Source: Thermoanaerobaculia bacterium (GTDB lineage: Bacteria; Acidobacteriota; Thermoanaerobaculia; Multivoradales; Multivoraceae). From it: a DNA stretch of 64,000 nt. The position numbers were made by a program, and so were the translations under genes. Below the pieces are notes generated by a model. That model made no database searches. It had not been told where the DNA came from and worked only from the letters and a program-made list of their open reading frames with translations. Positions 1 to 64,000 of the stretch are shown piece after piece. Location: assembly GCA_963666565.1 (NCBI GenBank), contig OY762911.1, positions 4,722,145 to 4,786,144 on the forward strand, in the 5' to 3' direction. How positions within the stretch are numbered: position 1 is the stretch's first letter; every line of letters starts with the position of its first letter.

Positions 1-1209
<1,209 letters not shown>

Positions 1210-1265
1210 GGACGGCCGGGGGGGAAGGTGCAAGGCCAGGCGATGCAATCCGGCACGACAGCGCC

Positions 1266-1318
1266 CTGGGTGCGCGGGTCTTCCGACCCGCACTGGGTGC
1301 GCGGGTCTTCCGACCCGC
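1266..1318 (+). repeat. Tandem pair of REP-like palindromes CTGGGTGCGCGGGTCTTCCGACCCGC
   Basis: Two identical 26-bp units (1266-1291, 1293-1318) with internal GCGGGTC/GACCCGC hairpin, in the gltB-gltD spacer. Confidence 0.9.
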
Positions 1319-1378
1319 TTCCGAGTGAACTCGCGCGAGGCGCCAGCCTCGCTCCTTCCTGTTGAGAGGGCGGCAGGC

Positions 1379-2878
1379 ATGGGCAAGGACACCGGCTTCA
1401 AGGAGTACGCGCGCGCCGCGGTTCCCTACCAGGATCCGCTGATCCGCCTGAGTCACTACGGCGAGTTCCTGGCGCCGGTGCCGGAACAGCACCTCGCCAC
1501 CCAGGGCGCCCGCTGCATGGACTGCGGCGTCCCCTTCTGCCAGTCCGACGAAGGCTGCCCGATCGACAACCTGATCCCGGAGTGGAACGACCTCGTCTAC
1601 CAGGGCCGCTGGAAGGAAGCGCTGCGGCGCCTGGAGAGGACGAACAACTTCCCCGAGTTCACCGGCCGCGTCTGCCCCGCCCCGTGCGAGGGCGCCTGCG
1701 TGCTGGGGATCACCGACCCGGCGGTGACGATCAAGAACATCGAGAACGCGATCGTCGACCGCGGCTTCGAGGAGGGCTGGATCGTTCCCCGCCCGCCCGT
1801 CAGGCGCACCGGCAAGAAGGTCGCGATCGTCGGTTCCGGGCCGGCGGGACTCGCCGCGGCGGCTCAGTTGAACGGCGTCGGCCACTCGGTCGCCGTCTTC
1901 GAACGCGAGGACCGCATCGGCGGCCTGCTGATGTACGGCATCCCGAACATGAAGCTCGACAAGCGCCTGGTCGTCGACCGGCGGATCGACCTGATGCGGG
2001 CCGAGGGCATCGAGTTCGTGACCGGCGCCCACGTCGGCGTGAACGTCGACGCCGCCGATCTGCGGCGCGACCACGACGCGATCCTGCTCGCCTGCGGCGC
2101 GACGAAGCCGCGCGATCTCCCCATCCCGGGCCGCGAGCTCGCGGGCGTCCATTTCGCGATGGACTTCCTGACCGAGCACACCCGTGCCCTTCTCGACGCC
2201 GATCTGCCGAGTGACGGCGCCCACCCTGTCCAGGCGCCGATTCACGCATCCGGAAAGAACGTCATCGTGATCGGCGGCGGCGACACCGGCGCCGACTGCA
2301 TCGCGACCGCAGTGCGCCACGGCTGCGCCTCGCTGGTTAACTTCGAACTGCTGGAGCGGCCGCCGGACGACCGGGCCGCCGATAACCCGTGGCCGGAATG
2401 GCCCCGCATCTTCCGCGTCGAGTACGCGCACGCCGAAGCCGCGGCCCGGTTCGGCGCCGACCCGCGCGTGTTCTCCGTTCTCTCCAAGCGCTTCGTCGAC
2501 GACGGCGCCGGCGGCGTCGCCGGTATCGAGACCGTCCGCGTCGCCTGGAAACGGGACGCCGGCGGCCGCTTCGCGATGGAGGAAGTGCCCGGAACCGAAG
2601 AGACCTTCGAGGCCGAACTCGTGCTCCTGGCAATGGGCTTCCTCGGCCCCGAAGCGACTCTCGGCGAGCGCTTGGGCCTCGCCACGGACGAGCGCAGCAA
2701 CTTCGCGGCAGAACCCGGCCGGTACGCGACCTCGGTCGAGGGGGTCTTCGCCGCCGGCGACTGCCGCCGCGGACAGAGCCTGATCGTGTGGGCGATCGCC
2801 GAGGGCCGCGGCGCCGCGGCCCGGATCGACGAGTACCTGACCGGGGCCACCGAACTGCCGCTGCCGTCGGCGCTCTGA
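1379..2878 (+). CDS. gltD: Glutamate synthase small subunit
   Basis: [28 protein letters not shown] and GGGDTG motifs; follows gltB; ATG at 1379 (MGKDTGF). Confidence 0.97.
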
Positions 2879-3049
2879 CCACCCTCCGTTCTGGTCGAAC
2901 AGATCGAACACCTCGATGCGGCATCCCACCGCGCGAACCCGACAGGTGTGCTCTTGACTCCTCGGAGGAGGACATCAGGGACTACTCCACCGGCGAGCTT
3001 CCAAGGGCGATGTTCAACTGAGATGGGCTGCACCAAGAGGTGCCCTCAC

Positions 3050-3524
3050 TCCATCTCTGCACCCCCGCCTTCGCGGCCGTCGACAAGGCCTTGGCCGCTC
3101 GGCGCCCCAACGCGCCGCTTGAAGCCGCGCCCTACCACACGCCCCATCACGACGGAACCTGATCCCAACTCAGAGTCCAGAAGCCGAGCGACCGCCGAGC
3201 TACTCGCCGCCCACAACCAGTCGATCACCAGCGCATCGAACAACGCACCGAAACGAGAGTCTCCCTCCGACCAGGGTGCGCTGATCGTGAGAACCCCCGT
3301 GCTCCGCGCACCGCACGCGGAGCACGTCCGCGGCCAAGATGGTCCGGTACGCTGCCGGATACGGGGGTCCCGATCTCGGCATCGCAGGTACCTCCTCCTA
3401 CGAGGAGGAAGTGCCTGCGGAACCGGGGCAAGCTCAACTCGTCCCCCTTCGATTCGGAAGGCCCCAGTGGTCTTCCGCCTTTCCCCCGGCATGCGACAAG
3501 GTCAATGAACGTCTTCGGAGAGCC
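3050..3524 (-). pseudogene. Frameshifted, truncated ISL3-family transposase relic
   Basis: Fragments YRTILAADVLRVRCAEHG and VLTISAPWSEGDSRFGALFDALVIDWL..SSAVARLL lie in different frames; ISL3-like terminus GGCTCT begins at 3524 on the minus strand. Confidence 0.75.
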
Positions 3525-4113
3525 AGTACCCGAACGCTTTCTCCAGATTCTCTCTGGCAGAGCTAACCGCTTGGCGCACATACTCGGCTTCAGAATCGGC
3601 ACGAATCCGACTCAGCTCTCGCCGAACCGTAGTCAGGATCCGAGTAGCATTGCGCATATCGGGATGCCGTGCATACGGGCGAAGGGCACGACGATGTTCC
3701 AGAAGTGCGCGGAGACTCCAATCTCGCAGTTCTGGGTGGCTGTACATGGGCTCTGTCGTTCTCGTGTCTGAGACACCATCCAAGATGCGAAAGACGATCG
3801 TCGCTTTGTAGTTCTCTGCAGCCATCCAGTCTGGATCATGCCAAGAGTCGAGTCTACTAAGGGCGTTCTCCACTCGCGTCGGAACCTCGACGTCGATCAG
3901 GCGCACCATGCGATCCTCTTCCTTCGCTTCGGCGAATTCTCCTTGGAAAAACGAAAAGAGAATCGGCAGGGAGACAACGGCTAGAGAAGGCAGTAGAGCC
4001 ACAAAGAAAGGCTCGTTCAGGAAACGCCATAGGCCTCGGCGCTGTCCCTTCATTGGGCCAGGCTCACAAGTGGCCTGTATCTTCGATTCGTCGGCTGACG
4101 CGCTACTCTTCAC
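3502..4113 (-). CDS. Hypothetical protein with N-terminal membrane segment (island cargo)
   Basis: 203-aa ORF in lower-GC DNA; hydrophobic stretch PFFVALLPSLAVVSLPILFSFF; the last codons overlap the ISL3 end. Confidence 0.6.
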   Translation of the reverse strand: MKSSASADESKIQATCEPGPMKGQRRGLWRFLNEPFFVALLPSLAVVSLPILFSFFQGEFAEAKEEDRMVRLIDVEVPTRVENALSRLDSWHDPDWMAAENYKATIVFRILDGVSDTRTTEPMYSHPELRDWSLRALLEHRRALRPYARHPDMRNATRILTTVRRELSRIRADSEAEYVRQAVSSARENLEKAFGYWLSEDVH

Positions 4114-4184
4114 CCAAAGCGTCTCCCTGGTGTCAGCGGTTCCGAGAGAGTAGGGGGCCTCTGGCTGGGGGCGCTCAACCTAGC

Positions 4185-6590
4185 CTAGAAGCTGAACCGA
4201 GCGCCAATCTGTAACTGACGCCAGGACGTGACTCGGCCGGACGGTATGCCGAGGTCTTCGGGAACTACGCCGCCCTCCACGTTTCGCTGGCTGAAGCCGA
4301 CCGCGAAGCTGTGTTCGTCGAATAGGTTAAAGGCCTCGACGAACACGTCCAGGCGCATTTCATCGCCGAACCGGAAGAACCTGCCGACGCGGACATCGAC
4401 CGTCTGGAGCGACTCGTTCCTGAAGGTGTTTCGTCCTACGACGGAACCATCGATGATGGCTCGGTAGTCGGGGCAGTTGAAGATGGGCCACCCGCAGCCG
4501 ATACTGTCGAAGCCTCGGACGGGTGTGTCGCGGTCGTTCACATCAACGGCCGTGTACGGCGTTCCCGACTGGTAGTTCAGGATGCCGGAGATCTGGAAGT
4601 CGGCCGGCAACTGGACCATGCCCGTAACTACGAGCCGGTGCTTCACGTCACGATCCGAGAGGCCCCAGTCGTAGTCCAGGTTGCCGGTGTCGGAGATCGT
4701 GACGCCGGTCGCCGAACGCTCGTTCGAGTCGGTGTCGCGATCCTCGCCCCAGGTGTAGTGGGCGCCGAACTGGTAGCGACCGGTGAAGCGCTTGTTCGCC
4801 TTGAGCGTGACCGCCTGATACTCGGACTCGCCCCGAGACTGGCGAACGAGGACTTCGGCGCACCGGATTTCGTCGAGACCCGGGCACACGTCATTGCGGC
4901 CGGCCCACATCGGGCGGCCGTACGGGTCGTAGCCGCCGAAGACCCGGTTGAAGTCCGTGTTGCGCTGCAGGCTGGTCGCTTCGGCATACACGGCATCGAC
5001 GCCGGCGCTCCAGCCGCCGCCGAGTTCCCGCTCCCAGCCGACGCTGGCGCGCAGCGTTTGGGCGTCGTCGAACTCGGGATCCACGTACGAGATGGCGGGA
5101 ATGATGCCCGGCGGCGGGTTCTCGTTGTCGATCTGCGTCCCGAGCGGCACGTAGCCGTTCTGGCCGGGACGAACCGTGATGCGACCGTAGTTCGGCGGTA
5201 CGCCGTTGGCCTGAACCTGGTTGGCGAACAGCAGGGTGGGCGTGCGGCCGAAGAAGAAGCCGATGCCGCCGCGGAGGACCGACCGGCCCTCGTCCTGGGA
5301 CCTGGCGAAGCCGAAGCGGGGCGCCAGGTTCTCGGTGTCCGGGATCTGGCGGCCGTCCGGGTGCAGGTGATCCAGGCCGTCCGGGTTGTCCGTGGACGTA
5401 TAGCGGAGGCCGTAACTGATTGTCACGTTGTCCCGCTTGAGACTGTCCTGCCCGTAGAAGGCGAGGGCCTCCTGAGTCTCGTCGTAGTTCGGGTACGTCG
5501 AATCGCCGAACCAGATTCGCGCCCGGAAAGCCTCGTTGCTCAAGAAGTCCTCCGGCGAGCCGAAGTCATAGCGGCCGTCGCGGCTGCCGGCGAAGAGCTG
5601 CGCCAGATCGTCCTTCGAGTAGTCGACGCCGAACTTCATGTCATGGGCACCGAACAGGTAGGAGAAGTCGTTCTTGACCTGGAGCTGCTCTTCCTCAACG
5701 AAGATCGGGAGGAAGTCGAACTTGCCAACGCTGTCAAACTCGTCGAAGAAGAAGCGGACCTGCGCCTCGATTGGCGTGCCGACCCGCTTGGACAGGCGAT
5801 CCAGATTGTCCGTCGCGGACTGAATCCGGAACTCGTTGACGCCACGGCTGCCGACGACCGAGGTCATCGATGCGATGATGGACAGCGTGTCCTCCGTCTT
5901 CAGCGACTCCTCGTCCAGGTAGTCGCTCTCCCGCTCGAAGTCCGTCACATTGGCGCGCAGGGTGATGAGGTTCGAGTCGTTGATCTGGTGGTCCAGCTTG
6001 CCGAAGAGGATCTGGTTGCTCACCGAGCGCAGGAACAAGCCGGTGGCGGAACCGTCGGCGTTTCGCTCGAAGCCGTCGACCAGAGCCGCGAATCCGGGCT
6101 CTGTCTCCGCCCTCTTCATGATCAGGTCGTAGGTGCTGTTGACGCCGGTCGAGCGCAGCGAGCGGGAGAACGGGATGTCCTGGTCGCGGAGGTCGACGCC
6201 GAAGTAGTAGTGGGTGCGATCCTGCTTGAACGGACCACCGACCGAGAAGCCGTAGTTCTGGGTGTCGAACTCGTCCACCGGTCGCGAGCCGTCACGGCCC
6301 CGGAAGTCGTCGAGAGGCGACGAAGGAATGTCCTCGGCCATGCTGTCGTCGCGGAACTGGTAGAAGGCCGAGCCCCTCATCTCGTTCGTGCCGGACTTCG
6401 TGACCACGTTGACGAAGGCGCCGCCGTGCCGGCCGTACTCGGCCGAGAAGCCGTTGGTGATGACCTGGAACTGGCGAACCGTGTCCTGGGCGATGATCAG
6501 GCCGTCGTTCTCGGTCGCCTCGCCGCCCCGGCCATAGCCGAAGAAGGTGCTCTTGTTGTCCGCGCCGTCAACGGAAAGGCCGCTGTACAT
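4185..6590 (-). CDS. 5'-truncated TonB-dependent receptor cassette (801 aa, no signal peptide or N-terminal domain), paralog of 8368-11301
   Basis: Colinear with the full-length receptor from MYSGLSVDG to C-terminal RFSF; in-frame TGA two codons upstream of the ATG; no internal stops. Confidence 0.9.
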   Translation of the reverse strand: MYSGLSVDGADNKSTFFGYGRGGEATENDGLIIAQDTVRQFQVITNGFSAEYGRHGGAFVNVVTKSGTNEMRGSAFYQFRDDSMAEDIPSSPLDDFRGRDGSRPVDEFDTQNYGFSVGGPFKQDRTHYYFGVDLRDQDIPFSRSLRSTGVNSTYDLIMKRAETEPGFAALVDGFERNADGSATGLFLRSVSNQILFGKLDHQINDSNLITLRANVTDFERESDYLDEESLKTEDTLSIIASMTSVVGSRGVNEFRIQSATDNLDRLSKRVGTPIEAQVRFFFDEFDSVGKFDFLPIFVEEEQLQVKNDFSYLFGAHDMKFGVDYSKDDLAQLFAGSRDGRYDFGSPEDFLSNEAFRARIWFGDSTYPNYDETQEALAFYGQDSLKRDNVTISYGLRYTSTDNPDGLDHLHPDGRQIPDTENLAPRFGFARSQDEGRSVLRGGIGFFFGRTPTLLFANQVQANGVPPNYGRITVRPGQNGYVPLGTQIDNENPPPGIIPAISYVDPEFDDAQTLRASVGWERELGGGWSAGVDAVYAEATSLQRNTDFNRVFGGYDPYGRPMWAGRNDVCPGLDEIRCAEVLVRQSRGESEYQAVTLKANKRFTGRYQFGAHYTWGEDRDTDSNERSATGVTISDTGNLDYDWGLSDRDVKHRLVVTGMVQLPADFQISGILNYQSGTPYTAVDVNDRDTPVRGFDSIGCGWPIFNCPDYRAIIDGSVVGRNTFRNESLQTVDVRVGRFFRFGDEMRLDVFVEAFNLFDEHSFAVGFSQRNVEGGVVPEDLGIPSGRVTSWRQLQIGARFSF

Positions 6591-6750
6591 GCCTCACTGG
6601 TCGGGCTTCAGTTCCATGAAGGTCCGAAGAGCAGGAGAGAGTCCGGGAACAACCGAGAACTCCTGTAGACACCGTCACTTGTGAAGGTCTCGTTACGTTG
6701 CCCAAGGCCGCGGATGCGGTTGACGGCAAACGGCAAATCGCCGACGGGAT

Positions 6751-6778
6751 TGGGGGAAGTGGGGGACACGGTGAGGGA
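6751..6778 (+). promoter_or_regulatory. Candidate integrase arm-type binding repeats TGGGGGA/TGGGGGA/TGAGGGA
   Basis: Three short direct repeats just upstream of the integrase start; similar G-rich repeats commonly precede P4-like integrases. Confidence 0.4.
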
Positions 6779-6811
6779 GTGCCATACGGCCGTCCTTGCT
6801 ATGTTCGAGCG

Positions 6812-7948
6812 ATGCCCCTTACCCAACGGAGAGTCGACGCCGTCAGACCCACCGGCCGGCCCTTCAAGCTGTACGACCGCGACGGCCTGATGCTCAGGGT
6901 CACCGCCGCCGGCAAGAGCCGATGGGTCTGGAGAGGCGTCGTCAAGGGAAAGCGGATCGAGGTCGGCATGGGCTCGACACGTTTCCGCTCGCTGAAGGAG
7001 GCAAGGGAGGTCGCCTTCGAGAATACGAGAACGGCGAGACTGGGAGGCGATCCCAGAGCGGCCGTGTCCTCTGACGTTCCGACCTTCAGGGAAGCCGCGA
7101 CGCTCTATCTGGAGATCCAGTCCACCGATTGGGGAGAGGCCCACTCCCGCCAAGTCAGACGGATGCTGGAGCGCCATGCGTTCCCGGGCTTCGGGGACCT
7201 TCCGGTAGACGAGATCCAGACCGCCGACGTGATGCGGGTTCTGGTACCGCTGTGGCGGCGTCAGAGGCCGACCGGACAGCGGCTCAGGCAGAGGATCGCC
7301 GGCGTCATGGCGTGGAGCGTAGCGGCGGGCTACCGGGCCGACGATCCGACGAGCACTCTCTCGGCGGTCTTGCCCGCCGGCCGGACGCGGCGGAAGCACC
7401 ATCGCTACCTGCCCGCCGTCAAGCTGCGCGAAGCACTGGTCAAGGTGCAGGACTCCGGAGCATGGATCGGAACGCGGTTGGCCATGCGCTTCCTGGCGCT
7501 GACGGCGGCGCGCTCCGGCGAGGTGCGTGGAGCGAGGTGGCGGGAGATCGATCTGGAGTCGGTCACGTGGACCGTTCCCGCCTCGCGGATGAAGGCGCGC
7601 CGTGAGCACCGGGTCCCCCTCTCCAGCGCGGCCCTTGCGGTCCTTGAGCGGGCCGGCGGACTTCGGGGTCGGGGCAGAGGGCTCGTCTTTCCCGGCGTCC
7701 AGGGGAAGATGGTCGGTGTGTCGGTGTTCGGTCGGCTGCTGAGAGACCTCGATATCGATTGCAGCCCGCACGGGTTCCGCAGTGCGTTTCGGTCGTGCTG
7801 CTCCGACGAGGGGATCGACCGGGAGTTGGCGGAACAGGCCCTGGCACACGCGGTCGGGAGCCAGGTCGAGCAGTGCTATGCGCGAAGCGACGTGCTGGAG
7901 CGCCGCCGAGACGTCATGGAGGCTTGGGGTGCGTTCCTGGTCCAGTAG
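6812..7948 (+). CDS. P4-like tyrosine integrase with N-terminal arm-binding domain
   Basis: N-terminus LTQRRVDAVRP..KLYDRDGLMLRV..G..RWVWR; catalytic R (ARSGEVRG), K (MKARREH), HxxR (HGFRS), H (LAH) and Y (QCYARSD). Confidence 0.93.
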   Translation: MPLTQRRVDAVRPTGRPFKLYDRDGLMLRVTAAGKSRWVWRGVVKGKRIEVGMGSTRFRSLKEAREVAFENTRTARLGGDPRAAVSSDVPTFREAATLYLEIQSTDWGEAHSRQVRRMLERHAFPGFGDLPVDEIQTADVMRVLVPLWRRQRPTGQRLRQRIAGVMAWSVAAGYRADDPTSTLSAVLPAGRTRRKHHRYLPAVKLREALVKVQDSGAWIGTRLAMRFLALTAARSGEVRGARWREIDLESVTWTVPASRMKARREHRVPLSSAALAVLERAGGLRGRGRGLVFPGVQGKMVGVSVFGRLLRDLDIDCSPHGFRSAFRSCCSDEGIDRELAEQALAHAVGSQVEQCYARSDVLERRRDVMEAWGAFLVQ

Positions 7949-8190
7949 CGGACGGACCGGACATGCAGGGCCGTGGTCCAGGCTCGCGCCGCAGCTTCGC
8001 CGCGGCGCGGGGGGCTTTCCCAGGGGCAATCCAGTCCCCTGGGCGGAGCCACGGAGCTGGCCCTGCCGTTGGCTCATAGACAGCCGGATCGAGCGCCTCC
8101 GCGAAGGCTTCAACGCCCCGGCGGAGACTCTCCGCGTGAAGTCCGCGAACCGTGCCGTCGATTCAATATCTTGAAGCGAGCCGCCCTCCG

Positions 8191-8220
8191 TTGACGGGGG
8201 GCGAAGCGATTCTCTATAGT
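8191..8220 (+). promoter_or_regulatory. Sigma70-like promoter of the TonB receptor (TTGACG-N18-TATAGT)
   Basis: Near-consensus -35 and -10; TTCAA-N4-TTGAA palindrome at 8162-8175 just upstream. Confidence 0.6.
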
Positions 8221-8367
8221 CGTACCCGGTCTGTGGCCTTGCGCGCGAGCGCCCCACCACCGCCACCCACTCGGACAATCGAGAGACCTTCCACGCGTGA
8301 AGCGCACGCCGGTGAATTCGTGCCGAATTCGACGGCGCCTACTCAGACACAGAGGAGAAACCCCACC

Positions 8368-11301
8368 ATGCAGTCGACCCGCCTCCGGGCACGTCTTCTT
8401 GCGACCCTCCTGGCAACGGCCTGCGTCCTCCTGATCGGCGGCGCCGGCTTCGCCCAGACGATCACCGGCACCGTCCAGGGCTACATCTCGGATGTCGAGG
8501 GCGGCCCGATTCCCGGCGTCACGGTGACCGTCACCAACCAGGACACCGGCATCGCCCGCGCCGCCATCGCGGACGCCAACGGCTTCTACAGCGCCAAGGC
8601 GCTCCAGGTCGGCACCTACTCGGTGACCGCCGAACTCGCCGGCATGCAGACCACGCAGCAGAGCGACGTCTCCGTCCTGGTCGGCCAGATCAAGGACGTC
8701 AACCTGACCCTCGAGGTCGAGTCGACCTCCGAGGTGATCACCGTCACGTCCGAGGCCCCGATCATCGAGGTCAGTCGTTCGGGCGCCGCCAACTACATCG
8801 ACGAGGTCGCCATCGAGAGCCTGCCGATCGTCGGCCGCGACTTCACCGACTTCGCGATTCTCACTCCCGGCGTCCAGCGCGACCGTTCCCGCGGCTTCCT
8901 GACCATGGCCGGTCAGCGCGGCATGTACAGCGGCCTGTCGGTCGACGGCGCGGACAACAAGAGCACCTTCTTCGGTTACGGCCGCGGCGGCGAGGCCACC
9001 GAGAACGACGGCCTGATCATCGCCCAGGACACGGTGCGCCAGTTCCAGGTCATCACGAACGGCTTCTCGGCCGAGTACGGCCGGCACGGCGGCGCCTTCA
9101 TCAACGTCGTCACGAAGTCCGGCACGAACGAGCTCAGGGGTTCGGCCTTCTACCAGTTCCGGGACGACAGCATGGCCGAGGATCTGCCGTCCTCGCCGCT
9201 CGACGACTTCAACGACCGCGACGGCTCGCGTCCGGTGGACACGTTCGACACCCAGAACTACGGCGTCTCGATCGGCGGGCCGTTCAAGCGCGACCGTACC
9301 CACTACTATTTCGGAATCGACCAGCGCGACCAGGACATCCCGTTCACCCGGTTCCTGACCAACCGCGGCGGCAGCGTCTATGACCTGGTCATGCAGCGAG
9401 CGCAGAGCGAGCCCGCCTTCGCCGCCCTGGTGGACGGCTTCGAGCGAAACTCCGACGGCTCCGCCACCGGCCTGTTCACGCGCTCGGTGAGCAACCAGAT
9501 CCTGTTCGGCAAGCTGGACCACCAGATCAGCGACGCGAACCTGATCACCCTGCGAGCCAACTGGACGGACTTCGAACGGGAGAGCAGCTTCCTCGACGAG
9601 GAGTCGCTCAAGACGGAGGACACGCTGTCGATCATCGCGTCGATGACCTCGGTCGTCGGCAGCCGCGGCGTGAACGAGTTCCGAATTCAGACGGCCGACG
9701 ACAACCTGGATCGCCTGTCCTTGCGGGTCGGCACGCCGATCGAGGCGCAGGTCCGCTTCCGCTGGAACGGCGCGAGCGTCGGCAAGTACGACTTCCTGCC
9801 GATCTTCGTGGAGGAGTCGCAGCTCCAGGTCAAGAACGACTTCTCCTACCTGTTCGGCGCCCACGACATGAAGTTCGGCGTCGACTACTCGAAGGACGAC
9901 CTGGCCCAGCTCTTCGCCGGCAGCCGCGACGGCCGCTACGACTTCCGCTCGCCGGAGGACTTCCTGTCCAACAACTCAAGCGCCGCCCGGATCTGGTTCG
10001 GCGATTCGACCTATCCGAACTACGACGAGACCCAGGCGGCTCTCGCCTTCTACGGCCAGGACAGCCAGAAGCGCGACAACATGACGATCAGCTACGGCCT
10101 CCGCTACACGTCCACGGACAACCCGGACGGTCTCGATCATCTGCATCCGGACGGCCGCCAGATCCCGGACACCGAGAACCTGGCGCCCCGCTTCGGCTTC
10201 GCCATGGCCCAGGACGAGGGCCGGTCGGTTCTCCGCGGCGGCATCGGCTTCTTCTTCGGGCGCACGCCCACCCTGCTGTTCGCCAACCAGGTTCAGGCCA
10301 ACGGCGTGCCGCCGAACTACGGCCGCATCACCGTCACTCCCGGCGAGAACGGCTACGTGCCGCTCGGAACGCCGATCGACAATGAGAACCCGCCGCCGGG
10401 CATCATCCCCGCGATCTCCTACGTCGACCCCGAGTTCGACGACGCCCAGACGCTGCGCGCCAGCATCGGCTGGGAGCGGGAGCTCGGCGACGGCTGGAGC
10501 GCCGGAGTCGACGCCGTGTACGCGGAGGGCACGAGCCTGCAGCGCAACACGGACTTCAACCGCGTCTTCGGCGGCTACGACGAGTACGGTCGCCCGATGT
10601 GGAACGGCCGCAACGAAGGAACCTGCCCCGGAGTCCCGGGCGCCGAATGCGCCGAGATCCTGGTTCGGCAGTCCCGCGGCGAGTCCGAGTACCAGGCGGT
10701 CACGCTGAAGGCGAACAGGCGCTTCACCGGCCGCTACCAGATGAGCGCCCACTACACCTGGGGCAAGGATCGCGACACCGACTCGAACGAGCGTTCGGCG
10801 ACCGGCGTCACGATCTCGGACACCGGCAACCTCGACTACGACTGGGGTCTCTCGGACCGCGACGTCAAGCACCGTCTGGTGGTCACCGGCATGATCCAGT
10901 TGCCGCTCGACTTCCAGATCTCGGGCATCGTGAACTACCAGTCGGGTACCCCGTACACGCTGGTCGACAACGGCGTCGACTGGGCTTACTGTCGCACGGT
11001 CGGCTGGAACTGCCCGGACTACCGTGCGGTGATGGACGGCGTCGTCGTCGGCCGGAACACGGAGCGGAACGAGTCGATCCAGACGATCGACGTTCGCCTC
11101 GGCAAGTTCTTCACCTTCGGCGACGGCATGCGGCTCGACGTCTTCGTCGAGGCGTTCAACCTGTTCGACGAGAACAGCTTCGGCGTCGGCTTCAACCAGC
11201 GCAACATCCGCAACGGCAACGTTCCCGACGACTTCGGGGTCCCGTCGTACCTGACGACGCGCCCGCGCCAGTTGCAGATCGGAGGCCGGTTCAGCTTCTA
11301 G
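8368..11301 (+). CDS. Full-length Oar-like TonB-dependent receptor with carboxypeptidase-regulatory-like N-terminal domain
   Basis: AGAGGAG RBS, signal peptide (..GGAGFA-Q), GTVQG..D..GGPIPGVTVTVTN, plug motif FSAEYGRHGGAFINVVTKSGTN, terminal Phe. Confidence 0.95.
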   Translation: MQSTRLRARLLATLLATACVLLIGGAGFAQTITGTVQGYISDVEGGPIPGVTVTVTNQDTGIARAAIADANGFYSAKALQVGTYSVTAELAGMQTTQQSDVSVLVGQIKDVNLTLEVESTSEVITVTSEAPIIEVSRSGAANYIDEVAIESLPIVGRDFTDFAILTPGVQRDRSRGFLTMAGQRGMYSGLSVDGADNKSTFFGYGRGGEATENDGLIIAQDTVRQFQVITNGFSAEYGRHGGAFINVVTKSGTNELRGSAFYQFRDDSMAEDLPSSPLDDFNDRDGSRPVDTFDTQNYGVSIGGPFKRDRTHYYFGIDQRDQDIPFTRFLTNRGGSVYDLVMQRAQSEPAFAALVDGFERNSDGSATGLFTRSVSNQILFGKLDHQISDANLITLRANWTDFERESSFLDEESLKTEDTLSIIASMTSVVGSRGVNEFRIQTADDNLDRLSLRVGTPIEAQVRFRWNGASVGKYDFLPIFVEESQLQVKNDFSYLFGAHDMKFGVDYSKDDLAQLFAGSRDGRYDFRSPEDFLSNNSSAARIWFGDSTYPNYDETQAALAFYGQDSQKRDNMTISYGLRYTSTDNPDGLDHLHPDGRQIPDTENLAPRFGFAMAQDEGRSVLRGGIGFFFGRTPTLLFANQVQANGVPPNYGRITVTPGENGYVPLGTPIDNENPPPGIIPAISYVDPEFDDAQTLRASIGWERELGDGWSAGVDAVYAEGTSLQRNTDFNRVFGGYDEYGRPMWNGRNEGTCPGVPGAECAEILVRQSRGESEYQAVTLKANRRFTGRYQMSAHYTWGKDRDTDSNERSATGVTISDTGNLDYDWGLSDRDVKHRLVVTGMIQLPLDFQISGIVNYQSGTPYTLVDNGVDWAYCRTVGWNCPDYRAVMDGVVVGRNTERNESIQTIDVRLGKFFTFGDGMRLDVFVEAFNLFDENSFGVGFNQRNIRNGNVPDDFGVPSYLTTRPRQLQIGGRFSF

Positions 11302-11355
11302 GCTGAGCGGTGCCAGAGCAGCCGCGGCGCCCGAGGCCGCGGCAAAGAGAAATCG

Positions 11356-11383
11356 AGGGCCTCCCCAGCAACGGGGAGGCCCT
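11356..11383. terminator. Intrinsic terminator hairpin, probably bidirectional
   Basis: AGGGCCTCCCC-agcaac-GGGGAGGCCCT between convergent genes, with A-rich and T-rich flanks. Confidence 0.75.
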
Positions 11384-11409
11384 TCTTCGTCAACGATCGC
11401 GGAGCGGCT

Positions 11410-12378
11410 TCAGAGCCGGAGAAGTCGAAGGAGTTCCGCTTCGTCGGCACACATCTGCGCCGCCTTGGCGATCTCGACCTCGGACAAGCCGCGGAGGCCG
11501 GCCAGGCGTTCGGCAAGGTCCGGGCTCGTCGGTACGCCGCGCGCATCGAGCACGGCGACCGCCATCCGGGCACGCCCTGCGGCGAGGCCCTCGTCACGGC
11601 CCTCGTCGCGCTCAGCTCGCAGCCACGGATCGTCGTCCGGGCCGGTACCCTCGAGCGCGCCCATAGCGCGGCCCACGCGACGGAGAACCTCCAGGGTCTC
11701 CGGCGACGGCAGGTCGCGGCTCAGGGCAACGTGGATCTCTTCGGCGGTCCAGCCCGGAAAGGCCCGGCTGGAGGCCGCTTCCCGGAAGCGCTCGCCGTGG
11801 TGAAGGTGAATCGTCAGACCGGACAGCAACGACCTCGGATACGAGCGTTCGTCCGGCACGTCGATCCAGACCTCCGGGAAGCCCCAAGCCTCGTACAGCG
11901 GCAGCTTCCACAACCGCGCGTCGGTCGAGTAGTCGACTTCCAGCACGACGTCCGGCAGTTCGCCGCCGTCAATGTCCACCCGCGCCCCGGCCGGCAACGC
12001 GGCCGGATCCAGGTAGAGGATCTGGTCGGCCTGCATCAGCACCCTGTACCCGCCGTCAGCCTTGGCGCGCACCAGATCCGCCGTCCCCAACGTCTCGATC
12101 GGCGCGCCTCTCGACGCCGCGATGCGCTCGGCCAACCTGGCCAACCGCTGCGAGGGGCGCTCGTGATAGACGGTCGTCGGTTCGCGCAGGACCATGGCCC
12201 GCTCCGTGCGTTCCTCCCAGTACTCCACGCGGCCCTCGTAGTCGTCGATCCGCTCCTTCGGGATCCGAACCGTCCGGCAACCGGACTCGGCGGCCAGGGC
12301 CAGCGGCGATGCAACCGGCTCGGGACGTCCCGCTTCCGGCGGCCGCGGGTTCGGGGTTCGGACGGGCGGTTCAGCCAT
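11410..12378 (-). CDS. Uma2 (DUF820)-like PD-(D/E)XK endonuclease-fold protein
   Basis: HERPS.., QADQILY, LPDVVLEVDYS, KLPLYEAWGFPEVW and a C-terminal EGRDEG tail. Confidence 0.8.
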   Translation of the reverse strand: MAEPPVRTPNPRPPEAGRPEPVASPLALAAESGCRTVRIPKERIDDYEGRVEYWEERTERAMVLREPTTVYHERPSQRLARLAERIAASRGAPIETLGTADLVRAKADGGYRVLMQADQILYLDPAALPAGARVDIDGGELPDVVLEVDYSTDARLWKLPLYEAWGFPEVWIDVPDERSYPRSLLSGLTIHLHHGERFREAASSRAFPGWTAEEIHVALSRDLPSPETLEVLRRVGRAMGALEGTGPDDDPWLRAERDEGRDEGLAAGRARMAVAVLDARGVPTSPDLAERLAGLRGLSEVEIAKAAQMCADEAELLRLLRL

Positions 12379-12399
12379 GGCCCGAGCGTACACCGGCGC

Positions 12400-12545
12400 T
12401 CGGGCCTTCGGCAGCGAGAACCCGGACTGCGGAACGTCGCGGTCGAGAAAGGTCTCCACGAAACTCTGGCGCCACAGGGCGGACAGGTCGCCGTCCTCGG
12501 CCAGAAAGCTGCGAGGGAACCCGCCCCGCAACCAGAGCTTCCGCC
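12400..12545 (-). pseudogene. Short internal fragment of an AAA/DUF4143-type ATPase gene
   Basis: LWLRGGFPRSFLA...WRQSFVETFLDRDVPQ resembles that family's mid-protein motif; no P-loop nearby. Confidence 0.55.
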
Positions 12546-12623
12546 ATCCGCCTGGAGTTGCTTGAAAATCGCTCGGTCAAGAGACGATTTTCCCGAAACT
12601 TCCGGTGCGGACCGCGTCTCAGG

Positions 12624-13898
12624 CTACCCGGCCACCCAGGGAATCGTCTGCGGACCTTCGGGCAGCACGCAGATGCGCGCGTCGGGCCGCGCCGCCACGC
12701 ACTCGGCGAGCGCGTCGTCGAGGTCGGGCGCCGGCTCGAAGTGCGCGGCGGCAAGCTGCTCCCCGCTCAGGCCGTCCGCCTTGACCAGCACCCGGGCGCG
12801 GCGCTGGATCAGCGCCTGAACCTGGACCTGCCACTGATCTGGCTCGGTCGTCGGACGAGCCTCGATCTGCTGGAGCAATTCCTCGGGCGAGCCGCCGCGG
12901 CCGAGCAGTTCGGCGTAGCGGCCGTGGTCCGGAATGCCGTCGCTGCACTCGGCCGCGCAGAGGATGGTTCCGCCGTCGGCGACCACCTGCGCGGCCGCCG
13001 ACATCCCCTTGACCGCCTGGTAGAGGTTCTGGTCGAGCGGGTAGCCGGAGTTCGTCGTCACGACGACGTCGAACCGGTGGCCGGTCTCCCGCATGGCAAT
13101 CGGCTTCGCGGTCGCGCAGGCCCGCCGGTGCATCTCGAAGAGTTCGCCAGCGAAGACGTACGTGATCCTCTGCTGCCGGTCGAGCAGCACGTCGACGCTG
13201 AAGTGCGGCTTCGCCTCCGGCCGCGCCGCGATCGCCCGGATGTCGCCGTGCAGCGGGTTGTCGTCGATGATCCCCCAGGTCGACCGCGGATCGCCCACGC
13301 GGGCGGCGTCGTGCAGGGTGAGCACCGTGTCGAGCCCGGCGAGCCCCGGCGCCACCATCTTCGGGCCGCCCGAGAAGCCCGCGAAGAAGTGCGGCTCGAC
13401 GAAGCCGGTCGTGATCCGGAGGTCGGCCTCCAGCCAGTGGCGGCAGAGCCGGGTCGGGACGCCGGCGCCGGTCTCTCCCAGGTCGACGAGCGAGGCGTCG
13501 TCGCGGGCGTCGTGGTTGACCACGCGGCAGGCGCCGAGGATCTCGTCGCCCAGCATCGCCCGGAGTTCGGCCCGCGTGTTGGCCCGATGAGTGCCGGTGG
13601 CGATCAGGATGGTGACGTCCTCCGGGCGAACGATGCCGTCGAGTTCCCGCAGAACCGCGGCGACCATCTCCCGCCGCGGCTGCGCCCGGGTGATGTCGCA
13701 CACCGAGATCGCGACGGTCTGTCCCGGCTTCGCCAACTCGCGGAGGGGCGGTCCGGCGACCGGTCGCCGCAGCGCCGCTGTCAGAGCCGCGGCCGGTTCG
13801 TCCAGTGCGGGCGCCTGGATCGGCTCGATCACGGTCGTCCGCTCGCGCGGCACGTTGATCGTCAGGCCGCTGCGGCCGTAGGCCAGGCGCACACGCAT
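12624..13898 (-). CDS. larA: Nickel-dependent lactate racemase family protein
   Basis: CDITR, IATGTHR, NHDA, EPHFFAGFSGGPKMVAPG and PLDQNLYQAVKG motifs. Confidence 0.9.
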   Translation of the reverse strand: MRVRLAYGRSGLTINVPRERTTVIEPIQAPALDEPAAALTAALRRPVAGPPLRELAKPGQTVAISVCDITRAQPRREMVAAVLRELDGIVRPEDVTILIATGTHRANTRAELRAMLGDEILGACRVVNHDARDDASLVDLGETGAGVPTRLCRHWLEADLRITTGFVEPHFFAGFSGGPKMVAPGLAGLDTVLTLHDAARVGDPRSTWGIIDDNPLHGDIRAIAARPEAKPHFSVDVLLDRQQRITYVFAGELFEMHRRACATAKPIAMRETGHRFDVVVTTNSGYPLDQNLYQAVKGMSAAAQVVADGGTILCAAECSDGIPDHGRYAELLGRGGSPEELLQQIEARPTTEPDQWQVQVQALIQRRARVLVKADGLSGEQLAAAHFEPAPDLDDALAECVAARPDARICVLPEGPQTIPWVAG

Positions 13899-14051
13899 GA
13901 GCGAACTCTACGCGCCTGCCCTCACGGTCTGCTCGCGGCGCCGCCGCCTCGCTCGAGAATCGGCCACTGACCGACCGATCTTCAAGGATCTTGAGCGGAG
14001 GGTCCGAGTGTCGGTGCGCCGGCCTTCCGGCCGGCTGCCAGCGGAGGCGGC

Positions 14052-15431
14052 TCAGTCGAGGCGGCGCACCTTGATGCTGCGGAAGGCGACCTCGTCGCCG
14101 TGGTCCTGCAAGAGGATGCGGCCCTCCGGCCACTTGCCGAACCCTTCGCGGTGGGCGAACTTGCTCAGGGCGATCGCCTCGTCGAGCTCCTCCGAGTTCC
14201 GGTCGAACGCCAGCACCAACTGGTGGTTCAGCCAGTGTTCCACCGTGCCGTCGGCGCGGACGACGATCCTCGCGTGGTTGTAGCGGCCCGGTCCATGAAC
14301 GAAGCGCCCTGTCTTGGTCGCCGGCAGGAGGTCGTAGAGGGAAGCGAGCGTCCGGTTGCCGTCAAGGCCAGCCTGGGCGTCCGGGTGGCGCATGTCGTCC
14401 AGGATCTGGTACTCGAACGCCACCGCCGAACCGGGGGCCGAGCCGTAACCCTCCGTGACCAGGTACTTGATGCCGCTGTTCGCGCCCTCCGTCATCCGCA
14501 ACTCCAACTGGAGCTCGAACGCGGAGAACGTCTCGCGGGTCACGATCCCGCCGCCGCGGGGTCCGCCGGGTTCCGAGGCGAGTACCGTCAGCTCTCCGTC
14601 GCGCACGTCCCAGCCGGTCGCCGGGAAGTCCTCGCGGTGGGCGCCGCGCCACGCCTCCGTGCTTTCGCCGTCGAAGAGCGGTTCCCAGCCCATTGCCGCT
14701 TCCGCCTCCGAGAGCCGGTTCGGCCGCGTGTCGACAACGTACGGGAACGATCGGCGGCTTGGCGAGAGATCCTCGGTTCGCAACAAGACGTTCCGGTAGC
14801 GAACCTGCAGTCCGCCCTGCTCCGGCCCGACCGAGTGGACCTGCAGCGCGATGAAGCCGCGCGGCGTCATCTCGTCGATCAGGAAGGTCGCCGGCACGTT
14901 GTTCAGCCAGGTCCGGATCTCGGGGCCGATCGCCTCGATGTAGACGTGGTTCCAGTCTCCCTGGCGAAAGGCCTGGCTCGCCGCCGGGTTCAGGGTCAGT
15001 GGAAACAGCCAGCCGCGGCGGGCTTCGTCGTAGATGCCCGCGCTCCAGGCGCGTTCGCTGGGGTCGATCTCCACCTGGTAGCCGTGGACGACGCCGTTCC
15101 AGTAGTCCGGGTCGCTGTGGCTGCGGATCTGGATGCCGGCGTTCAGCCCCTCGTCGATCTTGAACTCGAGCTGCAGGGCGAAGTCGCCGTACTCCTCCGT
15201 CGTGGCGAGAAAGGAATTCGGCGTCTCGATCACCGCCGTGCCGACGACGACGCCGTCCTCCAGCGAGTACTTGGCCGCCCCGCCAAGTTGGCGCCATCCG
15301 CGGTCGAGTCCGCCGGCGGTCAGGTCGATCCAACCGGAGTCGGCCGCCGGTTGAGCGGTGCCGGGCGCGGTCGCGCCGAGCAGGAGGACGAGGCCGGCCG
15401 CGAGGCACGTCGAGGCAGGGAAGGGGCGCAT
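14052..15431 (-). CDS. Secreted tandem DUF1080 (3-keto-disaccharide hydrolase-like) protein
   Basis: Signal peptide; two domains with N[SA]GI, EYQ/GYQV, GFIALQVH and LQDHG motifs. Confidence 0.85.
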   Translation of the reverse strand: MRPFPASTCLAAGLVLLLGATAPGTAQPAADSGWIDLTAGGLDRGWRQLGGAAKYSLEDGVVVGTAVIETPNSFLATTEEYGDFALQLEFKIDEGLNAGIQIRSHSDPDYWNGVVHGYQVEIDPSERAWSAGIYDEARRGWLFPLTLNPAASQAFRQGDWNHVYIEAIGPEIRTWLNNVPATFLIDEMTPRGFIALQVHSVGPEQGGLQVRYRNVLLRTEDLSPSRRSFPYVVDTRPNRLSEAEAAMGWEPLFDGESTEAWRGAHREDFPATGWDVRDGELTVLASEPGGPRGGGIVTRETFSAFELQLELRMTEGANSGIKYLVTEGYGSAPGSAVAFEYQILDDMRHPDAQAGLDGNRTLASLYDLLPATKTGRFVHGPGRYNHARIVVRADGTVEHWLNHQLVLAFDRNSEELDEAIALSKFAHREGFGKWPEGRILLQDHGDEVAFRSIKVRRLD

Positions 15432-15498
15432 GGAAGTCTCAGCCTATCGTCCTCGTTTCAACGAGGCCGCCGGCCGGGGGCCGGCGACGATGCTGTAC

Positions 15499-15569
15499 GC
15501 CGCCTGCGGCGGCAGCGGGTCAGAGGACCCGCGCACCCGGCCGGCGGGCCGGAGGACTCGCACACCCAC
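15499..15569 (-). repeat. Composite REP-like element plus a degenerate second unit
   Basis: GCCGCC-tgc-GGCGGC hairpin followed by GCGGGTCAGAGGACCCGCGCACCCGG. Confidence 0.8.
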
Positions 15570-15619
15570 CCGGCTAGGATCGCCGCTTCCAGCCGTTCGG
15601 CGTGAGGAGGAGACAGCCC

Positions 15620-16711
15620 TTGGAATCGATCGACATTCACCCGCGGGCACTGCGCCAGGCGGCCATGACGATCCTCGAAGCCGGCGGCAGCGGGCCGGAG
15701 GAAGCGCGCATCGTTGCCGATCACCTGGTGCTGGCGAACCTCTCGGGGCACGACAGCCACGGCGTCGGCATGATCCCGGCCTACGAGCGGAGCCTGAGCA
15801 ATGGCACGCTGAAGCCGAACCGGACGGTCGAACTGGTCCGCGACGACGGCGCGATCATGATGTTCGACGGCGGCATGGGCTACGGCCAGGTGGTCGGCCG
15901 CGAAGCGACGGCAGCGGCGATCGAGCGCTGCCGGACCACCGGCGTGGCCGTGGCGCCGGTCCGCTACTGCCACCACCTCGGCCGGATCGGCACCTACGGC
16001 GAACAGGTGGCGGACGCCGGCCTCGCTTCGCTCCACTTCGTCAACGTGGTCGGCCACCAGGCGCTGGTCGCGCCTTACCGGGGAACCGACGCCCGCTACT
16101 CGACGAATCCCATCTGCCTGTCCCTGCCCGGCAGCGAGGCGCAGCCGCCGGTCCTCCTCGACATGGCGACCAGCCGGATCGCCCACGGCAAGGCGCGGGT
16201 GGCCCACAACATGGGCGAGAAAACGCCGGAGGGATCCCTGATCGACCACCGCGGCCGGAAGACCCGCGACCCGGGGGTGCTCTTCAGGCAGCCGGCAGGC
16301 GCGTTGACCTCGTTCGGCGACCACAAGGGCTACGGCCTCGCCGTCTTCTGCGAACTCCTCGGCGGCATGATGAGCGGCGGCCGCACCGCCCAGCCCGAGC
16401 ACGCGATGGAGGGCACGATTTGCAACAACATGTTCATGATCGTGTTCGACCCCGACCGGCTGATCCCGCGTTCGGCGATGGAGCACGAGCTTGCGGCCCT
16501 GGTCGCCCACGTCAAGGCGTCGCCGCCGGCCGATGCGGGAGAACCCGTGCTCGTGCCGGGCGACCCCGAGCGGGCCAGCCGGAGCGAACGCGCCGAGGCG
16601 ATCCCGGTGGACGCCGAGTCCTGGCGTCAGATCGTCGCCGCCGGGGAGCGGTTGGGCGTCGATCCCGACGGGCTGGAGGCCCTCGCGGCCGGCCAGGCGG
16701 AGCCGGCCTGA
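15620..16711 (+). CDS. Ldh_2-family malate/lactate/ureidoglycolate dehydrogenase (YbiC/HcxB-like)
   Basis: ANLSGHDSHGVG, HHLGRIG, TNP, LDMATS and HKGYGLA motifs; TTG start after GAGGAGG. Confidence 0.9.
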   Translation: MESIDIHPRALRQAAMTILEAGGSGPEEARIVADHLVLANLSGHDSHGVGMIPAYERSLSNGTLKPNRTVELVRDDGAIMMFDGGMGYGQVVGREATAAAIERCRTTGVAVAPVRYCHHLGRIGTYGEQVADAGLASLHFVNVVGHQALVAPYRGTDARYSTNPICLSLPGSEAQPPVLLDMATSRIAHGKARVAHNMGEKTPEGSLIDHRGRKTRDPGVLFRQPAGALTSFGDHKGYGLAVFCELLGGMMSGGRTAQPEHAMEGTICNNMFMIVFDPDRLIPRSAMEHELAALVAHVKASPPADAGEPVLVPGDPERASRSERAEAIPVDAESWRQIVAAGERLGVDPDGLEALAAGQAEPA

Positions 16712-16730
16712 CGACCGGCGCGCGCTTCTG

Positions 16731-16772
16731 GCCGCCTCCGGCGGCAGCGGGTCGGAGGACCCGCGCACCCAG
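16731..16772 (-). repeat. Composite REP-like element
   Basis: GCCGCCTCCGGCGGC-A-GCGGGTCGGAGGACCCGCGCACCCAG between convergent genes. Confidence 0.85.
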
Positions 16773-16774
16773 CG

Positions 16775-17839
16775 TTAGCGCTCCGCCTCGCTGAGGAACC
16801 GCCACAGTAGTTCGCCGCCGAAGTTGCCGGCGTCGTCCCGGGGCCATACGTGGGCGCCGTTCCACGAGCAACTGCGGACGGCGCGGCCGCCGGCGCAATC
16901 CGGGTACTCGACGCACGTGAGATCCCGCCGGCCGTCCCACGGCGTCTCGACGGCGACCGGTTCGGCGGAGCAGGATTGCGACTCCGCCCACTTCGCCGCC
17001 ACTTCCGCCTGCGACGTGTAGGTGTAACCGTCGCTGGCGTCCGAACCGTCGATGGGCACGGTCCGGTCCGCCGTGCCGCCGACCAGCAGCATCGACGGAC
17101 CGGGCGCCTCCGCCGCGCAGTTGAAGCCGCGGGCCAGGTAGCCGTGCATCGGCGCGACCCCGGCCAAGCGGTCGCCGAGGGCGCAACCGAGCCGGTGGAC
17201 GAACATGCCGCCGTTGCTGTAACCGGAGGCGAAGACGCGGTCCGTGTCGATGCAGAGCTCCGCCGACAGGCGGTCGATCAGCGCCGCGATGTAGCCGACG
17301 TCGTCGTGGCATGAGCACCAGTTGCACGGCCCGCAAGTTCCGCACTCCGGCGGGCAGGGATACGGGTCCGCGTCCTCGCGGCAGGCGGGCGCCTCCGGCT
17401 GGAGCGCCGCGCTGCAGGCGAGATCGTTCCAGGAGGTGATCGTCGCGCTCCGGCCGCCCGCCGCGTCGCCGAGCGGCGCCTTGAACGACGTGCCCTGCGG
17501 GAACACGAGGATGAACCCCTCGCGGTCGGCGAGCTCGGAGAGGCCCGTCCAGCCGTCGCTGTGCCGGGCGCTGCCGGTGTAGCCGTGCACGTGCAGCCAG
17601 AGCGGCGCGGGGGACGCGGCGTCGTGGCGGGCGGGTAGGTGCAGCCGGTAGCCCCGGATCAGGCCGCCGTGGGCGAGTTCCAGGTCGACGCCGGCGCCGG
17701 GCGTAGCGGCCGAGGCGAAGCCGGCGGAAGATGACGCGGCCGAGCAGCCGGGGCTCTCGCCGGCGGCGAGCGGCGCGGCGACCGCGAGGAAGGCGACGGC
17801 CGCTGCGCCCGTTGACCGTCGTGGAGGCATTGCCGGCAT
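16775..17839 (-). CDS. Secreted PHB-depolymerase/LpqC-like alpha/beta esterase
   Basis: HG oxyanion motif, GYSNGG nucleophile, GTAD and GAHVWP; Cys-rich insert. Confidence 0.8.
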   Translation of the reverse strand: MPAMPPRRSTGAAAVAFLAVAAPLAAGESPGCSAASSSAGFASAATPGAGVDLELAHGGLIRGYRLHLPARHDAASPAPLWLHVHGYTGSARHSDGWTGLSELADREGFILVFPQGTSFKAPLGDAAGGRSATITSWNDLACSAALQPEAPACREDADPYPCPPECGTCGPCNWCSCHDDVGYIAALIDRLSAELCIDTDRVFASGYSNGGMFVHRLGCALGDRLAGVAPMHGYLARGFNCAAEAPGPSMLLVGGTADRTVPIDGSDASDGYTYTSQAEVAAKWAESQSCSAEPVAVETPWDGRRDLTCVEYPDCAGGRAVRSCSWNGAHVWPRDDAGNFGGELLWRFLSEAER

Positions 17840-17892
17840 CGTAGCGCGGGCGGAGCGTGGAAGGTGCCGGCCTATGGCCGGCGCGTTTCCTG

Positions 17893-17971
17893 GCCGCCTT
17901 CGGCGGCAGCGGGTCAGAAGACCCGCGCACCCAGTCGGTCGCAGACTGGGCGCGCCGACGTCCTCGTCGGC
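17893..17971. repeat. Inverted REP-like doublet
   Basis: ..GACCCGCGCACCCAG (ends 17934) faces CTGGGCGCGCCGACGTCCTCGTCGGC (17946-17971). Confidence 0.8.
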
Positions 17972-18036
17972 CTTCCGAAAGACACGCGCGAGGCCGAAGG
18001 CCTCGCTCCGTGAGGGACGCAGCACCCAGCCGGAGG

Positions 18037-18822
18037 CTAGCGAGGCAGCGCCTGGAAGTAGCCGCCCCGTTCCACGACTTCCACGCCAACCTCGAACAGC
18101 TCGGACAGTGTCGCGCTCGTCAGAACTTCGTCCTTCGGCCCGTCCGCGAACACCCGTCCGGCCTTGAGCAGCACGACCCGCTCGACCTCTGGCGGGATCT
18201 GGTCGACGTGGTGGGTGACGATGACCAGCGTCGTGCCAGCCGCCGCCAGGGCCCGCAGCCGCTCCATCAACCCGAACGCGGCCTTGAGGTCGAGGCCGGT
18301 CGCCGGCTCGTCGAGCAGGAGGGTGTGCGGCTCGTGGACCAGCGCCCGCGCCAACAGCAGGCGCCTCTGCTCGCCGGAGGAGAGCGTGTCGAACCGGCGC
18401 TCCAGCAGGTCGCCGGCGCCCTGGCTCGCCGCAGTTGCCACGGCCCGCTGCCGCTGAGCGTCCGTCAACCCCTGGTGCCGGTAGACGCCGACGCTGGCGA
18501 AGAAGCCGGAGCACACCACGTCCAGGCCCGAGAGCCAGCCGTGGTGCGTCGCCTGCAACTCGTGCGACACAACGCCGAGCTGCCGGCGCACATCGAACAC
18601 GTTCCACCGGTTCCGGCCCAGCAACCGCATCCGGACACCCGGCCGCCGCAACGGGAAGAACTCGCCGTTCAGCATCCGCAACAGAGTCGACTTGCCGGCG
18701 CCGTTGGGACCGAGAACGGCCACGTTCTGCCGCTGAGGAATCGTCAGCGACACCCGGTCCAGGGCCCGCCGGCCGCCCCGCACCACGGTCACCTCTCCCA
18801 GTTCGACGAGCGACGGGATCAC
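18037..18822 (-). CDS. ABC transporter ATP-binding protein (ModF-like)
   Basis: GPNGAGKS, LSSGEQRR, LLLDEP and VTHH motifs. Confidence 0.9.
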   Translation of the reverse strand: MIPSLVELGEVTVVRGGRRALDRVSLTIPQRQNVAVLGPNGAGKSTLLRMLNGEFFPLRRPGVRMRLLGRNRWNVFDVRRQLGVVSHELQATHHGWLSGLDVVCSGFFASVGVYRHQGLTDAQRQRAVATAASQGAGDLLERRFDTLSSGEQRRLLLARALVHEPHTLLLDEPATGLDLKAAFGLMERLRALAAAGTTLVIVTHHVDQIPPEVERVVLLKAGRVFADGPKDEVLTSATLSELFEVGVEVVERGGYFQALPR

Positions 18823-18921
18823 GGCAGCACCGGCATGGAGGACTGGCGATTCGAGCGCTTCAGCGGGCCGGAACGGGCACGGCAGCCGCCTGCCGGACAA
18901 CGGCCGATTCCCGGCACGGAA

Positions 18922-19743
18922 CTACCGGCCCCGGAACCGCGGCGGCCGCTTCTCCAGGAACGCCTTGCGGCCCTCGACGTAGTCGTCGGAGCGGAAGCAG
19001 GCCTCGACGAGCTGCTTCACGCGGTCCAGGTCGCGGCGTTCCGGGTCCTTGGTGGCCTGCTTGATCGCGAACTTGGCGGCGCGGAGCGTCAGCGGGGCAT
19101 TGGCGGCCATCCTGCCGGCCAGATCGCGGACGGTGTCCTCCAGATCGTCGACGGCGGCGACCCGGTCGATCAGCCCCATGTGCATCGCCTCGGCGGCCGT
19201 GAACCGGCGCGCCGTCAGCAGGATCTCGCTGGTGCGGGACGGCCCGACGAGATCGACCAGCACCTTGATCCCGGCGAAGCCGTAGCCCACGCCGAGCCGG
19301 CCGGCCGGGATCCCGAACAGCGAGTCCTCCGAGGCGATACGCAGGTCCGCGTTGAGCGCCGTGGCCAGACCGCCGCCGAGGCAGTAACCGCGGATCATCG
19401 CGATCAGCGGCTTCTCCAGCGCGGCGAACGCCCGGCCGGTCTCGCGGCCGGCGCGGTCGTAGCGTTCGCGGGCCTCGACGGTCGTCCGCAGCTTCTTGAA
19501 CTCGGAGATGTCGGCGCCGGACACGAAGGCCCGGTCACCGGCGCCGCGCAGCACGACGACCCGCACCGCGTCGTCCTCCTGGAACCGGCGCAAAACGAAG
19601 GCCGACGCCTCCTGCATCTCCAGAGACAGGGCGTTCCGCCGCTCCGGGTTGTTGTAGGTGAGCCAGCCGACGCCGTCGTCGATCCTCGCCTCGATCTTCG
19701 TCGTCGGCAGGTCGACGACCGTCGCTTCGGAGGTCGCGGTCAC
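18922..19743 (-). CDS. Enoyl-CoA hydratase/isomerase
   Basis: RRNAL, AFVSGADI, GYCLGGG and DYVEGRKAFLEKR motifs. Confidence 0.93.
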   Translation of the reverse strand: MTATSEATVVDLPTTKIEARIDDGVGWLTYNNPERRNALSLEMQEASAFVLRRFQEDDAVRVVVLRGAGDRAFVSGADISEFKKLRTTVEARERYDRAGRETGRAFAALEKPLIAMIRGYCLGGGLATALNADLRIASEDSLFGIPAGRLGVGYGFAGIKVLVDLVGPSRTSEILLTARRFTAAEAMHMGLIDRVAAVDDLEDTVRDLAGRMAANAPLTLRAAKFAIKQATKDPERRDLDRVKQLVEACFRSDDYVEGRKAFLEKRPPRFRGR

Positions 19744-19858
19744 TCTCGCTTCTCCGAGCAGAAGGCGCTGCGCCCTTCGCCGATCGGGGTCACGGCGCCG
19801 ACCTCTCGCTCCGCAGTCATTGCGCGCGTCCTCGAGAGCGGGCCTCCATCCTGCGTCA

Positions 19859-21037
19859 TCACGCCACGACTCCTCCGGCCCGAAGCTCGTCGATCTCTTC
19901 CTCGCCGAGCCCCGCCTCGGCGAGGATCTCGTCCGTGTGCTCGCCCAGCCCTGGCGCCGGGCTGCGCAGCTCGAAAGGCGTTCTGCTCAGCCGCACCGGC
20001 TGGCCCACGAGCCGCACCGGACCGAGGTCCGGGTGCTCCAGCGGCACGGCGATGCCACTGTGCTCCACCTGGGGGTCTGCGAAGGTCTGGCCCAGGTCGT
20101 AGACCGGACCGCACGGCAGACCGGCGTCGTTCAGGCGCTCGACGATCTCCTCCACCTTGAAGCGCCGGGTCAGGTCGGCGACCTCCTCCTCGAGCCGCGC
20201 GCGGTTGGCGACGCGCCGGGCGGAATCCCCGTACTCCGGCCGCTCGAGCAGTTCCTCGCCGCCGAGGGCCTGGCACATGCCGCGGAAGTGCTTGTCGCTC
20301 GTGGCCGCGATGTTGACCCAGCCGTCGGCCGCCGGGAACGTGCCCATCGGCGAGATCGTCGGGTGGTGGTTGCCCTGCTGGCCGGGGACTTCGCCCTCGA
20401 CCAGGTAGCGCGCGGCCTGAAAGTCGAGCATCCCGATCATCGCCTCGAGCAGCGAGGTCGTCACCCACTGCCCCTCGCCCGAACGCTCGCGTTCGCGCAG
20501 CGCCGCCATGATGCCGAAGGCGAGGTAGAGGCCGGCCGCCAAGTCCGAGATCGCCGTGCCGACCCGCACCGGGCCCTGACCGGGCAGCCCCGTCACCGAC
20601 ATCAGCCCGCCCAGACCCTGGGCGATCTGGTCGACGCCGCCGCGATCCCGGTACGGCCCGGTCTGGCCGAAGCCGGACACGCTGGCGTAGACGATGCGCG
20701 GATTGACCGCCCGCACCGTCTCGTAGTCGAACCCGAGCCGGCGCTTCACGTCGGCGCGGTAGTTCTCGACCAGCACGTCCGCGTCGCGGGCCAGGCGCAG
20801 CAGCACCTCGCGGCCTTCGTCCTTCTTCAGGTCCAGCGTCAGGCAGCGCTTGTTCCGGTGGAGGTTCTGGTAGTCGTGGCCGAGCCGGCGCGAGATGCCG
20901 ATCTCCCTGCCGGGCGCCGGCGGGCGTTCGATCCGCACCACGTCGGCGCCCCAGTCCGCGAGCTGCCGCACCGCGGTCGGCCCGGCGCGGGCGATCGTCA
21001 GGTCGAGGACCCGCAGGTCCGCCAGGGGAAGCGACAT
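19859..21037 (-). CDS. CaiB/BaiF family (class III) CoA transferase
   Basis: LRVLDLT..AGP, HRNKR, ENYR and SGFGQTGPY motifs. Confidence 0.93.
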   Translation of the reverse strand: MSLPLADLRVLDLTIARAGPTAVRQLADWGADVVRIERPPAPGREIGISRRLGHDYQNLHRNKRCLTLDLKKDEGREVLLRLARDADVLVENYRADVKRRLGFDYETVRAVNPRIVYASVSGFGQTGPYRDRGGVDQIAQGLGGLMSVTGLPGQGPVRVGTAISDLAAGLYLAFGIMAALRERERSGEGQWVTTSLLEAMIGMLDFQAARYLVEGEVPGQQGNHHPTISPMGTFPAADGWVNIAATSDKHFRGMCQALGGEELLERPEYGDSARRVANRARLEEEVADLTRRFKVEEIVERLNDAGLPCGPVYDLGQTFADPQVEHSGIAVPLEHPDLGPVRLVGQPVRLSRTPFELRSPAPGLGEHTDEILAEAGLGEEEIDELRAGGVVA

Positions 21038-21046
21038 GAGCCGGAA

Positions 21047-21781
21047 TCAGACCTCGGGCACCGCGGCATCGACCGACCGTGCATCGGGCGGCCGCTCCAG
21101 ATCCCGCAGGAGCCAGGACAACGCTTCCTCGACCTGCCGCTTCGCGCCGTGCTCGACGATGTCGCCGTGGCAGGGAACGAGGCGGTCGAACGGACAACAG
21201 AGCATGCGGAGACAGCTTGCCGCGGCCGCGGGCCGGTCCCGCACCGCCAGTCGGAAGACCCGGCTCTGCGCCACCCGGCCGTAGCCCCCGGTCAGCCGCA
21301 GGTAGATCGTGACGGCCGGCCCCAGCCGACGCCTGAGGTTGAAGAGCAGATCCGTCACCAGCAGCGACCCGCTCGGACGATGGACGAAGACGACCTCCTT
21401 GAACGTGGGCATGCCCTCGATGGGGATCGCCTGGAGTTCGTCGCCCCACGGCGCGGCGACCCCCAGCGTGCCGGCGAACGTCACGTCCGGCCGCTTCTTC
21501 TCAAGTCCCGGCGCCGCGTGAACTTCCGCCTCCGGAAATCGTTCGACCGCCGCCGGCAGGTGAAGGTGATGGAACAGGTTCGGGGCGACGAGGTACTCCA
21601 CGGGACCCAGCTCGCCGATCTCGGCCGCCCGCGCATCGTCCATCGGTCCCGGCGAGTGAATCCAGAGCCCGCCGGAGGCCAGCCGCACGATCGTCATCCG
21701 GCACGGCGCCGTGAGACCGAAACCGAACTTCTGACGATGCTCGGCGCACCAGACGCCGGAGCAGATCTCCCGAACACCCAT
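21047..21781 (-). CDS. DUF4336 family protein
   Basis: RMTIVRL..GGLWIHSP, APNLFHHL, EVVFVH and PCHG motifs. Confidence 0.8.
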   Translation of the reverse strand: MGVREICSGVWCAEHRQKFGFGLTAPCRMTIVRLASGGLWIHSPGPMDDARAAEIGELGPVEYLVAPNLFHHLHLPAAVERFPEAEVHAAPGLEKKRPDVTFAGTLGVAAPWGDELQAIPIEGMPTFKEVVFVHRPSGSLLVTDLLFNLRRRLGPAVTIYLRLTGGYGRVAQSRVFRLAVRDRPAAAASCLRMLCCPFDRLVPCHGDIVEHGAKRQVEEALSWLLRDLERPPDARSVDAAVPEV

Positions 21782-21816
21782 CCACGCAAGTATAGGAGTC
21801 GTAGAATCCCGAGGCC

Positions 21817-22800
21817 ATGCAGCCGATTCCCATCCGTCCCCGGCGCAACCGCCGCTCGACGGCGATCCGCTCGCTGGTCCGCGAGACGGACCTCGGACCG
21901 GACCGGCTCATCTACCCGCTGTTCGTCACGGAGGGCAGCGACGAGGCCGAACCGATCGACTCGATGCCCGGGCAGGCGCGGCTGAGCATCGACCGCCTGG
22001 TGGCCGAGAGCCGCGCCGCGCACGCGCTCGGCGTGCCGGCCGTGGCGCTGTTCCCGGCCGTGGACGACGAGCTGAAGGACCGCACCGCCAGCGGCGCCCT
22101 GGACCCGGACGGCCTGGTCCAGCGCGCCGTGCGCGAACTCAAGTCGGCGCTGCCGGACCTGCTCGTGATCACCGACGTGGCGATGGACCCGTACTCGAGC
22201 GACGGCCACGACGGCCTGGTCGAGGACGGCGAGATCGTGAACGACCCGACGCTCGAGATCCTCGCCGCCACCGCGGTCTCCCAGGCCGACGCCGGCGCCG
22301 ACGTCATCGCCCCCTCGGACATGATGGACGGCCGGGTGCGGGCGATCCGCGCCGCCCTCGACGCCGCCGGCCACGACCAGGTCGGCATCCTCAGCTACAC
22401 CTCGAAGTACGCCTCGCACTTCTACGGCCCGTTCCGCGACGCCCTCGACTCGGCGCCCCGCGCCGGCGACAAGAAGACGTACCAGATGGACCCGGCGAAC
22501 GTCCGCGAGGCGGTGCGCGAGGCCCGGCTGGACGCCCAGGAAGGGGCGGACGTCGTCATGGTCAAGCCCGCCCTCGCCTACCTCGACGTGATCCGCGCCG
22601 TCCGCGAGGCGGTCGACCTGCCGGTCGCCGCCTACCAGGTGAGCGGCGAGTACGCGATGATCCAGGCGGTCGCCGCGAACGGCTGGATGGACGGCGACGC
22701 GCTGATGATCGAGACCCTCACTTCCATTCGCCGCGCCGGCGCCGACATGATCCTCACCTACTTCGCCCGGCGCTGCGCCGAGGTCCTGGACAGCCCGTGA
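21817..22800 (+). CDS. hemB: Porphobilinogen synthase
   Basis: RPRRNR, APSDMMDGRV, FYGPFRDA, VMVKP and AYQVSGEY; Asp-rich (non-Cys) metal site DPYSSDGHDG. Confidence 0.97.
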   Translation: MQPIPIRPRRNRRSTAIRSLVRETDLGPDRLIYPLFVTEGSDEAEPIDSMPGQARLSIDRLVAESRAAHALGVPAVALFPAVDDELKDRTASGALDPDGLVQRAVRELKSALPDLLVITDVAMDPYSSDGHDGLVEDGEIVNDPTLEILAATAVSQADAGADVIAPSDMMDGRVRAIRAALDAAGHDQVGILSYTSKYASHFYGPFRDALDSAPRAGDKKTYQMDPANVREAVREARLDAQEGADVVMVKPALAYLDVIRAVREAVDLPVAAYQVSGEYAMIQAVAANGWMDGDALMIETLTSIRRAGADMILTYFARRCAEVLDSP

Positions 22801-24437
22801 CGCGCCGCCCGTTCGCGGCCTGCCTGGTCGCTCTCGGCGCTGCCGCGGCGCTCGGAGCTTGCACGACGGAACCGGGTGCGCCGACGCCTTCCGCGGCTTC
22901 CGGGCAAGACGCGGCGCGAAGCGGCGACCGATCCGCGGGCGCCACGGCGGAAAGGCCGCCGAACATCGTCTTCTTCCTTGTCGACGACATGGGCTGGCGC
23001 GACGTCGGCGTCTTCGGCAGCACGTTCCACGAGACGCCGCACATCGACGCACTCGCCGAGCAGGGCGTGCGCTTCACCAATGCGTACGCGGCGACGCACG
23101 TCTGTTCGCCTACCCGCGCCTCGCTCATGACCGGCAAGTACCCGGCAAGGCTGCGCCTGACGGACTGGCTGCCGGGCCGCAGAGAGCACGCCTTCGAACG
23201 GCTGTTGAGCGCCGAAAAGCTGGCCGCCCTGCCGCTGGAGGAAGTGACGCTGGCCGAAGCGCTCAGGGAACACGGCTACAGCACGGCGATCTTCGGCAAG
23301 TGGCACCTCGGCGGCGACGAGGCGGGACCGCTCAACCAGGGCTTCGACGTGCAGAAGCCCGACTTCCCCGGTTCGACCCCTCGCGGCGGCTACTTCCCGC
23401 CGTACCTGATGGCCGGCCTGGTCGTCGAAGGCGAGGAAGACGAGTACCTCACCGACCGCCTGACCGATTTCGCCGTCGAGTTCATCGAGGAGAGCCGGGA
23501 CCGCCCCTTCTTCCTCTACTTGTCGCACTTCGCCGTACACGACCCGATCGAGGGACGCCCGGACCTGGTCCTGGAGTACCGCGAGAAGCTGGCGACGATG
23601 GCGCCTCCGGCCGAGCCGGCCTTCCTCCTGGAAGGCAATCCCGACGATCCCGAGCCGCTTTCGCGCGCCCAACTGAACGCCCTGCTGGAACAGCCCTCGC
23701 ATCGGGAGCACCGGGTGCTGCCCCAGAACACCGTCAAGATCAAACAGCATCAGGACAACGTCGAGTTCGCGGCGATGGTCGCCGCGGTCGACGACAGCCT
23801 GGGGCGGGTGCGGAGCGCGCTCGACCGGCTGGGGCTGACCGGGAACACGATCGTCGTCTTCTACTCGGACAACGGCGGGATGTCCGCGGCCAACCTCGGC
23901 AATCCCGCGAGGAAGGTGCCCCCCGACCTGCTGGACGTCGCCTACTCCACGTCGAACCTGCCGCTGCGCGGCGCCAAGGGCTGGCTGTACGAAGGCGGGA
24001 TCCGGGTACCGCTCATCGTGCGCTGGCCGGGCGCGGGCCGGGCCGGCGCGGTCCACGACGAGCCGGTCATCAGCCCCGACTTCTATCCCACGCTGCTGGA
24101 GATGGCCGGGCTGCCCGCCAGGCCCGAACAGCACGTCGACGGCGTGAGCTTCGCCGCGGCGGTCAAGGGCGAGGACTTCGAGCGCGGACCGATCTACTGG
24201 CACTTCCCCCACTACAGCAATCACGGGATGCAGAGCCCCGGCGGCGCGGTCCGCGATGGCGCCTGGAAGCTGCTGGAGTACTTCGAGAACGGCACGGTGC
24301 AGCTCTTCGACCTGGAGAACGACCTGGGCGAGCGGCGCGACCTCGCCGCCGAGCGGCCGGCGAAGGCTGCGGAGCTGCGCGACCGGCTCCACGCCTGGCG
24401 GGAGGCCGTGTCGGCGGCGATGCCGACGAGTCGCTGA
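22797..24437 (+). CDS. Cys-type sulfatase, probable lipoprotein
   Basis: LGAC lipobox, PNIVFFLVDDMG, CSPTRASLMTG, GKWHLG and SDNG motifs. Confidence 0.93.
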   Translation: MTRRPFAACLVALGAAAALGACTTEPGAPTPSAASGQDAARSGDRSAGATAERPPNIVFFLVDDMGWRDVGVFGSTFHETPHIDALAEQGVRFTNAYAATHVCSPTRASLMTGKYPARLRLTDWLPGRREHAFERLLSAEKLAALPLEEVTLAEALREHGYSTAIFGKWHLGGDEAGPLNQGFDVQKPDFPGSTPRGGYFPPYLMAGLVVEGEEDEYLTDRLTDFAVEFIEESRDRPFFLYLSHFAVHDPIEGRPDLVLEYREKLATMAPPAEPAFLLEGNPDDPEPLSRAQLNALLEQPSHREHRVLPQNTVKIKQHQDNVEFAAMVAAVDDSLGRVRSALDRLGLTGNTIVVFYSDNGGMSAANLGNPARKVPPDLLDVAYSTSNLPLRGAKGWLYEGGIRVPLIVRWPGAGRAGAVHDEPVISPDFYPTLLEMAGLPARPEQHVDGVSFAAAVKGEDFERGPIYWHFPHYSNHGMQSPGGAVRDGAWKLLEYFENGTVQLFDLENDLGERRDLAAERPAKAAELRDRLHAWREAVSAAMPTSR

Positions 24438-24460
24438 GCCCCTGCCCGGTTGGCGCCGCC

Positions 24461-24620
24461 GGACGGTCGCCGCTTCGCGGCGCGTTCTTGTCGGAAGCCG
24501 GCGAGGGCGCCGGCGCACCCAGTGTGCGGCGGCGCAGGCTCCCCCGAGCGCCAGTGCGGGGCGGCGCGTCCTGCTTCGGAAGCCGGCGAGGGCGCCGGCA
24601 CACCCAGTGTGCGGCGGCGC
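24461..24620. repeat. REP-like cluster with ~45-bp direct repeat
   Basis: TCGGAAGCCGGCGAGGGCGCCGGC[G/A]CACCCAGTGTGCGGCGGCGC at 24491-24535 and 24576-24620. Confidence 0.85.
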
Positions 24621-24632
24621 CAGGTTCCGCAG

Positions 24633-25316
24633 TCAGCGGGCGGCGCGGAACAGGAACAGGTGCTGGGTCGGCAGCGAGTCGATCCGTTCGACCAGCTCGT
24701 AGCCGGCCGGGATCCACTCCTTCATCACCTGTTCGATCGACATCCGGTGGTCGAGCTTGATGTGAGCCGCGCTGCGGCCCTCCAGCCGGAACTCGACGAG
24801 GGCGATGACGCCGTCGGGCGCGAGCGCCTTCCGCATCGCATGGAGCATCGGCTCGGGCCGGGAGAACTCGTGGTACACGTCGACGAGCAGCATCAGGTCG
24901 ACCTCGCCCTCCGGCAGGTTCGGATCGTCTTCGGCGCCGAGCACCGTGCCGATGTTCTCGATCCCTTCGCGGGCCGCGAGTTCCGACGCGATCCGCAGCA
25001 TCTGCGGCTGAATGTCGTTGCACAGCACCGTGCCCTCGGGGCCGACCTCCGCCGCCAGCCGGCGTGCGTGGTAGCCCGAGCCGCAGCCGATGTCGACGAC
25101 CAGCATCCCCTTCTCGATCGGCAGGGCGGCGATCAGCGCGTCGGGGTTCTCCTCTTCGATCCGCGTCGCCCGCTCCAGCCATCCGGCGCCGCGGAACGAC
25201 ATGACGTCGGCGATCTTGCGGCCCTTGTAGACGCCGGGTTCGTCCGGCGCCTGCGCGGACACGACCGCGTGGAACGGCGCCGCCAGCGCGATGACGGCAA
25301 CAGCGAAACGACTCAT
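24633..25316 (-). CDS. Class I SAM-dependent methyltransferase with signal-like N-terminus
   Basis: VVDIGCGSGY and LVDVYHEF motifs. Confidence 0.85.
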   Translation of the reverse strand: MSRFAVAVIALAAPFHAVVSAQAPDEPGVYKGRKIADVMSFRGAGWLERATRIEEENPDALIAALPIEKGMLVVDIGCGSGYHARRLAAEVGPEGTVLCNDIQPQMLRIASELAAREGIENIGTVLGAEDDPNLPEGEVDLMLLVDVYHEFSRPEPMLHAMRKALAPDGVIALVEFRLEGRSAAHIKLDHRMSIEQVMKEWIPAGYELVERIDSLPTQHLFLFRAAR

Positions 25317-25396
25317 GACGAGCCGGACGCTATCGCACGCCCGCGCGCAGGCCTCCGGTGGTAGAATCGCCGATTCTCGAAAGGCAGGAACCCCCC

Positions 25397-26188
25397 ATGA
25401 GAATCTTCACCCTTCTTGTTCCGGCCCTTCTCGGCTCGGCCGTACTGGCGCAGGAGAACCGCCTGACCTCGGCTCGTCTCGACGGCGACGTGCTTCGCCT
25501 GAGCGTCAACGACGAGCTGCAGGCGGTACGGCACTTCCCCCTGCCCGGTCCGCCCCGCGTCGTGGTCGACCTGTTCGGCATCGATGCGTCGGTCGCCGAG
25601 ATGCCGGCGCCGGCGGCCGGCAGCCCGGCCTTCGAGGTGCGCACCGGCCAGCACCCCGGCTTCGTCCGCGTGGTTGTCGATCTGAAATCGGCCCTGCCGT
25701 CCTACCAGGTGCGCCAGTCGGAAGGACTCGTCGAGATCGGTCTCGGCACGACTCTCCCGCCGTCGGCGACCGGGGTCCTGGTCGGAGAGTCGCCGGTTCC
25801 CGGCGCCGCGCCGGCGCCGCGACCGGCCGCGGCACCGGTGGTCGACGTCGCCGTCGAGGCGGCGCCCGCCGCGCGGCCGGCACCGTCGGCCTCTCCCGCA
25901 TCGCCGGCGCCGACGGGGAGCGCACTGCAGAACCTCGACGACCTGACGACGGACGAGCTCCTGGAGCTCATCGACGCGGAACTCGCCGCGGCCGGGCTCG
26001 ATCAGCAGGAGTCGGCGGAGGAGCTGATCGAGCAGGTCGAAGCCGAGCTGGCCGCCCGCCCGCCGAGCCCGGCCGTCCCAGAGGCGCCGGCCGAACCGGA
26101 ACGGCGGGCGCCCGCGGAGGTTGGCGATCCCGCGGATCGGCCGCCGTTCCGCTTCATCGACGAAGAGCCGGACGCTCCGCCGAAGTAG
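25397..26188 (+). CDS. Secreted AMIN-domain protein with Pro/Ala-rich tail
   Basis: Signal peptide; PPRVVVDL..VRTGQH..VRVVVDL. Confidence 0.7.
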   Translation: MRIFTLLVPALLGSAVLAQENRLTSARLDGDVLRLSVNDELQAVRHFPLPGPPRVVVDLFGIDASVAEMPAPAAGSPAFEVRTGQHPGFVRVVVDLKSALPSYQVRQSEGLVEIGLGTTLPPSATGVLVGESPVPGAAPAPRPAAAPVVDVAVEAAPAARPAPSASPASPAPTGSALQNLDDLTTDELLELIDAELAAAGLDQQESAEELIEQVEAELAARPPSPAVPEAPAEPERRAPAEVGDPADRPPFRFIDEEPDAPPK

Positions 26189-26237
26189 AGGTCGCCGGCC
26201 AGGGCCGGCGGCTGGCTTCCAGGGGCTTCGCCCCAGG

Positions 26238-26290
26238 GCGGGTCGGAAGACCCGCGCACCCAGTGCGGGTCGGAAGACCCGCGCACCCAG
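26238..26290 (-). repeat. Tandem REP-like pair, exact reverse complement of 1266-1318
   Basis: GCGGGTCGGAAGACCCGCGCACCCAG twice, separated by T. Confidence 0.9.
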
Positions 26291-26307
26291 CCAGCGCACC
26301 GGGTGGA

Positions 26308-26814
26308 TCAGCACCAGAAGCACCAGTGGTAGGGCGGCCGGAAGTAGGTGATCAGCCGGCCGCAGACGATGACGCCGATCCAGCAGACCAGGGAGACCGC
26401 CGCCGCGGTGCGGGCGCCCGCCGGCGCCGGCGCGCCGGCCGCAGCCGCCCGCACGGGCCGGAAGGCGAAGCGGTAGAAAACGAGGATGTTCAGGCCGGCG
26501 ATCGCCATCAGCGACAGCTTGATCTGGAACGCGGGGTTGTAGAGATACTGGTTCGGAGCGCTGACCACGAACAGGAAGCCGGTACACAGGTTGAGCGCGT
26601 AGCCGCCGACTCCCCAGGGCACGAGCCGGTGCAGCGCTCCCATCGGCACGCCGCGCGCCACCCCGAGCAGGCGCAGGTCCCAGAGACCGATGCAGCCGAT
26701 CAGCAGGGACAGGCCCAGGAAGTGGAGCGACTCCACCGTCGGCCAGCCCCAGGACGTGTGCATGAAGTTGTAGATGCCGCTCTTCTGGCCGATCGAGTAC
26801 AGCAGGTCTTCCAT
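26308..26814 (-). CDS. DUF6644-like membrane protein
   Basis: ESLHFLGLSLLIG..DLRLLG, NPAFQIK and GRLITY motifs. Confidence 0.75.
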   Translation of the reverse strand: MEDLLYSIGQKSGIYNFMHTSWGWPTVESLHFLGLSLLIGCIGLWDLRLLGVARGVPMGALHRLVPWGVGGYALNLCTGFLFVVSAPNQYLYNPAFQIKLSLMAIAGLNILVFYRFAFRPVRAAAAGAPAPAGARTAAAVSLVCWIGVIVCGRLITYFRPPYHWCFWC

Positions 26815-26833
26815 GGCGCCGGCCCGCTCCGTC

Positions 26834-27337
26834 TCAGTACAGGAGGTGCGAGGCCAGCATGACCTTCGCGGTGTAGGCGAGGAAGCGCCCGGAAGTGATG
26901 ACGGCGACCCAGAGCACGAGCGATGCCGCGGCCAGCGCCTTCTCCTTCCCCGGCGCCGGCGCCGCGTCGTGGCGCGAGTCTCCCAGTACGCCCCGCATCA
27001 GCGCTCTCATGATCCAGAGCGCCGCGGCGATCGCCGCCAGCTTGAAGTAGAAGACCGGGTTGGTCAGCGCCTTCGCCGGATAGGCCAGGAGCAGGGCGAG
27101 GCCCGAGACCGTGACCACGGCCAAGCTCGCCCAGAGCGCCGGCAGGTAGCGCCGCATGAGCGACCGGGGCACGCCCGGCGCGACGCCCAGGATGCGGAGG
27201 TCCGTCACGACATGGATGCCGGCCACGAAGGCCATTCCGATCGAATGGAAAACGAGACTCGAGAAGAACGCCCCGCCCGACTCCCGCATCCAGGTCGACG
27301 GGCGGGTCTCCTCGAGCCAGATCAGAAAGTCGATCAC
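26834..27337 (-). CDS. DUF6644-like membrane protein (paralog)
   Basis: HSIGMAF..DLRILG, NPVFYFK and GRFLAY motifs. Confidence 0.75.
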   Translation of the reverse strand: MIDFLIWLEETRPSTWMRESGGAFFSSLVFHSIGMAFVAGIHVVTDLRILGVAPGVPRSLMRRYLPALWASLAVVTVSGLALLLAYPAKALTNPVFYFKLAAIAAALWIMRALMRGVLGDSRHDAAPAPGKEKALAAASLVLWVAVITSGRFLAYTAKVMLASHLLY

Positions 27338-27457
27338 CCTGGCGGCCCGGACGCGGCTAGGAACTTGCGCCGTGGAACGCAGCGCGGCAAGTTCCGCGGC
27401 GCGAGTTCTGGAGGTGGGGGCTGAGGCCAAACATGGAGCCTGCGACAGGTTTGGCGG

Positions 27458-29224
27458 CTACTGGCGCTGCTCTTCGATCCAGGCGTCGATCAGCTCTTCC
27501 AGAATGTCCAGCGGCACGGAACCGTTGGCCAGCACGGCGTCGTGGAAGTGGCGCACATCGAAGTCGCTTCCGAGGGCCTGCTCGGCCCGCCCGCGCAGTT
27601 CCCGGATCTTCAGTTCGCCCATCTTGTAGGCCAGCGCCTGGCCCGGCCAACTGATGTAGCGGTCGGTCTCGGTCGTGACCTCGTGCAGGGAGAGAGCCGT
27701 GTTCTCGGCCAGATAGTCGAGCATCTGCTGGCGCGTCCAGCCGAAGGCGTGCACTCCGGTGTCGACCACGAGCCGGCAGGCCCGCCAGATCTCGTAGGTC
27801 AGGCGGCCGAAGTTGCTGTACGGATCCTCGTAGATGCCCGCCTCGAGCCCGAGGTACTCGGCGTACAGGCCCCAGCCCTCGCCGAAGGCCGAGAGGTAGT
27901 CGTGGCGGCGAAACTCCGGCCCGGCGTCGATCTCGGCCGCGAGCGCATTCTGGAGGTGGTGACCCGGCACCGCCTCGTGCAGGGTCAGCGCCGCCAGCGC
28001 GTAGAGGGGCCGGCTCGGGAGGTTGTACGTGTTGACCCAGTAGATGCCGGGCTGGGTGCTGTTGTACGGGGCGGACACGTAGCGCCCGGCGGTGTACTTC
28101 GGCGCCATGTGGTCCGGGACCGGCTCGACCGTGTAGGGGACCCGCGGCAAGGTCGCGAACAGGGACGGCAGCTTGCCGTCCATCGTCTTGGCGATCCAGG
28201 CGGCGCGCTCCAGCAGCTCCTGCGCGGTCTTCGGGTAGAAACGCGGATCGGTGCGCAAGAAGTCGAGGAACTCGGCGTAGGACCCCTCGAAGCCGATCTC
28301 GCGGATCACCTCCGCCATCTCGGCCCGGATCCGCGCGACCTCGCCGAGGCCGATCTCGTGGACCTCCCGCGCCGTCACGTCGAGCGTGGTGAACCAGCGA
28401 ACCTGGCTCTCGTAGTAGGCCCGGCCGTCCGGCAGGTCGGCGGCGCCGACGGTCTCCCTGGCGCCCGGAAGGTACTCGCCGACGAAGAAGTCGTGGAACC
28501 CCCGGTAGGCGGGGACCACCGCCTCGACGATCGCCGCCTCGGCATCCGTCAGGATCCGCTCGCGGTCCATCTCCCCGACGGACGCCGGCACCTCCTCGAA
28601 AGGCGCCCAGAAGGCGCTGTCCCGCGGGTCGTCGACGATGTGGGCGGAGATCGTGTCCTCGTAGCCTTCGAGGGTCACCCGGGGCAGGGTGAAGCCGCCC
28701 TCGATCCCCGCGCGCATGTGGCCCTGCTGCTGCTCGAAGTAGGCCGGGATCGCCCGCATCCTGGCGATGTAGTCGTCGTAGTGGCCGGGAGTCCGGAACG
28801 GCATCGGACGGTGCATCCGGGCGAACCCCATGTGGAAGCCGGAGTCCGCGTTGAGCGGCATCCGGTAGCCGCCGAACTCGAATCCCTCCACGCTGCCGCG
28901 GAGCTGGCGCTCGAACATCCGCGCGTTGATCCGGTCCGCCGCGCTGAGCCCGGAGATGTCGATCTCCTCGAAGCGCCGCAGGAGATCGCGGCGGCGCTCG
29001 ACCCGGCGCTCGATCGCCTCAAGGCTCATGTCGGCCAGTTCGTCGTTCCGGCTGTGATCGCCGACGCTGGTCGCGAGCTGGGGGCTCTCGCGGAGCCTGG
29101 CCTCCCAGTCCTCGTCGAACAGCCCGTAGAGCCGTTCGCGCGCGTCCTCGGGCGGCGCGCAGGCGGCGAACGCGGCCAGCGCCAGCAGCGCGGAGACGGC
29201 TCTGACGGCTGTAGAAACGCTCAT
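27458..29224 (-). CDS. DUF885 family lipoprotein
   Basis: FAAC lipobox, HEAVPGHHLQ, EGWGLYAE and PGQALAYKMG motifs. Confidence 0.92.
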   Translation of the reverse strand: MSVSTAVRAVSALLALAAFAACAPPEDARERLYGLFDEDWEARLRESPQLATSVGDHSRNDELADMSLEAIERRVERRRDLLRRFEEIDISGLSAADRINARMFERQLRGSVEGFEFGGYRMPLNADSGFHMGFARMHRPMPFRTPGHYDDYIARMRAIPAYFEQQQGHMRAGIEGGFTLPRVTLEGYEDTISAHIVDDPRDSAFWAPFEEVPASVGEMDRERILTDAEAAIVEAVVPAYRGFHDFFVGEYLPGARETVGAADLPDGRAYYESQVRWFTTLDVTAREVHEIGLGEVARIRAEMAEVIREIGFEGSYAEFLDFLRTDPRFYPKTAQELLERAAWIAKTMDGKLPSLFATLPRVPYTVEPVPDHMAPKYTAGRYVSAPYNSTQPGIYWVNTYNLPSRPLYALAALTLHEAVPGHHLQNALAAEIDAGPEFRRHDYLSAFGEGWGLYAEYLGLEAGIYEDPYSNFGRLTYEIWRACRLVVDTGVHAFGWTRQQMLDYLAENTALSLHEVTTETDRYISWPGQALAYKMGELKIRELRGRAEQALGSDFDVRHFHDAVLANGSVPLDILEELIDAWIEEQRQ

Positions 29225-29259
29225 GAAGGCCGAACCCTATCGCGTAGGATCTCGCGCGC

Positions 29260-30408
29260 GTGAAGTACCTGACCGCTCTCCTGCTCCTCGCCTCCTCGGT
29301 CGCCGCGGCGGCGCCGCTGGAACTCCGGCCGGGCGACCGGATCTGCCTCGTCGGCAACACGTTCGCCGAACGATTCCAGCTCTTCGGCTACTTCGAGAGC
29401 GAACTGCTGGCCGCCTTCCCGGATCTCGGTCTGTCCGTTCGGAACCTCGCCTGGTCGGCGGACGAGGCGGCACTCCGGCCCCGGCCGCTCGACTTCGGCG
29501 CCGTGGACCGTCACCTCGAAGCCCAGGCCGCCGACGTCGTGCTGATGTTCTACGGCGCCAACGAGTCGTTCGACGGCACCGCGGGACTGCCCGCGTTCCG
29601 CAACGACCTGGGCCGGCTGCTCCGCCACGTCTCGAAGCGGACCTACAACGGCGAGGAACCTCCGCGCGTGGCCCTCGTCTCGCCGATTCCGCAGCAGGCC
29701 CTGCCCGGAGGCGCCGGCCTCGACGAGGCGGCCGTCTCGCGGCGAAACGCCGCGCTCCGCTCCTACTCCGCCGCGGCCGCGGCCGTGGCCGCCGAGAACG
29801 GCATCGGCTTCCTCGACGTCTTCGGCCCGATGGCCGCCGCCCTTGACGCGGCGCCGGCGCCCCTGACGATCAACGGCATCCACCTGAACGATGCCGGCTA
29901 CTGGCACGCGGCCGGGGCCTTGGTCGAAGCGCTCGGCGGTTCGGCGCGAGGGACGCTCAAGGTCTCGGCAGGCGGCGCCGCGGGAATCGAGTTCGAGCCG
30001 CCCGTCCGCTTGCGGCCACCCGCCGGCGGCGCGGCGCCGCTTCGGATCGCGGTCTCCGATCTGGACGCCGGCTACTACGCGCTGCGCTGGGGCGAGGAGA
30101 CCCTGGCCACCGCCGATCGCGCCGCCTGGGCCGAAGGCGTCGACCTGCCGGCGACCGCGACGGCCGCCCTGGCCGAATCCGGCGACCGGCTGCGAAGCGT
30201 CGTGGTTCGCAAGAGCCGGCTGTTCTTCGACCGCTACCGCGCCGTGAACGGCTACTACATCTACGGCGGGCGCAAGGAGCCCTTCGGCGTTCACTCCTTC
30301 CCGCCCGAGATGGCCCGCTTCGACGAACTGGTCGGCGAACTCGACGACGAGGCCGCGGCGCTCGCCCGGTCGGACGAAGTGTGGCGCCTGGAGCGCGTCG
30401 ACCGATGA
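29260..30408 (+). CDS. Secreted SGNH/GDSL-fold protein
   Basis: GNTFAER, RNLAWSAD, YGANES and NGIHLN motifs. Confidence 0.8.
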   Translation: MKYLTALLLLASSVAAAAPLELRPGDRICLVGNTFAERFQLFGYFESELLAAFPDLGLSVRNLAWSADEAALRPRPLDFGAVDRHLEAQAADVVLMFYGANESFDGTAGLPAFRNDLGRLLRHVSKRTYNGEEPPRVALVSPIPQQALPGGAGLDEAAVSRRNAALRSYSAAAAAVAAENGIGFLDVFGPMAAALDAAPAPLTINGIHLNDAGYWHAAGALVEALGGSARGTLKVSAGGAAGIEFEPPVRLRPPAGGAAPLRIAVSDLDAGYYALRWGEETLATADRAAWAEGVDLPATATAALAESGDRLRSVVVRKSRLFFDRYRAVNGYYIYGGRKEPFGVHSFPPEMARFDELVGELDDEAAALARSDEVWRLERVDR

Positions 30409-33400
30409 TTCGCCCAGCCGCGCACCTACGGCACGCGGATGCCGGCGGGGACGCCGGCGCACCCAGTGACGAGTCCCTGAACAAAGCCGAGGCCGCCATC
30501 GCCGCCGTCGTGACCGCGGCTCTCGCTCTCGGTCCGGCCGCAGCCCAGAACGTCGCCGACGAGGAACCGAACCGCGGCGGCGAGGCCCGGTACGAAGCCC
30601 GCGATCCCGCCTACGCGCTGGAACACCTGCACCCGGCCGAGGGATACGAGGTCTCGCTGTTCGCCTCCGAGCAGGACTTCCCGATCGGGAACCCGGTGGC
30701 GCTGGCGTTCGACTCCCGCGGCCGGCTCTGGGTAGCCACCATGCCGTCCTATCCCCAGCGGCTCCCGGACGAGGCGCCCGACGACAAGATCGTCATCCTC
30801 GAGGACACGGACGGCGACGGCCGCGCCGACCGCCACACCGTCTTCGCCCGCGGCCTGCACGTGCCGACCGGCTTCGAACTGGGCGACGGCGGCGTCTACG
30901 TGGCCCAGCAGCCGAACCTGATGTTCATCGAGGACACGGACGGCGACGACGTGGCCGACCGCTACGAGGTGATCCTCCACGGCTTCGGCACGGAAGACAG
31001 CCACCACTCGATCTCCGCCTTCACCTGGGGACCCGGCGGCGCGCTCTACTTCCAGGAGGGGACGTTCCACCACAGCCAGGTCGAGACGCCCTACGGGCCG
31101 GTGCGGCTGGTGGACGCCGGCGTCTTCCGCTACAAGCCGCGGCGCTTCCACCTGGAGGTGTTCGTCTCCTACCCCTTCGCCAACCCGTGGGGCCACGTCT
31201 TCGACCGCTGGGGCCAGAACTTCATCGCCGACGCCTCGGGCGGCGCGAACTACTTCGGCGCACCGATCACCGGCAACGCGCCCTACCCGCGGAAGCGGCG
31301 GCGGATGAAGGTGTTCACCTCGATCGTCCGGCCGACGTCAGGCTGCGAGATCGTCAGCTCGCGCCACTTCCCCGACGAGGCGCAGGGCAACTTCCTGATC
31401 AACAACACGATCGGCTTCCAGGGCATCAAGCAGCACCGGGTGATCGAGGAGGACTCGGGCTTCACCTCCGAGGAGGTCGAGCCCCTCCTCTACTCGACCG
31501 ACATCAACTTCCGGCCCGTCGACCTCCAGTTCGGGCCGGACGGTGCGCTCTACGTCGTCGACTGGTTCAACCCGCTGATCGGCCACATGCAGTACTCGCT
31601 CCGGGACGAGCGCCGCGACCACGACCACGGCCGGATCTGGCGGGTGCGGCACGGTTCGCGGCCGCTGCTCGAGCCGCCGGAGATCGGCGGCGCCTCGACG
31701 CCGGCGCTCGTCCGGCTGCTGGAAAGTTACGAGGACCGCACCCGCTACCGCGTCCGGCGCGAACTCCGGGAACGCCCGCGCGACGAGGTGCTCGCCGCGG
31801 TCGAGGAGTGGCTGGACGACATCGACGCCCGCGAACGCGGCGCCGACGCCGGCGGCGACGCGAACGTCTCCGACCTGGAGCACCACCGGCTGGAAGCCCT
31901 GTGGCTCCATCAGAACCTGAACGTCGTCGAGCCCGAGCTGCTCGGCCGCATGCTCGACTCGCCCGAGCCGCGGGCGCGCGCGGCGGCGACCCGGGTCGCC
32001 CGCTTCTGGCGGCGGGAACTGGACGATCCGCTGGCCCTGCTCGCCGCCCGGGCCGAGGACTCCTTCCCCCGGACCCGCCTGGAAGCCCTGCTCGGCCTGA
32101 GCTACCTGGAGTCCGAGCCCGCGGCCCTCGCGGCGCTCAAGACGCTGGACAGGCAGACCGACTACTACCTCGACTACGTCCTCGGCGAGACGGTCGACAC
32201 GCTGGAGGACTTCTGGCTGCCGGCGCTCGAGTCGGACCGCGAGCCGCCGCTGCTCGATACCCTGCCGGCGTCCGAGGCCGGCTACCTGCTCAGTCGCCTC
32301 TCGACCGGCAAGCTCGAGCGCCTGCCGACCCACCCGCTCACCGACCGTGCCGTGCTCCGTCGGGCCGACGCCAGCGTCGAGCGCCAGCGCCAGGCGCTCG
32401 CCGGCCTGACGAGCGGCGAACCGGGCAGCCGCTTCATCCGGGAGACGCCGGCCATGCTCCTGGCCGGGGAACTGGCCGAACTGGACCGGTTGCAGCCGCC
32501 GGACCCGGAGCGCCTGGAACGGATCGTCCTGCACCTGATGGAACAGGACGCGCCCTCCCTGCTCGCGGCCCGCGACGAGTTCGAGGCGCTGGCCGCGAAC
32601 GGCGCCCGGCAGGGCACGCGAAGCGCCGCCATCGCCGCCCTGATCGCCGCTGCCGGCGATCCGTCGCCGGACAACGTGCTGCCCCACCGGCCGAGCAACG
32701 ACCAGACGATCGACTGGCTGCGCGCGGTGGACGCCCTGCCGCCGGCGCTGCGCGCCGAGGCCTATCCCGCCGTTTCCGCCCTGTTCGACCGGCGGCGCGA
32801 GCGCGGCCAGGAGATGCTCGACGCGGCGGTGCGGACGCTCGCGGGCATGACCCAAGACGCCCGGGACCCGCGGAGGGCGCAGCGCAGCTTCCGGAGACTC
32901 GCCGAACTCGTCGGCGACCCGGCGCTCCGGCTGGCTGCGCTGGAAGGCCTCGGGCAACTGACCGCCGAAGCCCCCGGCGCCTGGCCCGCCGGCGGCGGCG
33001 AGGACGCGCTCGCCGATCCGATCCTGGCGGCCATCCGCGACGCGCCGCCACGCGAACTGGCCTCGCCGCGCTACCGCCGCATCCACGACCTGGGACTCCG
33101 CATCGCCGACCGGCGGATCGACAGCACCGGCGGCGAGCGCGGCGCCGACCTCCGCGAGGAGATCGTCAACCTCGGCGCCGCGATCGTGACCCTGCGCCCC
33201 GTTCCCCACCAGATGCTCTTCGACCTGGAGGAGTTCACGGTCCGCGCCGGCGGACCGGTCGAGATCGCGTTCGAGAACATCGACGTCATGCCCCACAACG
33301 TCGTCGTCACCAAGCCCGGAGCGCTCGAAGAAGTCGGCCGGGCCGCCGACGCGGAGGCGGAGCGCAATCCGGCCGGGGCCGAGGCCTCCGGCTACGTACC

Positions 33401-34121
33401 GAAGACGCCCCTCGTCCTGTTCCGGACCGGCCTGGTCCAGCCGGGCGAGACGGAGGTCCTGAGCTTCAACGCCCCGAGGGAACCGGGCCTCTATCCCTTC
33501 GTCTGCACCTTCCCGGGACACTGGATCCTGATGAAGGGCACGATGCGGGTGGTGGAGCGACTCGACGGCGCGGCGGTCACCCGCTACGCCGCCCCGCGGC
33601 TCGCCCCGGACGTTCCCCAGCGCGCCTTCGTCGCCGACTGGAGCTACGCGATGCTGGAGACCGACGTCGCTCCGCTGGAAGCCGCCCCGCCCGCCAGCGA
33701 CGAGGAACTCGACCGCGGGCGGCGGCTCTTCGTCGAGGCCGGCTGCGCCACCTGCCACCAGCTCGACGGCGCCGGCGGCGACGTCGGTCCGGCCCTGGAC
33801 GACGCGCGCGACCGGCTCGGCGCGCTCGACACGCTGCGGCACATCCTGGCGCCCTCGGACGAGGTGGCCGAGAACTACCGCACCACCCTGGTCGAGACCC
33901 GCGACGGGCGCTTCTACTCTGGTCTGCTCGTAGAAGCCGGCGAGGACGCCGTGCGCATCCGCTCGAACCCGCTCGATCCGAACCACGTCGAGACGATTCC
34001 CCGCGAGGAGATCGAGAGTCTCGACGAGTCGTCGCTCTCGCCCATGCCGAGCGGCCTGCTCAGCACCCTCCAGCCGTCCGAGGTGCGGGACCTGATCCGC
34101 TACCTTCTGCACTCGCCCTGA
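30405..34121 (+). CDS. PVC-type multidomain protein: beta-propeller dehydrogenase-like, HEAT repeats, cupredoxin and cytochrome c
   Basis: DTDGDGRAD repeats, GPDGALY, MPHN...CTFPGHWILM type-1 Cu ligands, CATCH haem motif and SPMP. Confidence 0.9.
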   Translation: MIRPAAHLRHADAGGDAGAPSDESLNKAEAAIAAVVTAALALGPAAAQNVADEEPNRGGEARYEARDPAYALEHLHPAEGYEVSLFASEQDFPIGNPVALAFDSRGRLWVATMPSYPQRLPDEAPDDKIVILEDTDGDGRADRHTVFARGLHVPTGFELGDGGVYVAQQPNLMFIEDTDGDDVADRYEVILHGFGTEDSHHSISAFTWGPGGALYFQEGTFHHSQVETPYGPVRLVDAGVFRYKPRRFHLEVFVSYPFANPWGHVFDRWGQNFIADASGGANYFGAPITGNAPYPRKRRRMKVFTSIVRPTSGCEIVSSRHFPDEAQGNFLINNTIGFQGIKQHRVIEEDSGFTSEEVEPLLYSTDINFRPVDLQFGPDGALYVVDWFNPLIGHMQYSLRDERRDHDHGRIWRVRHGSRPLLEPPEIGGASTPALVRLLESYEDRTRYRVRRELRERPRDEVLAAVEEWLDDIDARERGADAGGDANVSDLEHHRLEALWLHQNLNVVEPELLGRMLDSPEPRARAAATRVARFWRRELDDPLALLAARAEDSFPRTRLEALLGLSYLESEPAALAALKTLDRQTDYYLDYVLGETVDTLEDFWLPALESDREPPLLDTLPASEAGYLLSRLSTGKLERLPTHPLTDRAVLRRADASVERQRQALAGLTSGEPGSRFIRETPAMLLAGELAELDRLQPPDPERLERIVLHLMEQDAPSLLAARDEFEALAANGARQGTRSAAIAALIAAAGDPSPDNVLPHRPSNDQTIDWLRAVDALPPALRAEAYPAVSALFDRRRERGQEMLDAAVRTLAGMTQDARDPRRAQRSFRRLAELVGDPALRLAALEGLGQLTAEAPGAWPAGGGEDALADPILAAIRDAPPRELASPRYRRIHDLGLRIADRRIDSTGGERGADLREEIVNLGAAIVTLRPVPHQMLFDLEEFTVRAGGPVEIAFENIDVMPHNVVVTKPGALEEVGRAADAEAERNPAGAEASGYVPKTPLVLFRTGLVQPGETEVLSFNAPREPGLYPFVCTFPGHWILMKGTMRVVERLDGAAVTRYAAPRLAPDVPQRAFVADWSYAMLETDVAPLEAAPPASDEELDRGRRLFVEAGCATCHQLDGAGGDVGPALDDARDRLGALDTLRHILAPSDEVAENYRTTLVETRDGRFYSGLLVEAGEDAVRIRSNPLDPNHVETIPREEIESLDESSLSPMPSGLLSTLQPSEVRDLIRYLLHSP

Positions 34122-36766
34122 TGCGGAGGTGCGTTTCCGGCTCGGGCCTGGGAACACGGGCATCCCGCCCGCCTCCCGCGTCGAGCGGCGGCAAGGACCG
34201 GGCCGGTCGACTGGCGGCTTTGCCGGTCGCCGCGCTGGCCGCCGCGGCCGCGGCCGGCGCGCCGGCGGCCGGCCAGCACGGCGCGATCGGCGGCGAGTGG
34301 CGCGAGTACGGCGGCGACGCCGGCGGCACGAAGTACGCGCCGCTCGGCCAGATCCACGCTGGCAACGTCGGCGACCTGGCCATCCGCTGGCGCTGGCAAT
34401 CGCCCGACAACGCGATCGCGGACCCCGACGCCGGTCTCGAAATCGTCGCCTTCGAGGCAACGCCGCTGATGAAGGGCGGCGTCCTCTACACCAGCACCTC
34501 CTTCAGCCAGGCTGCCGCCATCGACGCCGCGACCGGCCGCCAGCTCTGGGTCCACGACCCGAAGAGCTACGAGTCGGGACGCCCTCCGAACAACGGCTTC
34601 CTCCACCGCGGGCTCGCCTGGTGGACGGACGGCGAGACGGAGAGCCTGTACCTGGCAACCGGCGACGCACGCCTGATCGCGCTCGATCCGGCGACCGGAA
34701 CGCCCCGGCGCGAGTTCGGCAACCGCGGCACGGTCGATCTCAAGGCCCGTATCCGTTCGCTCAACGACCGCTCCGACCAGTACGGACACACCTCGCCGCC
34801 GATCGTGGTCGGCGACACGGTCGTCGTCGGTTCCTCCGTCATGGACTGGGCGCCGCAGCCGGAGTGGCCGCCGGGCGACGTCCGCGGCTACCACGCCCGC
34901 ACCGGCCGGCTGCTGTGGACCTTCCATACCGTGCCGCGCCGCGGCCAGTTCGGTTACTCGACCTGGGAGAACGGCTCCGCCGAACGGGTCGGCGGCGCCA
35001 ACGTCTGGCCGCCGATGACCGCCGACCTGGAGCTCGGGTACGTCTACCTGCCGGTCAGCGCTCCGTCGAACCACTTCTACGGCGGCCACCGCCGGGGCGA
35101 CAACCTGTTCGCGAACAGCATCGTCTGCCTCGACGCGCGGACCGGCCGCCGCGTCTGGCACTACCAGATCGTCCATCACGACATCTGGGACTTCGATCTC
35201 CCGGCGCCGCCCAACCTGGTCGACATCACGGTCGGCAGACGCGAGATCCCCGCGGTCGCGCAGGTCACGAAGCAGGGCTGGGTGTTCGTGTTCGACCGAC
35301 GGAACGGCCGGCCGGTTTGGCCGATCCACGAGGTCCCGGTCCCCCAGTCGACCGTGCCCGGCGAGCGCACCGCGCTGACTCAGCCGCGGCCGACGAAGCC
35401 GCCGCCCTTCGACCGGCTGGGAATCGCGCGAGAAGATCTGGGCGACGGCGCCGAGGAAGTGCTGGCCGACCTCGACTGGGGGCCGATCTACACTCCCCTG
35501 TCCACGCGCGGCGCCGTCATCTACCCCGGCCTCGGTGGCGGCGCCAACTGGGGAGGCGCCGCCTTCGACCCCGTCCGATCGAGGCTGTACGTCCCGGTCC
35601 AGGGGGTCGTGCCCTTCTGGATCCGCCTCTATCGAACCGCCATCTCCGGCTACTACCTGTACGAATCGGGCATCCTGACCGCCTCCGGCAACCGCTATCT
35701 GCTGAAGCCGCCCTGGGGACACGTCGCCGCCTACGACCTCGACCGCGGCGAGCTCCTCTGGCAGCGGGCCAACGACGGCGCGAACGGCTACGCCGGCACC
35801 CCGTCCCTGCTCGCCACCCAGGACCTCGTTTTCTACGCCAACCGGTCGCGGCCGGTCCTCACCGCGCTCGACCCCGACGATGGCGGCGTGCTCCGCACGA
35901 TCCCGCTGCCGGCGCGGGCCTCGGGCGCCCCGATGAGCTTTACCGCGGACGGCCGCCAGTACGTCGTCGTCGCGGTCGGCGCCGGGTCCGACGATGCCGA
36001 ACTCGTCGCGCTCTCCCTGGAGGGCGATCTGCCGGAGCAGCATCCCGGCGCCCTGGGCTTCTCCCGGCCGTCCGTGACCGCCCGGGAAGCGGACGGCGAG
36101 ATCGCGTTGAGCGTCGAGCGCGCCGGCGGCAGCGACGGCGCGGTTGCCGTCGATGTGCGGACCGCGGGCGGCACCGCGACCGCCAAGGTCGACTTCGAGC
36201 CCGTCGCCCGCACCCTCGCCTGGGGCCACGGCGACTCGGAGTCGAAGAGGTTCGCGCTTCCGCTGCTCGACGACGGCGCGGGCGAGGGCACGGAGACCAT
36301 CCAACTGGAACTTCGCGATCCGCTGGGCGGCGCGGCCCTCGGCCAGCGCCGCACGGTGGTGACCGTGGAAGACGACGACGGTGACGACGGCGGAGTGGAC
36401 GAGCCGATCGAGCCCTGCGCCGGAAGCCCGACGACGCTGTGCCTGAACCGCGGACGCTTCAGGGTCCAGGTCCGCTACGCCGCGGAAGCCACCGGCGGAG
36501 ACAGCGTCCCGGCGACCGGCGCCCACCTGACCCCGGACACCGGCTACTTCACCTTCTTCGACCCGGCGAACGTCGAGATCATCGTCAAGGTCCTCGACGC
36601 CTGCGCGCTGACCGGCACGTACTGGCTCTACGCCGCCGGCCTGACCGACCTGGACGTCGAGGTCGAAATCGCCGACCCGGTAACCCAGAGCCGCCGCGTC
36701 ATCGCGAGTCCGCGCGGCGAGCTGTTCCAGCCGGTGGCCGACACGCAGGCGTTCGCCTGCGAGTAG
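34121..36766 (+). CDS. PQQ-dependent (glucose/quinate-type) dehydrogenase with Calx-beta and C-terminal accessory domain
   Basis: YAPLGQI..NV..L..W, EATP, GGANVW, HHDIWDFD and GGANWGG motifs; Calx-beta from ~36050; TLCLNRGRFRV..VKVLDAC..AAGLTD tail. Confidence 0.88.
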   Translation: MRRCVSGSGLGTRASRPPPASSGGKDRAGRLAALPVAALAAAAAAGAPAAGQHGAIGGEWREYGGDAGGTKYAPLGQIHAGNVGDLAIRWRWQSPDNAIADPDAGLEIVAFEATPLMKGGVLYTSTSFSQAAAIDAATGRQLWVHDPKSYESGRPPNNGFLHRGLAWWTDGETESLYLATGDARLIALDPATGTPRREFGNRGTVDLKARIRSLNDRSDQYGHTSPPIVVGDTVVVGSSVMDWAPQPEWPPGDVRGYHARTGRLLWTFHTVPRRGQFGYSTWENGSAERVGGANVWPPMTADLELGYVYLPVSAPSNHFYGGHRRGDNLFANSIVCLDARTGRRVWHYQIVHHDIWDFDLPAPPNLVDITVGRREIPAVAQVTKQGWVFVFDRRNGRPVWPIHEVPVPQSTVPGERTALTQPRPTKPPPFDRLGIAREDLGDGAEEVLADLDWGPIYTPLSTRGAVIYPGLGGGANWGGAAFDPVRSRLYVPVQGVVPFWIRLYRTAISGYYLYESGILTASGNRYLLKPPWGHVAAYDLDRGELLWQRANDGANGYAGTPSLLATQDLVFYANRSRPVLTALDPDDGGVLRTIPLPARASGAPMSFTADGRQYVVVAVGAGSDDAELVALSLEGDLPEQHPGALGFSRPSVTAREADGEIALSVERAGGSDGAVAVDVRTAGGTATAKVDFEPVARTLAWGHGDSESKRFALPLLDDGAGEGTETIQLELRDPLGGAALGQRRTVVTVEDDDGDDGGVDEPIEPCAGSPTTLCLNRGRFRVQVRYAAEATGGDSVPATGAHLTPDTGYFTFFDPANVEIIVKVLDACALTGTYWLYAAGLTDLDVEVEIADPVTQSRRVIASPRGELFQPVADTQAFACE

Positions 36767-36778
36767 GGCGGCGAACGG

Positions 36779-38149
36779 CTACGGCGGTCCGTCCGCCCGC
36801 AGGCGCCCGAACGCCTCCAGTTGGGCCTCGGCCTCCTCGCTTCGCCCCAGCGCCTCCAGCACGCGGGCGTAGTTGAAACGGAGCGGCGCGTTGGCGTCGA
36901 GCCCGAGTTCGAGCGCCCGTTCCATGCGCTCGGCCGCTTCGGCCGGACGGCCGGCTTCAGCGGCGATCATGCCGAGCAGGGCGTGGGCCTCGCCGAGGCC
37001 GGGATCGAGCGCCAGGGCCCGTTCGAGCGCGGGCGCGGCCTCCCCGGCGCGCCCGGCCGTGTGCAGGAACATGCCCTCCAGGTAGTGGTGCTCGACCCGG
37101 TTCGGTTCGAGCCGGCGCGCCGCGGCGGCGCTGGCCGCCGCTTCGTCGACCCGGCCCATGGAGAACAGCACCTTGGCTCGCAGGGAGTGGACGTCCGCGG
37201 CGCCCGAGTCGTCCCGGCCGTCCGTCACGCTCGCAAGACGTTGGATCGCGGCTTCCAGATCGCCCGCCGCCGCGAGGCGTTGGGCCTCCGACAAGGCAGC
37301 CGCCGTTTCCCTGGAAGCCAGGCGTGCGGTCTCCGCCGCTCGCTCCCGGGCGGCCTCCAGCGACCGGTAGCGGTCGAGTGCCGCGCTAGCCGCCTCCCGG
37401 TCGCCGGCGGCCGCGAGCGTCCTTCCGAGGCGATAGGACACTTCCGGCTCGTCCGGCGCCAGTTCCGCCGCGGCGCGCAGGTGCTCGAGCGCCTCCGGGT
37501 AGCGCTCTTCGGCCGCGAGAACGTCGGCCGCCTCCATGTGCACGACGACCGGATCGCCCGCGCCGGCGTCGAGAGCGCGTTGCAGGTAGCCCAGCGCCTC
37601 CGAGCGCCGGGCCGGATCGCGCGCCAGCGCCAGACCCTGGACGAGGTCGAGGCCCGGACTCCGGAGATCTTCGGCCGCGGCCGCGGAAACGGCCGCCAAA
37701 GCCCTGTCGGCCCGGCCGTCCGCCAAGTGGAGCAGGGCGAGCTGCTCGGGGACGGCGGCGCTGCCGAGACGCCGGGCCGCGCCCTCTTCCAGCAACCGGA
37801 TCGCCTCGCCCGTGCGGTCTAGGTCACGGAGCAACAGCGCCGGCGCCAGGAAAGCCGACGCCATCTCGCGGCCCGCCTCGCTCACGGAGCTGCCCTTACC
37901 ATCCGGATCGAGCTCTCGCGCCCGAGCGAACGCGGCGAGCGCGTCCTCCGTGCGGCCGAGCGCGGTCAGCGCCCGGGCCAGCGCCAGCGCCGGCCCGAAC
38001 TCCGCCGGCGCCCTCTCCACCGCGGCGCGCGCCAGAGCCAGAGCCTCGACCGGATCGCTTGCCGACGCCGCGTCAACCTGTGCCGGAACAAGCTGGCCCG
38101 GGACGGTCGCCGCCATGACGATCGCTAGAAGGACGGCTGCGCCACGCAC
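36779..38149 (-). CDS. Secreted tetratricopeptide-repeat protein
   Basis: Signal peptide; repeated A..LERALALDP-type helices. Confidence 0.8.
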   Translation of the reverse strand: MRGAAVLLAIVMAATVPGQLVPAQVDAASASDPVEALALARAAVERAPAEFGPALALARALTALGRTEDALAAFARARELDPDGKGSSVSEAGREMASAFLAPALLLRDLDRTGEAIRLLEEGAARRLGSAAVPEQLALLHLADGRADRALAAVSAAAAEDLRSPGLDLVQGLALARDPARRSEALGYLQRALDAGAGDPVVVHMEAADVLAAEERYPEALEHLRAAAELAPDEPEVSYRLGRTLAAAGDREAASAALDRYRSLEAARERAAETARLASRETAAALSEAQRLAAAGDLEAAIQRLASVTDGRDDSGAADVHSLRAKVLFSMGRVDEAAASAAAARRLEPNRVEHHYLEGMFLHTAGRAGEAAPALERALALDPGLGEAHALLGMIAAEAGRPAEAAERMERALELGLDANAPLRFNYARVLEALGRSEEAEAQLEAFGRLRADGPP

Positions 38150-38256
38150 GAGCGGCCAGCGTAGCAGTCACCCTCCCGACCGTCGTTCGAGCGCCTGCCC
38201 CGGTGGACGCGGCGCGTCCTCGCGCCGGCTCCCTCCAGAAGACACGCAACCGCCCC

Positions 38257-38306
38257 TTGACATCGAGCACGGCCAGAACAACAATCTGGCCAGCCCAACT
38301 AGCCAG
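38257..38306 (+). promoter_or_regulatory. Toxin-antitoxin promoter with operator palindromes
   Basis: TTGACA at 38257; GGCCAGA-N7-TCTGGCC and TCTGGC..GCCAGA inverted repeats over the -10 region. Confidence 0.6.
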
Positions 38307-38321
38307 ACACTGGAGGCACTC

Positions 38322-38576
38322 ATGTCCGCATGGCAACTGCAGGAAGCGAAGAACCAGTTCAGCGCAGTCGTCGAAGCCGCCCTGACGGGGGAACCCCAAC
38401 GCATAACCCGACGAGGCAAGCCCGCCGTCGTCGTACTCGCGGACGAACAGTACGAACGCCTCCGCCACCTGGAGAAAGCGAAGGCGCCTACGTTCGCCGA
38501 ACACCTCCTCGCAATGCCCCAGGACGACGGAGAGTTCGAACGACTCCAGGTGAAGCCGCGCGATGTCGACTTCTGA
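38322..38576 (+). CDS. Phd/YefM antitoxin
   Basis: WQLQEAKNQFSAVV..A..GEPQRITRRGKPAVVV. Confidence 0.92.
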   Translation: MSAWQLQEAKNQFSAVVEAALTGEPQRITRRGKPAVVVLADEQYERLRHLEKAKAPTFAEHLLAMPQDDGEFERLQVKPRDVDF

Positions 38577-38986
38577 TGTACCTCCTCGACACCAACGTGC
38601 TGTCGGCCTTGCGCCGAAGGCAACGCCACGCCCAGGTCATGCGTTGGGTGTCGACACAGAGAAGCAGCGATCTCCATGTGAGCGTCATCTCACTCGGCGA
38701 GATCGAGCGAGGCATCGCCCGAGCCAGGCGCCATGACGCCAGGTTCGCCGCCCTGCTCGCCCAATGGCTGGACGACACGATCAACCTCTACGCCGGCCGC
38801 ATCCTCCCGATCGACCTCGGAGCCGCAAGGCGCTGGGGTCTCCTCTCGCAGGCGCTCGGCAATCAGGACGCCGATCTTCTCCTCGCCGCCACGGCGCTCG
38901 AACACGGCCTGACGGTCGTCACCCGCAACGTGCGGCACTTCGAGCCGACGGGCGTGCCCGTACTGAATCCGTTCGACGCTCCATAG
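38576..38986 (+). CDS. vapC: PIN-domain toxin
   Basis: YLLDTNVLS, GEIERG and DLLLAATALEHGLTVVTRN motifs; TGATG overlap with the antitoxin. Confidence 0.92.
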   Translation: MYLLDTNVLSALRRRQRHAQVMRWVSTQRSSDLHVSVISLGEIERGIARARRHDARFAALLAQWLDDTINLYAGRILPIDLGAARRWGLLSQALGNQDADLLLAATALEHGLTVVTRNVRHFEPTGVPVLNPFDAP

Positions 38987-39028
38987 CGCCACCGCGGCGC
39001 ATCGGCTCCGGCGCCAGTTCCATGCGAG

Positions 39029-39601
39029 TCACTCCAAGGCGAAAAGGACCCTCAGCGCCGCGTCCAGTGTCGATGCACGGGCGTCGAGAGCAACCAGCCG
39101 ACCCTCCCGGTCGAACAGCAGGGAGCGCGGCGGATACTCCACATGGAAGCGCCGGGCAACGGCGCCGGCCGCGCCGAGGCCGTCGTGGAGGACGGGCCAC
39201 GCGATGTTCTGGCGGCGGGCGAAGCTCCGCAGGTCGCTGCGCGAGGAGCGGTCGAGCGAGACGGAGAGGATGACAAGCCCCCGCTCGCCGTAGGCTGCCC
39301 GCGCCCGTTCGAGATGAGGGAAGTCGGCGAGGCAGGGAGCGCACCAGGTCGCCCAGAAGTCGAGCAGGACGACGCGACCCTCAAAGTCGGCCGCGGTCCA
39401 CGTCCGGCCGTCGAGATCCCGGACCGCGAGATCCGCCCAAAGGTCGGCAAGCCGCACGCCGTGATTCTCCGGAGCTTCCGGCACGTCGGCCCTCGCCGGC
39501 GCCGGCCCCTCATCCGCCACGACCGCCGGCGGCACGCACAACGCGAGCGTCAGCACCGACGCCGGAACCGCCCGCGATGGAGCGAACGCAAATCTCCGCA
39601 C
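39029..39601 (-). CDS. TlpA-like thioredoxin-fold disulfide reductase
   Basis: LLDFWATWCAPC; signal peptide. Confidence 0.88.
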   Translation of the reverse strand: MRRFAFAPSRAVPASVLTLALCVPPAVVADEGPAPARADVPEAPENHGVRLADLWADLAVRDLDGRTWTAADFEGRVVLLDFWATWCAPCLADFPHLERARAAYGERGLVILSVSLDRSSRSDLRSFARRQNIAWPVLHDGLGAAGAVARRFHVEYPPRSLLFDREGRLVALDARASTLDAALRVLFALE

Positions 39602-39603
39602 GG

Positions 39604-41913
39604 CTACAGGTCCACCCTGACGCCGACGACCACGCTGCGCGGGAACCGCGGTCCATGGACGTAGCCGGCATCCCGCAGCGGCCCCCGGTCCAGGTCCCGC
39701 TGGTACTCGTCCGTCAGGTTCCTCAACGCAACGGTGGCGGTGATCCGGCGGTCGCCGCCCAGAGCGAACCGGCGCGACAGGCCGAGATCCCACGTCAGAA
39801 AGCCCGGCGTAACTTCGAGCCGGTCCTCGGCGATGTAACCCGCGTAGTGAGGCGCCAGCATGGAGCCCGTGTAGCGGAGCCCGGCGAACAGGTCGAACCC
39901 TCGCGGCAGCGCCCACTGCACGCTGGCCGTGCCGTACTTCTCGGGAGTCCGGAACATCGTCGTGCTGCCGAAGTCCGGCTCGGCGACGCCGAACTCCGCC
40001 CGCTGCCAGGCGTAACCCGCGTCCACCGTCAGGCCGCCATGCCGGAGTCCCCAACCCAACTCCAGGCCGCGCACCCGCGCGCGGCCGAAGTTCGCGCGCA
40101 CGAACTCGAGTTCCGGCGTCCCCGGCTCGTCGGCCTCCAGCCTGTGGAACAGGTCGTCGATCCGGGTGTCGAAGAAGGTCGAGTCGACCGCCATCGCCGT
40201 GCGCCGTCCCACCATCGGCCGCCACTCGATACCGACCATCCGCGCCGCCGACGTCTCCTCGCGCAGCGCGGGATCGTCGCGCACGACCATCGCCTTGCCG
40301 CCCAGGAGGGCAATGTGCAGGTCCTCGTCGAACGCAGCGGGCGGCCGGAAGCCGGCGCTGTGGGAAGCGCGCAGCGTCAGGTCGCTCCGGGGGGTCCACA
40401 TCAGGGCGGCCCGGGGCGAAACGATCGACCCGTCGACCGCGCTGTGGCGGTCGACCCGCGCTCCGTAGAGCAGCGTCACGCGGTCGCCGATCCGGCGATC
40501 GTCCTGGACGAAACCCGAGACGCTCCGGTACGTCTCCCGGATCATGCGGCGGTAAGCCGGTTGCCGGTCGTCGATCAGGTCGCTCGCGGCCTGGATGCCG
40601 AAGCTCACCGTGCCCCGGGCGCCGCCGCGGTTGACGTGGGAATCGAAGACCCGGAGGGGGTTGCGGGTCGCGCCGAACGCGCCCGGGTCCCCTCCGGCGC
40701 CGTAGTAACTGGCGCGTTCGGCAGCGGCGTGGGAAACGGTGGCGCGCCAGTCCCAGAGGGGCGACGCGGTGTGCAGCCAGGACACGCTGGCGCCGCGCCG
40801 GCTGGAGTCCAACTGCTCGGCGACCTCGACCTGCTCCGGCGGCAGGCGCAGCCGGTCGCCGCCGCGCCTGAACTCCGACATGTGGCTGACTTCCACCGCG
40901 AGTCTCGCCGAGCCGTCGCGGAAGAACTCGTGGTAGCGAACGCCGAACGCGTCGAGATCGCGGATCGACACGTCGCTGAAGCCGTCGCCGTCCACGTCGA
41001 CCGGCGCCACCCGGTCGGCCTGACCGTGCAACGTGGCGGCGCGCCTGGCCCCCGGGGTCCAGTCCGCCACGAGGCTGTAGGACGGCGTCACGGCGGCGCC
41101 GACCGCGCCCTCCATCCTCTCCGAGCGCGCGTCCGCCTCGACGTGGGTGTGGTCCGGATGGTGAGGGATCAGGTTGATCACTCCCGCGACGGCGCCGGCG
41201 CCGTAGGCCGGCGAACCGCCACCCTTGACCACCTCGATGCTGTCGATCAGCCGTGCCGGCAGTTGCTCGATGCCGTAGACCATTGCCAGCGACGACAGGG
41301 TCGGCTGACCGTCGACCAGAAGTTGCGAGTACGGCCCCTCGAGCCCGAGCATCCGAATCTGGGAGGCATTGCAGGTCTGGCAGGTGGACTCCACCCGCAC
41401 CCCGCGGGTCCACTCGACGGCGTCGGCCAAGGTGCGCGCGGCGACGCTCTCGATTCGCGAGCGCGGCATAGTCTCCATGTGGAGCGGCACGTCGGCCAGC
41501 CGCTTCTCCGTCCGCGTCGCGGTCACCACCGTCTCCTCGCCGAACGCGGCGCGAAGCCGGACGTCGATCTCGACCGGTTCTCCGTCCTCCAGCCGGACCT
41601 GGCGCTCGGCCAGACCGTAACCGTACGCGTAGACGACGAGCCTGTGCTCGCCCGGTTCCGCCGGGACGAGACAGAAACGGCCGCGCTCGTCCGTCGCCAC
41701 GGTTCGCGAGGAACCCGTCAACGTGACCGCGGCGCCCACCACAGGTTCACCGGTAAGGGAGCGCACCGTGCCGTGCACTCCGGCATCCGCCGGACATCCG
41801 GCCGCTCTTGCCTGACCCGCGGCCAGGATCGCGAGGATCGTCCACAGGCCAATGGCCGGGGCGCCGATGCGAAACGGCTTGCCGCGCTTTTTTCTCGGCG
41901 TTTCCACGGCCAC
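39604..41913 (-). CDS. TonB-dependent receptor with CxxC in the plug (probable metal uptake); start uncertain
   Basis: VVTATRTE, ESTCQTCNASQIRMLGL and IEVVKGGGS..YG..A.AGVINLI motifs. Confidence 0.9.
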   Translation of the reverse strand: MAVETPRKKRGKPFRIGAPAIGLWTILAILAAGQARAAGCPADAGVHGTVRSLTGEPVVGAAVTLTGSSRTVATDERGRFCLVPAEPGEHRLVVYAYGYGLAERQVRLEDGEPVEIDVRLRAAFGEETVVTATRTEKRLADVPLHMETMPRSRIESVAARTLADAVEWTRGVRVESTCQTCNASQIRMLGLEGPYSQLLVDGQPTLSSLAMVYGIEQLPARLIDSIEVVKGGGSPAYGAGAVAGVINLIPHHPDHTHVEADARSERMEGAVGAAVTPSYSLVADWTPGARRAATLHGQADRVAPVDVDGDGFSDVSIRDLDAFGVRYHEFFRDGSARLAVEVSHMSEFRRGGDRLRLPPEQVEVAEQLDSSRRGASVSWLHTASPLWDWRATVSHAAAERASYYGAGGDPGAFGATRNPLRVFDSHVNRGGARGTVSFGIQAASDLIDDRQPAYRRMIRETYRSVSGFVQDDRRIGDRVTLLYGARVDRHSAVDGSIVSPRAALMWTPRSDLTLRASHSAGFRPPAAFDEDLHIALLGGKAMVVRDDPALREETSAARMVGIEWRPMVGRRTAMAVDSTFFDTRIDDLFHRLEADEPGTPELEFVRANFGRARVRGLELGWGLRHGGLTVDAGYAWQRAEFGVAEPDFGSTTMFRTPEKYGTASVQWALPRGFDLFAGLRYTGSMLAPHYAGYIAEDRLEVTPGFLTWDLGLSRRFALGGDRRITATVALRNLTDEYQRDLDRGPLRDAGYVHGPRFPRSVVVGVRVDL

Positions 41914-41914
41914 G

Positions 41915-41945
41915 AATACTATTTTTCGTGATGACTAAAAGTCAA
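41915..41945 (-). promoter_or_regulatory. Promoter TTGACT-N18-TAGTAT with AT-rich operator TTTTAGT-N4-ACGAAAA in the spacer
   Basis: AT-rich patch in GC-rich DNA; near-palindrome resembling DtxR/MntR-type boxes. Confidence 0.55.
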
Positions 41946-42076
41946 CCCGTGGCACGGGAGGAACCCGGCCGTCCCCGTCAGGACACGAGGAGTGCGAACG
42001 ACCGCCGCTCAGGCCGGGCGCGGCCGACCTTCGACGCAGCCGGCCGGAACCCACCTGTCGCCGGCCGTTCCCCGGA

Positions 42077-42451
42077 TCAGCCGGCCGACATCTTGAAGAA
42101 GCAGAGCTTGTTGCCGTCGAGATCCCGGACGTAGGCGCCGTAGAAGGTGGGCATCCGCGATCCCGGCTCTCCCTCGTCGGTACCGCCCAACTCGATCGCC
42201 TTGGCGTGGAGCGAGTCGACCTGCTCTTCCGAGCCCGCGGGGATCGCCACCATGTTGCCGTTCCCCGGAACCTGCGGTTCCTCGTTGTAGGGGATGCAGA
42301 TGGCGAGCATCGGCTGTCCGGGCGCGACGCCATAGCCCTTGATGCGGCCCATGTCGAACATGGTCTTCGCGCCCAGCTCGCCCAGCAGCGCGTCGTAGAA
42401 CGCCGTCGCCCGGTCCATGTCGTTCACGCCGATCGTGCAGTAACCCAGCAT
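42077..42451 (-). CDS. VOC/glyoxalase family protein
   Basis: IGVND..RA..FYD, GNG.MVA and YGAYVRDLDGNKL motifs. Confidence 0.9.
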   Translation of the reverse strand: MLGYCTIGVNDMDRATAFYDALLGELGAKTMFDMGRIKGYGVAPGQPMLAICIPYNEEPQVPGNGNMVAIPAGSEEQVDSLHAKAIELGGTDEGEPGSRMPTFYGAYVRDLDGNKLCFFKMSAG

Positions 42452-42544
42452 TGGAAGCCTCCAGGAAGAACGCGCCGTCGAGGAGCGACGGGGCGCGCCG
42501 GAAGATAGCAGCCGAACGCGGCCGGTGCGCCGGCCGCCGGCGGC

Positions 42545-43600
42545 TCAGCTCTCGTCGTCTTCGTCTTCGATCAGGTCGGCCCGCCGGAGGTCGAGCTTCT
42601 CGCCGGTGAAACTGTCCAGCTTGTAGACCCAGGAGCCGTGGTAGTCGTTGAAGTCCCGCATCTCCTCCGCGCGGGTCAGGATGTCCGCCTTCTCCTGGAG
42701 TTCCTCGTCGGGCGTGTCCCGCTCGATCTCGACCTGCTGCACGGTGTGGTAGCCGCCGATGCGGATGTAGCGGTCGTCCTCGCGGCCGGCGACCGCGACG
42801 ACGTAACCCGAACCGTCGTCCAGTTCGTACCGGAACTCGTCGTCGAAGGACAGATCGGCCACTTCCCCGGAGTCGAGGAGATGGACCTCGGAGAACCGCA
42901 GCCGGGACAGGAAGTTCCTGACCCGTCCGGCCTCGCTCGTCTTCTCGCGGCGCCCGGCCGGCACGCGTTCGAGCGCGAGTTCCGCGTCCTCCTCGCCGGC
43001 CTTGCCGAAGGTGAAGTCGGGGCCCTCGATGCGGACCACGTCGCCCGAGGCGACGTCGACGATCTCCTTCTGGAGGAACTGGTCGGCCCCGCTGTCGATC
43101 AGCACGGTCGCCTCGGTGAGGTAGATCGGATCGTCCTCGCCGTCGAGGCGCCGCACGTAGTTGCCGCTGCCGTCGGCGAACCGGTCGCCGACCCGCAGCC
43201 GGACCATGTCGCTGCCGGCCGCGTTCCTGAGCGCCACCTCCACCGTGTCCTCGCCCGGCGGCTCGATGCCGAGTTCGGCGGCCAGGCTCTCGCCGGCGCC
43301 GACCTCCTTGGCCAGCTCGATGTCGAGCAGGTTGCGCACCAGCCGGTTCACGCCCTCGTTCCTGGCCCGGTAGTCGTGAGCCTCCTCCACGACGTACCGG
43401 TCGCCTTCCCGGGTCAGGGTCACCTGCTCGCCGCCCTGGATCACCTCGACCTGCGCGATCTCGTCCGGGTTCAGGTTGGGCAGGAACTTCTGGCCGCTCT
43501 CGAAGCGCTCGGCGCGCGACACGCTGTTCCAGTAGCTGAAGAGGCTCAGGGCGAGCAGCACCGCCGCGGCCCCCGCCAGTCGCTGGTTCATCTGGTTCAT
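42545..43600 (-). CDS. DUF4340 domain protein
   Basis: N-terminal anchor; position downstream of a GldG-like gene. Confidence 0.7.
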   Translation of the reverse strand: MNQMNQRLAGAAAVLLALSLFSYWNSVSRAERFESGQKFLPNLNPDEIAQVEVIQGGEQVTLTREGDRYVVEEAHDYRARNEGVNRLVRNLLDIELAKEVGAGESLAAELGIEPPGEDTVEVALRNAAGSDMVRLRVGDRFADGSGNYVRRLDGEDDPIYLTEATVLIDSGADQFLQKEIVDVASGDVVRIEGPDFTFGKAGEEDAELALERVPAGRREKTSEAGRVRNFLSRLRFSEVHLLDSGEVADLSFDDEFRYELDDGSGYVVAVAGREDDRYIRIGGYHTVQQVEIERDTPDEELQEKADILTRAEEMRDFNDYHGSWVYKLDSFTGEKLDLRRADLIEDEDDES

Positions 43601-43625
43601 GCCGGTTGACTCCCTCGATCTTCGG

Positions 43626-45740
43626 TCAGCGCCGGCGGGCGCGGTACAGGCCGACCAGCAGCACGACGATCGGCATCCAGCCGATCACCGCGAACCGCAC
43701 CATCGACTCCTCGCGCTCCAGCGCCTCGCGCCGTCCCTTGCGGATGTCCCGGAGCTCCCGGTTCGCCTCCAGGATCCGCTCGTTCAGTTCGTCGACCTCT
43801 TCCTGCAGTTGCCGCTCGAAGAGCGCGGCGTTGCGCTGGGTGATCTCGCCCTGCTTCTCGCGCAGCTCCTCCTGGAAGCTCTCGATCTCCTCGCGGATCT
43901 GCCGCTCGCGGTCGAGCGTGTCGAGCTCCGCCTGAGCCTCGATCTCGTCGAAGCGGAGGAACGGGCGGCTCATGCCGCTCTTCGCCCGGACCGCCATCAG
44001 GTCCCGGGAACCCAGGAGGTAGTCGATGCCGTTGAGGACGACCTTGTGGTTGTCGTTCTGGGCCTGGACGATCCCGAACGGGTTCTGCAGGAAGGCGATC
44101 TGGTCGTGGACGAAGTCGACGTCCGCGAAGACGACCACCGCCGCCTCGCCCCGTTCCTCCTCCGGCAGCGGATCGCGGTGGACGATCTGCGCGTCGTCGG
44201 GGGGCGGCACCTCGATTTCCGGCGGCAGGTTCGGCGGCCGCACCGCCTCCTTGTCGGGGTAGTCCACACCGTCCGGGAAGGCGGTCGGCAGCTTGCCGCG
44301 CACGACGTACGCGAGGACCAGGGGCTCTTCGCCCGGCGTGAACGCGTCGCGGAGCCTGGCGCCGTCGTTCAGGTCGGTGTAGGCGAGAGCGTCGCCGCCG
44401 CCGAAGCCGGGCAGCACCTCGAGCGTGTTGCCGGCGGCCGTGGTCGAGATCAGGGGACGGCGTTCGATGGCCGCGACCTGTTCGGCGGCTGCCGGTTCGT
44501 CTTCGCCATCCTCCCCGGCGCCGGCGGCGTCCGCCGCCGCCTCGCTCTCGACCTCCCGCAACACGCCGGACAGGAAGAAGCGCAGCTCGGACAGGCCGCG
44601 CAGCATGGGGCTCTCCCCGTCCAGCACGTCGTCGTGCAGGGTCGAATCGACCACCAGGTCGATGAGCACGGACTCCGACGCGCCGAACTGGCTCATCGGC
44701 CGCCGGGCGGCAAGCTCGAAGTCGGCCGCGAACTCGTTCTCCAGGAGTTCCAGGCCCCAGGCGTCGAGCAACGGCGCGAGGTTCGAGGCCGGCTGGTACT
44801 GCAGCGCCGCCCAGGGCTGCTGCGGATTCTGGGGCGGCGTGTCGCCGAGCGCGTAGGGGTCCAGGAAGATCAGCGTGTTGCCGCCCCCGGCCACCCACTG
44901 GTCGATCGCGAAGACGGTCTTGTCCGGCAGCGCCTTCGGGTGGACGACGACCAGCAGGTCGTACTCGTCGCGCGAAATGTCGTCGACGTCGGCCGCGACC
45001 TGGGAGACGTCGTAGAGCTCCTCCAGGACCTGGACGAGGATCCACTTCTGCGAGGGCGTCCGTCCCTGGGCGGCCAGCATCTGGGCCATGATCGGATCCT
45101 GGCCGCCGCCGAAGACCTCCAGGCTCGACAGCACACCCACGCGCTGCCGCGTCGGCCACAGCAGGCCGTGGATCTTCTTCGAGATCTCGTACTCGACGTT
45201 CTGCTGCTCCTGCGGCCACAGGAACTCGATCGTCTCCCGGCTGCCGGTCTGGGTCTCGAAGGCGAGGCCGAAGTAGAAGAGATCGCCGTTCTGGTTGATC
45301 AGCTTCCCGTCCAGCCCGTCCTCGGCGGCCCGGTCGGCGTCGTCGCTGTCGGGGATCGGGTCGATCCACTCGATCCGGATCTTCCCCGCCGCGGCCCGCT
45401 CGTACTCGCCGAGCAGGCTGCGGAGGTAGCGCTCGTAGCCGATGAAGTCCTTGACGAACTTCGGCAGCGTCTTGCCCGTGGTCTCGGAGAAGTAGAGCCG
45501 GATGTCCAGCGGCTTCACTCCTTCCTCCTGGATGCGGTCGAGGATCGCGTGGGTGCCGTCCGTCAGGGAGTAGAGGTCGTCGCCGGTCAGGTCGACGCGG
45601 AGCCCCTCGGCCCACTCGTTCGCCAGGTGGATGGAGAGCACGGTCACGAGCCCGATCAGGGCCAGGGTCAGGATCGGACTCCGGGCCGCCGTCAGGCCGC
45701 GCCCGCCGGCATCCGGTTTCATCCTCGGTTCGTCAGTCAT
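43626..45740 (-). CDS. GldG-like ABC transporter auxiliary component
   Basis: VDLT.D.LYSLTDGT, EYEIS and VFADVDF motifs; N- and C-terminal membrane helices. Confidence 0.85.
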   Translation of the reverse strand: MTDEPRMKPDAGGRGLTAARSPILTLALIGLVTVLSIHLANEWAEGLRVDLTGDDLYSLTDGTHAILDRIQEEGVKPLDIRLYFSETTGKTLPKFVKDFIGYERYLRSLLGEYERAAAGKIRIEWIDPIPDSDDADRAAEDGLDGKLINQNGDLFYFGLAFETQTGSRETIEFLWPQEQQNVEYEISKKIHGLLWPTRQRVGVLSSLEVFGGGQDPIMAQMLAAQGRTPSQKWILVQVLEELYDVSQVAADVDDISRDEYDLLVVVHPKALPDKTVFAIDQWVAGGGNTLIFLDPYALGDTPPQNPQQPWAALQYQPASNLAPLLDAWGLELLENEFAADFELAARRPMSQFGASESVLIDLVVDSTLHDDVLDGESPMLRGLSELRFFLSGVLREVESEAAADAAGAGEDGEDEPAAAEQVAAIERRPLISTTAAGNTLEVLPGFGGGDALAYTDLNDGARLRDAFTPGEEPLVLAYVVRGKLPTAFPDGVDYPDKEAVRPPNLPPEIEVPPPDDAQIVHRDPLPEEERGEAAVVVFADVDFVHDQIAFLQNPFGIVQAQNDNHKVVLNGIDYLLGSRDLMAVRAKSGMSRPFLRFDEIEAQAELDTLDRERQIREEIESFQEELREKQGEITQRNAALFERQLQEEVDELNERILEANRELRDIRKGRREALEREESMVRFAVIGWMPIVVLLVGLYRARRR

Positions 45741-45760
45741 CTGCCAGCCACCTCAGGACA

Positions 45761-46522
45761 CTAGTTCGTCTTCGTCTGGCTGAGCACCAGCATGCCGCAG
45801 ATCAGCCAGCCGACGGTGAACAACACGAAGAACAGCAGCGAGTTCAACTGCAACAGACCCCGGGTCAGGGTCTCGAAGTGGTCGAGCAGGCTGAGCGACG
45901 AGACGACCCGCTCGACGTAGCCGCCGAACCACTTGCCGACGAACTCCCGGGTCTGCGGCACGCCGATCAGCAGGAAACCGACCGAAGCCGCCACCGCCAG
46001 GATGAACGCGACCACCTGGTTCTTCGACAGGGCGGAGAACAGGAGCCCGATCGCCAGCAGAACCGCGGCCGCCAGCAGCGTCGCGACGTAGCTCGCGAAG
46101 ATGGCGCCCCAGTCCGGGTCGCCGAGCCGGGCCACCTGGAACACCGCCGGCCAGGTCAGGAACACGGACACGGCCAGGAAGGCCCAACCGGCCAGGAACT
46201 TGCCGAGATAGGAACCCTCCAGCGTGATCGGCAGGGTGAGCAGGAGCTCGACCGTGCCGGACCGGCGCTCCTCGGCCCAGAGTCTCATCGCGACCGCCGG
46301 CACCAGGACGACGAAGATCCACGGCAGGTAGCTGAAGAGCGCGTCGAGGTTCGCCTCGCGCATCTCCAGGAAGCGGCCGAAGTCGCGCGACACCATCAGG
46401 TAGCCGCTGGCGATCAGGAAGATGACGATGAAGATGTAGCCGAGCGGCGAGGCGAAGTAGCCGTGGAACTCCCGCCTCAGCACCGCTCTCATGCCGGTGA
46501 ACCGGCGCGCCAGGCCGCTCAT
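45761..46522 (-). CDS. GldF-like ABC permease
   Basis: RREF.GYFASPLGY and MRLWAEERRSGTVELLLTLP motifs. Confidence 0.9.
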   Translation of the reverse strand: MSGLARRFTGMRAVLRREFHGYFASPLGYIFIVIFLIASGYLMVSRDFGRFLEMREANLDALFSYLPWIFVVLVPAVAMRLWAEERRSGTVELLLTLPITLEGSYLGKFLAGWAFLAVSVFLTWPAVFQVARLGDPDWGAIFASYVATLLAAAVLLAIGLLFSALSKNQVVAFILAVAASVGFLLIGVPQTREFVGKWFGGYVERVVSSLSLLDHFETLTRGLLQLNSLLFFVLFTVGWLICGMLVLSQTKTN

Positions 46523-47457
46523 GCCGCCACTCCTCTCGTCACCTCACGGAAGAGATCGTCCAGCCGGCCTTCCCGCACCCTCGCGTCCGCGACCCGGTGC
46601 TCGCCGACCGCGGCCAGCACGTCGTTCAGCCGGTTCTCGCCGTCCCTCGGTTCGGCCTCGACCTCGCCGCTCGGCAGCACGCGGGCCGCGGCGCACCAAT
46701 CGGCGGCTGCCAGCGTCTCCGCCGCCTCTGCCGCGTCGCCCTCGGTAAGCCGGAAGCGGACGGCGTTGTGCCCCGGCGCCCGGGCCACCAGGGCCTCCGG
46801 CGTCGAGTCGACCAGGATGCGCCCCTCCGAGAGGATCACGGCCCGGTTGCACACCCGTTCCGCCTCGTCGAGGATGTGGGTCGAGAGGACGATGCAGCGG
46901 TCCGGGGACAGGCTCGAGATCAGGTCCTGGACGACGGCCTTCTGGTTCGGATCGAGGCCGTCCGTCGGCTCGTCCAGGATCAGCACGTCCGGATCGTGGA
47001 TCAGCGCCTGCGCGAGGCCGACGCGGCGCTTGTAGCCCTTGGACAGGGTTTCGATCGTCTGCGCCCGCACGCTCCGCAGGTGCGCCGTCTCGAGCACCGT
47101 CTCGATCGCCTCGTCCGCCGCTTCGAGCTCCCGGACCTCGGCGATGAACCGCAGGAAGGCCTCGACGGTCATCTCGCCGTAGGCGGGAGCGTCCTCCGGC
47201 AGGTAGCCGATCCGCCGGCTGACGGCGAGCCGGTCCGCGGCGACGTCGATGCCGGCGACCTCGATGGAACCCCGGTCCGGCTCGAGGAAGCCGGTGATCA
47301 TCTTCATCGCCGTCGTCTTGCCGGCGCCGTTCGGGCCGAGGAACGCGAGCACGTCGCCGCGGCGCACCTCGAAGCCGATGCCGTCGACGGCGCGAATCGG
47401 GCCGTAGTGCTTGGTCAGGTCGCTTACCGCGATCAGGACTTCGCCATCTTCGCTCAC
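46519..47457 (-). CDS. GldA-like ABC ATP-binding protein
   Basis: GPNGAGKTT, LSKGYKRRVG and LDEPTDGLDP motifs. Confidence 0.92.
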   Translation of the reverse strand: MSEDGEVLIAVSDLTKHYGPIRAVDGIGFEVRRGDVLAFLGPNGAGKTTAMKMITGFLEPDRGSIEVAGIDVAADRLAVSRRIGYLPEDAPAYGEMTVEAFLRFIAEVRELEAADEAIETVLETAHLRSVRAQTIETLSKGYKRRVGLAQALIHDPDVLILDEPTDGLDPNQKAVVQDLISSLSPDRCIVLSTHILDEAERVCNRAVILSEGRILVDSTPEALVARAPGHNAVRFRLTEGDAAEAAETLAAADWCAAARVLPSGEVEAEPRDGENRLNDVLAAVGEHRVADARVREGRLDDLFREVTRGVAA

Positions 47458-47582
47458 TCTTGTCGTTCTCCGTGGACAGTTGACGACTGCGCGCCGGGCC
47501 ATTGGGCCCGCGGGATCTCAGCACAGCCATGCCAGCGAACGCAAGATCCCCGCCAGGGCGGGATCGAGGCTCGTGCCCTCCG

Positions 47583-50231
47583 CTACCAGTCCTCCGGCGC
47601 CGAAGTCGAGTCGATCAGGCCGCTCAGGAAGATCGAGTTCAGGAACAGGCGATTCGAGCCGTGGAAGTAGGCGCGGAAGTTCGGATTGTCGAGGAGCTGG
47701 ATCACGACGCCGCGGCCCATCCGGCTGGCGATGACCGCCGGCTTGCCGGCCAGGCGACGCTGGTTCTCCGGCGAAATCCAGCCCGAGAGCCGCGGCGGGT
47801 CCCGGTACAGAGCGACGTTCTCGAAGGGATCGGGGCTGGGCGGCAGGACCATCTGGCCCGTGCGGATCACGGCGAGCTCCGGACGCCGGTAGCCGTACGC
47901 CAGGGGATGAGTCAGGTCGAGATCGACGCCGACGATCGTCCCGGCCATGAGTTGCTCGGCTCGCTGATCCCGGTAGTCGGCGTAGCGGCGGCGCTCCGGC
48001 GTTTCGGGAGCGTCCGCGTCTTCGGAAGCGCCCGCGTCCTCCGCCGCCCCTTCGCGTCCCAGGAGCTCGGTGCCCGCCCAGCGGCTCGCCGCGCCGATGG
48101 CCACGACCGCGCCGCCGCCGCGCACCCAGGTCCGAAGGCGATCGCGAACCTCCTCGCGGGGCGCTCCGCCGCCGAAGCCGCCCAGTGCCAGCACGACGTG
48201 CGTGTACCGGTCCAGATCCGCGCCGCCCAGCGCCTCGAGGTCGACCAGCGAGACCTCGACGCCGAAGCGCTCGTCGAGCAGGTGCCAGGCCTCGCCGACG
48301 CGGTACGACGGAGTGCCGGAACCGCTCACGAGCAGCGTCCGCGGCGCGACCAGCGGCCGCAGGCTCGGGCTGCCCAGGTCGATCCCGGCGGCGGCCTGGC
48401 CGCCGATCAGCCGGTGCACGTCGACGCCGTCGGCAGCCGCCGCCTCGGCGAACAGCGCCTCCAGGTCGATCCCCGCGTTGGCGCCCGGCTCGCCGGGCCG
48501 GCCCACCGGCACGACGATCGCTCCGGGATCGAAGGAGCGCGGGCCGGCGGGCGTCTCGGCCGTGAAGGACCTCTTCGCGGCCCGCGCCCGCGCGCCCGCC
48601 CGCTGCATGCGGTTCAGGGTGCGGGCCGAGAAGTAGCCGTCCCAGAAGAACGCGTAGGCGTAGGCCGGCGCGTCCGCCGGAGCGGCGCCGAACTCGCCCG
48701 GCTCGATCGCGGCGTTCGTGACCTGCGCGCCGAGCAGCTCGGGCCGGTAGGCGCCGCCCTCGAGCAGGTCGTACTCGGCGCCGAAGGCGAGCGGCAGGCT
48801 CCAGGCCGAAACGTCGTAGAACACGGAGTCCTCGAACTCGGTCACCGTCTCGAAGAAGGAGCGCACGAGGGTCGACTGGGGTTGTGCCAGCGGCGCCAGC
48901 CACGACTCGCCCGGCGCGTAGACGCGGCCGGAGACGGCGATCTCCTCCATCGTTCCGTAGACCTCGATCTCGTGCCTCAGCAGCAGGTCGAGCATCCGGT
49001 GGGCGCGGCCCCGGTCGCCGTCCAGGTGGAACACGTAGGCCGAGGGTTCGGCTTCGGCCGCGGCGAGAGCGCCGCGGAAGAAGTCCCGCTGGTGCTCCAG
49101 GAGTTCGAGGCGCTTCGCCACGCCGCCCTCCACCATCGACAGCGACGCCAGCAACTGGTTCTTGATCCCGAAGGTGAACGCGAGTTCCCCGTTCGCCGTC
49201 TCCATCCGGTGGCCTTCGGCGCTCGCCTGCTCGAACAGGAACCCGACCGCGCCGTGCGCGTCCGGGTAGGTCGAGCCCTTGCCGAGATAGAAGTCGTCGA
49301 AGCCCTCGCGGCTGTAGTAGAGCCGGCCCGCGCCGTCGAACACGGCCGCGTGATGGGCCGCTACCGCCTCCGTCAACTCGACGTTGCGCTCGGGAATCAG
49401 GGGATTGCGCCGGCTCGGCACGCCCGGCTGGAAGAAGAACGTGCTGTTCGAGCCCATCTCGTGGAAGTCGCCGACCAGGTTCGGCTGCCAGGCCTTCCAG
49501 GTCGCCATGCGGTTCCGCGACTCGGGGTGCTGCAGCAGGAGCCAGTCCCGGTTCAGGTCGAACCAGTAGTGGTTCGTGCGGCCGCCCGGCCACGGCTCCC
49601 GGTGTTCCCGGTGGCCAGGGTCGGGATTCAGCACCATGCCCCGATTCGTGTTCGCCCAATGCGCGAAACGGCCGATCCCGTCGGGGTTCAGGCTGGGGTC
49701 GAGCAGGACGACCGCCTGCTCCAACTGGTCGGCGACAACGTCCGACCGGGACGCGGCCAAGTGGTAGGCGACCAGCATCGAGGCGTTCGCGCCGCTCGGC
49801 TCGTTGCCGTGGATGCTGTAGCCGAGCCAGACGACGACCGGCAACTCCTCGAGCTCCGGCGCCGGCAGCCGGGGATCGACGAGGCCGCGCCGGCTTTCCC
49901 GGATCCGGTCCAGCCGGGCGTGGTTCTCCGGCGACGTGATGGCGAGCAGGAGTTGGGGGCGCTGCTCGTGGGTCCGCCCCTGCACCGAGACGGTCACCCG
50001 CGGCGAGGAAGCCGCCACGGCCCGCATGTAAGCGTTCAACTGGTCGGGACGAACGTGCCATTCGCCGACTTCGTAGCCGAGCACCGAGGCCGGAACCGGC
50101 ACCGCCGGGTCGTAGGCCGCCGCGACGGCGGCGTCCGGCAGGTAGTAGGAGAGTTCCTCGGCCGCCGCGGGCGCGACCGGCAGCAGGAACGCAACGAGAG
50201 CGAAACAGGGGAAGGATCGGCGAAAGACCAT
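47583..50231 (-). CDS. Secreted M14 zinc carboxypeptidase
   Basis: HGNE, NPDG, DLNRD and DFHEM motifs. Confidence 0.9.
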   Translation of the reverse strand: MVFRRSFPCFALVAFLLPVAPAAAEELSYYLPDAAVAAAYDPAVPVPASVLGYEVGEWHVRPDQLNAYMRAVAASSPRVTVSVQGRTHEQRPQLLLAITSPENHARLDRIRESRRGLVDPRLPAPELEELPVVVWLGYSIHGNEPSGANASMLVAYHLAASRSDVVADQLEQAVVLLDPSLNPDGIGRFAHWANTNRGMVLNPDPGHREHREPWPGGRTNHYWFDLNRDWLLLQHPESRNRMATWKAWQPNLVGDFHEMGSNSTFFFQPGVPSRRNPLIPERNVELTEAVAAHHAAVFDGAGRLYYSREGFDDFYLGKGSTYPDAHGAVGFLFEQASAEGHRMETANGELAFTFGIKNQLLASLSMVEGGVAKRLELLEHQRDFFRGALAAAEAEPSAYVFHLDGDRGRAHRMLDLLLRHEIEVYGTMEEIAVSGRVYAPGESWLAPLAQPQSTLVRSFFETVTEFEDSVFYDVSAWSLPLAFGAEYDLLEGGAYRPELLGAQVTNAAIEPGEFGAAPADAPAYAYAFFWDGYFSARTLNRMQRAGARARAAKRSFTAETPAGPRSFDPGAIVVPVGRPGEPGANAGIDLEALFAEAAAADGVDVHRLIGGQAAAGIDLGSPSLRPLVAPRTLLVSGSGTPSYRVGEAWHLLDERFGVEVSLVDLEALGGADLDRYTHVVLALGGFGGGAPREEVRDRLRTWVRGGGAVVAIGAASRWAGTELLGREGAAEDAGASEDADAPETPERRRYADYRDQRAEQLMAGTIVGVDLDLTHPLAYGYRRPELAVIRTGQMVLPPSPDPFENVALYRDPPRLSGWISPENQRRLAGKPAVIASRMGRGVVIQLLDNPNFRAYFHGSNRLFLNSIFLSGLIDSTSAPEDW

Positions 50232-50307
50232 CCGGCGAGTCTACTTTCGCGGCTGGCGCCGGCGGAAGAGCGGCCGGCGGCCTCCCCGGCGTCTCAGACC
50301 CCCGGCG

Positions 50308-50544
50308 TCACGGAAGCAACCGGTCGAGCACCGTCACGATGGTCGCGAATCCGCCCATCGCCAGCAGGATGCGCCAAGTCAGCACTTCTCTGAGCTTGGC
50401 GATCTCTCCGGCGAGCTCTCCCCTGAGCCTGGCCAGGTCTTCCTTCGTCGCGACATGGCGCAGCGTCTCGTCAACGCGAGCGCGCCAAGCGACCCAGTCC
50501 TGGTTCAGCTCCGGGGTTTCCGTCCTCGTTCCTGTCGCGGTCAT
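50308..50544 (-). CDS. Small coiled-coil protein with C-terminal membrane anchor (DUF1640/CCDC90-like)
   Basis: VATKEDL heptads, LTWRILLAMGG..; AGGAGGAG RBS. Confidence 0.7.
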   Translation of the reverse strand: MTATGTRTETPELNQDWVAWRARVDETLRHVATKEDLARLRGELAGEIAKLREVLTWRILLAMGGFATIVTVLDRLLP

Positions 50545-50633
50545 GCCTCTCCTCCTGTTCGCCGATGAGGGGCAAACCGGACCATCCGGTCACCTCCGAC
50601 CCTACACCGAACCGGCGCCGGTTTCACGCCCCA

Positions 50634-52182
50634 GAGCTGTCCACTGGAAGGTGAGCCTGAAAGGGGTGCCGCAATCCAACGGGAAATGAGCCTGAAGTTC
50701 GGCGACGGGAGATCATCGGAGGATGATCGTGTCGCTACATACCCACCGTCTTCAGACCTTGGACCAGATCCGGGAGTTCCTGTCCTCGAGCGGAGAGGCG
50801 AGCTTTCGGCACACGGATCGTTCGTCGGCCTACGCATTCTGCCGGCGTACGCTCGGCCGGTTCCGCTACTCGTCGCTCGGTCGGCGGGACAAGGGCACGG
50901 TGCGGGCCTATCTGGCGAAGGTCACGGGACTGTCGAGAGCCCAGGTTCAGCGGCTGATCCGGCAGTACCTGGAGACGGGCCGAATCGTGGATCGCCGCGG
51001 CCCGCCGAAGAACGCGTTCAAGGCGCGGTTCACCAAGGCGGACAAGGGCCTTCTGGCCGAGGTCGACGCTGTGCTGGAGCAGAGGTGCGGGCACGCCACG
51101 CGGGCGGTGATGCGGCGGATGTACGAGGAGTACGGCGACGAGCGCTTCGAGCGGCTGGCCTCGATCTCCAACGGTCACTTCTACAACCTGCGCAAGTCGA
51201 AGACCTACACGCGGCGCCGCACGCACCGCCGGAAGACGAAGGCGCGGAAGGTCGGGATCGCGGAACGGCGCAAGCCCCGGCCCAAGGGGCGTCCGGGCTT
51301 CCTGCGAGTGGACACGGTGGACCAGGGGGAGAAGGACGGCGAGAAGGGCGTCTTCCACGTCAATCTGGTGGACGAGGTGACCCAGTGGGAGCACGTCGGC
51401 ACGGTGCGGGCGATCTCGCAGAACTGCCTGCTCAAGGTGTTGCGGGAGCTGATCGAGTCCTGTCCCTTCAAGGTGTTGGGCTTCCACGCCGACAACGGCT
51501 CGGAGTACATCAACCACCGAGTGGCGGAGATGCTGAACAGCCTGCACATCCCGGAGTTCACCAAGTCGCGGCCGCGGCGCAGCAACGACAACGCGCTGGT
51601 CGAGTCCAAGAACGGCAACGTGATCCGGCGCTGCTTCGGCTACGGCCACATCCCGAAGCTGTTCGACCGCGAGGTCAACGTCTTCTCCCGAGACGTCCTC
51701 ACGCCCTACCTCAACCTCCACCGCCCGTGCCTGTTTCCCACCGAAGTCGTCGATCCGAAGGGGAAGGCGACCCGGCGCTACCGCTACCAGGACACCATGA
51801 CGCCGTTCGAGAAGCTCAAGTCCCTGCCGGGCGCCGAGCAGTACCTGAAGCCCGACATCACCATCGCCGCGCTCGAGCGAGGGGCCAAGGCCGTAAGCGA
51901 CCTCGATGCAGCCATCGCTCTCAACAACGCCCGCGATCGACTCTTCGACCTCATCAAGCGAGAGGCCGATCCTCTTCGGCGCCGCACCGCCTGACCGCGA
52001 TGCAAACCGCAACACCGACCGCCGGCACGGCTGCCGGCCACCGCCGCCCGCCACGCGGGCGTACCCTTAGGCGGCAGACTCCGCTAGCGCTCCGTCTGCC
52101 GCTCCTGAACTCTCCCGGAACCGAACCGGATCGCTTCCCAACGACGGTCCCGTTCAGGCTCATTTCAGGATTGGATTACGCT
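50634..52182 (+). mobile_element. Insertion sequence (ISNCY/IS481-like, rve transposase)
   Basis: Terminal repeats ..AATCCAA..GAAATGAGCCTGAA and TTCAGGCTCATTTC..TTGGATT; flanking GCCCCA duplication at 50628-50633 and 52183-52188. Confidence 0.85.
50723..51994 (+). CDS. DDE integrase-core transposase
   Basis: PGFLRVDTV (D), FHADNGSEY (D) and DNALVESKN (E). Confidence 0.92.
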   Translation: MIVSLHTHRLQTLDQIREFLSSSGEASFRHTDRSSAYAFCRRTLGRFRYSSLGRRDKGTVRAYLAKVTGLSRAQVQRLIRQYLETGRIVDRRGPPKNAFKARFTKADKGLLAEVDAVLEQRCGHATRAVMRRMYEEYGDERFERLASISNGHFYNLRKSKTYTRRRTHRRKTKARKVGIAERRKPRPKGRPGFLRVDTVDQGEKDGEKGVFHVNLVDEVTQWEHVGTVRAISQNCLLKVLRELIESCPFKVLGFHADNGSEYINHRVAEMLNSLHIPEFTKSRPRRSNDNALVESKNGNVIRRCFGYGHIPKLFDREVNVFSRDVLTPYLNLHRPCLFPTEVVDPKGKATRRYRYQDTMTPFEKLKSLPGAEQYLKPDITIAALERGAKAVSDLDAAIALNNARDRLFDLIKREADPLRRRTA

Positions 52183-53653
52183 GCCCCAAGGCGCGATGCA
52201 CGTCGTCGAACTCCGCCGCCGCCCCCTCCGGAGGCCGCGTCCACAGGCTGACCAGCACCGTCGCCGCGACGCCGGCGATCAGGCCCGGCAGCAGTTCGTA
52301 CAGATCGTGGTACGAGGCCTTGAACAGCAGCACCCAGGCCACCGTCACGGTGAAGCCCGTCGCCATGCCGGCGACCGCTCCCGGCAGCGTCGTGCGCTTC
52401 CAGAACAGAGAGCAGAGGATGACCGGCACGAAGGCGCCGCCCAGGCCCGACCAGGCGAACAGCATGAACCAGAACAGCAGCGGCGGTTCGAACAGCGCAA
52501 AGGGAATGGCCACCAGGCCCACCAGCGCGGTGACGTAGCGGCCGTAACGCGACAGGCGGCCGTCGCCGCGCGCCGCGCCGAGAATCTTGTGGCCGAAGTC
52601 CCTGACGACGGCCGACGAGGCGAGGATCAAGAGGGAATCGACGGTCGACATGATCGCGCCCAGAACGATGACCAGGAAGATGCCGGTGAAGAGGGCCGGG
52701 AACAGCTCCGCGCTCATGGTCGGCATCACGGTTTCCGGATCGTCCAGCAACGGGAACAGAGCCCGCCCCGCAATCCCGGTGAACACCGCGCCGACGTCGA
52801 ACAGCACCATGCACACGACCGCGACCCGGCCGCCGCGCACCAGTTCGCGGTCCGAAGCCGCGGACATGAACCGGGTCAGGAGCTGCGGCACGCCCAGGAA
52901 GGCGAGCCCGATGCCGGCGAAGCTCGCGGCCGAAAGCACGCCGGCCCAGGTCGCGCCGTGGCTGCCCATCGCCCGCAGCAGGCTCGGATCGGCCGTCTCG
53001 AGCGCGCCGATCGTCTCGTTCCAGCCTCCCGCGGCGGCGACGCCGACGATCGGAAGCATGACGAGCCCGCCCACCATGAGCAGACCCTGCACCAGGTCCG
53101 AGTACGCCACCGCCTTGAAGCCGCCGACCGCCGTGTAGACGATCGTGACGCCCGCGCCCAGAAAGACGCCGGTGACGTAGCTGAACCCCAGGAAGGACGA
53201 GAAGGCCTTGCCCGTCGCGACCAGTTGCGCGCAGCAGTAGACCGCGACCATCGACAGGACGATCGCGATGCTCAGCTTCCGCAGGAGCTGCCGGCTGTCG
53301 CGGAACCGCTCCTCCAGGTAGTCGGGAACGGTGATCGCCCGGTACCGGTCGGTGTACTCCTTGAACGGTCGCGAAACGAAGGTCCAGGCGATCGCAACGC
53401 CCATCACCTCGCCGAACACGACCCAGAGCGCGTGGAAGCCGACCGCGTAGCCCATCCCGGTCAGGCCGAGCAGCAGCCAGCCGCTCTCGCCTGTGGCATT
53501 CGAACTGAAGGCGATGACCCAGGAGGGCAGTTTCTTGCCGGCGACGTAGTAACCCTCCAGGCTCCCTCCCTCGCGCCGGCCCCACAGGCCGAGCCCGATG
53601 AGGACCAGCATGTAGAGGCCCAGGGGGACGAGGACCAGGGCGCTCGCGGTCAC
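52160..53653 (-). CDS. putP: Sodium/proline (SSS family) symporter; last residues supplied by the IS end
   Basis: YYVAG, ESGWLLLGL.G, GGFKAVAYSD and AIMSTVDS motifs. Confidence 0.85.
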   Translation of the reverse strand: MTASALVLVPLGLYMLVLIGLGLWGRREGGSLEGYYVAGKKLPSWVIAFSSNATGESGWLLLGLTGMGYAVGFHALWVVFGEVMGVAIAWTFVSRPFKEYTDRYRAITVPDYLEERFRDSRQLLRKLSIAIVLSMVAVYCCAQLVATGKAFSSFLGFSYVTGVFLGAGVTIVYTAVGGFKAVAYSDLVQGLLMVGGLVMLPIVGVAAAGGWNETIGALETADPSLLRAMGSHGATWAGVLSAASFAGIGLAFLGVPQLLTRFMSAASDRELVRGGRVAVVCMVLFDVGAVFTGIAGRALFPLLDDPETVMPTMSAELFPALFTGIFLVIVLGAIMSTVDSLLILASSAVVRDFGHKILGAARGDGRLSRYGRYVTALVGLVAIPFALFEPPLLFWFMLFAWSGLGGAFVPVILCSLFWKRTTLPGAVAGMATGFTVTVAWVLLFKASYHDLYELLPGLIAGVAATVLVSLWTRPPEGAAAEFDDVHRALGQRNPILK

Positions 53654-53655
53654 GC

Positions 53656-53793
53656 CTAACCGCTCCCGGCGGACCGGCGACCGCGACGCCGGCCGCGACG
53701 CTCGGACCACCACCGCAGCAGGACAAGAGCCGGTCCGGCGCCGACCGACACGGCCAGCAGCAGCCAAGTCGAGATCGGCAGGCCGCCCAACAT
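53656..53793 (-). CDS. Small membrane protein upstream of the symporter (MLGGLPISTWLLL...)
   Basis: 45-aa ORF with one hydrophobic helix and basic tail, ending 2 bp before the putP start. Confidence 0.55.
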   Translation of the reverse strand: MLGGLPISTWLLLAVSVGAGPALVLLRWWSERRGRRRGRRSAGSG

Positions 53794-53837
53794 CGACCGG
53801 CAGGCTAGCAGTCCGCCGGATCGACCTGCACTGGACA

Positions 53838-53980
53838 CTGGGTGCGCGGGTCCTCTGACCCGCCCCCCGGGCGAAGCCGCGGAGCAGCGCGGCCCGGACA
53901 GCAAGGGCGCTGGCCAGAGGCCGGCGACGATGTCCAAGGCCGCCTTCGGCGGCAGCGGGTCGGAAGACCCGCGCACCCGG
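53838..53980. repeat. Inverted REP-like doublet
   Basis: CTGGGTGCGCGGGTCCTCTGACCCGC (53838-53863) and an inverted copy at 53955-53980. Confidence 0.85.
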
Positions 53981-53984
53981 CGGA

Positions 53985-54887
53985 CTAGCGCCAGCGGCGG
54001 TGGCCCCAGAGGTACTGGTCCGGGTCGCGGCGGATCGCGGCTTCGAGGCGGTCGTTCAGGGTACGGAGAATCGCCTCCACGTCGGCGTTCCGGTCGCCGC
54101 TGCGGGGCCGCTCGATCAGGGGCGACAGGGTCAGCTCGAAGGTCCAGTCCGCCGTCCGGCGGCAGACGGCGAAGGTGAGCGGCGTCCGCGCGACGAGATG
54201 CAGCATCGCGGCGGTCGTGTGGGTCTTCGCCGGGTGGCCGAAGAACGCCACGTCGATGCCCTGGCGGGCGTGCTGATCGACCAGCAGCGCCAGGATCTCG
54301 CCGTCGCCGAGCAACCTGAGGAAACGCCCGGGATCCGGGTCGTACTTCGGGATCGTCCGGAACTCGCGGCGCGGACGCCGCGCGAGGGCCAGCTCCTGCA
54401 CGCGCGGGTTGTTCATCGGCCGGGAGATGCCCGCGACCGGCTTGTAGCGCGACAGCCACTGGCCGGCGACCTCCCAGTTGCCGAAGTGGCCGGAGACGAC
54501 GATCAGCCCGCGCTCCGGGTCGTCGAGAACCGCCTGGACGTCGCCGGGAACGTCGACCCGCAACCGCTCCGGGTCGTCGAGCAGGAGCGCCGACTTCATC
54601 GACTCGACCAGCACCGTGCCCATGTGACGGGCGGCTGCCCGGCCGATCGCACGCGCTTCGCGCCGGTCGCCGGCCACGCCCGCGCGCAGGATGTTGGAGA
54701 TCGCCACGCGGCGCCGCGGCCGGTCGGCCGCCCACCACAGCGAGCCCAGCGCCGCCGCCCAGCGGGAGGCGGCGGCCGGCGGCAGCAGATCGACGCCGAA
54801 CAGCGTCAGCCGGGCCGCCCAGTATTCGAGAAGGTGGAGCACCCGGGCCGGGAAGCCGCGCCGCGTCCGCACAGCATTGCCGCGCAT
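53985..54887 (-). CDS. LpxL/HtrB-like lipid acyltransferase
   Basis: SGHFGNWE, LVDQ, FFG and QYLWGHRRW motifs. Confidence 0.88.
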   Translation of the reverse strand: MRGNAVRTRRGFPARVLHLLEYWAARLTLFGVDLLPPAAASRWAAALGSLWWAADRPRRRVAISNILRAGVAGDRREARAIGRAAARHMGTVLVESMKSALLLDDPERLRVDVPGDVQAVLDDPERGLIVVSGHFGNWEVAGQWLSRYKPVAGISRPMNNPRVQELALARRPRREFRTIPKYDPDPGRFLRLLGDGEILALLVDQHARQGIDVAFFGHPAKTHTTAAMLHLVARTPLTFAVCRRTADWTFELTLSPLIERPRSGDRNADVEAILRTLNDRLEAAIRRDPDQYLWGHRRWR

Positions 54888-54924
54888 GGAACTGGCCGCC
54901 CGCTGGGCGCGCGCAAGGCTGCGC

Positions 54925-55179
54925 TCAGGCTCCGTTCTGCTGCAGCAGCGCGACGATCTCGCCGACCGTGCGGGTCTTCACGACCTGCTTCGGATCGAGC
55001 GCGATGCCGAACTCCTCCTCCACGTCGTAGAGCACGTCGAGGATCGTCAGGGAATCGAAGCCGAGCGACTCGATCGGCGTCTCCGCAACGACCGCGTCCC
55101 AGTCGTGGTCTTCGACCGCGCTCTCGCGCAGCACGTCCCGCAGCCGGTCGAGGGTCCCGGAGGCGCCGCCAGTGTCCAT
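54925..55179 (-). CDS. Acyl carrier protein
   Basis: LGFDSL phosphopantetheine site; EEEFGI; TVGEIV. Confidence 0.9.
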   Translation of the reverse strand: MDTGGASGTLDRLRDVLRESAVEDHDWDAVVAETPIESLGFDSLTILDVLYDVEEEFGIALDPKQVVKTRTVGEIVALLQQNGA

Positions 55180-55280
55180 GGGCGGCAAGACTATCGCCGA
55201 TCGACATTTGGCCCGCAAACCACCGAAGGCGGCCGGAACCCCGCGGCCGCGGCGCGGGGCGCCGCGCCTCGTCTCGGGCG

Positions 55281-56525
55281 CTACTCGCCGGGTCCCAGCA
55301 CCAGGACGCCGTTGCTGCCGCCGAAGCCGAAGCTGTTCTTCATCACGTAGGGCTGTTCGAGCGGCGCCGGATCGCCGCGCACCAAGCGGACGCGACATGC
55401 CGGGTCCGGGTCGTCCAGGTTCAGGTTCGGCGGCAGGCGGCCCCGTTCGATGCCGAGCAGCGCCGCGATCGACTCGATCGCGCCGGACGCGCCCAGCGTG
55501 TGGCCGAAGTAGGACTTGTTGGCCGAGACCGGCGCCCGTTCGGCGGCGGCGCCCAGAACCGCGCAGATCGACTCGCTCTCGCAGACGTCGTTGGCCAGGG
55601 TGGCCGTGCCGTGGGCGTTCACGGCGCCGAGATCGGCGGGGTCGATCCCGGCGGACGCCAGGGCGGCCCGCATCGCGACCGCCTGACCCTCGGCGCTGGG
55701 ACTGGTGATGTGGCTGGCGTCCGAGGACTCGCCGTAGCCGACGATCTCGCCCCGGATCCGGGCGTCCCGGCCGCGGGCCCGGTCCCACGACTCGAACACC
55801 ATCATGCCGGCGCCCTCGCCGAGAACGCAGCCGTCGCGGCCGGCGTCGAACGGCCGGCAGGCGCGGGCCGGATCGGGGTTCTTCGACATGACGCCCAGGT
55901 TGTTCCAGACCCCGTAGTAGAACGGGTCGAAGAAGCCGTCGGCGCCGCCGGTTAGCACCGTGTCGGCGTAGCCGTGGCGCACCATCCGGTAAGCCGTGCC
56001 CATCGCGTTCGTCGACGATGTGCAGGCCGAGATGACGACGTAGTTGGCGCCCGTGAGCCGGAAGTGGATCGAGATGCCGCCCGAGATCGCGTTGTCCATC
56101 ACGCGCGGCACGCTGGTCGGCCGCAGGCCGCGGACGCCGCGCTCGGCGAAGCGCTGCTGCAACGTCGTGTTGCTCTCGGCGGCGCCGACCGCGGTGCCCA
56201 CGATCACCGCCACCGGCTGCGGCTCGTAGGGCGGCGCGCCGTCGATCAGGCCCGCGTCCTCGAGCGCCTCGGCGGCCACAACGAGGCCGAGGTCGACGGC
56301 GCGGTCCGTCGGCCGGCGGCGCAGCCGCTTGAGCCCGGCCTCGACGAAGCCCGGCTCCACTTCTCCGCCGATCCCGACCTTCATCGCCGACGTGTCGAGC
56401 GACTGGAGTTCGGCGATGCCGCCCCGGCCGGCGAACAGGCCGGCGCCGAACGACTCGACGTCCGTGCCGATGGCGCACGCGACGCCGAGGCCGGTGACCG
56501 CAACGCGGCGGCACGACTCAGGCAA
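55281..56525 (-). CDS. fabF: Beta-ketoacyl-ACP synthase (KAS II-like)
   Basis: SACTSS, NAHGTAT, KSYFGHTLGA and NSFGFGG motifs. Confidence 0.9.
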   Translation of the reverse strand: MPESCRRVAVTGLGVACAIGTDVESFGAGLFAGRGGIAELQSLDTSAMKVGIGGEVEPGFVEAGLKRLRRRPTDRAVDLGLVVAAEALEDAGLIDGAPPYEPQPVAVIVGTAVGAAESNTTLQQRFAERGVRGLRPTSVPRVMDNAISGGISIHFRLTGANYVVISACTSSTNAMGTAYRMVRHGYADTVLTGGADGFFDPFYYGVWNNLGVMSKNPDPARACRPFDAGRDGCVLGEGAGMMVFESWDRARGRDARIRGEIVGYGESSDASHITSPSAEGQAVAMRAALASAGIDPADLGAVNAHGTATLANDVCESESICAVLGAAAERAPVSANKSYFGHTLGASGAIESIAALLGIERGRLPPNLNLDDPDPACRVRLVRGDPAPLEQPYVMKNSFGFGGSNGVLVLGPGE

Positions 56526-56593
56526 GGGCGCCCCCGGACGCCGCGCTCGCGGCTCGCTGCCGGCGTCGTGCCCGCGTCTCGAGGCTGGCCCGC

Positions 56594-57337
56594 TCAGCCA
56601 TACATCGACAACCCGCCGTTGACGTGGATCACCTGGCCGGTGACGTAGGACGACGCCGGCGACAGCAGGAAGACGGCGGCCGCGGCGACCTCGGCCGGCG
56701 TTCCCAGGCGGCCGAGCGGCACGCGCAGCCGCTGCCGCTGGTCGTCGCCGAGCTCGGTCGTCATGTCCGTCTCGATGAAGCCGGGCGACACCGCGTTGCA
56801 GCGGACGCCGAAGCGGGCCGCTTCAAGCGCGAGGCTGCGGGTCAGGCTCACCATGCCGGCCTTCGACGCCGCGTAGTCGGCGCCCATCCAGCCGCCGGGG
56901 CCGTGCGCCGCAAGCGACGCCATGTTGACGATGCTGCCGCCGCCCGACTTGCGCATGACCTTGTAGGCGGCGCGAGAAGCCGCGAACGTAGCCTCCAGGT
57001 TCACGCGCTGGGTCGCGCGCCAGGACTCGAGATCGAGGCCGCGGAACGCGACCGGGCGGCCGCCGCCGGCGTTGTTGACCAGGCCGTCGATCCGGCCGCG
57101 GCGCTCGATCACATGTTCGACCAGGGCCGCCGCGTTCTCCGGGTCGTCGAAGTCGGCGGCGAGCGGAAAGACGTTGTCCGAGCCGATCTCGCCACAGGCC
57201 GCCTCGACCTGGGCAAGGTCCCGCCCGTGGACGGCGACCGCGGCGCCGAGCGCCGCCGCCGCCTCGGCGGTCGCCCGGCCGATGCCGCGGGTCGAACCGG
57301 TGACGAGAATCACTTGACCGGAGAGGGAGGGAGTCAT
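56594..57337 (-). CDS. fabG: 3-oxoacyl-ACP reductase-like SDR
   Basis: TGSTRGIG, NNAG, YAASK and PGFIETDMT motifs. Confidence 0.85.
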   Translation of the reverse strand: MTPSLSGQVILVTGSTRGIGRATAEAAAALGAAVAVHGRDLAQVEAACGEIGSDNVFPLAADFDDPENAAALVEHVIERRGRIDGLVNNAGGGRPVAFRGLDLESWRATQRVNLEATFAASRAAYKVMRKSGGGSIVNMASLAAHGPGGWMGADYAASKAGMVSLTRSLALEAARFGVRCNAVSPGFIETDMTTELGDDQRQRLRVPLGRLGTPAEVAAAAVFLLSPASSYVTGQVIHVNGGLSMYG

Positions 57338-57350
57338 GGGCCGACCGCAA

Positions 57351-57374
57351 TCGTAGCGTCGTAGCGTCGTAGCG
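57351..57374. repeat. 8-bp tandem repeat (TCGTAGCG)x3
   Basis: Read directly, just upstream of the fabG start. Confidence 0.85.
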
Positions 57375-57485
57375 GCGCGAGCGGCTCGTACCCTCGCCTT
57401 CGCCGTCCCGACGCTGGTACGCTTCCACCACGCCTGTAGCGGATGGGCCGCGCCCCTGAGGCGAACCGTTACAGGAGAAACGGCA

Positions 57486-57740
57486 ATGAGCGCGACCATC
57501 GACACACTCCGCACGGCGGAGACCTTGAGAGAAGCTGGAGTCCCGGTGCGTCAGGCTTCGGCCCACGCACGAGCGATCGACGAGGCGTTGTCCGACGCCA
57601 AACTGGTGACGCGGGACTACCTGGACATGAGGCTGCGCGCGGAGCTGGCAACGATGCGCGATCAACTGACCTGGCGGCTGCTTGGCGGCACGGGCGTACT
57701 GCTCGCCCTCTTCCGCTTCTCGGAGTGGCTCGCGTCGTGA
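57486..57740 (+). CDS. DUF1640/CCDC90-like small protein
   Basis: IDTL..AETLREAGVP..QA.A, LVTRDYL and C-terminal hydrophobic helix; AGGAG RBS. Confidence 0.75.
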   Translation: MSATIDTLRTAETLREAGVPVRQASAHARAIDEALSDAKLVTRDYLDMRLRAELATMRDQLTWRLLGGTGVLLALFRFSEWLAS

Positions 57741-57886
57741 CGAAGCCAGACGGCGCCAACCTCGTGACGCGGGACTACCTGGACGCGAGGCTGGCGGCGA
57801 CGCGCGACCAACTGACCTGGCGGGTCCTCGGCGGCACCGCCGCGTTGCTCGCGCTGTACCGTCTCTCCGACTGTCTCCCGTCGTGA
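57737..57886 (+). CDS. Truncated tandem duplicate of the C-terminal half of the preceding gene
   Basis: GTGA overlap; LVTRDYLDARL..RDQLTWRVLGG. Confidence 0.55.
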   Translation: MTKPDGANLVTRDYLDARLAATRDQLTWRVLGGTAALLALYRLSDCLPS

Positions 57887-57974
57887 GAGCCGCGCCAACC
57901 GGGCGCTGAACGTCGCGGCAACCCGGTCGCGCCGCAACCGCATCCGCCGCCGTCCGGCGTAGCATTCCGGGCCG

Positions 57975-60900
57975 ATGCCCCATCTGCAGGTGGATGGACG
58001 GCCGGTCGAGGCCGAAGCGGGCGACAGCCTTCTGGTCGCCTTGCTGCGCGCCGGTCTGCACCCGACCGGCGGCGGCTGCCTTTGCGCCGGCGGCGACTGC
58101 CCGAACTGCCTGGTGACGGTCGACGGCGTGGCCTACACGCGTGCCTGCCAGACGCGGGCACGAGACGGCATGACGGTGACGCGCGAGCACCTCGGCGGCG
58201 AGGCGCCGGCCCTGCTGCGGAACGAGGCGGGCTCGCCGCTTCGCGGCATCGCGCTCGATGCCGGCGAAGACGCCGGCGCACCCAGTGTGCAACGGCTCGC
58301 CGGCCCGGACCGGCCGGCGGGAAGCGCCGCGCCCGCGCACCATGTCCACTGCGACACGGTCGTCATCGGGCAGGGCGACTCGGGCCGGGAAGCCGCGCGG
58401 GAAGCGCGGGACGCGGGCCTCGACCTCGTCACGCTGGACGCCCGCGAGGGGCAGCAGGTCACCGGCGTCTACCCTGGACCGCTGGTCGTCGCCGCGGACG
58501 CCGCCGGCCGAGTGCTTCACGTCCATCCGCGGCGGGAGATCGTCGTCGCCACCGGCGCCGCGGAGATCCAGCCCGTCGTCCCGGGCAGCCGCCTGGAGGG
58601 TCTCGTCACGGCGCGGGCCGCCGTGGAACTCGTCGCCGCCGGCATCGACCTGGGCCCCGCGATAGCCGTGGGCGACTTGCCCGCGGACCTGCCAGCCGGC
58701 GCCCTCGCCGGGCACGTGCCCCTCGCTGGACCGGCCGCGCCGCCCGCCGAGGACGTGCCGACGGAGACCGGAGGAGACGCGCCACGAGGCGAATCCGGCC
58801 CCGCGGAAGGCCAGGGCGGATGGGATCTCGTCCGCTTCGAGGGCGACCGCCGGGTCGAGGCGGTCGTCGTCCGCAAGCGCGGCGACGGCAACGACGCCGA
58901 GGCGCCGGAGGAACGGCTCGCGTGCGACACGGTAGTGCTCGGCCTCGGCCGCAATCCCCGCAACGCGCTGGCGCGCATGGCCTCCGACTTGCCAGTGCGC
59001 GTCGTCGGCAGCGCCGCCGCGCCGGCGCCCGAACTGCCCCCCTGCCCGCCGGAAGGAACCGTGTGCCCGTGCAGCGGCGTCGCCGTCGCCGACCTCGACG
59101 ACGTCTGGGAGCGCGGCTTCCGCGAGATGGAGTTGCTCAAACGCGCGACGCTCGCCGGCACCGGCGCCTGCCAGGGCGGCGTCTGCCTGCCCTACCTGCG
59201 GAGCTTCCTGCTGGAGCAGGGCGGACGCCTGCAGCCGGCCTTCACCGCACGGCCGCTCAACCGGCAACTGACGGTCCGCGAGCTGGCCGCCGGGGCGCAC
59301 ACCGCCGCGACCGCCCGTTCGCCTCTCCACGACGAGCACCTGCGCCTCGGCGCGCGGATGGACCGCGCCGGCGGCTGGTGGCGGCCGTGGACCTACGGCC
59401 GGAAACCGGTGGCGGAGCGGGCGGCGGGCGCCCTCGAGAACGCGAGTTCGCCTCACCGGACGACGGAATGCGGCGAGTATCGCTCCGTGCGCGAGCGCGT
59501 TTCGCTGGGCGACGTGAGTTCGCTCGGCAAAATGGCGATCGCCGGTCCCGACGCCGAGGCGTTCCTGGAGCGGATGGTCCCCACGAAGGTCGCGACGATC
59601 CGCCCCGGCCGCTGCCGCTACGTCCTCATGCTGGACGAGCGCGGCTACCTGCTCGACGACGGGATGCTCTGCCGCGAAGCCGGCGCCGGTGGCGGCGCTC
59701 GCTTCTTCCTGACCTCGACCTCCGGCGGGTCCGGCTTCTTCGAACTGTGGCTGCGGGACTGGGCCGAGGCGTTCGGGTTCGACGTCCGGATCCTCAACCA
59801 GACCGCCTCGCTCGCCGCCATCAACGTGACCGGCCCAATGGCCGCGAGGCTGCTGGCGCGCGCCGGCGCCCGGGATCTGCCCGGGTTCGGCCGCCACGGG
59901 CGGGCGCGGGTCGCGGGCGTGGAGTGCCGGATCGTCCGTTTGAGCTTCACCGGCGAGCTCTCCTACGAGCTTCACCACGCGGCCGCCGACGCCCGCAGGC
60001 TGTGGCGGCGGCTGCTGGAGGCCGGCGCCGGGTTCGACGTCCAACCGCACAGACTCGAAGCCCTGCTCCGCCTGCGGCTCGACAAGGGCCACATCGCGAT
60101 CGGCCAGGACACGGACTACGACTCGACCCCGCGCCGGCTCGCCCACGAGTGGGCCGTCGACCTGAACAAGGGCGACTTCGTCGGGCGCCAGGCCATCCTG
60201 CGGACGAACAGGCAGCCGCTCGACAAGCGGCTGGTCACGCTCCGCTCCGACGATCCTCCGGTCCGGGGCGCGGGCGATCCGTCCGCCGAGGGCGCGGCAA
60301 TCCACGACGGAGACCGCTACGCGGGCTACGTGACCTCCGACGCCGGCGCGGCGGCAGGCGGCGGTAGCCCGATGCTCGGCTGGCTCTACCTGGACGCGGA
60401 GGGCAACCTGCCCCGCGAGGTAACGGTCGACGGCCGGCCTGCCCGCCGGGTCGACGGTCCGGCGTACGACCCGGACGGAGAACGGGCGCGCGTCGCGGTC
60501 GACGTCGCAGGCGAGTCGCCGGAGAACGTCCGCGAGTTCCCCGCTGCCCGTCCGCGAGCGACCGACCTCGCCGCCTCAGCCCCGCCGGGGCCATCCGGGT
60601 CATCGGGGCCACCGGAACCGCCACGGCCGCAGCGGCTCGAAGCGACCCGCGTGGCGGCGGCGCCCGAAGCCCTCGGCGCGCTGGTCGAGCGTCCGCCCTG
60701 GCCCGCCGGCACGCTCGCCTTCCGCACCGCTCCCGACGAACTCCTGGTGGCGGCGACGCCCGACTTCGATGTCGCCGACGACCCGCACGCGATCGTCGAA
60801 CGCGAAACCGCGTTCAGCTACGTCTGGCTCGACGAAGCCGCGACCGAGCGGTTCCTCGACCGCGAGTGCGAGTGGCGCCGGCCCGACGCGCGGCCCGCCC

Positions 60901-61046
60901 TCTCCCAGGGCGAGGTCGCCGGCATCCCGGCCAAGCTCTGGTTCGAGCGGGAGCGGACCCTCATCCTCGTGCCGGCGCCGTTCGCGGCCGCCTTCGAGCG
61001 CCGCCTCGTCGCCGCGCTCGCCGAGACCGGTGGGGGCGCGCCGTGA
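57975..61046 (+). CDS. soxA: Sarcosine oxidase alpha-like protein (2Fe-2S, BFD-like Fe-S, GcvT folate domain) with gamma-like C-terminal extension
   Basis: C.C..GDCPNC, CPC..KRATLAGTGACQGGVC, DVSSLGK, LSFTGELSYE and LRLDKG motifs. Confidence 0.8.
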   Translation: MPHLQVDGRPVEAEAGDSLLVALLRAGLHPTGGGCLCAGGDCPNCLVTVDGVAYTRACQTRARDGMTVTREHLGGEAPALLRNEAGSPLRGIALDAGEDAGAPSVQRLAGPDRPAGSAAPAHHVHCDTVVIGQGDSGREAAREARDAGLDLVTLDAREGQQVTGVYPGPLVVAADAAGRVLHVHPRREIVVATGAAEIQPVVPGSRLEGLVTARAAVELVAAGIDLGPAIAVGDLPADLPAGALAGHVPLAGPAAPPAEDVPTETGGDAPRGESGPAEGQGGWDLVRFEGDRRVEAVVVRKRGDGNDAEAPEERLACDTVVLGLGRNPRNALARMASDLPVRVVGSAAAPAPELPPCPPEGTVCPCSGVAVADLDDVWERGFREMELLKRATLAGTGACQGGVCLPYLRSFLLEQGGRLQPAFTARPLNRQLTVRELAAGAHTAATARSPLHDEHLRLGARMDRAGGWWRPWTYGRKPVAERAAGALENASSPHRTTECGEYRSVRERVSLGDVSSLGKMAIAGPDAEAFLERMVPTKVATIRPGRCRYVLMLDERGYLLDDGMLCREAGAGGGARFFLTSTSGGSGFFELWLRDWAEAFGFDVRILNQTASLAAINVTGPMAARLLARAGARDLPGFGRHGRARVAGVECRIVRLSFTGELSYELHHAAADARRLWRRLLEAGAGFDVQPHRLEALLRLRLDKGHIAIGQDTDYDSTPRRLAHEWAVDLNKGDFVGRQAILRTNRQPLDKRLVTLRSDDPPVRGAGDPSAEGAAIHDGDRYAGYVTSDAGAAAGGGSPMLGWLYLDAEGNLPREVTVDGRPARRVDGPAYDPDGERARVAVDVAGESPENVREFPAARPRATDLAASAPPGPSGSSGPPEPPRPQRLEATRVAAAPEALGALVERPPWPAGTLAFRTAPDELLVAATPDFDVADDPHAIVERETAFSYVWLDEAATERFLDRECEWRRPDARPALSQGEVAGIPAKLWFERERTLILVPAPFAAAFERRLVAALAETGGGAP

Positions 61047-61119
61047 ACGGGCAACGCCGCACCCGGCACAACTGCCGCTCCCGCGGGACGACACGCCCCG
61101 AAGCCAGCGGAGCCGCGCC

Positions 61120-62328
61120 ATGAACGAGTTCGTGGAGCGCCAGATGAAGCTGACCTGGCGGCCGCCGAAGAAGAGCTACGACGTCGCGATCGTCGGCGCC
61201 GGCGGCCACGGGCTGGCCACCGCCTACTACCTGGCGACGCGCCACGGGATCACGAACGTCGGCGTGTTCGAGCGCGGCTACATCGGCGGCGGCAACTCCG
61301 GCCGCAACACGACGATCATCCGCGCCAACTACGGCATCCCGGCCGCGGTCCGTTTCTACCAGCGGAGCCTCGACCTCTACCGGGGCCTCGAGGAGGAAAC
61401 CGGCCGCTGGCTCATGCACCAGGCCAGGGGCCTGCTGTGGATGGCGCACTCGGAGGCGGCCGCGCGGGCCGAGCGGATGCGGGCGAAGCTGAACACCGAG
61501 TTCGGCGCCGAGACCGAGTTCGTCGGTCCGCGGCGGATCCGGGAGCTCTGCCCGCAGCTCGACATGACCGGCGGCGGCCGCTGGCCCGTGCTCGGCGCCT
61601 CCTACCATCCGCAGGGCGCCACCGCCCGTCACGACCGCGTCGTCTGGGCGCTCGCGGAGGGCGCGATGGAGCGCGGCGCGCGCGTCCACCAGAACACGCC
61701 CGTCACGGGGCTGCTGCTGGACGGCGACCGGGTCGCCGGCGTCAGGACCGCCGCCGGCGACGTCGCAGCCGGCGCCGTCGTCTCGGCGGTCGGCGGCCAC
61801 GTCAGTCGGCTGGCGGCGATGGCCGGCCTCCGCCTGCCGATCCGCACCCACCGCCTGCAGGCGTTCGTCACGAACCACTACCGGCGGCAGTTCGAACCCA
61901 TCGTCGCCTCGTCGGAGCTGTTCTTCTACGCCTCGCAGACCGCCCGCGGCGAGATGCTGCTGGGCGCCGAGATCGATCCCCAGCCGAGCTTCTCTTACCG
62001 CTCGAGCCACGACTTCGTGCAGCAGGTGTGCCGGCGCGCGCTCTGTCTGCTGCCCTTCATGGCGAACCTCCGGGTGCTGCGGCAGTGGACCGGCGTCTGC
62101 GACATGAGTCCCGACTACTCGCCGATCATGGGGCGCACCGGCGTGCCGGGCTTCTACGTCACGACCGGCTGGGGCACCTGGGGCTTCAAGGCGATCCCGG
62201 CCGGCGGCGAGCAGATGGCCGAACTCATCGCGACCGGCGAGACGCCCGAACCGATCGCCCCGTTCGGGCTGGACCGTTTCGCCCGCGACCGCACGATGGC
62301 CGACCGCGGGTCGGCGGGGACTCACTGA
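61120..62328 (+). CDS. soxB: Sarcosine oxidase beta-like FAD subunit
   Basis: GAGGHGLATAYYLA, GGGNSGRNTTIIRANY, ARHD and GWGTWGFKA motifs. Confidence 0.92.
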   Translation: MNEFVERQMKLTWRPPKKSYDVAIVGAGGHGLATAYYLATRHGITNVGVFERGYIGGGNSGRNTTIIRANYGIPAAVRFYQRSLDLYRGLEEETGRWLMHQARGLLWMAHSEAAARAERMRAKLNTEFGAETEFVGPRRIRELCPQLDMTGGGRWPVLGASYHPQGATARHDRVVWALAEGAMERGARVHQNTPVTGLLLDGDRVAGVRTAAGDVAAGAVVSAVGGHVSRLAAMAGLRLPIRTHRLQAFVTNHYRRQFEPIVASSELFFYASQTARGEMLLGAEIDPQPSFSYRSSHDFVQQVCRRALCLLPFMANLRVLRQWTGVCDMSPDYSPIMGRTGVPGFYVTTGWGTWGFKAIPAGGEQMAELIATGETPEPIAPFGLDRFARDRTMADRGSAGTH

Positions 62329-62392
62329 GGCGTCCGATGGGCGACCCGCACCGCACGCACCGCGCGCATGACCCGGAACGGCGGTCGCCGAG

Positions 62393-62641
62393 ATGAGCCT
62401 GCGCATCCCCTGCCCCAACTGCGGCGCCCGCCCGGTACACGAGTTCGTCCACGGCGAGATCCGGCGCGCGCCGGAACACCTGACCGACCCCGAGGAGCGC
62501 GACCTCGACCTCGCCTTCATGCACGACAACGTGGAGGGCGTCGTCGCCGAGCGCTGGTTCCACGCCCAGGGCTGCCGCCGCTGGTTCGAGATCCGGCGCG
62601 ACACAAGGACCGACCGGATCGTGGAAGCCGAAGAATCCTGA
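62393..62641 (+). CDS. soxD: Sarcosine oxidase delta subunit
   Basis: IPCPNCGAR..EF and ERW.H..GCRRWF..RDT Zn ligands. Confidence 0.9.
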   Translation: MSLRIPCPNCGARPVHEFVHGEIRRAPEHLTDPEERDLDLAFMHDNVEGVVAERWFHAQGCRRWFEIRRDTRTDRIVEAEES

Positions 62642-62728
62642 CCGGCGGGCCAGTTTCCGGCTAAGATGGCCGGACTGCTTCCAAACCAGAGACCGGCCGA
62701 GGACGTCGGCCCCAAGACCGGAGGTCCC

Positions 62729-63823
62729 ATGCGCATCGCCCGAACCGCTCTCATCCTCACGACGCTCCTGGCCGTGGCGGCCTCCGGCGCCGCCGTCGCG
62801 TCCGACGACATCCCCCGCCGGCACGACGGCAAGCCGGACCTCTCCGGCACCTACGACGTCGCCACGCTGACGCCGCTGCAGCGGCCCGGGCAGTACGGCG
62901 ACAACCTGACCCTGACCCCGGAAGAGGCGCAGGCCATCGCCGACCACTGGCGGCGTAACTTCGAGAAGGACTACGCGCCGAGCGACCCGAATCGCGAGGC
63001 GCCGCCGGAGGGCGGCACCGGCATCTACGCGCCCGAGTTCACGGGCGCCGCCGGCAAGGTCGGCGGTTACAACGCCTTCTACGTCGACATCGGCGACGGC
63101 AACTTCCAGCTCGACGGCGAGTACCGCACGTCGATCATCACGGCGCCCGCGAACGGCCGGATGCCGGCGCTCACCGACGGCGCGAAGAAGCGCCTCGCCG
63201 AGGCCGCGGCGTTCCGCCACGAGAACACCGGCACCGCCTGGTGGATCGACCGCGACTTCGGTCCGTACGACGACCCGGAACTGCGCCCGCACGCCGAGCG
63301 CTGCCTGCTGGGCTTCGGCTCCACCGCCGGGCCGCCAGCGCTGCCCGTCATGTACAACAACATGAAGCGGATCGTGCAGACCGACAACCACCTGATGATC
63401 CTGGTCGAGATGAACCACGACGCGCGGGTCATCCGCATCGACTCCGAGCACGACGACGGCGTCGAGAGCTGGCTGGGCGAGTCGGTCGGCCGCTGGGAAG
63501 ACGACACCCTGGTCGTCACGACGAAGAACTTCGGCGACGACTACAGCTTCACCCAGGGCTCCAAGGAGATGGTGATCACCGAGCGCTTCAGCCGCATCGA
63601 CGAGGACACCCTGCTCTACGGCTTCACCGTGGACGACCCGAACACCTGGACCGAGCCCTGGAGCGGCGAGTACCCGTGGCCGGCCAGCGCCAACAAGGTC
63701 TTCGAGTACGCCTGCCACGAAGGCAACTACGCCCTCGGCGGCATCCTCCGCGGCGCCCGTCTGCTTGAGGAAGAAGCCCTCGAAGGCGACGCCGCCTCGA
63801 CAGGAGGAGGCGGCTCCGAGTAG
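62729..63823 (+). CDS. Conserved secreted hypothetical protein
   Basis: Signal peptide; GKPDLSG, ERC, GESVGRWEDDTLVV and EYACHEGNY motifs. Confidence 0.75.
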   Translation: MRIARTALILTTLLAVAASGAAVASDDIPRRHDGKPDLSGTYDVATLTPLQRPGQYGDNLTLTPEEAQAIADHWRRNFEKDYAPSDPNREAPPEGGTGIYAPEFTGAAGKVGGYNAFYVDIGDGNFQLDGEYRTSIITAPANGRMPALTDGAKKRLAEAAAFRHENTGTAWWIDRDFGPYDDPELRPHAERCLLGFGSTAGPPALPVMYNNMKRIVQTDNHLMILVEMNHDARVIRIDSEHDDGVESWLGESVGRWEDDTLVVTTKNFGDDYSFTQGSKEMVITERFSRIDEDTLLYGFTVDDPNTWTEPWSGEYPWPASANKVFEYACHEGNYALGGILRGARLLEEEALEGDAASTGGGGSE

Positions 63824-63852
63824 ACGCTCCACAAGGGAGAAGACGTTCCCCA

Positions 63853-63895
63853 CTGGGTGCGCGGGTCTTCTGACCCGCATGCCGCCGAAGGCGGC
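63853..63895 (+). repeat. Composite REP-like element
   Basis: CTGGGTGCGCGGGTCTTCTGACCCGC followed by GCCGCCGAAGGCGGC. Confidence 0.85.
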
Positions 63896-63976
63896 CAGGA
63901 AATCGTGCCGGCCGCAGGACGGCTCCCCTGTGACGGACTGCTATGGTCGGCGGCTCAACTCCCTGGAGGACAATCC

Positions 63977-64000
63977 ATGCGCCGCGCCCTGTTCGTTCTG
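63977..64000 (+). CDS. Start of a CDS running off the window (MRRALFVL...)
   Basis: GGAGG RBS, ATG and a signal-peptide-like start. Confidence 0.5.

What the first reader, a model, noticed from the sequence alone, without database searches (positions are those of the whole stretch)
2836..8073. Island is bounded by a diverged copy of the gltD 3' end: a protein-coding attachment site next to the receptor gene
Seen: 8038-8073, about 90 bp after the integrase stop, reads L-G-G-A-T-E-L-A-L-P-L-A, matching the gltD C-terminus [12 protein letters not shown] (2836-2871). By hand 28/36 nt match, with several synonymous mismatches (GGG/GGA, ACC/ACG, GAA/GAG). Established: integrative elements often carry a replacement of the target gene's 3' end, and P4-like integrases usually target tRNA genes. 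Inference: this element targets gltD, which places it immediately upstream of the receptor gene for which it carries a variant, i.e. a mobile element delivering an alternative allele of its chromosomal neighbour.
Basis: partly seen in the sequence, partly recalled or inferred. Interest (0 to 1): 0.75.

Follow-up and report, generated by a model that had tools for sequence, protein, structure and literature searches.

The report
Integrase island carrying spare receptor cassette
A 5.2-kb integrase-bearing island sits in the last codons of the glutamate synthase gene gltD of an uncultured acidobacterium and carries a silent, back-to-front spare copy of most of the neighbouring outer-membrane receptor gene, which selection has kept readable, so it may be a transferable kit for changing that receptor.

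Summary
2836-2871 and 8038-8073 match at 28/36 nt. This is the best match of that 36-mer in the window (next 24/36), and 1 of 2965 random segment pairs reached it. In 36 of 41 related loci (Candidatus Multivorans, Acidobacteriota) gltD is followed directly by the receptor gene. None has a second gltD end, and copy 2 lies where their gltD ends. So about 2879-8038 is a real insertion with an intact P4-type tyrosine integrase (6812-7948).

It is a promoterless ORF (4185-6590, minus strand) lacking the first 185 codons, with no signal peptide, inverted relative to the receptor (8368-11301), and 85% identical to it in protein. The integrase and the receptor promoter lie between the two inverted arms. 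One other species (L006) has the same island; between the two cassette copies dN/dS is 0.11. Other truncated receptor ORFs begin at the same point but belong to different receptor lineages.

Best reading: an integrative island at the gltD 3' end whose cassette is exchanged with the neighbour by inversion. The inverted state was not observed. "Targets gltD" rests on two occurrences. This is a new variant of known kinds.

The parts
1..1209 (+). 3' end of gltB (glutamate synthase large subunit)
   Evidence: Pfam GXGXG and Glu_synthase. The same gene precedes gltD in relatives.
1325..2878 (+). gltD, glutamate synthase small subunit, full length
   Evidence: TIGR01317 positions 1-485 of 485, E 1e-225; Pfam Fer4_20 and Pyr_redox_2.
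2837..2879 (+). Direct repeat copy 1 (left junction, attL-like): the last 13 codons and the stop of the functional gltD
   Evidence: 31/43 identical to 8039-8081 and 25-33/36 identical to the gltD ends of relatives. Similarity to island-free relatives stops right after the stop codon.
2879..8038 (.). Inserted island, about 5.2 kb, with lower G+C (0.56-0.66 against 0.69-0.72 in the flanks)
   Evidence: Absent in 36 of 41 related loci; composition. Window 4954-8045 is 93.5% identical to L006 6670-9764.
3343..3436 (.). Remnant of the end of an IS3-family insertion sequence
   Evidence: About 78% identical to DNA at the end of IS3-type elements in L004 and L009.
3502..4113 (-). orf203: predicted single-pass membrane protein of unknown family, directly downstream of the cassette on the same strand
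   Evidence: 18 homologous clusters with E <= 0.001, the best 70% identical over its full length. No match in Pfam, NCBIfam, PHROGs or PADLOC, and no informative PDB match.
4185..6590 (-). Silent receptor cassette: an 801-codon open frame equal to residues 186-977 of the neighbouring receptor, inverted, with an in-frame TGA two codons before its ATG
   Evidence: 681/802 aa identical to the receptor. 86.5% nt identity over 2384 aligned nt, with homology from 6599-6604 down to 4182. dN/dS 0.11 against the L006 copy.
6605..6811 (.). Spacer between the cassette's 5' edge and the integrase start, conserved in L006
   Evidence: Alignment. Contains TGAAGGTC twice, at 6617 and 6682; its function is not tested.
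6812..7948 (+). Tyrosine integrase of the P4/CP4-57 type, 378 aa (the frame is open from 6698)
   Evidence: Arm-DNA-bind_3, Phage_int_M and Phage_integrase domains; PRK09692; phrog_1; PDB CP4-like integrase N-domain. Close homologs are 378-389 aa long. Candidate catalytic residues R, K, H-x-x-R, H and Y were read off the translation, judged against a recalled motif.
8019..8043 (+). Inverted repeat CCCAGGGG-N9-CCCCTGGG that straddles the island's right junction
   Evidence: The only match in the window. About 1.2 matches at up to 3 mismatches are expected by chance, so on its own it is not significant. It is partly kept in L006.
8039..8081 (+). Direct repeat copy 2 (right junction, attR-like): displaced, decaying gltD 3' end that no longer has its stop codon
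8082..8367 (+). Original gltD-receptor spacer with a promoter-like site (TTGACG-18-TATAGT, 8191-8220) and a conserved leader
   Evidence: Aligns with the spacers of island-free relatives; promoter scan; conserved leader hairpin.
8368..11301 (+). Resident TonB-dependent-type receptor (CarboxypepD_reg domain plus OMP_b-brl_4 barrel), 977 aa. The arm homologous to the cassette runs from 8909-8914 to 11304.
   Evidence: Pfam. Orthologs are 81-93% identical in 37 loci.
6605..8908 (.). Predicted invertible segment (integrase, gltD remnant, promoter and the first 180 codons of the receptor) between the two inverted arms
   Evidence: This is an inference from the geometry. Inversion was not observed.

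Best explanation
SHOWN. A 5.2-kb element is inserted in the last 14 codons of gltD, immediately upstream of the promoter of a TonB-dependent-type outer-membrane receptor. gltD keeps a complete 3' end (copy 1). A second, decayed gltD 3' end (copy 2) marks the far side of the insert. The element encodes an apparently intact P4-type tyrosine integrase, a small membrane protein of unknown function, and an inverted copy of receptor codons 186-977 that lacks a promoter and a 5' end. That copy has stayed under purifying selection in two host lineages. INFERRED, step 1 (about 0.8): the element arrived by integrase-mediated site-specific recombination with the gltD 3' end, as SGI1-type islands do at trmE. 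INFERRED, step 2 (about 0.45): the cassette is a spare barrel. Recombination between the two 2.4-kb inverted arms flips the 2.3-kb segment that holds the integrase, the promoter and the receptor's first 180 codons. That joins the expressed 5' module in frame to the cassette (followed by orf203) and silences the resident barrel. The recombination could be done by the integrase at the fixed arm edge or by host homologous recombination. The two barrels differ mainly in the patches that also vary between species, so the switch would change surface-exposed parts of the receptor, for instance against phages that use it.
For: Insertion. 36 of 41 related loci have gltD and the receptor 206-339 bp apart with no integrase or cassette. 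Copy 2 plus the spacer after it is positionally homologous to their gltD end plus spacer. No island-free locus has a second gltD end. The repeat is beyond chance.

Integrase. All three domains are present and candidate catalytic residues can be read off the translation. Its dN/dS against L006 is 0.17.

Mobility. The island is also present at the same place in L006 (93.5% nt identity). Six island-free species fall in the same clade as the window and L006. Island dS is 0.165-0.207 against 0.32-0.33 for host genes larA and the receptor arm.

Cassette in use. The frame is open for 801 codons. There are 57 synonymous and 22 non-synonymous differences from the L006 copy, where neutrality predicts 76% non-synonymous (p 8e-20). 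Both branches show it: window 23:6, L006 30:12. The cassette differs from the resident at 54 of 106 ortholog-variable columns but at only 3 of 310 invariant columns. It has no signal peptide, and a stop codon lies two codons upstream of its ATG, so it cannot work alone.

Geometry. The arms are inverted, and the recombinase and the only promoter-like site lie between them. The longest exact repeat is 58 nt and the two CDSs are 1777 bp apart. Both values are within the ranges that PMC9881135 associates with gene-altering programmed inversions (passages read). That paper also lists TonB-linked outer-membrane proteins among the enriched targets.

Fixed edge. The truncated receptor ORFs P0056 and P0058 start within 6 residues of the cassette's start, yet group with different full-length receptors (95.7% and 90.9% identity).
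Against: No genome or protein shows the flipped state. Both island-bearing genomes have the same orientation. Among 5.8 billion proteins, no full-length receptor is more than 87% identical to the cassette.

A four-sequence site test found no clear exchange between cassette and resident: 93 sites group the two cassettes, 7 group copies within a genome, and 2 support the third grouping.

The arms are only 86.5% identical, and no short perfectly conserved site marks their edge beyond normal coding conservation.

The integrase is of the integrating, arm-binding type, not a dedicated invertase. No excisionase was found.

The two gltD repeat copies share at most 7 identical nt in a row. The L006 right junction lacks most of copy 2.

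In L006 the cassette carries a stop codon and is cut by a prophage, so its loss is tolerated.

P0056 and P0058 come from contigs I could not see and may be assembly breaks.
Confidence: 0.45

Rival explanations
1. The island is real and integrase-borne, but the cassette is inert baggage. It would be a receptor fragment picked up by an aberrant recombination in an earlier host and not used for anything.
For: The flipped state was never seen and there is no exchange footprint. The L006 copy has a stop codon and a prophage inserted in it. The island also holds junk, namely an IS3 remnant. Decayed receptor fragments lie near IS elements in L009 and L036.
Against: dN/dS is 0.08-0.12 on both branches since the two truncated copies split. 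The window's frame is intact over 801 codons. The cassette's changes avoid family-invariant positions. A composition effect (GC3 0.88) could raise apparent dS perhaps two-fold, not ten-fold (my estimate).
Confidence: 0.22
2. The integrase's real target is the receptor gene itself, near codon 180. When integrated there, the element supplies a 2.4-kb replacement 3' end (the cassette) and displaces the resident barrel. The gltD end would be a look-alike secondary site.
For: The cassette's 5' edge lies 207 bp upstream of the integrase start, a usual distance between an att site and int (recalled). Truncated receptor ORFs that begin at the same point occur in unrelated receptor lineages, as displaced 3' ends would. 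The motif CCTGACCNNGGCC occurs 3 times in the window. Two of the three are the start of gltD repeat copy 1 (2836) and the edge of the receptor arm (8898); 0.18 occurrences are expected by chance. This model also explains the purifying selection on the cassette.
Against: In the window and in L006 the element is opened at the gltD junction, not at the cassette edge, so the cassette edge cannot be its only attP. The cassette is inverted relative to the receptor, not in tandem. The motif was defined after I had seen the two sites; my rough estimate of its chance probability is 0.01-0.06. It encodes Leu-Thr-x-Ala in both genes, and its GGCC part is not kept in the receptors of relatives.
Confidence: 0.13
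3. The insert did not arrive by site-specific integration. It came by homologous replacement or IS-driven rearrangement of a segment from a relative, and the second gltD end is merely the edge of that segment.
For: The repeat is imperfect (31/43). An IS remnant lies in the island. IS3, IS256 and IS21 elements and rearrangements are common just downstream of the receptor in relatives. The L006 right junction differs from the window's.
Against: The insert starts exactly after the gltD stop codon and ends exactly at the displaced gltD end. An intact integrase lies 90 bp from that junction. The same right end (up to 8045) is present in L006.
Confidence: 0.1
4. The 36-nt similarity is a chance match in G+C-rich DNA.
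For: Only 28/36 nt match, and the genome is about 70% G+C.
Against: It is the best match of that 36-mer in the window, the next being 24/36. 1 of 2965 random segment pairs reached it. It is positionally homologous to the gltD ends of relatives.
Confidence: 0.01

Closest known systems
Genomic islands with P4/SGI1-type tyrosine integrases that insert in the ends of protein-coding genes (SGI1 at the 3' end of trmE; dusA-specific islands at the 5' end of dusA)
   Same: Three-domain integrase with an arm-binding N-terminus. The insertion lies within the terminal codons of a housekeeping gene, whose reading frame is preserved, and a repeat of the target's end flanks the island. Sources: abstracts of PMC8409611 and PMC4482086 as shown in the search listing; the rest is recalled.
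   Different: The target is gltD. I found no paper that links an integrase to gltD: one search listed 12 of the 311 papers holding 3 of its 4 terms; one listed paper (PMC3163468) mentions gltD once and was not read. The repeat is much more diverged. No excisionase was found. The cargo is a fragment of the gene next to the insertion site.
Gene-altering programmed inversions (shufflon-like) of SusC/RagA TonB-linked outer-membrane proteins in Bacteroides, with a tyrosine recombinase nearby
   Same: One expressed full-length receptor gene, a promoterless 5'-truncated inverted copy close by, and a tyrosine recombinase within the locus. Repeat length and CDS distance fall within the ranges of PMC9881135 (passages read). 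The Bacteroides fragilis work (PMC2747901) I saw only as an entry in that paper's reference list.
   Different: This is Acidobacteriota; PMC9881135 reports long-read-confirmed cases in Actinobacteria, Bacteroidetes, Firmicutes and Proteobacteria and does not contain the word Acidobacteria. The recombinase is an integrating P4-type enzyme. The arms are 2.4 kb long and 86% identical, not short exact sites. The whole module sits on a rare insertion, seen in 1 of the 39 fetched loci that include the receptor start, plus the window. Inversion was not observed.
Silent-cassette antigenic variation by gene conversion (Neisseria pilE/pilS type; recalled)
   Same: A promoterless partial copy of a surface-protein gene is kept readable.
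   Different: There is a single inverted cassette with a recombinase, and no mosaic tracts in the expressed gene.

Membership tests
Integrase-borne genomic island at the end of a protein-coding gene | Tyrosine integrase with arm-binding, core-binding and catalytic domains, with its catalytic residues present | tested here: met
   The residue motif used to judge the catalytic residues is recalled.
Integrase-borne genomic island at the end of a protein-coding gene | The insert is absent from the same site in related genomes | tested here: met
   36 of 41 loci are empty. Of the other five, L006 is occupied, L013 and L035 are contig fragments lacking the receptor start, and L039 and L040 are distant homologs with no gltD upstream.
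Integrase-borne genomic island at the end of a protein-coding gene | Direct repeats derived from the target flank the insert, and the target gene stays intact | tested here: met
   28/36 and 31/43 identity. gltD is full length. The repeat is imperfect: the longest identical run is 7 nt.
Integrase-borne genomic island at the end of a protein-coding gene | Excisionase or other directionality factor | tested here: not met
   No Pfam, NCBIfam or PHROGs match in any ORF of 40 aa or more in 2879-4184 or 7782-8194. Small, divergent factors could have been missed.
Integrase-borne genomic island at the end of a protein-coding gene | The same site is used in independent insertions | tested here: inconclusive
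   There is a second occurrence in L006, with lower dS than the host genes and no sister relation to the window. Its gltD side was not fetched, and its right junction differs.
Integrase-borne genomic island at the end of a protein-coding gene | Excision to a circle | not testable with these tools
   Needs sequencing reads or PCR.
Gene-altering programmed inversion of a TonB-linked receptor | An expressed full-length gene plus an inverted, promoterless, 5'-truncated copy nearby | tested here: met
Gene-altering programmed inversion of a TonB-linked receptor | A recombinase gene in or beside the invertible region | tested here: met
   The integrase (6812-7948) lies between the arms at 6604 and 8909.
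Gene-altering programmed inversion of a TonB-linked receptor | Repeat of at least 44 bp and CDS distance of at most 2588 bp (attributes from PMC9881135) | tested here: met
   The longest exact run is 58 nt. The gap from 6590 to 8368 is 1777 bp. Thresholds were read. The paper's two other attributes were not computed.
Gene-altering programmed inversion of a TonB-linked receptor | Both orientations occur among cells or strains | tested here: not met
   The window and L006 have the same orientation. No full-length protein carries the cassette barrel. Only two genomes were available and no reads.
Gene-altering programmed inversion of a TonB-linked receptor | A short conserved recombination site at the border between the constant and variable parts | tested here: inconclusive
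   The edge is the same in the window and L006, and apparently in P0056 and P0058. No motif stands out beyond coding conservation. CCTGACCNNGGCC is only a lead.
Silent-cassette gene conversion | Cassette-derived mosaic tracts in the expressed gene | tested here: not met
   Site counts 93: 7: 2, with no clustered tract.

The most novel reading that the evidence does not exclude
This would be a horizontally transferable receptor-switching module. A small integrative element installs itself at the gltD 3' end precisely because that places it next to one particular TonB-dependent receptor gene. It brings an alternative barrel for that gene. It then uses its own P4-type integrase, at a second site at receptor codon about 180, to flip the promoter and 5' module between the resident and the imported barrel. 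A phase-variation system would thus be gained by lateral transfer, perhaps to change a phage receptor.
Probability: 0.25. Interest if true: 0.8.

Novelty: new variant of a known kind. Interest (0 to 1): 0.55.

Why it matters
Islands in the ends of protein genes and inversion switches of TonB-linked receptors are each known. Here they appear combined: a rare, laterally moving insertion whose cargo is a selected spare part for the gene next to its insertion site. If the switch is real, surface-variation systems can be acquired ready-made by horizontal transfer. An integrating P4-type enzyme would be doing an invertase's job. And receptor variation of this kind would extend to Acidobacteriota; the relatives found here are uncultured metagenome-assembled genomes. 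If it is not real, the strong purifying selection on a gene piece that cannot be exported remains unexplained.

Tried and rejected
- tRNA target: there is no tRNA or tmRNA gene in the window.
- Chance match: rejected.
- Cassette as a stand-alone protein: it has no signal peptide, TGA lies two codons upstream of its ATG, and GAGG lies only 1 nt before the ATG.
- Gene conversion between cassette and resident: no tract found.
- Shared core site: no copy of the right-end inverted repeat occurs at the cassette or receptor edges.
- Arm-type repeats: only TGAAGGTC twice, and it is not kept in L006.
- Function of orf203: nothing in Pfam, NCBIfam, PHROGs or PADLOC, and no informative PDB match.
- Riboswitch in the receptor leader: no Rfam match.
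- The protein atlas and the listing of cluster members were unavailable.
- No supplementary files of any paper were opened.

Full report
**Layout of the region**

The window starts with the end of gltB (1-1209) and a full-length gltD (1325-2878). Next comes 1.3 kb of lower-G+C DNA without family matches, except for one real-looking gene, orf203 (3502-4113, minus strand).

It is followed by:
- an 801-codon ORF on the minus strand (4185-6590);
- a tyrosine integrase on the plus strand (frame open from 6698, probable start 6812, stop codon ending at 7948);
- a 977-aa outer-membrane receptor (8368-11301) with a CarboxypepD_reg domain and an OMP_b-brl_4 barrel.

The window contains no tRNA gene.

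**The observation**

Carried through the stop codon, the repeat is 31/43.

It is not chance:
- The next best match of the gltD 36-mer on either strand of the 64 kb is 24/36.
- Only 1 of 2965 random pairs of 100-nt and 200-nt segments reached 28/36.

**Relatives**

A scan of one genome per species with the receptor protein returned 41 loci. Almost all are metagenome-assembled genomes labelled Candidatus Multivorans, Holophagales or Thermoanaerobaculia. Mapping the window's proteins onto them gave the following:
- In 36 of 41 loci, gltD and the receptor are adjacent, 206-339 bp apart, with no integrase and no second receptor copy.
- L013 and L035 are contig fragments without the receptor start.
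- L039 and L040 are distant (56%) homologs with no gltD upstream.
- L006 carries the integrase (92.7% aa identity) and the inverted cassette.

Aligning the junctions shows that window 8039-8074 and the 290 bp after it correspond, position for position, to the gltD 3' end and the spacer of island-free genomes such as L008, L029, L034 and L041. The window's own gltD resembles them only up to its stop codon. None of the 36 empty loci has a second copy of its gltD end (best 21/36).

So about 2879-8038 is an insertion. Copy 2 is a second gltD end at the far edge of the insert. It no longer has its stop codon and differs at positions that all gltD genes conserve.

**The integrase and mobility**

The integrase has the Arm-DNA-bind_3, Phage_int_M and Phage_integrase domains. 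Its N-terminal part matches the solved N-domain of a CP4-like integrase (PDB 3jtz), and its central part matches solved phage-integrase core-binding domains (2khv, 2kkv). Candidate catalytic residues can be read in its translation. It is 32-36% identical to many phage integrases.

About 17 protein clusters (some 200 member sequences) are 81-94% identical to it. The next tier is at most 52% identical.

The L006 island is 93.5% identical to window 4954-8045. Divergence between the window and L006:

| Gene | dS |
|---|---|
| cassette (island) | 0.165 |
| integrase (island) | 0.207 |
| larA (host) | 0.33 |
| receptor arm (host) | 0.32 |
| receptor 5' part (host) | 0.24 |

In a larA plus 3-keto-disaccharide-hydrolase gene tree of 29 rows, the window and L006 are not sisters. 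They share a clade with six island-free species, although the inner branches are weak. This favours lateral movement into the same site, or repeated precise loss, over plain vertical descent.

Points against a clean att site:
- The repeat copies share no identical run longer than 7 nt.
- No excisionase was found.
- The L006 right junction lacks window 8046 to about 8107.
- The gltD side of L006 lies beyond the fetched DNA, behind a prophage.

**The cargo**

The 801-aa ORF is 85% identical (681/802) to residues 186-977 of the neighbouring receptor and lies in inverted orientation. At the DNA level the arms are 86.5% identical over 2384 nt. They begin abruptly at 6599-6604 and 8909-8914 and end at the stop codons.

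The ORF cannot function alone:
- Its frame is closed by TGA two codons upstream of its ATG.
- It has no signal peptide, no CarboxypepD_reg domain and only part of the N-terminal region that precedes the barrel.
- The only promoter-like site in 2800-11600 is the receptor's own, at 8191-8220.

The integrase, the gltD remnant, that promoter and the receptor's first 180 codons all lie between the arms. A crossover anywhere in the arms would therefore flip 6605-8908 and join the expressed 5' module in frame to the cassette, followed by orf203. This is the architecture of gene-altering programmed inversions. TonB-linked outer-membrane proteins are a listed target class for those, and this locus meets the published repeat-length and distance thresholds (PMC9881135, passages read).

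**Is the cassette used?**

Evidence for:
- The window and L006 cassettes share the same truncation and the same spacer to the integrase, so they descend from one truncated ancestor.
- Since then they have accumulated 57 synonymous and 22 non-synonymous differences, where neutrality predicts 76% non-synonymous (dN/dS 0.11, p 8e-20). Polarised with the orthologs, both branches show it: window 23:6, L006 30:12.
- The cassette differs from the resident at 54 of 106 columns that vary among orthologs, but at only 3 of 310 invariant columns.
- The truncated receptor ORFs P0056 (786 aa) and P0058 (792 aa), from other assemblies, begin within six residues of the cassette's start. Yet they group with different full-length receptors (95.7% and 90.9% identity), so the truncated forms do not form one clade. 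A fixed recombination point would give that pattern. So would assembly breaks at a repeat edge.

Evidence against:
- Both island-bearing genomes have the same orientation.
- No full-length protein among 5.8 billion has the cassette's barrel; the best are 87% identical.
- A four-sequence site test gives 93: 7: 2, with no conversion tract.
- The L006 copy has a stop codon and is cut by a prophage that carries its own integrase.

**A lead**

The motif CCTGACCNNGGCC occurs three times in the window, where 0.18 are expected. Two of the three are the first bases of gltD repeat copy 1 (2836) and the edge of the receptor arm (8898). I defined it after seeing both sites. It encodes Leu-Thr-x-Ala in both genes, and it is only partly kept in the receptors of relatives. 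I treat it as a hint that one enzyme could act at both places, not as evidence.

**Verdict**

The island and its insertion in the gltD 3' end are well supported. "This integrase family targets gltD" rests on two occurrences. "Delivers an alternative allele" should read [quoted passage not shown], and that inversion is inferred, not seen.

Literature searches and the passages read in PMC9881135 showed no description of an integrative island that carries such a cassette, and no integrase linked to gltD. One search found no paper containing the name Candidatus Multivorans. Only listings, abstracts and those passages were seen.

Noticed in passing
L006:1-6988: In the other island-bearing genome a prophage sits inside the cassette at codon 546. 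It has a terminase large subunit at 15-1214 and a second, unrelated tyrosine integrase at 5585-6988. Its integrase lies next to the junction and on the same strand as the cassette. It might be a phage that integrates into receptor-gene sequence.
   Followed up: partly
window 8191-8367: All relatives conserve a promoter-like site (TTGACG-18-TATAGT) and a leader of about 147 nt that contains a hairpin (about 8311-8340). 4 of the 21 predicted pairs show compensatory changes across 18 sequences. There is no Rfam match. It may be a regulatory leader of the receptor gene.
   Followed up: partly
window 3502-4113 (-): orf203 is a predicted single-pass membrane protein directly downstream of the cassette. 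It belongs to an unannotated family (18 clusters, about 200 aa each). It would be co-transcribed with the cassette after an inversion.
   Followed up: partly
window 3343-3436: About 95 bp resemble the terminal part of IS3-family elements seen in L004 and L009, so the left part of the island is partly decayed.
   Followed up: yes
L009:15395-16251; L036:13834-13998: Further partial, frameshifted receptor fragments (from about residue 486-504 of the arm onward) lie downstream of the resident receptor in two relatives, beside IS3, IS256 and IS21 elements.
   Followed up: partly
L001, L002, L005, L009-L011, L015, L019, L024 (about 9760-9800; L019 about 5970-6010): In these relatives about 75 bp of spacer are missing. 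gltD reads on into the conserved element CGATTCAACATCTTGA and ends with different last residues, so the gltD C-terminus and this junction are variable even without the island.
   Followed up: no
window 11410-12576 (-) and relatives: The gene after the receptor (388 aa, no Pfam family, weak PADLOC PDC-S01 match at E 6e-5) occurs in 0 to 4 diverged tandem copies between the receptor and larA in different species.
   Followed up: no
window 2836, 8898, 45660: CCTGACCNNGGCC occurs 3 times against 0.18 expected. Two of the sites coincide with the edges of the gltD repeat and of the receptor arm.
   Followed up: partly

Follow-up and report, generated by a model that had tools for sequence, protein, structure and literature searches.

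Our comparative analysis of a 64,000-nucleotide stretch of DNA (the window) clearly shows that C', an open reading frame on the reverse strand at 4185-6590, derives from a foreign allele of the neighboring receptor gene R, of which it keeps the 3' four-fifths. It belongs to an integrase element, as cargo or as flanking sequence, on a lineage-restricted insert, and substitution patterns show that its amino-acid sequence remained constrained after the gene was cut, outer loops included. C' cannot be exported unaided, but with its protein sequence preserved it may serve as a spare barrel for the receptor and not be mere debris. The reading we favor, tentatively and with less than even confidence, is that C' stores an alternative barrel in silent form; inversion of the 2.3-kb segment that lies between two homologous arms could connect it to the promoter and 5' part of R.

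R (8368-11301, forward strand) encodes a full-length Oar-type TonB-dependent receptor of 977 residues, as assigned by Pfam, ortholog search, AlphaFold2 and Foldseek. Its frame spans 8152-11301, with the protein starting from the ATG at 8368, and a promoter-like site recovered by consensus scan (TTGACG-18-TATAGT, 8191-8220, forward strand) lies 5' of the gene and occurs in relatives too. R is a single-copy ortholog genus-wide, and its counterparts in 23 of the 24 other genus genomes are 84-93% identical to it. A hydrophobic N-terminus, with the signal peptide, the CarboxypepD_reg domain and a complete plug, is carried in one polypeptide; the Pfam matches are CarboxypepD_reg and OMP_b-brl_4. The fold is predicted to be that of a TonB-dependent transporter, a 22-strand barrel with an N-terminal plug. 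The AlphaFold2 model (pLDDT 91.3) has 22 long strands whose connections alternate strictly between long ones and ones of 2-4 residues, and the best Foldseek matches to it are YddB (6ofr) and FusA (4zgv), with E 1e-34. PDB profile matches place the plug at about residues 120-255, where it resembles FepA, Cir and PirA. Besides taking up nutrients, surface receptors of this class provide sites to which phages and toxins dock.

C' is a stop-free frame of 801 codons plus its stop. BLASTP against the 8152-11301 frame gave 681 of 802 identical positions (85%) with 11 gap positions, over frame residues 258-1049, which correspond to residues 186-977 of R. The copy therefore holds the second half of the plug and the whole barrel (Pfam: OMP_b-brl_4 only), and is without the signal peptide, the CarboxypepD_reg domain and the first part of the plug. 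The two genes stand head to head as inverted homologous arms of about 2.4 kb (4185-6604 and 8909-11304), DNA homology ending at 6604 in one and 8909 in the other, and an in-frame TGA (6596-6594) sits two codons ahead of the C' ATG. By the Nei-Gojobori method, the whole of C' differs from R by 178.7 changes over 557 synonymous sites and 168.3 over 1816 nonsynonymous sites (dS 0.418, dN 0.099, dN/dS 0.237). Decay of C' toward AT was considered and set aside: its GC3 of 0.881 lies next to the lower end of the values seen in orthologs (0.882-0.952) and is no clear outlier. Amino-acid identity in 40-codon windows ranges from 0.45 to 1.00, and 13 exact DNA tracts of at least 25 nt are common to both genes, the longest of 58 nt (10147-10204 and 5303-5360). 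The original prediction had described identical blocks alternating with divergent segments, conserved cysteine pairs and exact tracts of about 50 bp (for example 10766-10817 and 4693-4744). All of this agrees with our alignments, in which the four peptide pairs it quoted, the final segment and both cysteine pairs are present and the tract named is exact over 52 nt.

Placed on the AlphaFold2 model of R, the differences fall at 72 of 356 outer-loop positions and 31 of 337 strand positions; set against everything outside the loops (39 of 436), the enrichment has a Fisher odds ratio of 2.6 (p 8e-6). All 11 indel residues lie within loops L2, L4, L8 and L10, and loops L6, L7 and L9 are nearly unchanged (3 of 109 positions differ). 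The earlier suggestion that the two proteins differ mainly in extracellular loops is borne out as an enrichment and in the placement of every indel, but "mainly" was too strong, as loops account for 65% of the substitutions. Likewise, mapping the variable segments onto the predicted structure, which it had proposed as a check, favors loops over strands, but the periplasmic turns differ at a rate like that of the loops (6 of 28, a small number). The variable parts of C' map to surface-exposed parts of R, and the alignment columns concerned also vary across 34 orthologs (mean variability 0.274 versus 0.051, p 6e-47).

Constraint after the cut is shown by comparison with a second genome. Only two of the 42 genus genomes carry the module of C' and integrase, the one described here (G000) and G050, and their C' copies have an identical junction and cut. 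Between the two copies there are 57 synonymous and 22 nonsynonymous changes (dS 0.165, dN 0.018, dN/dS 0.109; binomial p 8e-20, tested against a neutral share of 0.765). Neutral neighbors of C' have diverged by about 0.16-0.18 between these genomes (J, the region upstream of the integrase gene, by 15.9% mismatch; integrase dS 0.184), so the coding sequence was constrained after the truncation. Of the 21 changes that fall in loops, 7 are nonsynonymous (p 4e-5; ratio 0.16), and 28 sites, which serve as loop markers of C', are common to both copies and absent from 16 orthologs. An unselected frame of 801 codons would have stayed open with a probability of about 0.003, if half of the neutral divergence is placed on the C' branch. 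Against 35 orthologs the median dN/dS of C' is 0.182, and ortholog pairs of the same dS range give 0.180. The impression of purifying selection gained from the single sequence is thus upheld by both comparisons; the alternative it offered, a recent truncation, conflicts with a cut common to two genomes whose copies differ by dS 0.165. The copy in G050 is broken, with TAG at codon 175 and nothing beyond codon 546, and is a pseudogene by these features; the copy in G000, with its open frame and a ratio of 0.11-0.24, lacks the marks of one.

C' lies on an insert of about 5.2 kb at the 3' end of gltD (1325-2878; glutamate synthase small subunit, Pfam Fer4_20 and Pyr_redox_2), which also carries a P4-type tyrosine integrase, a setting that the original prediction had missed. 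The insert is missing from 14 of 14 relatives examined, in which gltD joins the receptor spacer directly, and it is bracketed by an imperfect direct repeat: the gltD 3' end itself (2843-2878, forward) and, at the right edge, a decayed second gltD 3' end (8045-8079, forward), followed by the native gltD-receptor spacer. Counted by eye, 25 of 35 positions of the repeat match; alignments of two relatives (L028 and L035) extend back to 8038. Absence from the same site in relatives and bracketing target repeats are as expected of an integrative island with a tyrosine integrase. Its left part (2879-4184), likewise absent from all 14 relatives, comprises two dispersed repeat units (about 3100-3436), multi-copy within the genus, and sequence found in G000 only, with an orphan reverse-strand ORF (3502-4113) that had no Pfam match. 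Beyond C' lie the 207-nt region J (6605-6811), the integrase gene (6812-7948, forward; 378 aa, Pfam Arm-DNA-bind_3, Phage_int_M and Phage_integrase) and a spacer (7949-8044) common only to G000 and G050. The integrase is present once in G000 and in the same place in G050 as a 94% identical copy (dN/dS 0.145 between them), and other copies, 42-90% identical, occur in 22 of 41 other genus genomes. Among 15 family loci examined, inverted repeats surround the integrase only in the G050 counterpart, and three other family loci have a gene whose start lies equally far from the integrase and which has the same direction. No tRNA target was found in the window or beside the J ends of 12 family loci. 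Between G000 and G050 the island dS is about half the host dS (gltD 0.425, larA 0.331), so the block has moved between lineages. Transfer of the R 5' part along with the insert was rejected: dS over codons 1-90 is low against G050 and equally low against the insert-free genomes G006 and G014. Our attempt to obtain the order of gltD, inverted remnant, integrase, native spacer and R from one insertion plus one inversion or deletion did not succeed.

The cut in C' falls exactly at the end of the integrase module. In an alignment of 13 sequences, J is conserved in 12 family loci along its whole length as far as the C' junction, and the similarity begins exactly at the cut. The junction word GCCCGACCAGTGAGGC (6591-6606, reverse strand), where the module end meets the end of R homology, stands directly before the C' ATG and contains the in-frame TGA. 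Its counterpart in R is GGCCGGTCAGCGCGGC, after which the next 14 bases are identical, and the word ATGGCCGGTCAGCGCGGC lies inside R directly before codon 186 (8905-8922, forward), inverted relative to the C' junction. The cut is at a word that resembles the module end and is present in every receptor ortholog. The terminal word of the integrase family in one locus (L054), ATCGCCCGGCCAGCGTGGC, resembles ATCGCCGGCCAGCGCGGC, which precedes codon 186 in the receptor orthologs, and this family end comes closer to the ortholog consensus. The word is not rare in the window: its 14-nt core, with up to two mismatches, occurs 7 times against 3.9 expected.

The inverted arms enclose the promoter-like site, codons 1-185 of R and the integrase gene. 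If the arms recombined, this 2.3-kb segment would be inverted, placing the only 5' part in frame with the C' barrel and leaving the present barrel headless. The exchange might be made by the integrase, acting at the junction word and at its look-alike in R, or by RecA in one of the 13 exact tracts. A cell would then show one of two receptors, differing mostly in outer loops L2, L4, L8, L10 and L11, and occasional expression of the C' barrel would explain the constraint on it; in G050, the second carrier, this has been lost. We count in favor of a silent barrel the geometry of the arms and what they enclose, the constraint after truncation (loops included), a dN/dS against orthologs equal to that of ortholog pairs, a GC3 without clear decay, the coincidence of the variable parts of C' with outer loops that vary among orthologs, the cut at the module end with its look-alike word in the orthologs, and the precedent of a transporter-gene shufflon in Bacteroides thetaiotaomicron (10.1101/521070). 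Counted against it are the rarity of the module and its death in G050, an ordinary three-domain island integrase from a multi-copy family, the frequency of the core word, the ordinary ortholog-type loops of R in both carriers, and the lack of a sigma-70-like promoter facing C', including in J, in a consensus scan (a weak test). A bolder extension, which we consider unlikely, is that the element is a portable receptor switch, bringing a headless, inverted barrel beside a single-copy Oar-type gene. Its attachment word would mimic a conserved word in the plug-coding region, and the integrase could therefore switch the promoter and 5' segment from the resident barrel to the imported one and back, so that a fixed receptor would become a two-state receptor able to spread between species.

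Rearranged forms were sought in several ways, and their absence also counts against a silent barrel. Contigs of four sequencing runs (X1, X3, X4 and X7; three samples, one study), mapped to 1-14000, showed no strand-changing joint at the locus, though such contigs drop rare forms and are broken where 31-mers are shared. One contig leads from C' sequence across J, the integrase and the 5' part to R sequence in the reference arrangement, and both carriers of the module have it in the same orientation. Apparent alternative letters at 9900/9906 and 6456/6477 were discarded as bases of the paralogous copy on cross-mapped short contigs. Run X7 was without the insert and yielded one 293-nt contig, at lower depth, that is 95.6% like C' 6009-6301. 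No full-length protein closer than 87% to C' was listed among about 5.8 billion. No mosaic allele of the kind that the original prediction had proposed looking for was seen in these contigs or among those proteins, and its idea of loop-by-loop conversion into the expressed gene is not supported by the data: the loops of R are ordinary, and the two candidate exchange tracts (codons 294-331 in G050, 433-452 in G000) are conserved segments in which R would have overwritten C'. Among other truncated forms, P0060 (792 aa, starting MAGQRG) is a possible third headless copy; a search for the 17-kb contig that carries it gave best matches of only 85% among genome contigs and 84% among metagenome contigs, so the contig itself was not recovered.

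The main alternative, to which we give almost as much weight as to the silent barrel, is that C' is a relic without function. An integrase element would have cut a receptor gene at the core-like word, and the 3' remnant would have moved in with the integrase. C' would then look like a gene only through repeated patching from working alleles (the resident R, the near-identical R of earlier hosts in a form of concerted evolution, or incoming DNA). It may also be a recent arrival, and it would decay as in G050. The coincidence of the cut with the module end fits this account, as do the broken copy in G050, the presence of the module in just two genomes, and the low island dS, a sign of movement between lineages. 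Elsewhere, a receptor in its native context beside larA is cut at residue 505 where it meets another integrase, unrelated to the first (43% identical), and another genome has receptor 3' fragments downstream of an intact gene, so receptor debris beside mobile elements recurs. Also in keeping with a relic are the differences between the two C' copies, 47 of 80 of which have both alleles in the pool of 16 orthologs, two clusters (24 differences) that look overwritten by resident R, and a mosaic receptor tree in which C' nests within the diversity of the genus. Outside those two clusters, however, the changes are still 39 synonymous to 18 nonsynonymous by our own count, and the loops, with their 28 markers and low ratio, are too unlike R to have been patched from it. 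No C'-type working allele above 87% identity is on record, and the frame is open over 801 codons. In a run test of C' against R in G000 the longest concordant run covered 28 polymorphic sites, with p about 0.009 before any correction for the 35 comparisons made, and it fell in a tract that all orthologs conserve; the G050 copy against its own R gave p 0.32. By itself the test is no evidence for conversion.

Two simpler accounts carry far less weight. C' could be a plain recent pseudogene, either a duplicate of the resident R or a fresh truncation too young to decay, in keeping with its open frame and intact barrel; the ratio of 0.24 to R could wholly predate the cut. We judge this very improbable: at dS 0.42, and from elsewhere in the genus tree, C' is no duplicate of R, and the cut is older than the split of the two copies, since when the changes number 57 synonymous to 22 nonsynonymous. 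That the junction arose twice is disfavored by the common spacer after the integrase gene. Least credible of all is that C' is translated from its own ATG into a protein that works by itself. The ATG has GAGG just upstream, the three other family loci with a gene at the same distance and direction from the integrase offer a parallel, and constraint is seen at the protein level. Nevertheless, GAGG lies only 1 nt from the ATG, the upstream sequence has a 2-nt indel in G050, and the protein would have no signal peptide and only half a plug; outer-membrane beta-barrels that are not exported do not reach the membrane.

Even if C' is a relic, the locus offers a clean case of a truncated gene in which protein-level constraint can be measured after truncation, and it is an example of a conserved word within a receptor gene being used by integrase elements. 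If C' does store a silent barrel, the logic of recombinational switching among transporter genes, already documented in gut Bacteroides (10.1101/521070), would extend to Acidobacteriota associated with sponges and corals, and its packaging on a mobile insert would make receptor variability itself passable between species. A literature search under 'Candidatus Multivorans' found nothing, and one for silent cassettes or gene conversion in the extracellular loops of TonB-dependent receptors returned no such cassette by title or opening of the abstract.

Integrative islands with P4-type integrases are known to leave gene remnants at their attachment junctions. Our element resembles them in its integrase with arm-binding, core-binding and catalytic domains, its absence from relatives, its imperfect repeat of the target 3' end and a fragment that ends at the module end; it differs in its target, gltD rather than a tRNA gene, and in a fragment of 801 codons that is intact, constrained and inverted beside an intact homologue. 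Silent-cassette gene conversion diversifies surface proteins such as Neisseria pilE/pilS, Treponema pallidum TprK and Borrelia VlsE, using many short cassettes and producing mosaic expressed genes. C' shares with these systems a promoterless partial copy, a preserved frame and variable parts that are surface-exposed segments. Unlike them, it is a single 2.4-kb copy whose candidate transfers run only from expressed gene to copy, and the R genes of G000 and G050 have ordinary ortholog loops and are not mosaics with cassette tracts; the best database match to C' is 87%. A close parallel is the shufflon BT1040/BT1042/BT1046 of B. thetaiotaomicron, in which, as outlined in the report describing it, two 5'-truncated TonB-dependent transporter genes and one full-length gene exchange 5' ends at a 7-bp site through the tyrosine recombinase BT1041 (10.1101/521070). 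Rearranged forms and dependence on the recombinase were shown there by PCR, the site was narrowed down to those 7 bp, and phage pressure was the proposed driver (10.1101/521070). According to that outline, the Bacteroides genes stand each at the head of an operon, and what the truncated ones lack is an N-terminal extension. In our locus, by contrast, a single spare copy is cut within the plug and inverted; its insert is lineage-restricted and carries a P4-type integrase of three domains, the genus is acidobacterial and associated with sponges, and no rearranged form was seen. Both loci nevertheless unite full-length and 5'-truncated transporter genes with a tyrosine recombinase gene, and in both, as proposed here for C', the sole complete 5' end could be moved to another gene body.

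The intact Oar-type TonB-dependent receptor gene, R (8368-11301, + strand, starting at ATG), encodes 977 aa comprising a CarboxypepD_reg domain and an OMP_b-brl_4 barrel. Its 5'-truncated homologue, C' (4185-6590, - strand), is a frame of 801 codons with no stop that is 85% identical to R residues 186-977, with 11 gap positions. DNA homology stops at 6604 in C' and 8909 in R; an in-frame TGA lies two codons upstream of the C' ATG, and C' has no signal peptide, no CarboxypepD_reg domain and no first half of the plug. The genome (4.79 Mb in a single contig of ~70% G+C, the window being its final 64 kb) contains no second close receptor 5' part, the next best match being 36% identical. R is a single-copy ortholog; 23 of 24 other genus genomes have it, with identities of 84-93%. 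Parts of the locus recur in sequencing runs that come mostly from sponge, coral-reef or marine metagenomes. Two other receptor alleles, P0006 (881 aa) and L096, bear internal deletions of most of the CarboxypepD_reg-to-plug region (~100 residues and residues 111-194, respectively). In one genus genome (locus L078, 15075-15714), two fragments of the receptor 3' part, covering residues 765-883 and 880-977 (74-80% identical), lie ~2.7 kb downstream of an intact receptor on the same strand.

The pattern described in the original prediction was recovered in full: every quoted peptide pair is present, both Cys pairs are retained in the C'/R protein alignment, and the 52-nt tract is exact, one of 13 exact shared tracts of at least 25 nt (longest 58 nt). 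To place the differences, R was modelled by AlphaFold2 from an 84-sequence alignment of database matches (mean pLDDT 91.3, pTM 0.87); the structures it matches best are those of the TonB-dependent transporters YddB and FusA. DSSP assigns 22 long strands beyond the plug, whose connections strictly alternate between long (7-61 residues) and short (2-4 residues). In the known topology of this fold the long connections are extracellular, and we assigned them as loops L1-L11, with sidedness based on this alternation. Differences fall at 72 of 356 loop positions, 31 of 337 strand positions, 6 of 28 in periplasmic turns and 2 of 71 in the shared part of the plug (loops versus all other regions, odds ratio 2.6, p 8e-6). 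The 11 indel residues are confined to L2, L4, L8 and L10, and the five divergent segments noted originally map to these loops and L11. The claim that the copies differ mainly in loops is thus borne out as a bias: on the predicted topology the enrichment is real but not exclusive, given the region counts, the nearly identical L6, L7 and L9 (3 of 109 differing) and the strand substitutions, chiefly of V/I/L type. Columns that differ between C' and R also vary among 34 orthologs (mean variability 0.274 versus 0.051 at identical columns, p 6e-47), and C' nests within the genus receptor tree; judged by its variable columns, C' resembles a further genus allele.

C' lies on an insert. All 14 relatives examined have gltD (1325-2878 in the window) directly followed by the receptor upstream region, so ~2879-8044 is inserted sequence; the gltD 3' end flanks it on one side and a decayed version of that end (25 of 35 positions match) on the other. 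Between C' and R it carries a tyrosine integrase gene (6812-7948, + strand; Arm-DNA-bind_3, Phage_int_M and Phage_integrase domains). Among 42 genus genomes, only G050 has a near-identical integrase (94%), and an inverted receptor repeat surrounds the integrase at no other locus than that of G050 among 15 integrase loci and 40 receptor loci checked. Two dispersed repeats, of about 250 and 93 nt, lie within the insert at 3100-3436; this genome has many copies of them, and they are present in 30 of 41 other genus genomes. In five relatives (L022, L024, L025, L026, L031), gltD ending in CTGCCGTC is joined directly to CGATTCAAC, with few-base differences in L031 and L022. The word TGCCGTCG stands in the window at 2862-2869 and again at 8153-8160, and the joint matches the product of a deletion between the two words and may be a scar of insert loss. 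Downstream of R, 11385-12630 is absent in several relatives, where the receptor is followed almost directly by larA, and present in two others at 73-77% identity.

Aligned upstream of the gene, 12 other loci of the integrase family stay similar as far as ~205 nt from the start codon, beyond which they split into three unrelated flanks. The end point of this similarity in the window is the C' junction, and by these alignments the cut in C' is the end of the integrase module. On the strand opposite the integrase, the module ends in ATCGCCCGGCCAGCGTGGC at family locus L054 and GCCCGACCAGTGAGGC in the window; the word directly 5' of codon 186 in receptor orthologs is ATCGCCGGCCAGCGCGGC, and R's own (8905-8922) is ATGGCCGGTCAGCGCGGC. 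The 14-nt word is not rare (7 observed in the window versus 3.9 expected at up to 2 mismatches); what matters is where it lies. We infer that an element of this family once recombined with a receptor gene at the word before codon 186. The family is multi-copy, with up to 11 matches per genome; several copies (among loci L049, L051, L054, L056 and L058) have a direct repeat of the gene's last 140-380 nt, from <1 kb (L058) to ~6.6 kb downstream, mostly 4-5 kb. At the module end upstream of the gene, three family loci are flanked by a methylguanine-methyltransferase-like gene with an FGE-sulfatase gene behind it (L059, 8875-10106); the start of the former is roughly as far from the integrase as that of C'. 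A case comparable to the C' junction is metagenome contig L124 (4706-7398), where a different, 43%-identical tyrosine integrase and a receptor fragment beginning at residue 505 are divergently oriented, 192 nt apart; larA comes after the fragment, which is the native order.

The junction, the 207-nt region between it and the integrase gene (J, 6605-6811), the integrase and the spacer after it are common to the window and G050. Over 546 shared codons, C' and the G050 copy differ at 80 sites, with 57 synonymous and 22 nonsynonymous changes (dS 0.165, dN 0.018, ratio 0.109); the expected neutral nonsynonymous share of 0.765 is rejected (binomial p 8e-20), also in loops alone (ratio 0.16, p 4e-5). 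Neutral divergence since the blocks' common ancestor is about 0.16-0.18, because non-coding J differs by 15.9% and integrase dS is 0.184 (ratio 0.145). At half that divergence, the probability that an unselected 801-codon frame is still open is about 0.003. The predicted purifying selection is therefore upheld, both here and across the whole copy against R (dS 0.418, dN 0.099, ratio 0.237); C' compared with 35 orthologs gives a median ratio of 0.182, equal to the 0.180 obtained for 404 ortholog pairs restricted to the same dS range. The suggestion of a recent truncation was not sustained. Host genes are about twice as diverged between the two genomes (gltD dS 0.425, larA 0.331, R 0.30), and G006 and G014 are nearer to G050 yet have no insert, so the block moved between lineages.

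Because this constraint was measured after the cut, plain decay of C' is excluded. Our leading interpretation, put at somewhat under an even chance, is that C' serves as a silent alternative barrel. Inverted arms enclose the promoter, codons 1-185 and the integrase, the geometry that a two-state switch requires, and a crossover anywhere in register between the arms would preserve the reading frame. No strand-changing joint at the locus appeared in contigs of four runs, which miss rare forms and break at shared 31-mers. Nearly as likely, and likewise somewhat under an even chance, is that C' is a relic that working alleles have kept gene-like by patching, perhaps chiefly in previous hosts with a C'-type receptor before transfer. 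The module is rare, receptor debris recurs in the genus, and the G050 copy is dead, with a TAG at codon 175, unrelated DNA past codon 546 and a 2-nt indel upstream of the ATG. For 47 of the 80 sites, 16 orthologs include both alleles. Two clusters (codons 294-331 in G050 and 433-452 in the window's genome) look like resident R overwriting the copy, a direction of exchange that also favors patching. Outside them, 39 synonymous and 18 nonsynonymous changes remain. A run test for exchange between C' and R gave p 0.009 before correction for 35 comparisons. The proposed loop-by-loop conversion into R found no backing, as no tract of C' sequence was found in R. Two points count against the relic: loops beyond the reach of patching by R are constrained, and a C'-type working allele is lacking, as no full-length protein >87% identical to C' was among the database matches listed.

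The silent barrel has a parallel: Bacteroides transporter genes with the recombinase BT1041 are a documented system of this switching kind (10.1101/521070). We would class the locus as a possible novel form of recombinational receptor switching that is borne by an integrase insert and has a putative function.

Follow-up and report, generated by a model that had tools for sequence, protein, structure and literature searches.

A candidate barrel-swapping inversion locus at an Oar-like TonB-dependent receptor gene of a sponge-associated acidobacterium

Can a receptor gene, a silent copy of most of that gene and a tyrosine integrase gene lying between the two operate together as an inversion switch? 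The question is raised by a locus of a sponge-associated acidobacterium of the Thermoanaerobaculia (assembly GCA_963666565.1, here designated G000), situated in a 64,000-nucleotide stretch of contig OY762911.1 (positions 4,722,145 to 4,786,144 of the forward strand) that is referred to below as the window. A previous sequence-only reading had proposed that inversion of the DNA between two short inverted repeats would carry the promoter and 5' end of the receptor gene onto the silent copy, i.e., a phase-variation switch. The locus was compared across 42 genomes, comprising G000 and 41 others of the same genus, and we consider it about an even call that it represents a working barrel-swapping inversion switch, a variant of the SusC-type swapping systems of Bacteroides.

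Anatomy of the locus

The complete receptor gene (Table 1), whose open reading frame is also listed from an earlier start (8152/8368-11301, + strand), encodes an N-terminal CarboxypepD_reg domain (PF13620, residues 35-116) followed by a large outer-membrane barrel (PF25183, residues 248-868). No Plug domain was detected with E values of up to 10 allowed, a sequence search returned no solved relative, and its homologues carry the NCBI name TonB-dependent receptor. As previously described, the gene is preceded by a promoter-like site (one found, compared to 0.1 expected in shuffled sequences) and a ribosome binding site, and starts with a signal peptide; the AGGAG box and the signal-peptide-like N-terminus are read from the sequence. 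Searching 24 other genomes of the genus with the full protein gave a full- or near-full-length receptor in 22, two of them split over contigs; the barrel part was matched in 40 of the 41 other genomes. In island-free relatives the left neighbor of the receptor is a gltD-like gene, and both synteny and junction sequences place the start of the insert at the last codons of gltD.

Table 1. Features of the receptor locus, in window coordinates
Feature	Positions	Strand	Basis or remark
gltD-like glutamate synthase small subunit	1325..2878	+	Pfam Pyr_redox_2 and Fer4_20; synteny in 12 related loci
Insert (~5.2 kb), lacking in relatives whose gltD directly adjoins the receptor upstream region	2869..8149		blastn, empty-site sequences
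Two short dispersed repeats, ~250 nt and 93 nt	3100..3436		multi-copy in G000 and related genomes (genome search with 2954-4184)
Low-GC open reading frame, 203 aa, no family assigned	3502..4113	-	GC 0.56-0.58 vs ~0.70; no Pfam match
Silent receptor cassette, 801 codons unbroken	4185..6590	-	without promoter or signal peptide; equivalent to receptor codons 186-977
Left recombination site (candidate), core of attL-type junction	6577..6593	-	identical to reverse complement of 8920-8936
Integrase-proximal arm of island end	6594..6811	+	homologous to the outermost ~210-220 nt of paralogous islands
Predicted invertible segment: integrase, receptor promoter, ribosome binding site, first 185 codons	6594..8919		predicted from two inverted sites
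Tyrosine integrase with arm-binding domain, P4/CP4-57-like architecture, 378 aa, intact	6812..7948	+	PF13356, PF22022, PF00589
Promoter-like site of receptor, TTGACG-18-TATAGT	8191..8220	+	conserved in relatives
Oar-like TonB-dependent receptor, expressed copy, 977 aa	8368..11301	+	signal peptide, CarboxypepD_reg domain, barrel PF25183
attB-like site in receptor gene (candidate), codons ~181-190	8907..8936	+	GGCCGGTCAGCGC then 17-nt core GGCATGTACAGCGGCCT

The second copy was confirmed to be an unbroken frame that begins mid-gene directly behind a stop codon (TGA immediately 5' of GMYSGLSVDG), and its product shares 85% amino acid identity (681/802) with receptor residues 186-977; one divergent stretch lies around residues 865-880. 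The inverted repeats I1-I5 span the whole 2.4 kb of both copies at an overall nucleotide identity of 85.6% (2038/2382), the four indels between them are all in frame, and the cassette is read in the same register as the expressed gene relative to the common core. The two copies point away from each other, with the integrase gene between them. Two further homologues are truncated as well: P0060 (786 aa, on a 2.5-kb contig) starts exactly at MYSGLSVDG, and P0061 (792 aa) starts MAGQRGIYSG.

Homology between the copies begins abruptly at the 17-nt core at 8920-8936, the reverse complement of which lies at 6577-6593; upstream of it, weak similarity (8/13 nt) extends for 13 nt more. The 17-bp inverted repeat highlighted by the sequence-only reading is thus present and marks the homology border, but it is not special by length, because the copies share 35 perfect runs of at least 17 nt (the longest being 58, 52 and 47 nt) and it stands out only as the first of these at the border. 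The core is identical in 22 of 37 receptor orthologues, island-free ones included, and its conservation therefore says nothing about its use.

The integrase, intact as had been claimed, consists of Arm-DNA-bind_3, Phage_int_M and Phage_integrase domains (i.e., arm-binding, core-binding and catalytic), and a by-eye reading of its translation picks out TAARSGE, HGFRSAFR, LAHAV and CYARSD as candidate motifs for the catalytic R..K..HxxR..H..Y residues. Its earlier designation as 'P4-type' applies to this architecture only, since it scores 149 bits against NCBIfam PRK09692, i.e., below the curated cut-off of 434; an arm-domain, island-type integrase is indeed an unusual enzyme for such a switch. 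Many copies and fragments of this integrase family occur in 24 of the 41 other genomes, and 13 distinct paralogous loci were aligned. Long flanking inverted repeats were seen at one of 12 integrase loci, that of genome G050 (the remaining 11 being without), and no partner site was detected at the eight paralogous loci that were probed; the paralogous integrases behave as island integrases, without inverted partner sites. tRNA genes occur at two of 12 paralogue loci, with none within ~6 kb of the integrase, and in G000 neither a tRNA gene in the window nor an Rfam family in 2800-12700 was found. A metagenome scan for the integrase yielded five loci, all of them paralogues without a cassette, and a search for viral contigs carrying it gave no match.

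Lateral origin of the insert and selection on the cassette

Cassette and integrase constitute a laterally acquired module. In a first comparison by blastn, synteny was found to break at ~2868 and at ~8093-8159 in all 12 related loci, none of which contain the insert, while comparison with relatives having a ~100-nt spacer places the foreign part at ~2954-8089; the direct repeat TGCCGTCG is present at both outer ends of the insert. Among the 42 genomes the only other holder is G050, where the module lies at the same gltD site and is likewise inverted and non-integrated; the closest relatives of G050 are without it. The module is younger than the split between the two hosts (dS 0.19 versus 0.32), and the cassette forms a lineage of its own on a long stem, apart from all resident alleles. 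The left cargo is variable: the low-GC open reading frame is matched in none of the 41 other genomes of the genus, G050 carries unrelated DNA in its place, and a search for the donor context of this cargo (2954-4184) matched dispersed repeats only. A recent local duplication was also considered as the origin of the cassette and was rejected, the cassette being a separate allele lineage and part of an insert that is missing in relatives.

The silent cassette evolves under strong purifying selection. Between the G000 and G050 cassettes there are 96 synonymous and 38 non-synonymous changes (dS 0.193, dN 0.021, dN/dS 0.11; binomial p 7e-32 against neutrality), while the adjoining integrase gene exhibits the same dS (0.184) with a dN/dS of 0.146, and the non-coding DNA of the insert is 84.9% and 81.4% identical (15-19% diverged). 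The polarised branch leading to the G000 cassette carries 19 synonymous and 14 non-synonymous changes (p 3e-5). Between the cassette and the expressed copy dN/dS is 0.24, and near-invariant family positions are changed at three of 185 sites, compared to 108 of 607 others (p 2e-10). In G050, however, the cassette is decaying: a TAG codon in frame and insertions of 2 nt and 8.25 kb break it, and it is therefore dispensable there. Relaxed constraint on the expressed copy in G000 is suggestive at most, its polarised dN/dS being 0.277 on the G000 branch and 0.124 on that of G050, with values of 0.048-0.22 for island-free terminal lineages and 0.32 for one internal branch.

The candidate sites and the predicted inversion

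The nature of the two sites can be judged against a so-called class-2 island of the same genus (~33.9 kb in genome G003), which encodes an integrase ~87% identical to that of G000. At this island, host DNA runs to ...GAGGTCACAGCC and is followed by ACGCTGGCCGGGC; the best match of the host flank in 16 other genomes ends at exactly the island/host base, the seven empty sites that were read continue GCCTCGACCGG, and the far end of the island repeats GTCACAGCC. The class-2 island thus exhibits ordinary integration: direct repeats of its core flank it, the host site is otherwise unrelated, and this site is empty in other genomes. The G000 copy has a single junction of this kind, which is paired with an attB-like site that is intact and lies in inverted orientation. 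The G000 cassette ends ...GCTGTACATGCC, then TCACTGGTCGGGC, in the same alignment column as the class-2 junction and with 10 of 13 island-end bases identical; the two elements also have in common the terminal ~210 nt upstream of the integrase gene and similar att cores (GTCACAGCC in the class-2 island, GTACATGCC in G000). Because the border falls on the class-2 junction column, these alignments identify the boundary between cassette and integrase as a true att junction, of the attL type, belonging to this family of integrases.

The native receptor site, read as its reverse complement, is ...GCTGTACATGCC followed by GCGCTGACCGGCC, compared to ...GAGGTCACAGCC followed by GCCTCGACCGGCG in the empty class-2 attB, and the 13 nt to the left of the receptor core match the island termini at 8-10 of 13 positions in 11 of 13 paralogues (at least nine in 10 of these). 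The point at receptor codon ~185 thus resembles the empty attB of that island and is an intact attB-like site, in inverted orientation relative to the attL-type one. In addition, the conserved motif TGGGGGACAC at 6760-6769, of which only one copy is left at the G000 locus and which the class-2 island also has in its attR arm, is a candidate arm-type site.

If the integrase were to recombine the attL-type (6577-6593) and attB-like (8920-8936) sites, the intervening segment would be inverted; it contains the integrase gene and the receptor promoter as well as the codons for the signal peptide, the CarboxypepD_reg domain and the start of the presumed plug. Such a flip would join the 5' part of the receptor, in frame, to the alternative barrel and silence the previous one, so that the 3' 80% of the receptor would be swapped, and the flip architecture that had been proposed is accordingly borne out by the reading frames. 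Because receptor sequence lies in each outer arm, past the crossover, the products would again comprise one attL-type and one attB-type site, and the flip would be reversible without a directionality factor. Against such a reaction count that arm-binding integrases do not canonically recombine attL with attB, that a single copy of the candidate arm motif remains, that the enzyme's family behaves as one of island integrases, and that the cassette is dispensable in G050. We infer that the inversion takes place, that the integrase performs it and that it serves to vary a surface-exposed receptor, possibly in evasion of phages or otherwise, this benefit being conjecture.

The flipped state itself, which the phase-variation proposal predicts, was not encountered. 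Logan contigs of four runs (X16-X19), all from one study, showed no inverted form, and no strand-changing joint was among those listed, although such contigs drop rare variants and cannot show minor ones. One contig of run X16 (6540-8973) bridges both sites and contigs of runs X17-X19 bridge the left site, in each case in the reference orientation, and none of the loose ends listed falls at 6593/6594 or 8919/8920. The X16 contig ends at a 32-nt perfect repeat and consequently cannot be linked to its flanks in the k-mer graph; these contigs do not establish that the flipped form is absent. A metagenome scan for the cassette-side 23-mer adjoining the core gave 0 matches, and the search of related genomes for the flipped arrangement, recommended by the sequence-only reading, found none, G050 being in the reference orientation too.

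A quite possible, though not probable, alternative is that the locus is a relic or passenger in which no flipping occurs today. An island of this family would once have integrated in, or imprecisely left, a receptor gene and taken up its 3' part, and the fragment would later have landed with the integrase upstream of a resident receptor; the constraint on the cassette would stem from an element-borne barrel expressed, now or once, in another configuration, for example upon direct-orientation integration at the receptor attB with replacement of the barrel. Phage 21 and e14 replace the 3' end of icd on integration. That the junction is an integration junction fits such a history, as do the separate cassette lineage on its long stem, the youth of the module relative to the hosts, the module-free relatives of G050 and its decaying cassette, the exclusive sighting of the reference orientation (in the contigs of four runs and in G050), and G047, in which a decayed foreign 3' receptor fragment lies downstream of the receptor in direct orientation. 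It is opposed by the arrangement common to G000 and G050, in which the synonymous divergence of 0.19 at a dN/dS of 0.11 has therefore most simply accrued, and by the cassette allele being neither expressed nor in direct arrangement in any of the 42 genomes. The locus does not have the layout of a gene-restoring element, in which an element-borne 3' end is fused to the host 5' part and the displaced host 3' end lies in direct orientation; here the two copies have opposite orientations and the host gene still runs on into its own 3' end.

It appears unlikely that the switch is real but depends on RecA, through homologous recombination of the two 2.4-kb inverted repeats, with the integrase serving only to move the island. 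The copies are 14% divergent, and such divergence strongly lowers homologous exchange; moreover, the homology border coincides with the att junction, and no mosaic is seen, since the cassette agrees with the expressed copy at 11 of the latter's 59 private changes, a share similar to that of the controls (13-18% for four of the six lineages without the island, and 4-18% over all six). On the other hand, the copies share 13 perfect runs of at least 25 nt, the longest of 58 nt, and there is a precedent in Streptococcus pneumoniae, where prophage (PPH090) and host copies of lytA, 85-92% identical, are described as recombining without integrase and as able to invert the chromosome (PMC8637289). As described there, that system likewise involves a mobile element carrying a host-gene homologue beside its integration site, with copies that could recombine to invert DNA; unlike the reaction proposed here, the exchange is apparently integrase-independent and not a gene-variant switch.

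Gene conversion or internal crossover between the copies was rejected in the absence of a mosaic, and the lack of any internal crossover trace fits an exchange confined to the border. A role as silent donor for non-reciprocal conversion into the expressed gene without inversion (pilS/vls-like), for which an intact, promoterless homologous copy does adjoin the expressed gene, is highly improbable given that conversion tracts are missing, that private sites are shared at control level and that no 120-nt window has raised within-genome identity, co-resident and foreign orthologues giving the same identity profiles.

A working inversion switch may form part of a broader scenario, which we put forward tentatively and regard as rather doubtful. 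Here the locus would be a mobile module for receptor swapping: in sponge-associated Acidobacteriota, an integrative element carries its own integrase and an alternative barrel for a conserved TonB-dependent receptor of the host, spreads between species and is parked beside the host gene, its attL junction and the internal attB-like site having been domesticated as a reversible, factor-independent phase-variation switch, possibly of a phage receptor.

Comparison with known systems

To our knowledge, programmed barrel swapping of TonB-dependent transporters has been demonstrated only in gut Bacteroides. If the G000 locus switches, the strategy would extend to sponge-living Acidobacteriota and to the Oar receptor class; an arm-domain island integrase could act as an invertase, an integration junction and an in-gene attB-like site thereby offering a route from integration to phase variation; and receptor variants would travel between species as a cassette with its own recombinase. 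The locus also makes surface conflict, whether between phage and host or between host and symbiont, accessible to testing in a symbiont that is uncultured. In B. fragilis, SusC/SusD phase variation by a site-specific invertase, a tyrosine-recombinase inversion affecting outer-membrane proteins of the SusC family, was reportedly described by Nakayama-Imaohji et al. in 2009, a system that is said to involve another receptor class and another recombinase type than the G000 locus.

Gene-altering programmed inversions across bacteria form a class with inverted repeats in a gene and a truncated paralogue, near which recombinase genes are enriched; among the predicted targets, the enrichment is 8.9x for 'SusC/RagA' and 1.9x for 'TonB-dependent receptor' (Milman et al., NAR 2023, PMC9881135). 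The G000 locus resembles this class in all three respects, as inverted repeats lie in the gene and in a truncated paralogue and a recombinase gene is close by. The long-read-confirmed inversions belong to Actinobacteria, Bacteroidetes, Firmicutes and Proteobacteria, and the term 'Acidobacteria' is absent from the main text of that article, supplements aside (PMC9881135).

The nearest parallel is the BT1042 shufflon of B. thetaiotaomicron, in which the 5'-truncated susC-like genes BT1040 and BT1046 exchange with the full-length BT1042 at a 7-bp site in a reaction that needs the tyrosine recombinase BT1041 (Porter et al. 2020; bioRxiv 10.1101/521070); recombination among the three genes was demonstrated by PCR and was lost in a recombinase mutant (bioRxiv 10.1101/521070). 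As the shufflon is presented there, both loci contain a single full-length gene for a TonB-dependent transporter, which alone has a complete 5' end, together with 5'-truncated homologue(s), a tyrosine recombinase gene inside the locus and a short crossover site in the coding sequence near the 5' end, the latter being predicted for G000, and in both the outcome, again predicted here, is a barrel swap behind a fixed N-terminus. At G000 the full-length gene is accompanied by a promoterless truncated cassette, with inverted sites at the start of homology and the recombinase gene between them. Recombination is PCR-proven in the BT1042 shufflon, whereas the G000 switch is predicted from sequence. 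Furthermore, the former comprises SusC-type receptors with SusD partners, arranged in operons with three recombination partners, while the latter comprises a lone Oar-like receptor with two; and at G000 the enzyme is of the arm-binding kind, the left site is an island integration junction, the module was laterally acquired and the host belongs to the Acidobacteriota, not the Bacteroidota.

Architecture and setting of the receptor locus

The window represents the terminal 64 kb of a 4.79-Mb genome with 70% G+C, held on one contig. Source names of the receptor homologues include Holophagales, Acidobacteria and Thermoanaerobaculia bacterium. The runs containing the stretch all trace back to one host organism, with sponge and marine metagenomes matching more weakly. 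This identifies the organism as an acidobacterium living in association with sponges.

The coordinates assigned by the sequence-only reading to the receptor, the cassette (a silent, 5'-truncated receptor copy) and the border repeat are correct. The cassette is 85% identical in amino acid sequence to receptor residues 186-977, and the pair makes up an inverted repeat 2.4 kb long, with 85.6% nucleotide identity. Homology starts abruptly at GGCATGTACAGCGGCCT, one of 35 perfect runs of at least 17 nt between the copies; the length of this run is unremarkable, and it is its border position that matters.

Features of the receptor locus (window positions)
Feature	Position	Strand	Description
gltD-like gene	1325-2878
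Cassette ORF, 801 codons	4185-6590	-	starts MYSGLSVDG, TGA immediately upstream
Left site	6577-6593		border run, reversed
Candidate arm motif	6760-6769		TGGGGGACAC, one copy left
Tyrosine integrase, 378 aa	6812-7948	+	arm-binding, core-binding and catalytic domains
Promoter-like site of receptor	8191-8220		between the two sites
Receptor, 977 aa	8368-11301	+	signal-peptide-like start, CarboxypepD_reg (35-116), barrel family PF25183
Right site	8920-8936		border run

The integration junction and its integrase family

Close paralogues of the integrase (83-92%) occur in 24 of the 41 other genus genomes, frequently with more than one copy in a genome alongside many fragments, and their nucleotide homology extends upstream of the gene to a few bases from 6594. 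One class of these paralogues (G003, G016 and G041) lies in the so-called class-2 island (~33.9 kb), whose left-hand DNA belongs to the host and occurs in single copy in 42/42 genomes. In 16 other genomes the best match to this flank stops at the identical base; the three island genomes continue. With a slash marking the junction, empty sites (n=7) read ...GAGGTCACAGCC/GCCTCGACCGG, the occupied site ...GAGGTCACAGCC/ACGCTGGCCGGGC, and the far island end ...GGAGTCACAGCC/GCCTCGACCGG; these ends make up an ordinary attL/attR pair whose common core is 9 nt long.

The cassette end in the window reads ...GCTGTACATGCC/TCACTGGTCGGGC. Its break falls in the same alignment column as the class-2 junction and ten of the next 13 bases match the class-2 island end; the cassette therefore occupies the position of host DNA at an integration junction. 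The homologous point of the resident gene, on the same strand, reads ...GCTGTACATGCC/GCGCTGACCGGCC and is similar to the verified empty attB to the left and right of the junction. Furthermore, its 13 bases beyond the core match paralogue island ends at 8-10 positions in 11 of 13 paralogues (at least nine in ten of them), on a scale where a random genomic 13-mer matches the cassette-side 13-mer at 9/13 or more with a frequency of ~0.002. An attB-like site thus lies within the receptor gene, and at least one recombination event with an island of this integrase family has taken place at it.

Window position 8913 is T (GGT) in both module-bearing genomes and G012, and C in 34 other orthologues; this T matches GATCAG at the island ends of most paralogues, which may be fortuitous or a vestige of exchange there. 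In G057 the receptor gene (L047, G057:C239; corresponding to window ~8694-8953) is missing 266 nt that include the attB-like site, and its frame is broken; this is either a genuine deletion beside the site or a misassembly in a genome of 340 contigs. Many isolated 3'-terminal integrase fragments (residues ~300-415) and tandem remnants in the genus genomes hint at successive islands replacing one another at the same sites.

Origin of the module and selection on the cassette

A full-protein search returned a full or near-full-length receptor match in 22 of 24 other genus genomes, with two more split over contigs, and the barrel part was matched in 40 of 41. In all twelve related loci compared, the gltD-like gene directly adjoins the receptor upstream region; the window therefore holds ~5.2 kb of extra DNA, missing from these loci and composed of the cassette, the integrase and ~1.3 kb of other DNA. 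Of the other species, G050 alone carries the module (cassette plus integrase); its position and orientation are the same as in the window, and nucleotide identities are 93-95% (cassette) and 94% (integrase). Two metagenome scans and one viral scan yielded no further module copies. To the left of the cassette the DNA of the two genomes is wholly different, similarity ending at the cassette stop codon. In a barrel-part tree a long stem leads to a 100/100 clade of the two cassettes, which lies next to G010 and G018 and apart from the resident genes; the G050 resident gene groups with G006 and G014, both without the module. Synonymous divergence is lower between the two modules (0.19, cassette and integrase) than between the resident genes (0.32). 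Tree position and divergence together show the module to be foreign to both genomes, reflecting either transfer from lineage to lineage or repeated loss. Public proteins also include truncated receptor relatives, one of which, on a 2.5-kb contig, starts exactly at MYSGLSVDG and is 86% identical to both copies.

The two outer ends of the extra DNA (window 2869-2953 and 8090-8150) are homologous to a ~100-nt gltD/receptor-upstream spacer of some island-free relatives (loci of G012, G020, G001 and G057), flanked by GCCGTCG-like direct repeats and absent in other relatives; it is either a lost-insert scar or a small element. Two short dispersed repeats of ~250 nt (3100-3350) and 93 nt (3344-3436) are present several times in this genome and many times in its relatives, frequently where a contig ends, and are therefore probably miniature mobile elements. 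A second insert specific to this genome (11385-12639) lies immediately downstream of the receptor; its ORF 11410-12531(-) has a weak match, below cut-off (E 6e-4), to Uma2, a putative restriction endonuclease, and two 72-74% similar copies occur elsewhere in G050. In G047, ~290 codons from the 3' end of a receptor allele (L038, G047:C1, 13647-14592(-); nearest to G005/G019, 84% nt) persist as a frameshifted fragment ~2.5 kb downstream of the intact receptor and in the same orientation; this fragment may be a relic of earlier barrel replacement at the locus.

The two cassettes differ by 96 synonymous and 38 non-synonymous changes (dN/dS 0.11; p 7e-32 against neutrality), as low as in resident orthologues (0.06-0.15), while non-coding DNA of the module is 15-19% diverged. 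The branch of the window's cassette alone carries 19 synonymous and 14 non-synonymous changes (p 3e-5), and cassette and resident gene differ at 3 of 185 conserved positions versus 108 of 607 others. The substitution pattern shows that the silent cassette is maintained by selection; lacking promoter, start region and signal peptide, it would be visible to selection only if at times joined to them. Three lesions have recently disrupted the G050 cassette: a TAG, an insertion of 2 nt and one of 8.25 kb that contains transposase and phage-like genes. Its substitutions still follow the pattern of a constrained gene. The large insertion (L037, G050:C1, 9169-17420) has the same 9 nt at both ends, and carries an ISL3-type transposase copy, a second tyrosine recombinase and, judged from translations alone, terminase-like and portal-like ORFs.

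A candidate inversion switch and its known counterparts

The left site is attL-like (receptor 3' part, core, integrase-proximal arm); the right site, which is attB-like, has the receptor 5' part in place of that arm. The two are mutually inverted, with an identical 17-nt core. In the proposed switch, strand exchange at the core would invert 6594-8919, joining the receptor 5' part to the cassette barrel and the integrase arm to the old barrel. This would again yield one attB-like and one attL-like site, so that the reaction would be symmetric and reversible. Such a pairing is non-canonical for an arm-binding integrase, and just one copy of the candidate arm motif is left; both the efficiency of the pairing and present-day flipping are inferred.

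The four runs holding the locus (X16-X19), represented by contigs only and all from one study, show the reference arrangement, one X16 contig spanning both sites and contigs of X17-X19 the left site; no strand-changing joint was reported in them. These contig data place only a loose limit on the flipped form. At 8453, 8814/8848, 8882, 9729, 11051 and 11383, matches to Logan contigs from several runs give way to unlike sequence; the same breakpoints are seen in as many as four runs and may come from related strains or species sharing those samples, or from small insertions.

The claim of the sequence-only reading, that integrase-driven inversion swaps the receptor barrel, thus finds partial support: locus structure, cassette selection and the att junction favor it, but the flipped form was not observed. 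We consider the chances of an integrase-mediated inversion switch about even. Against the switch, G050 shares the orientation state of the window and has lost cassette integrity, the paralogous integrases appear to be plain island integrases, and the metagenome and viral scans gave no further module. A less probable alternative is that the locus is a relic or passenger left by an integrative element and does not switch. RecA-driven inversion of the repeated copies is improbable. Frequent homologous crossover or gene conversion between the copies is disfavored: of 59 private changes in the resident copy, 11 match the cassette, as in controls, and neither mosaic nor conversion tract was found, which fits exchange confined to the border. 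Other readings take the rest.

As described in its preprint, the closest known system is the B. thetaiotaomicron susC-like locus, where susC-like genes truncated at the 5' end swap with a full-length gene through a 7-bp site and the tyrosine recombinase of the locus is required (bioRxiv 10.1101/521070). According to the main text of a survey of gene-altering programmed inversions, SusC/RagA is enriched among predicted targets, 'TonB-dependent receptor' more weakly, and confirmed cases span four phyla, Acidobacteria not among them (PMC9881135). The present locus is a candidate for, rather than a member of, this class: it has the structural features, with one orientation seen where co-existing orientations are defining. 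The kind is already known and the key event unobserved, but the lines of comparative evidence agree unusually well and the idea can be tested directly. The logic is the same as in the known receptor-inversion systems, while the phylum, receptor class and recombinase architecture differ, as do the att-junction origin of one site and the lateral mobility.
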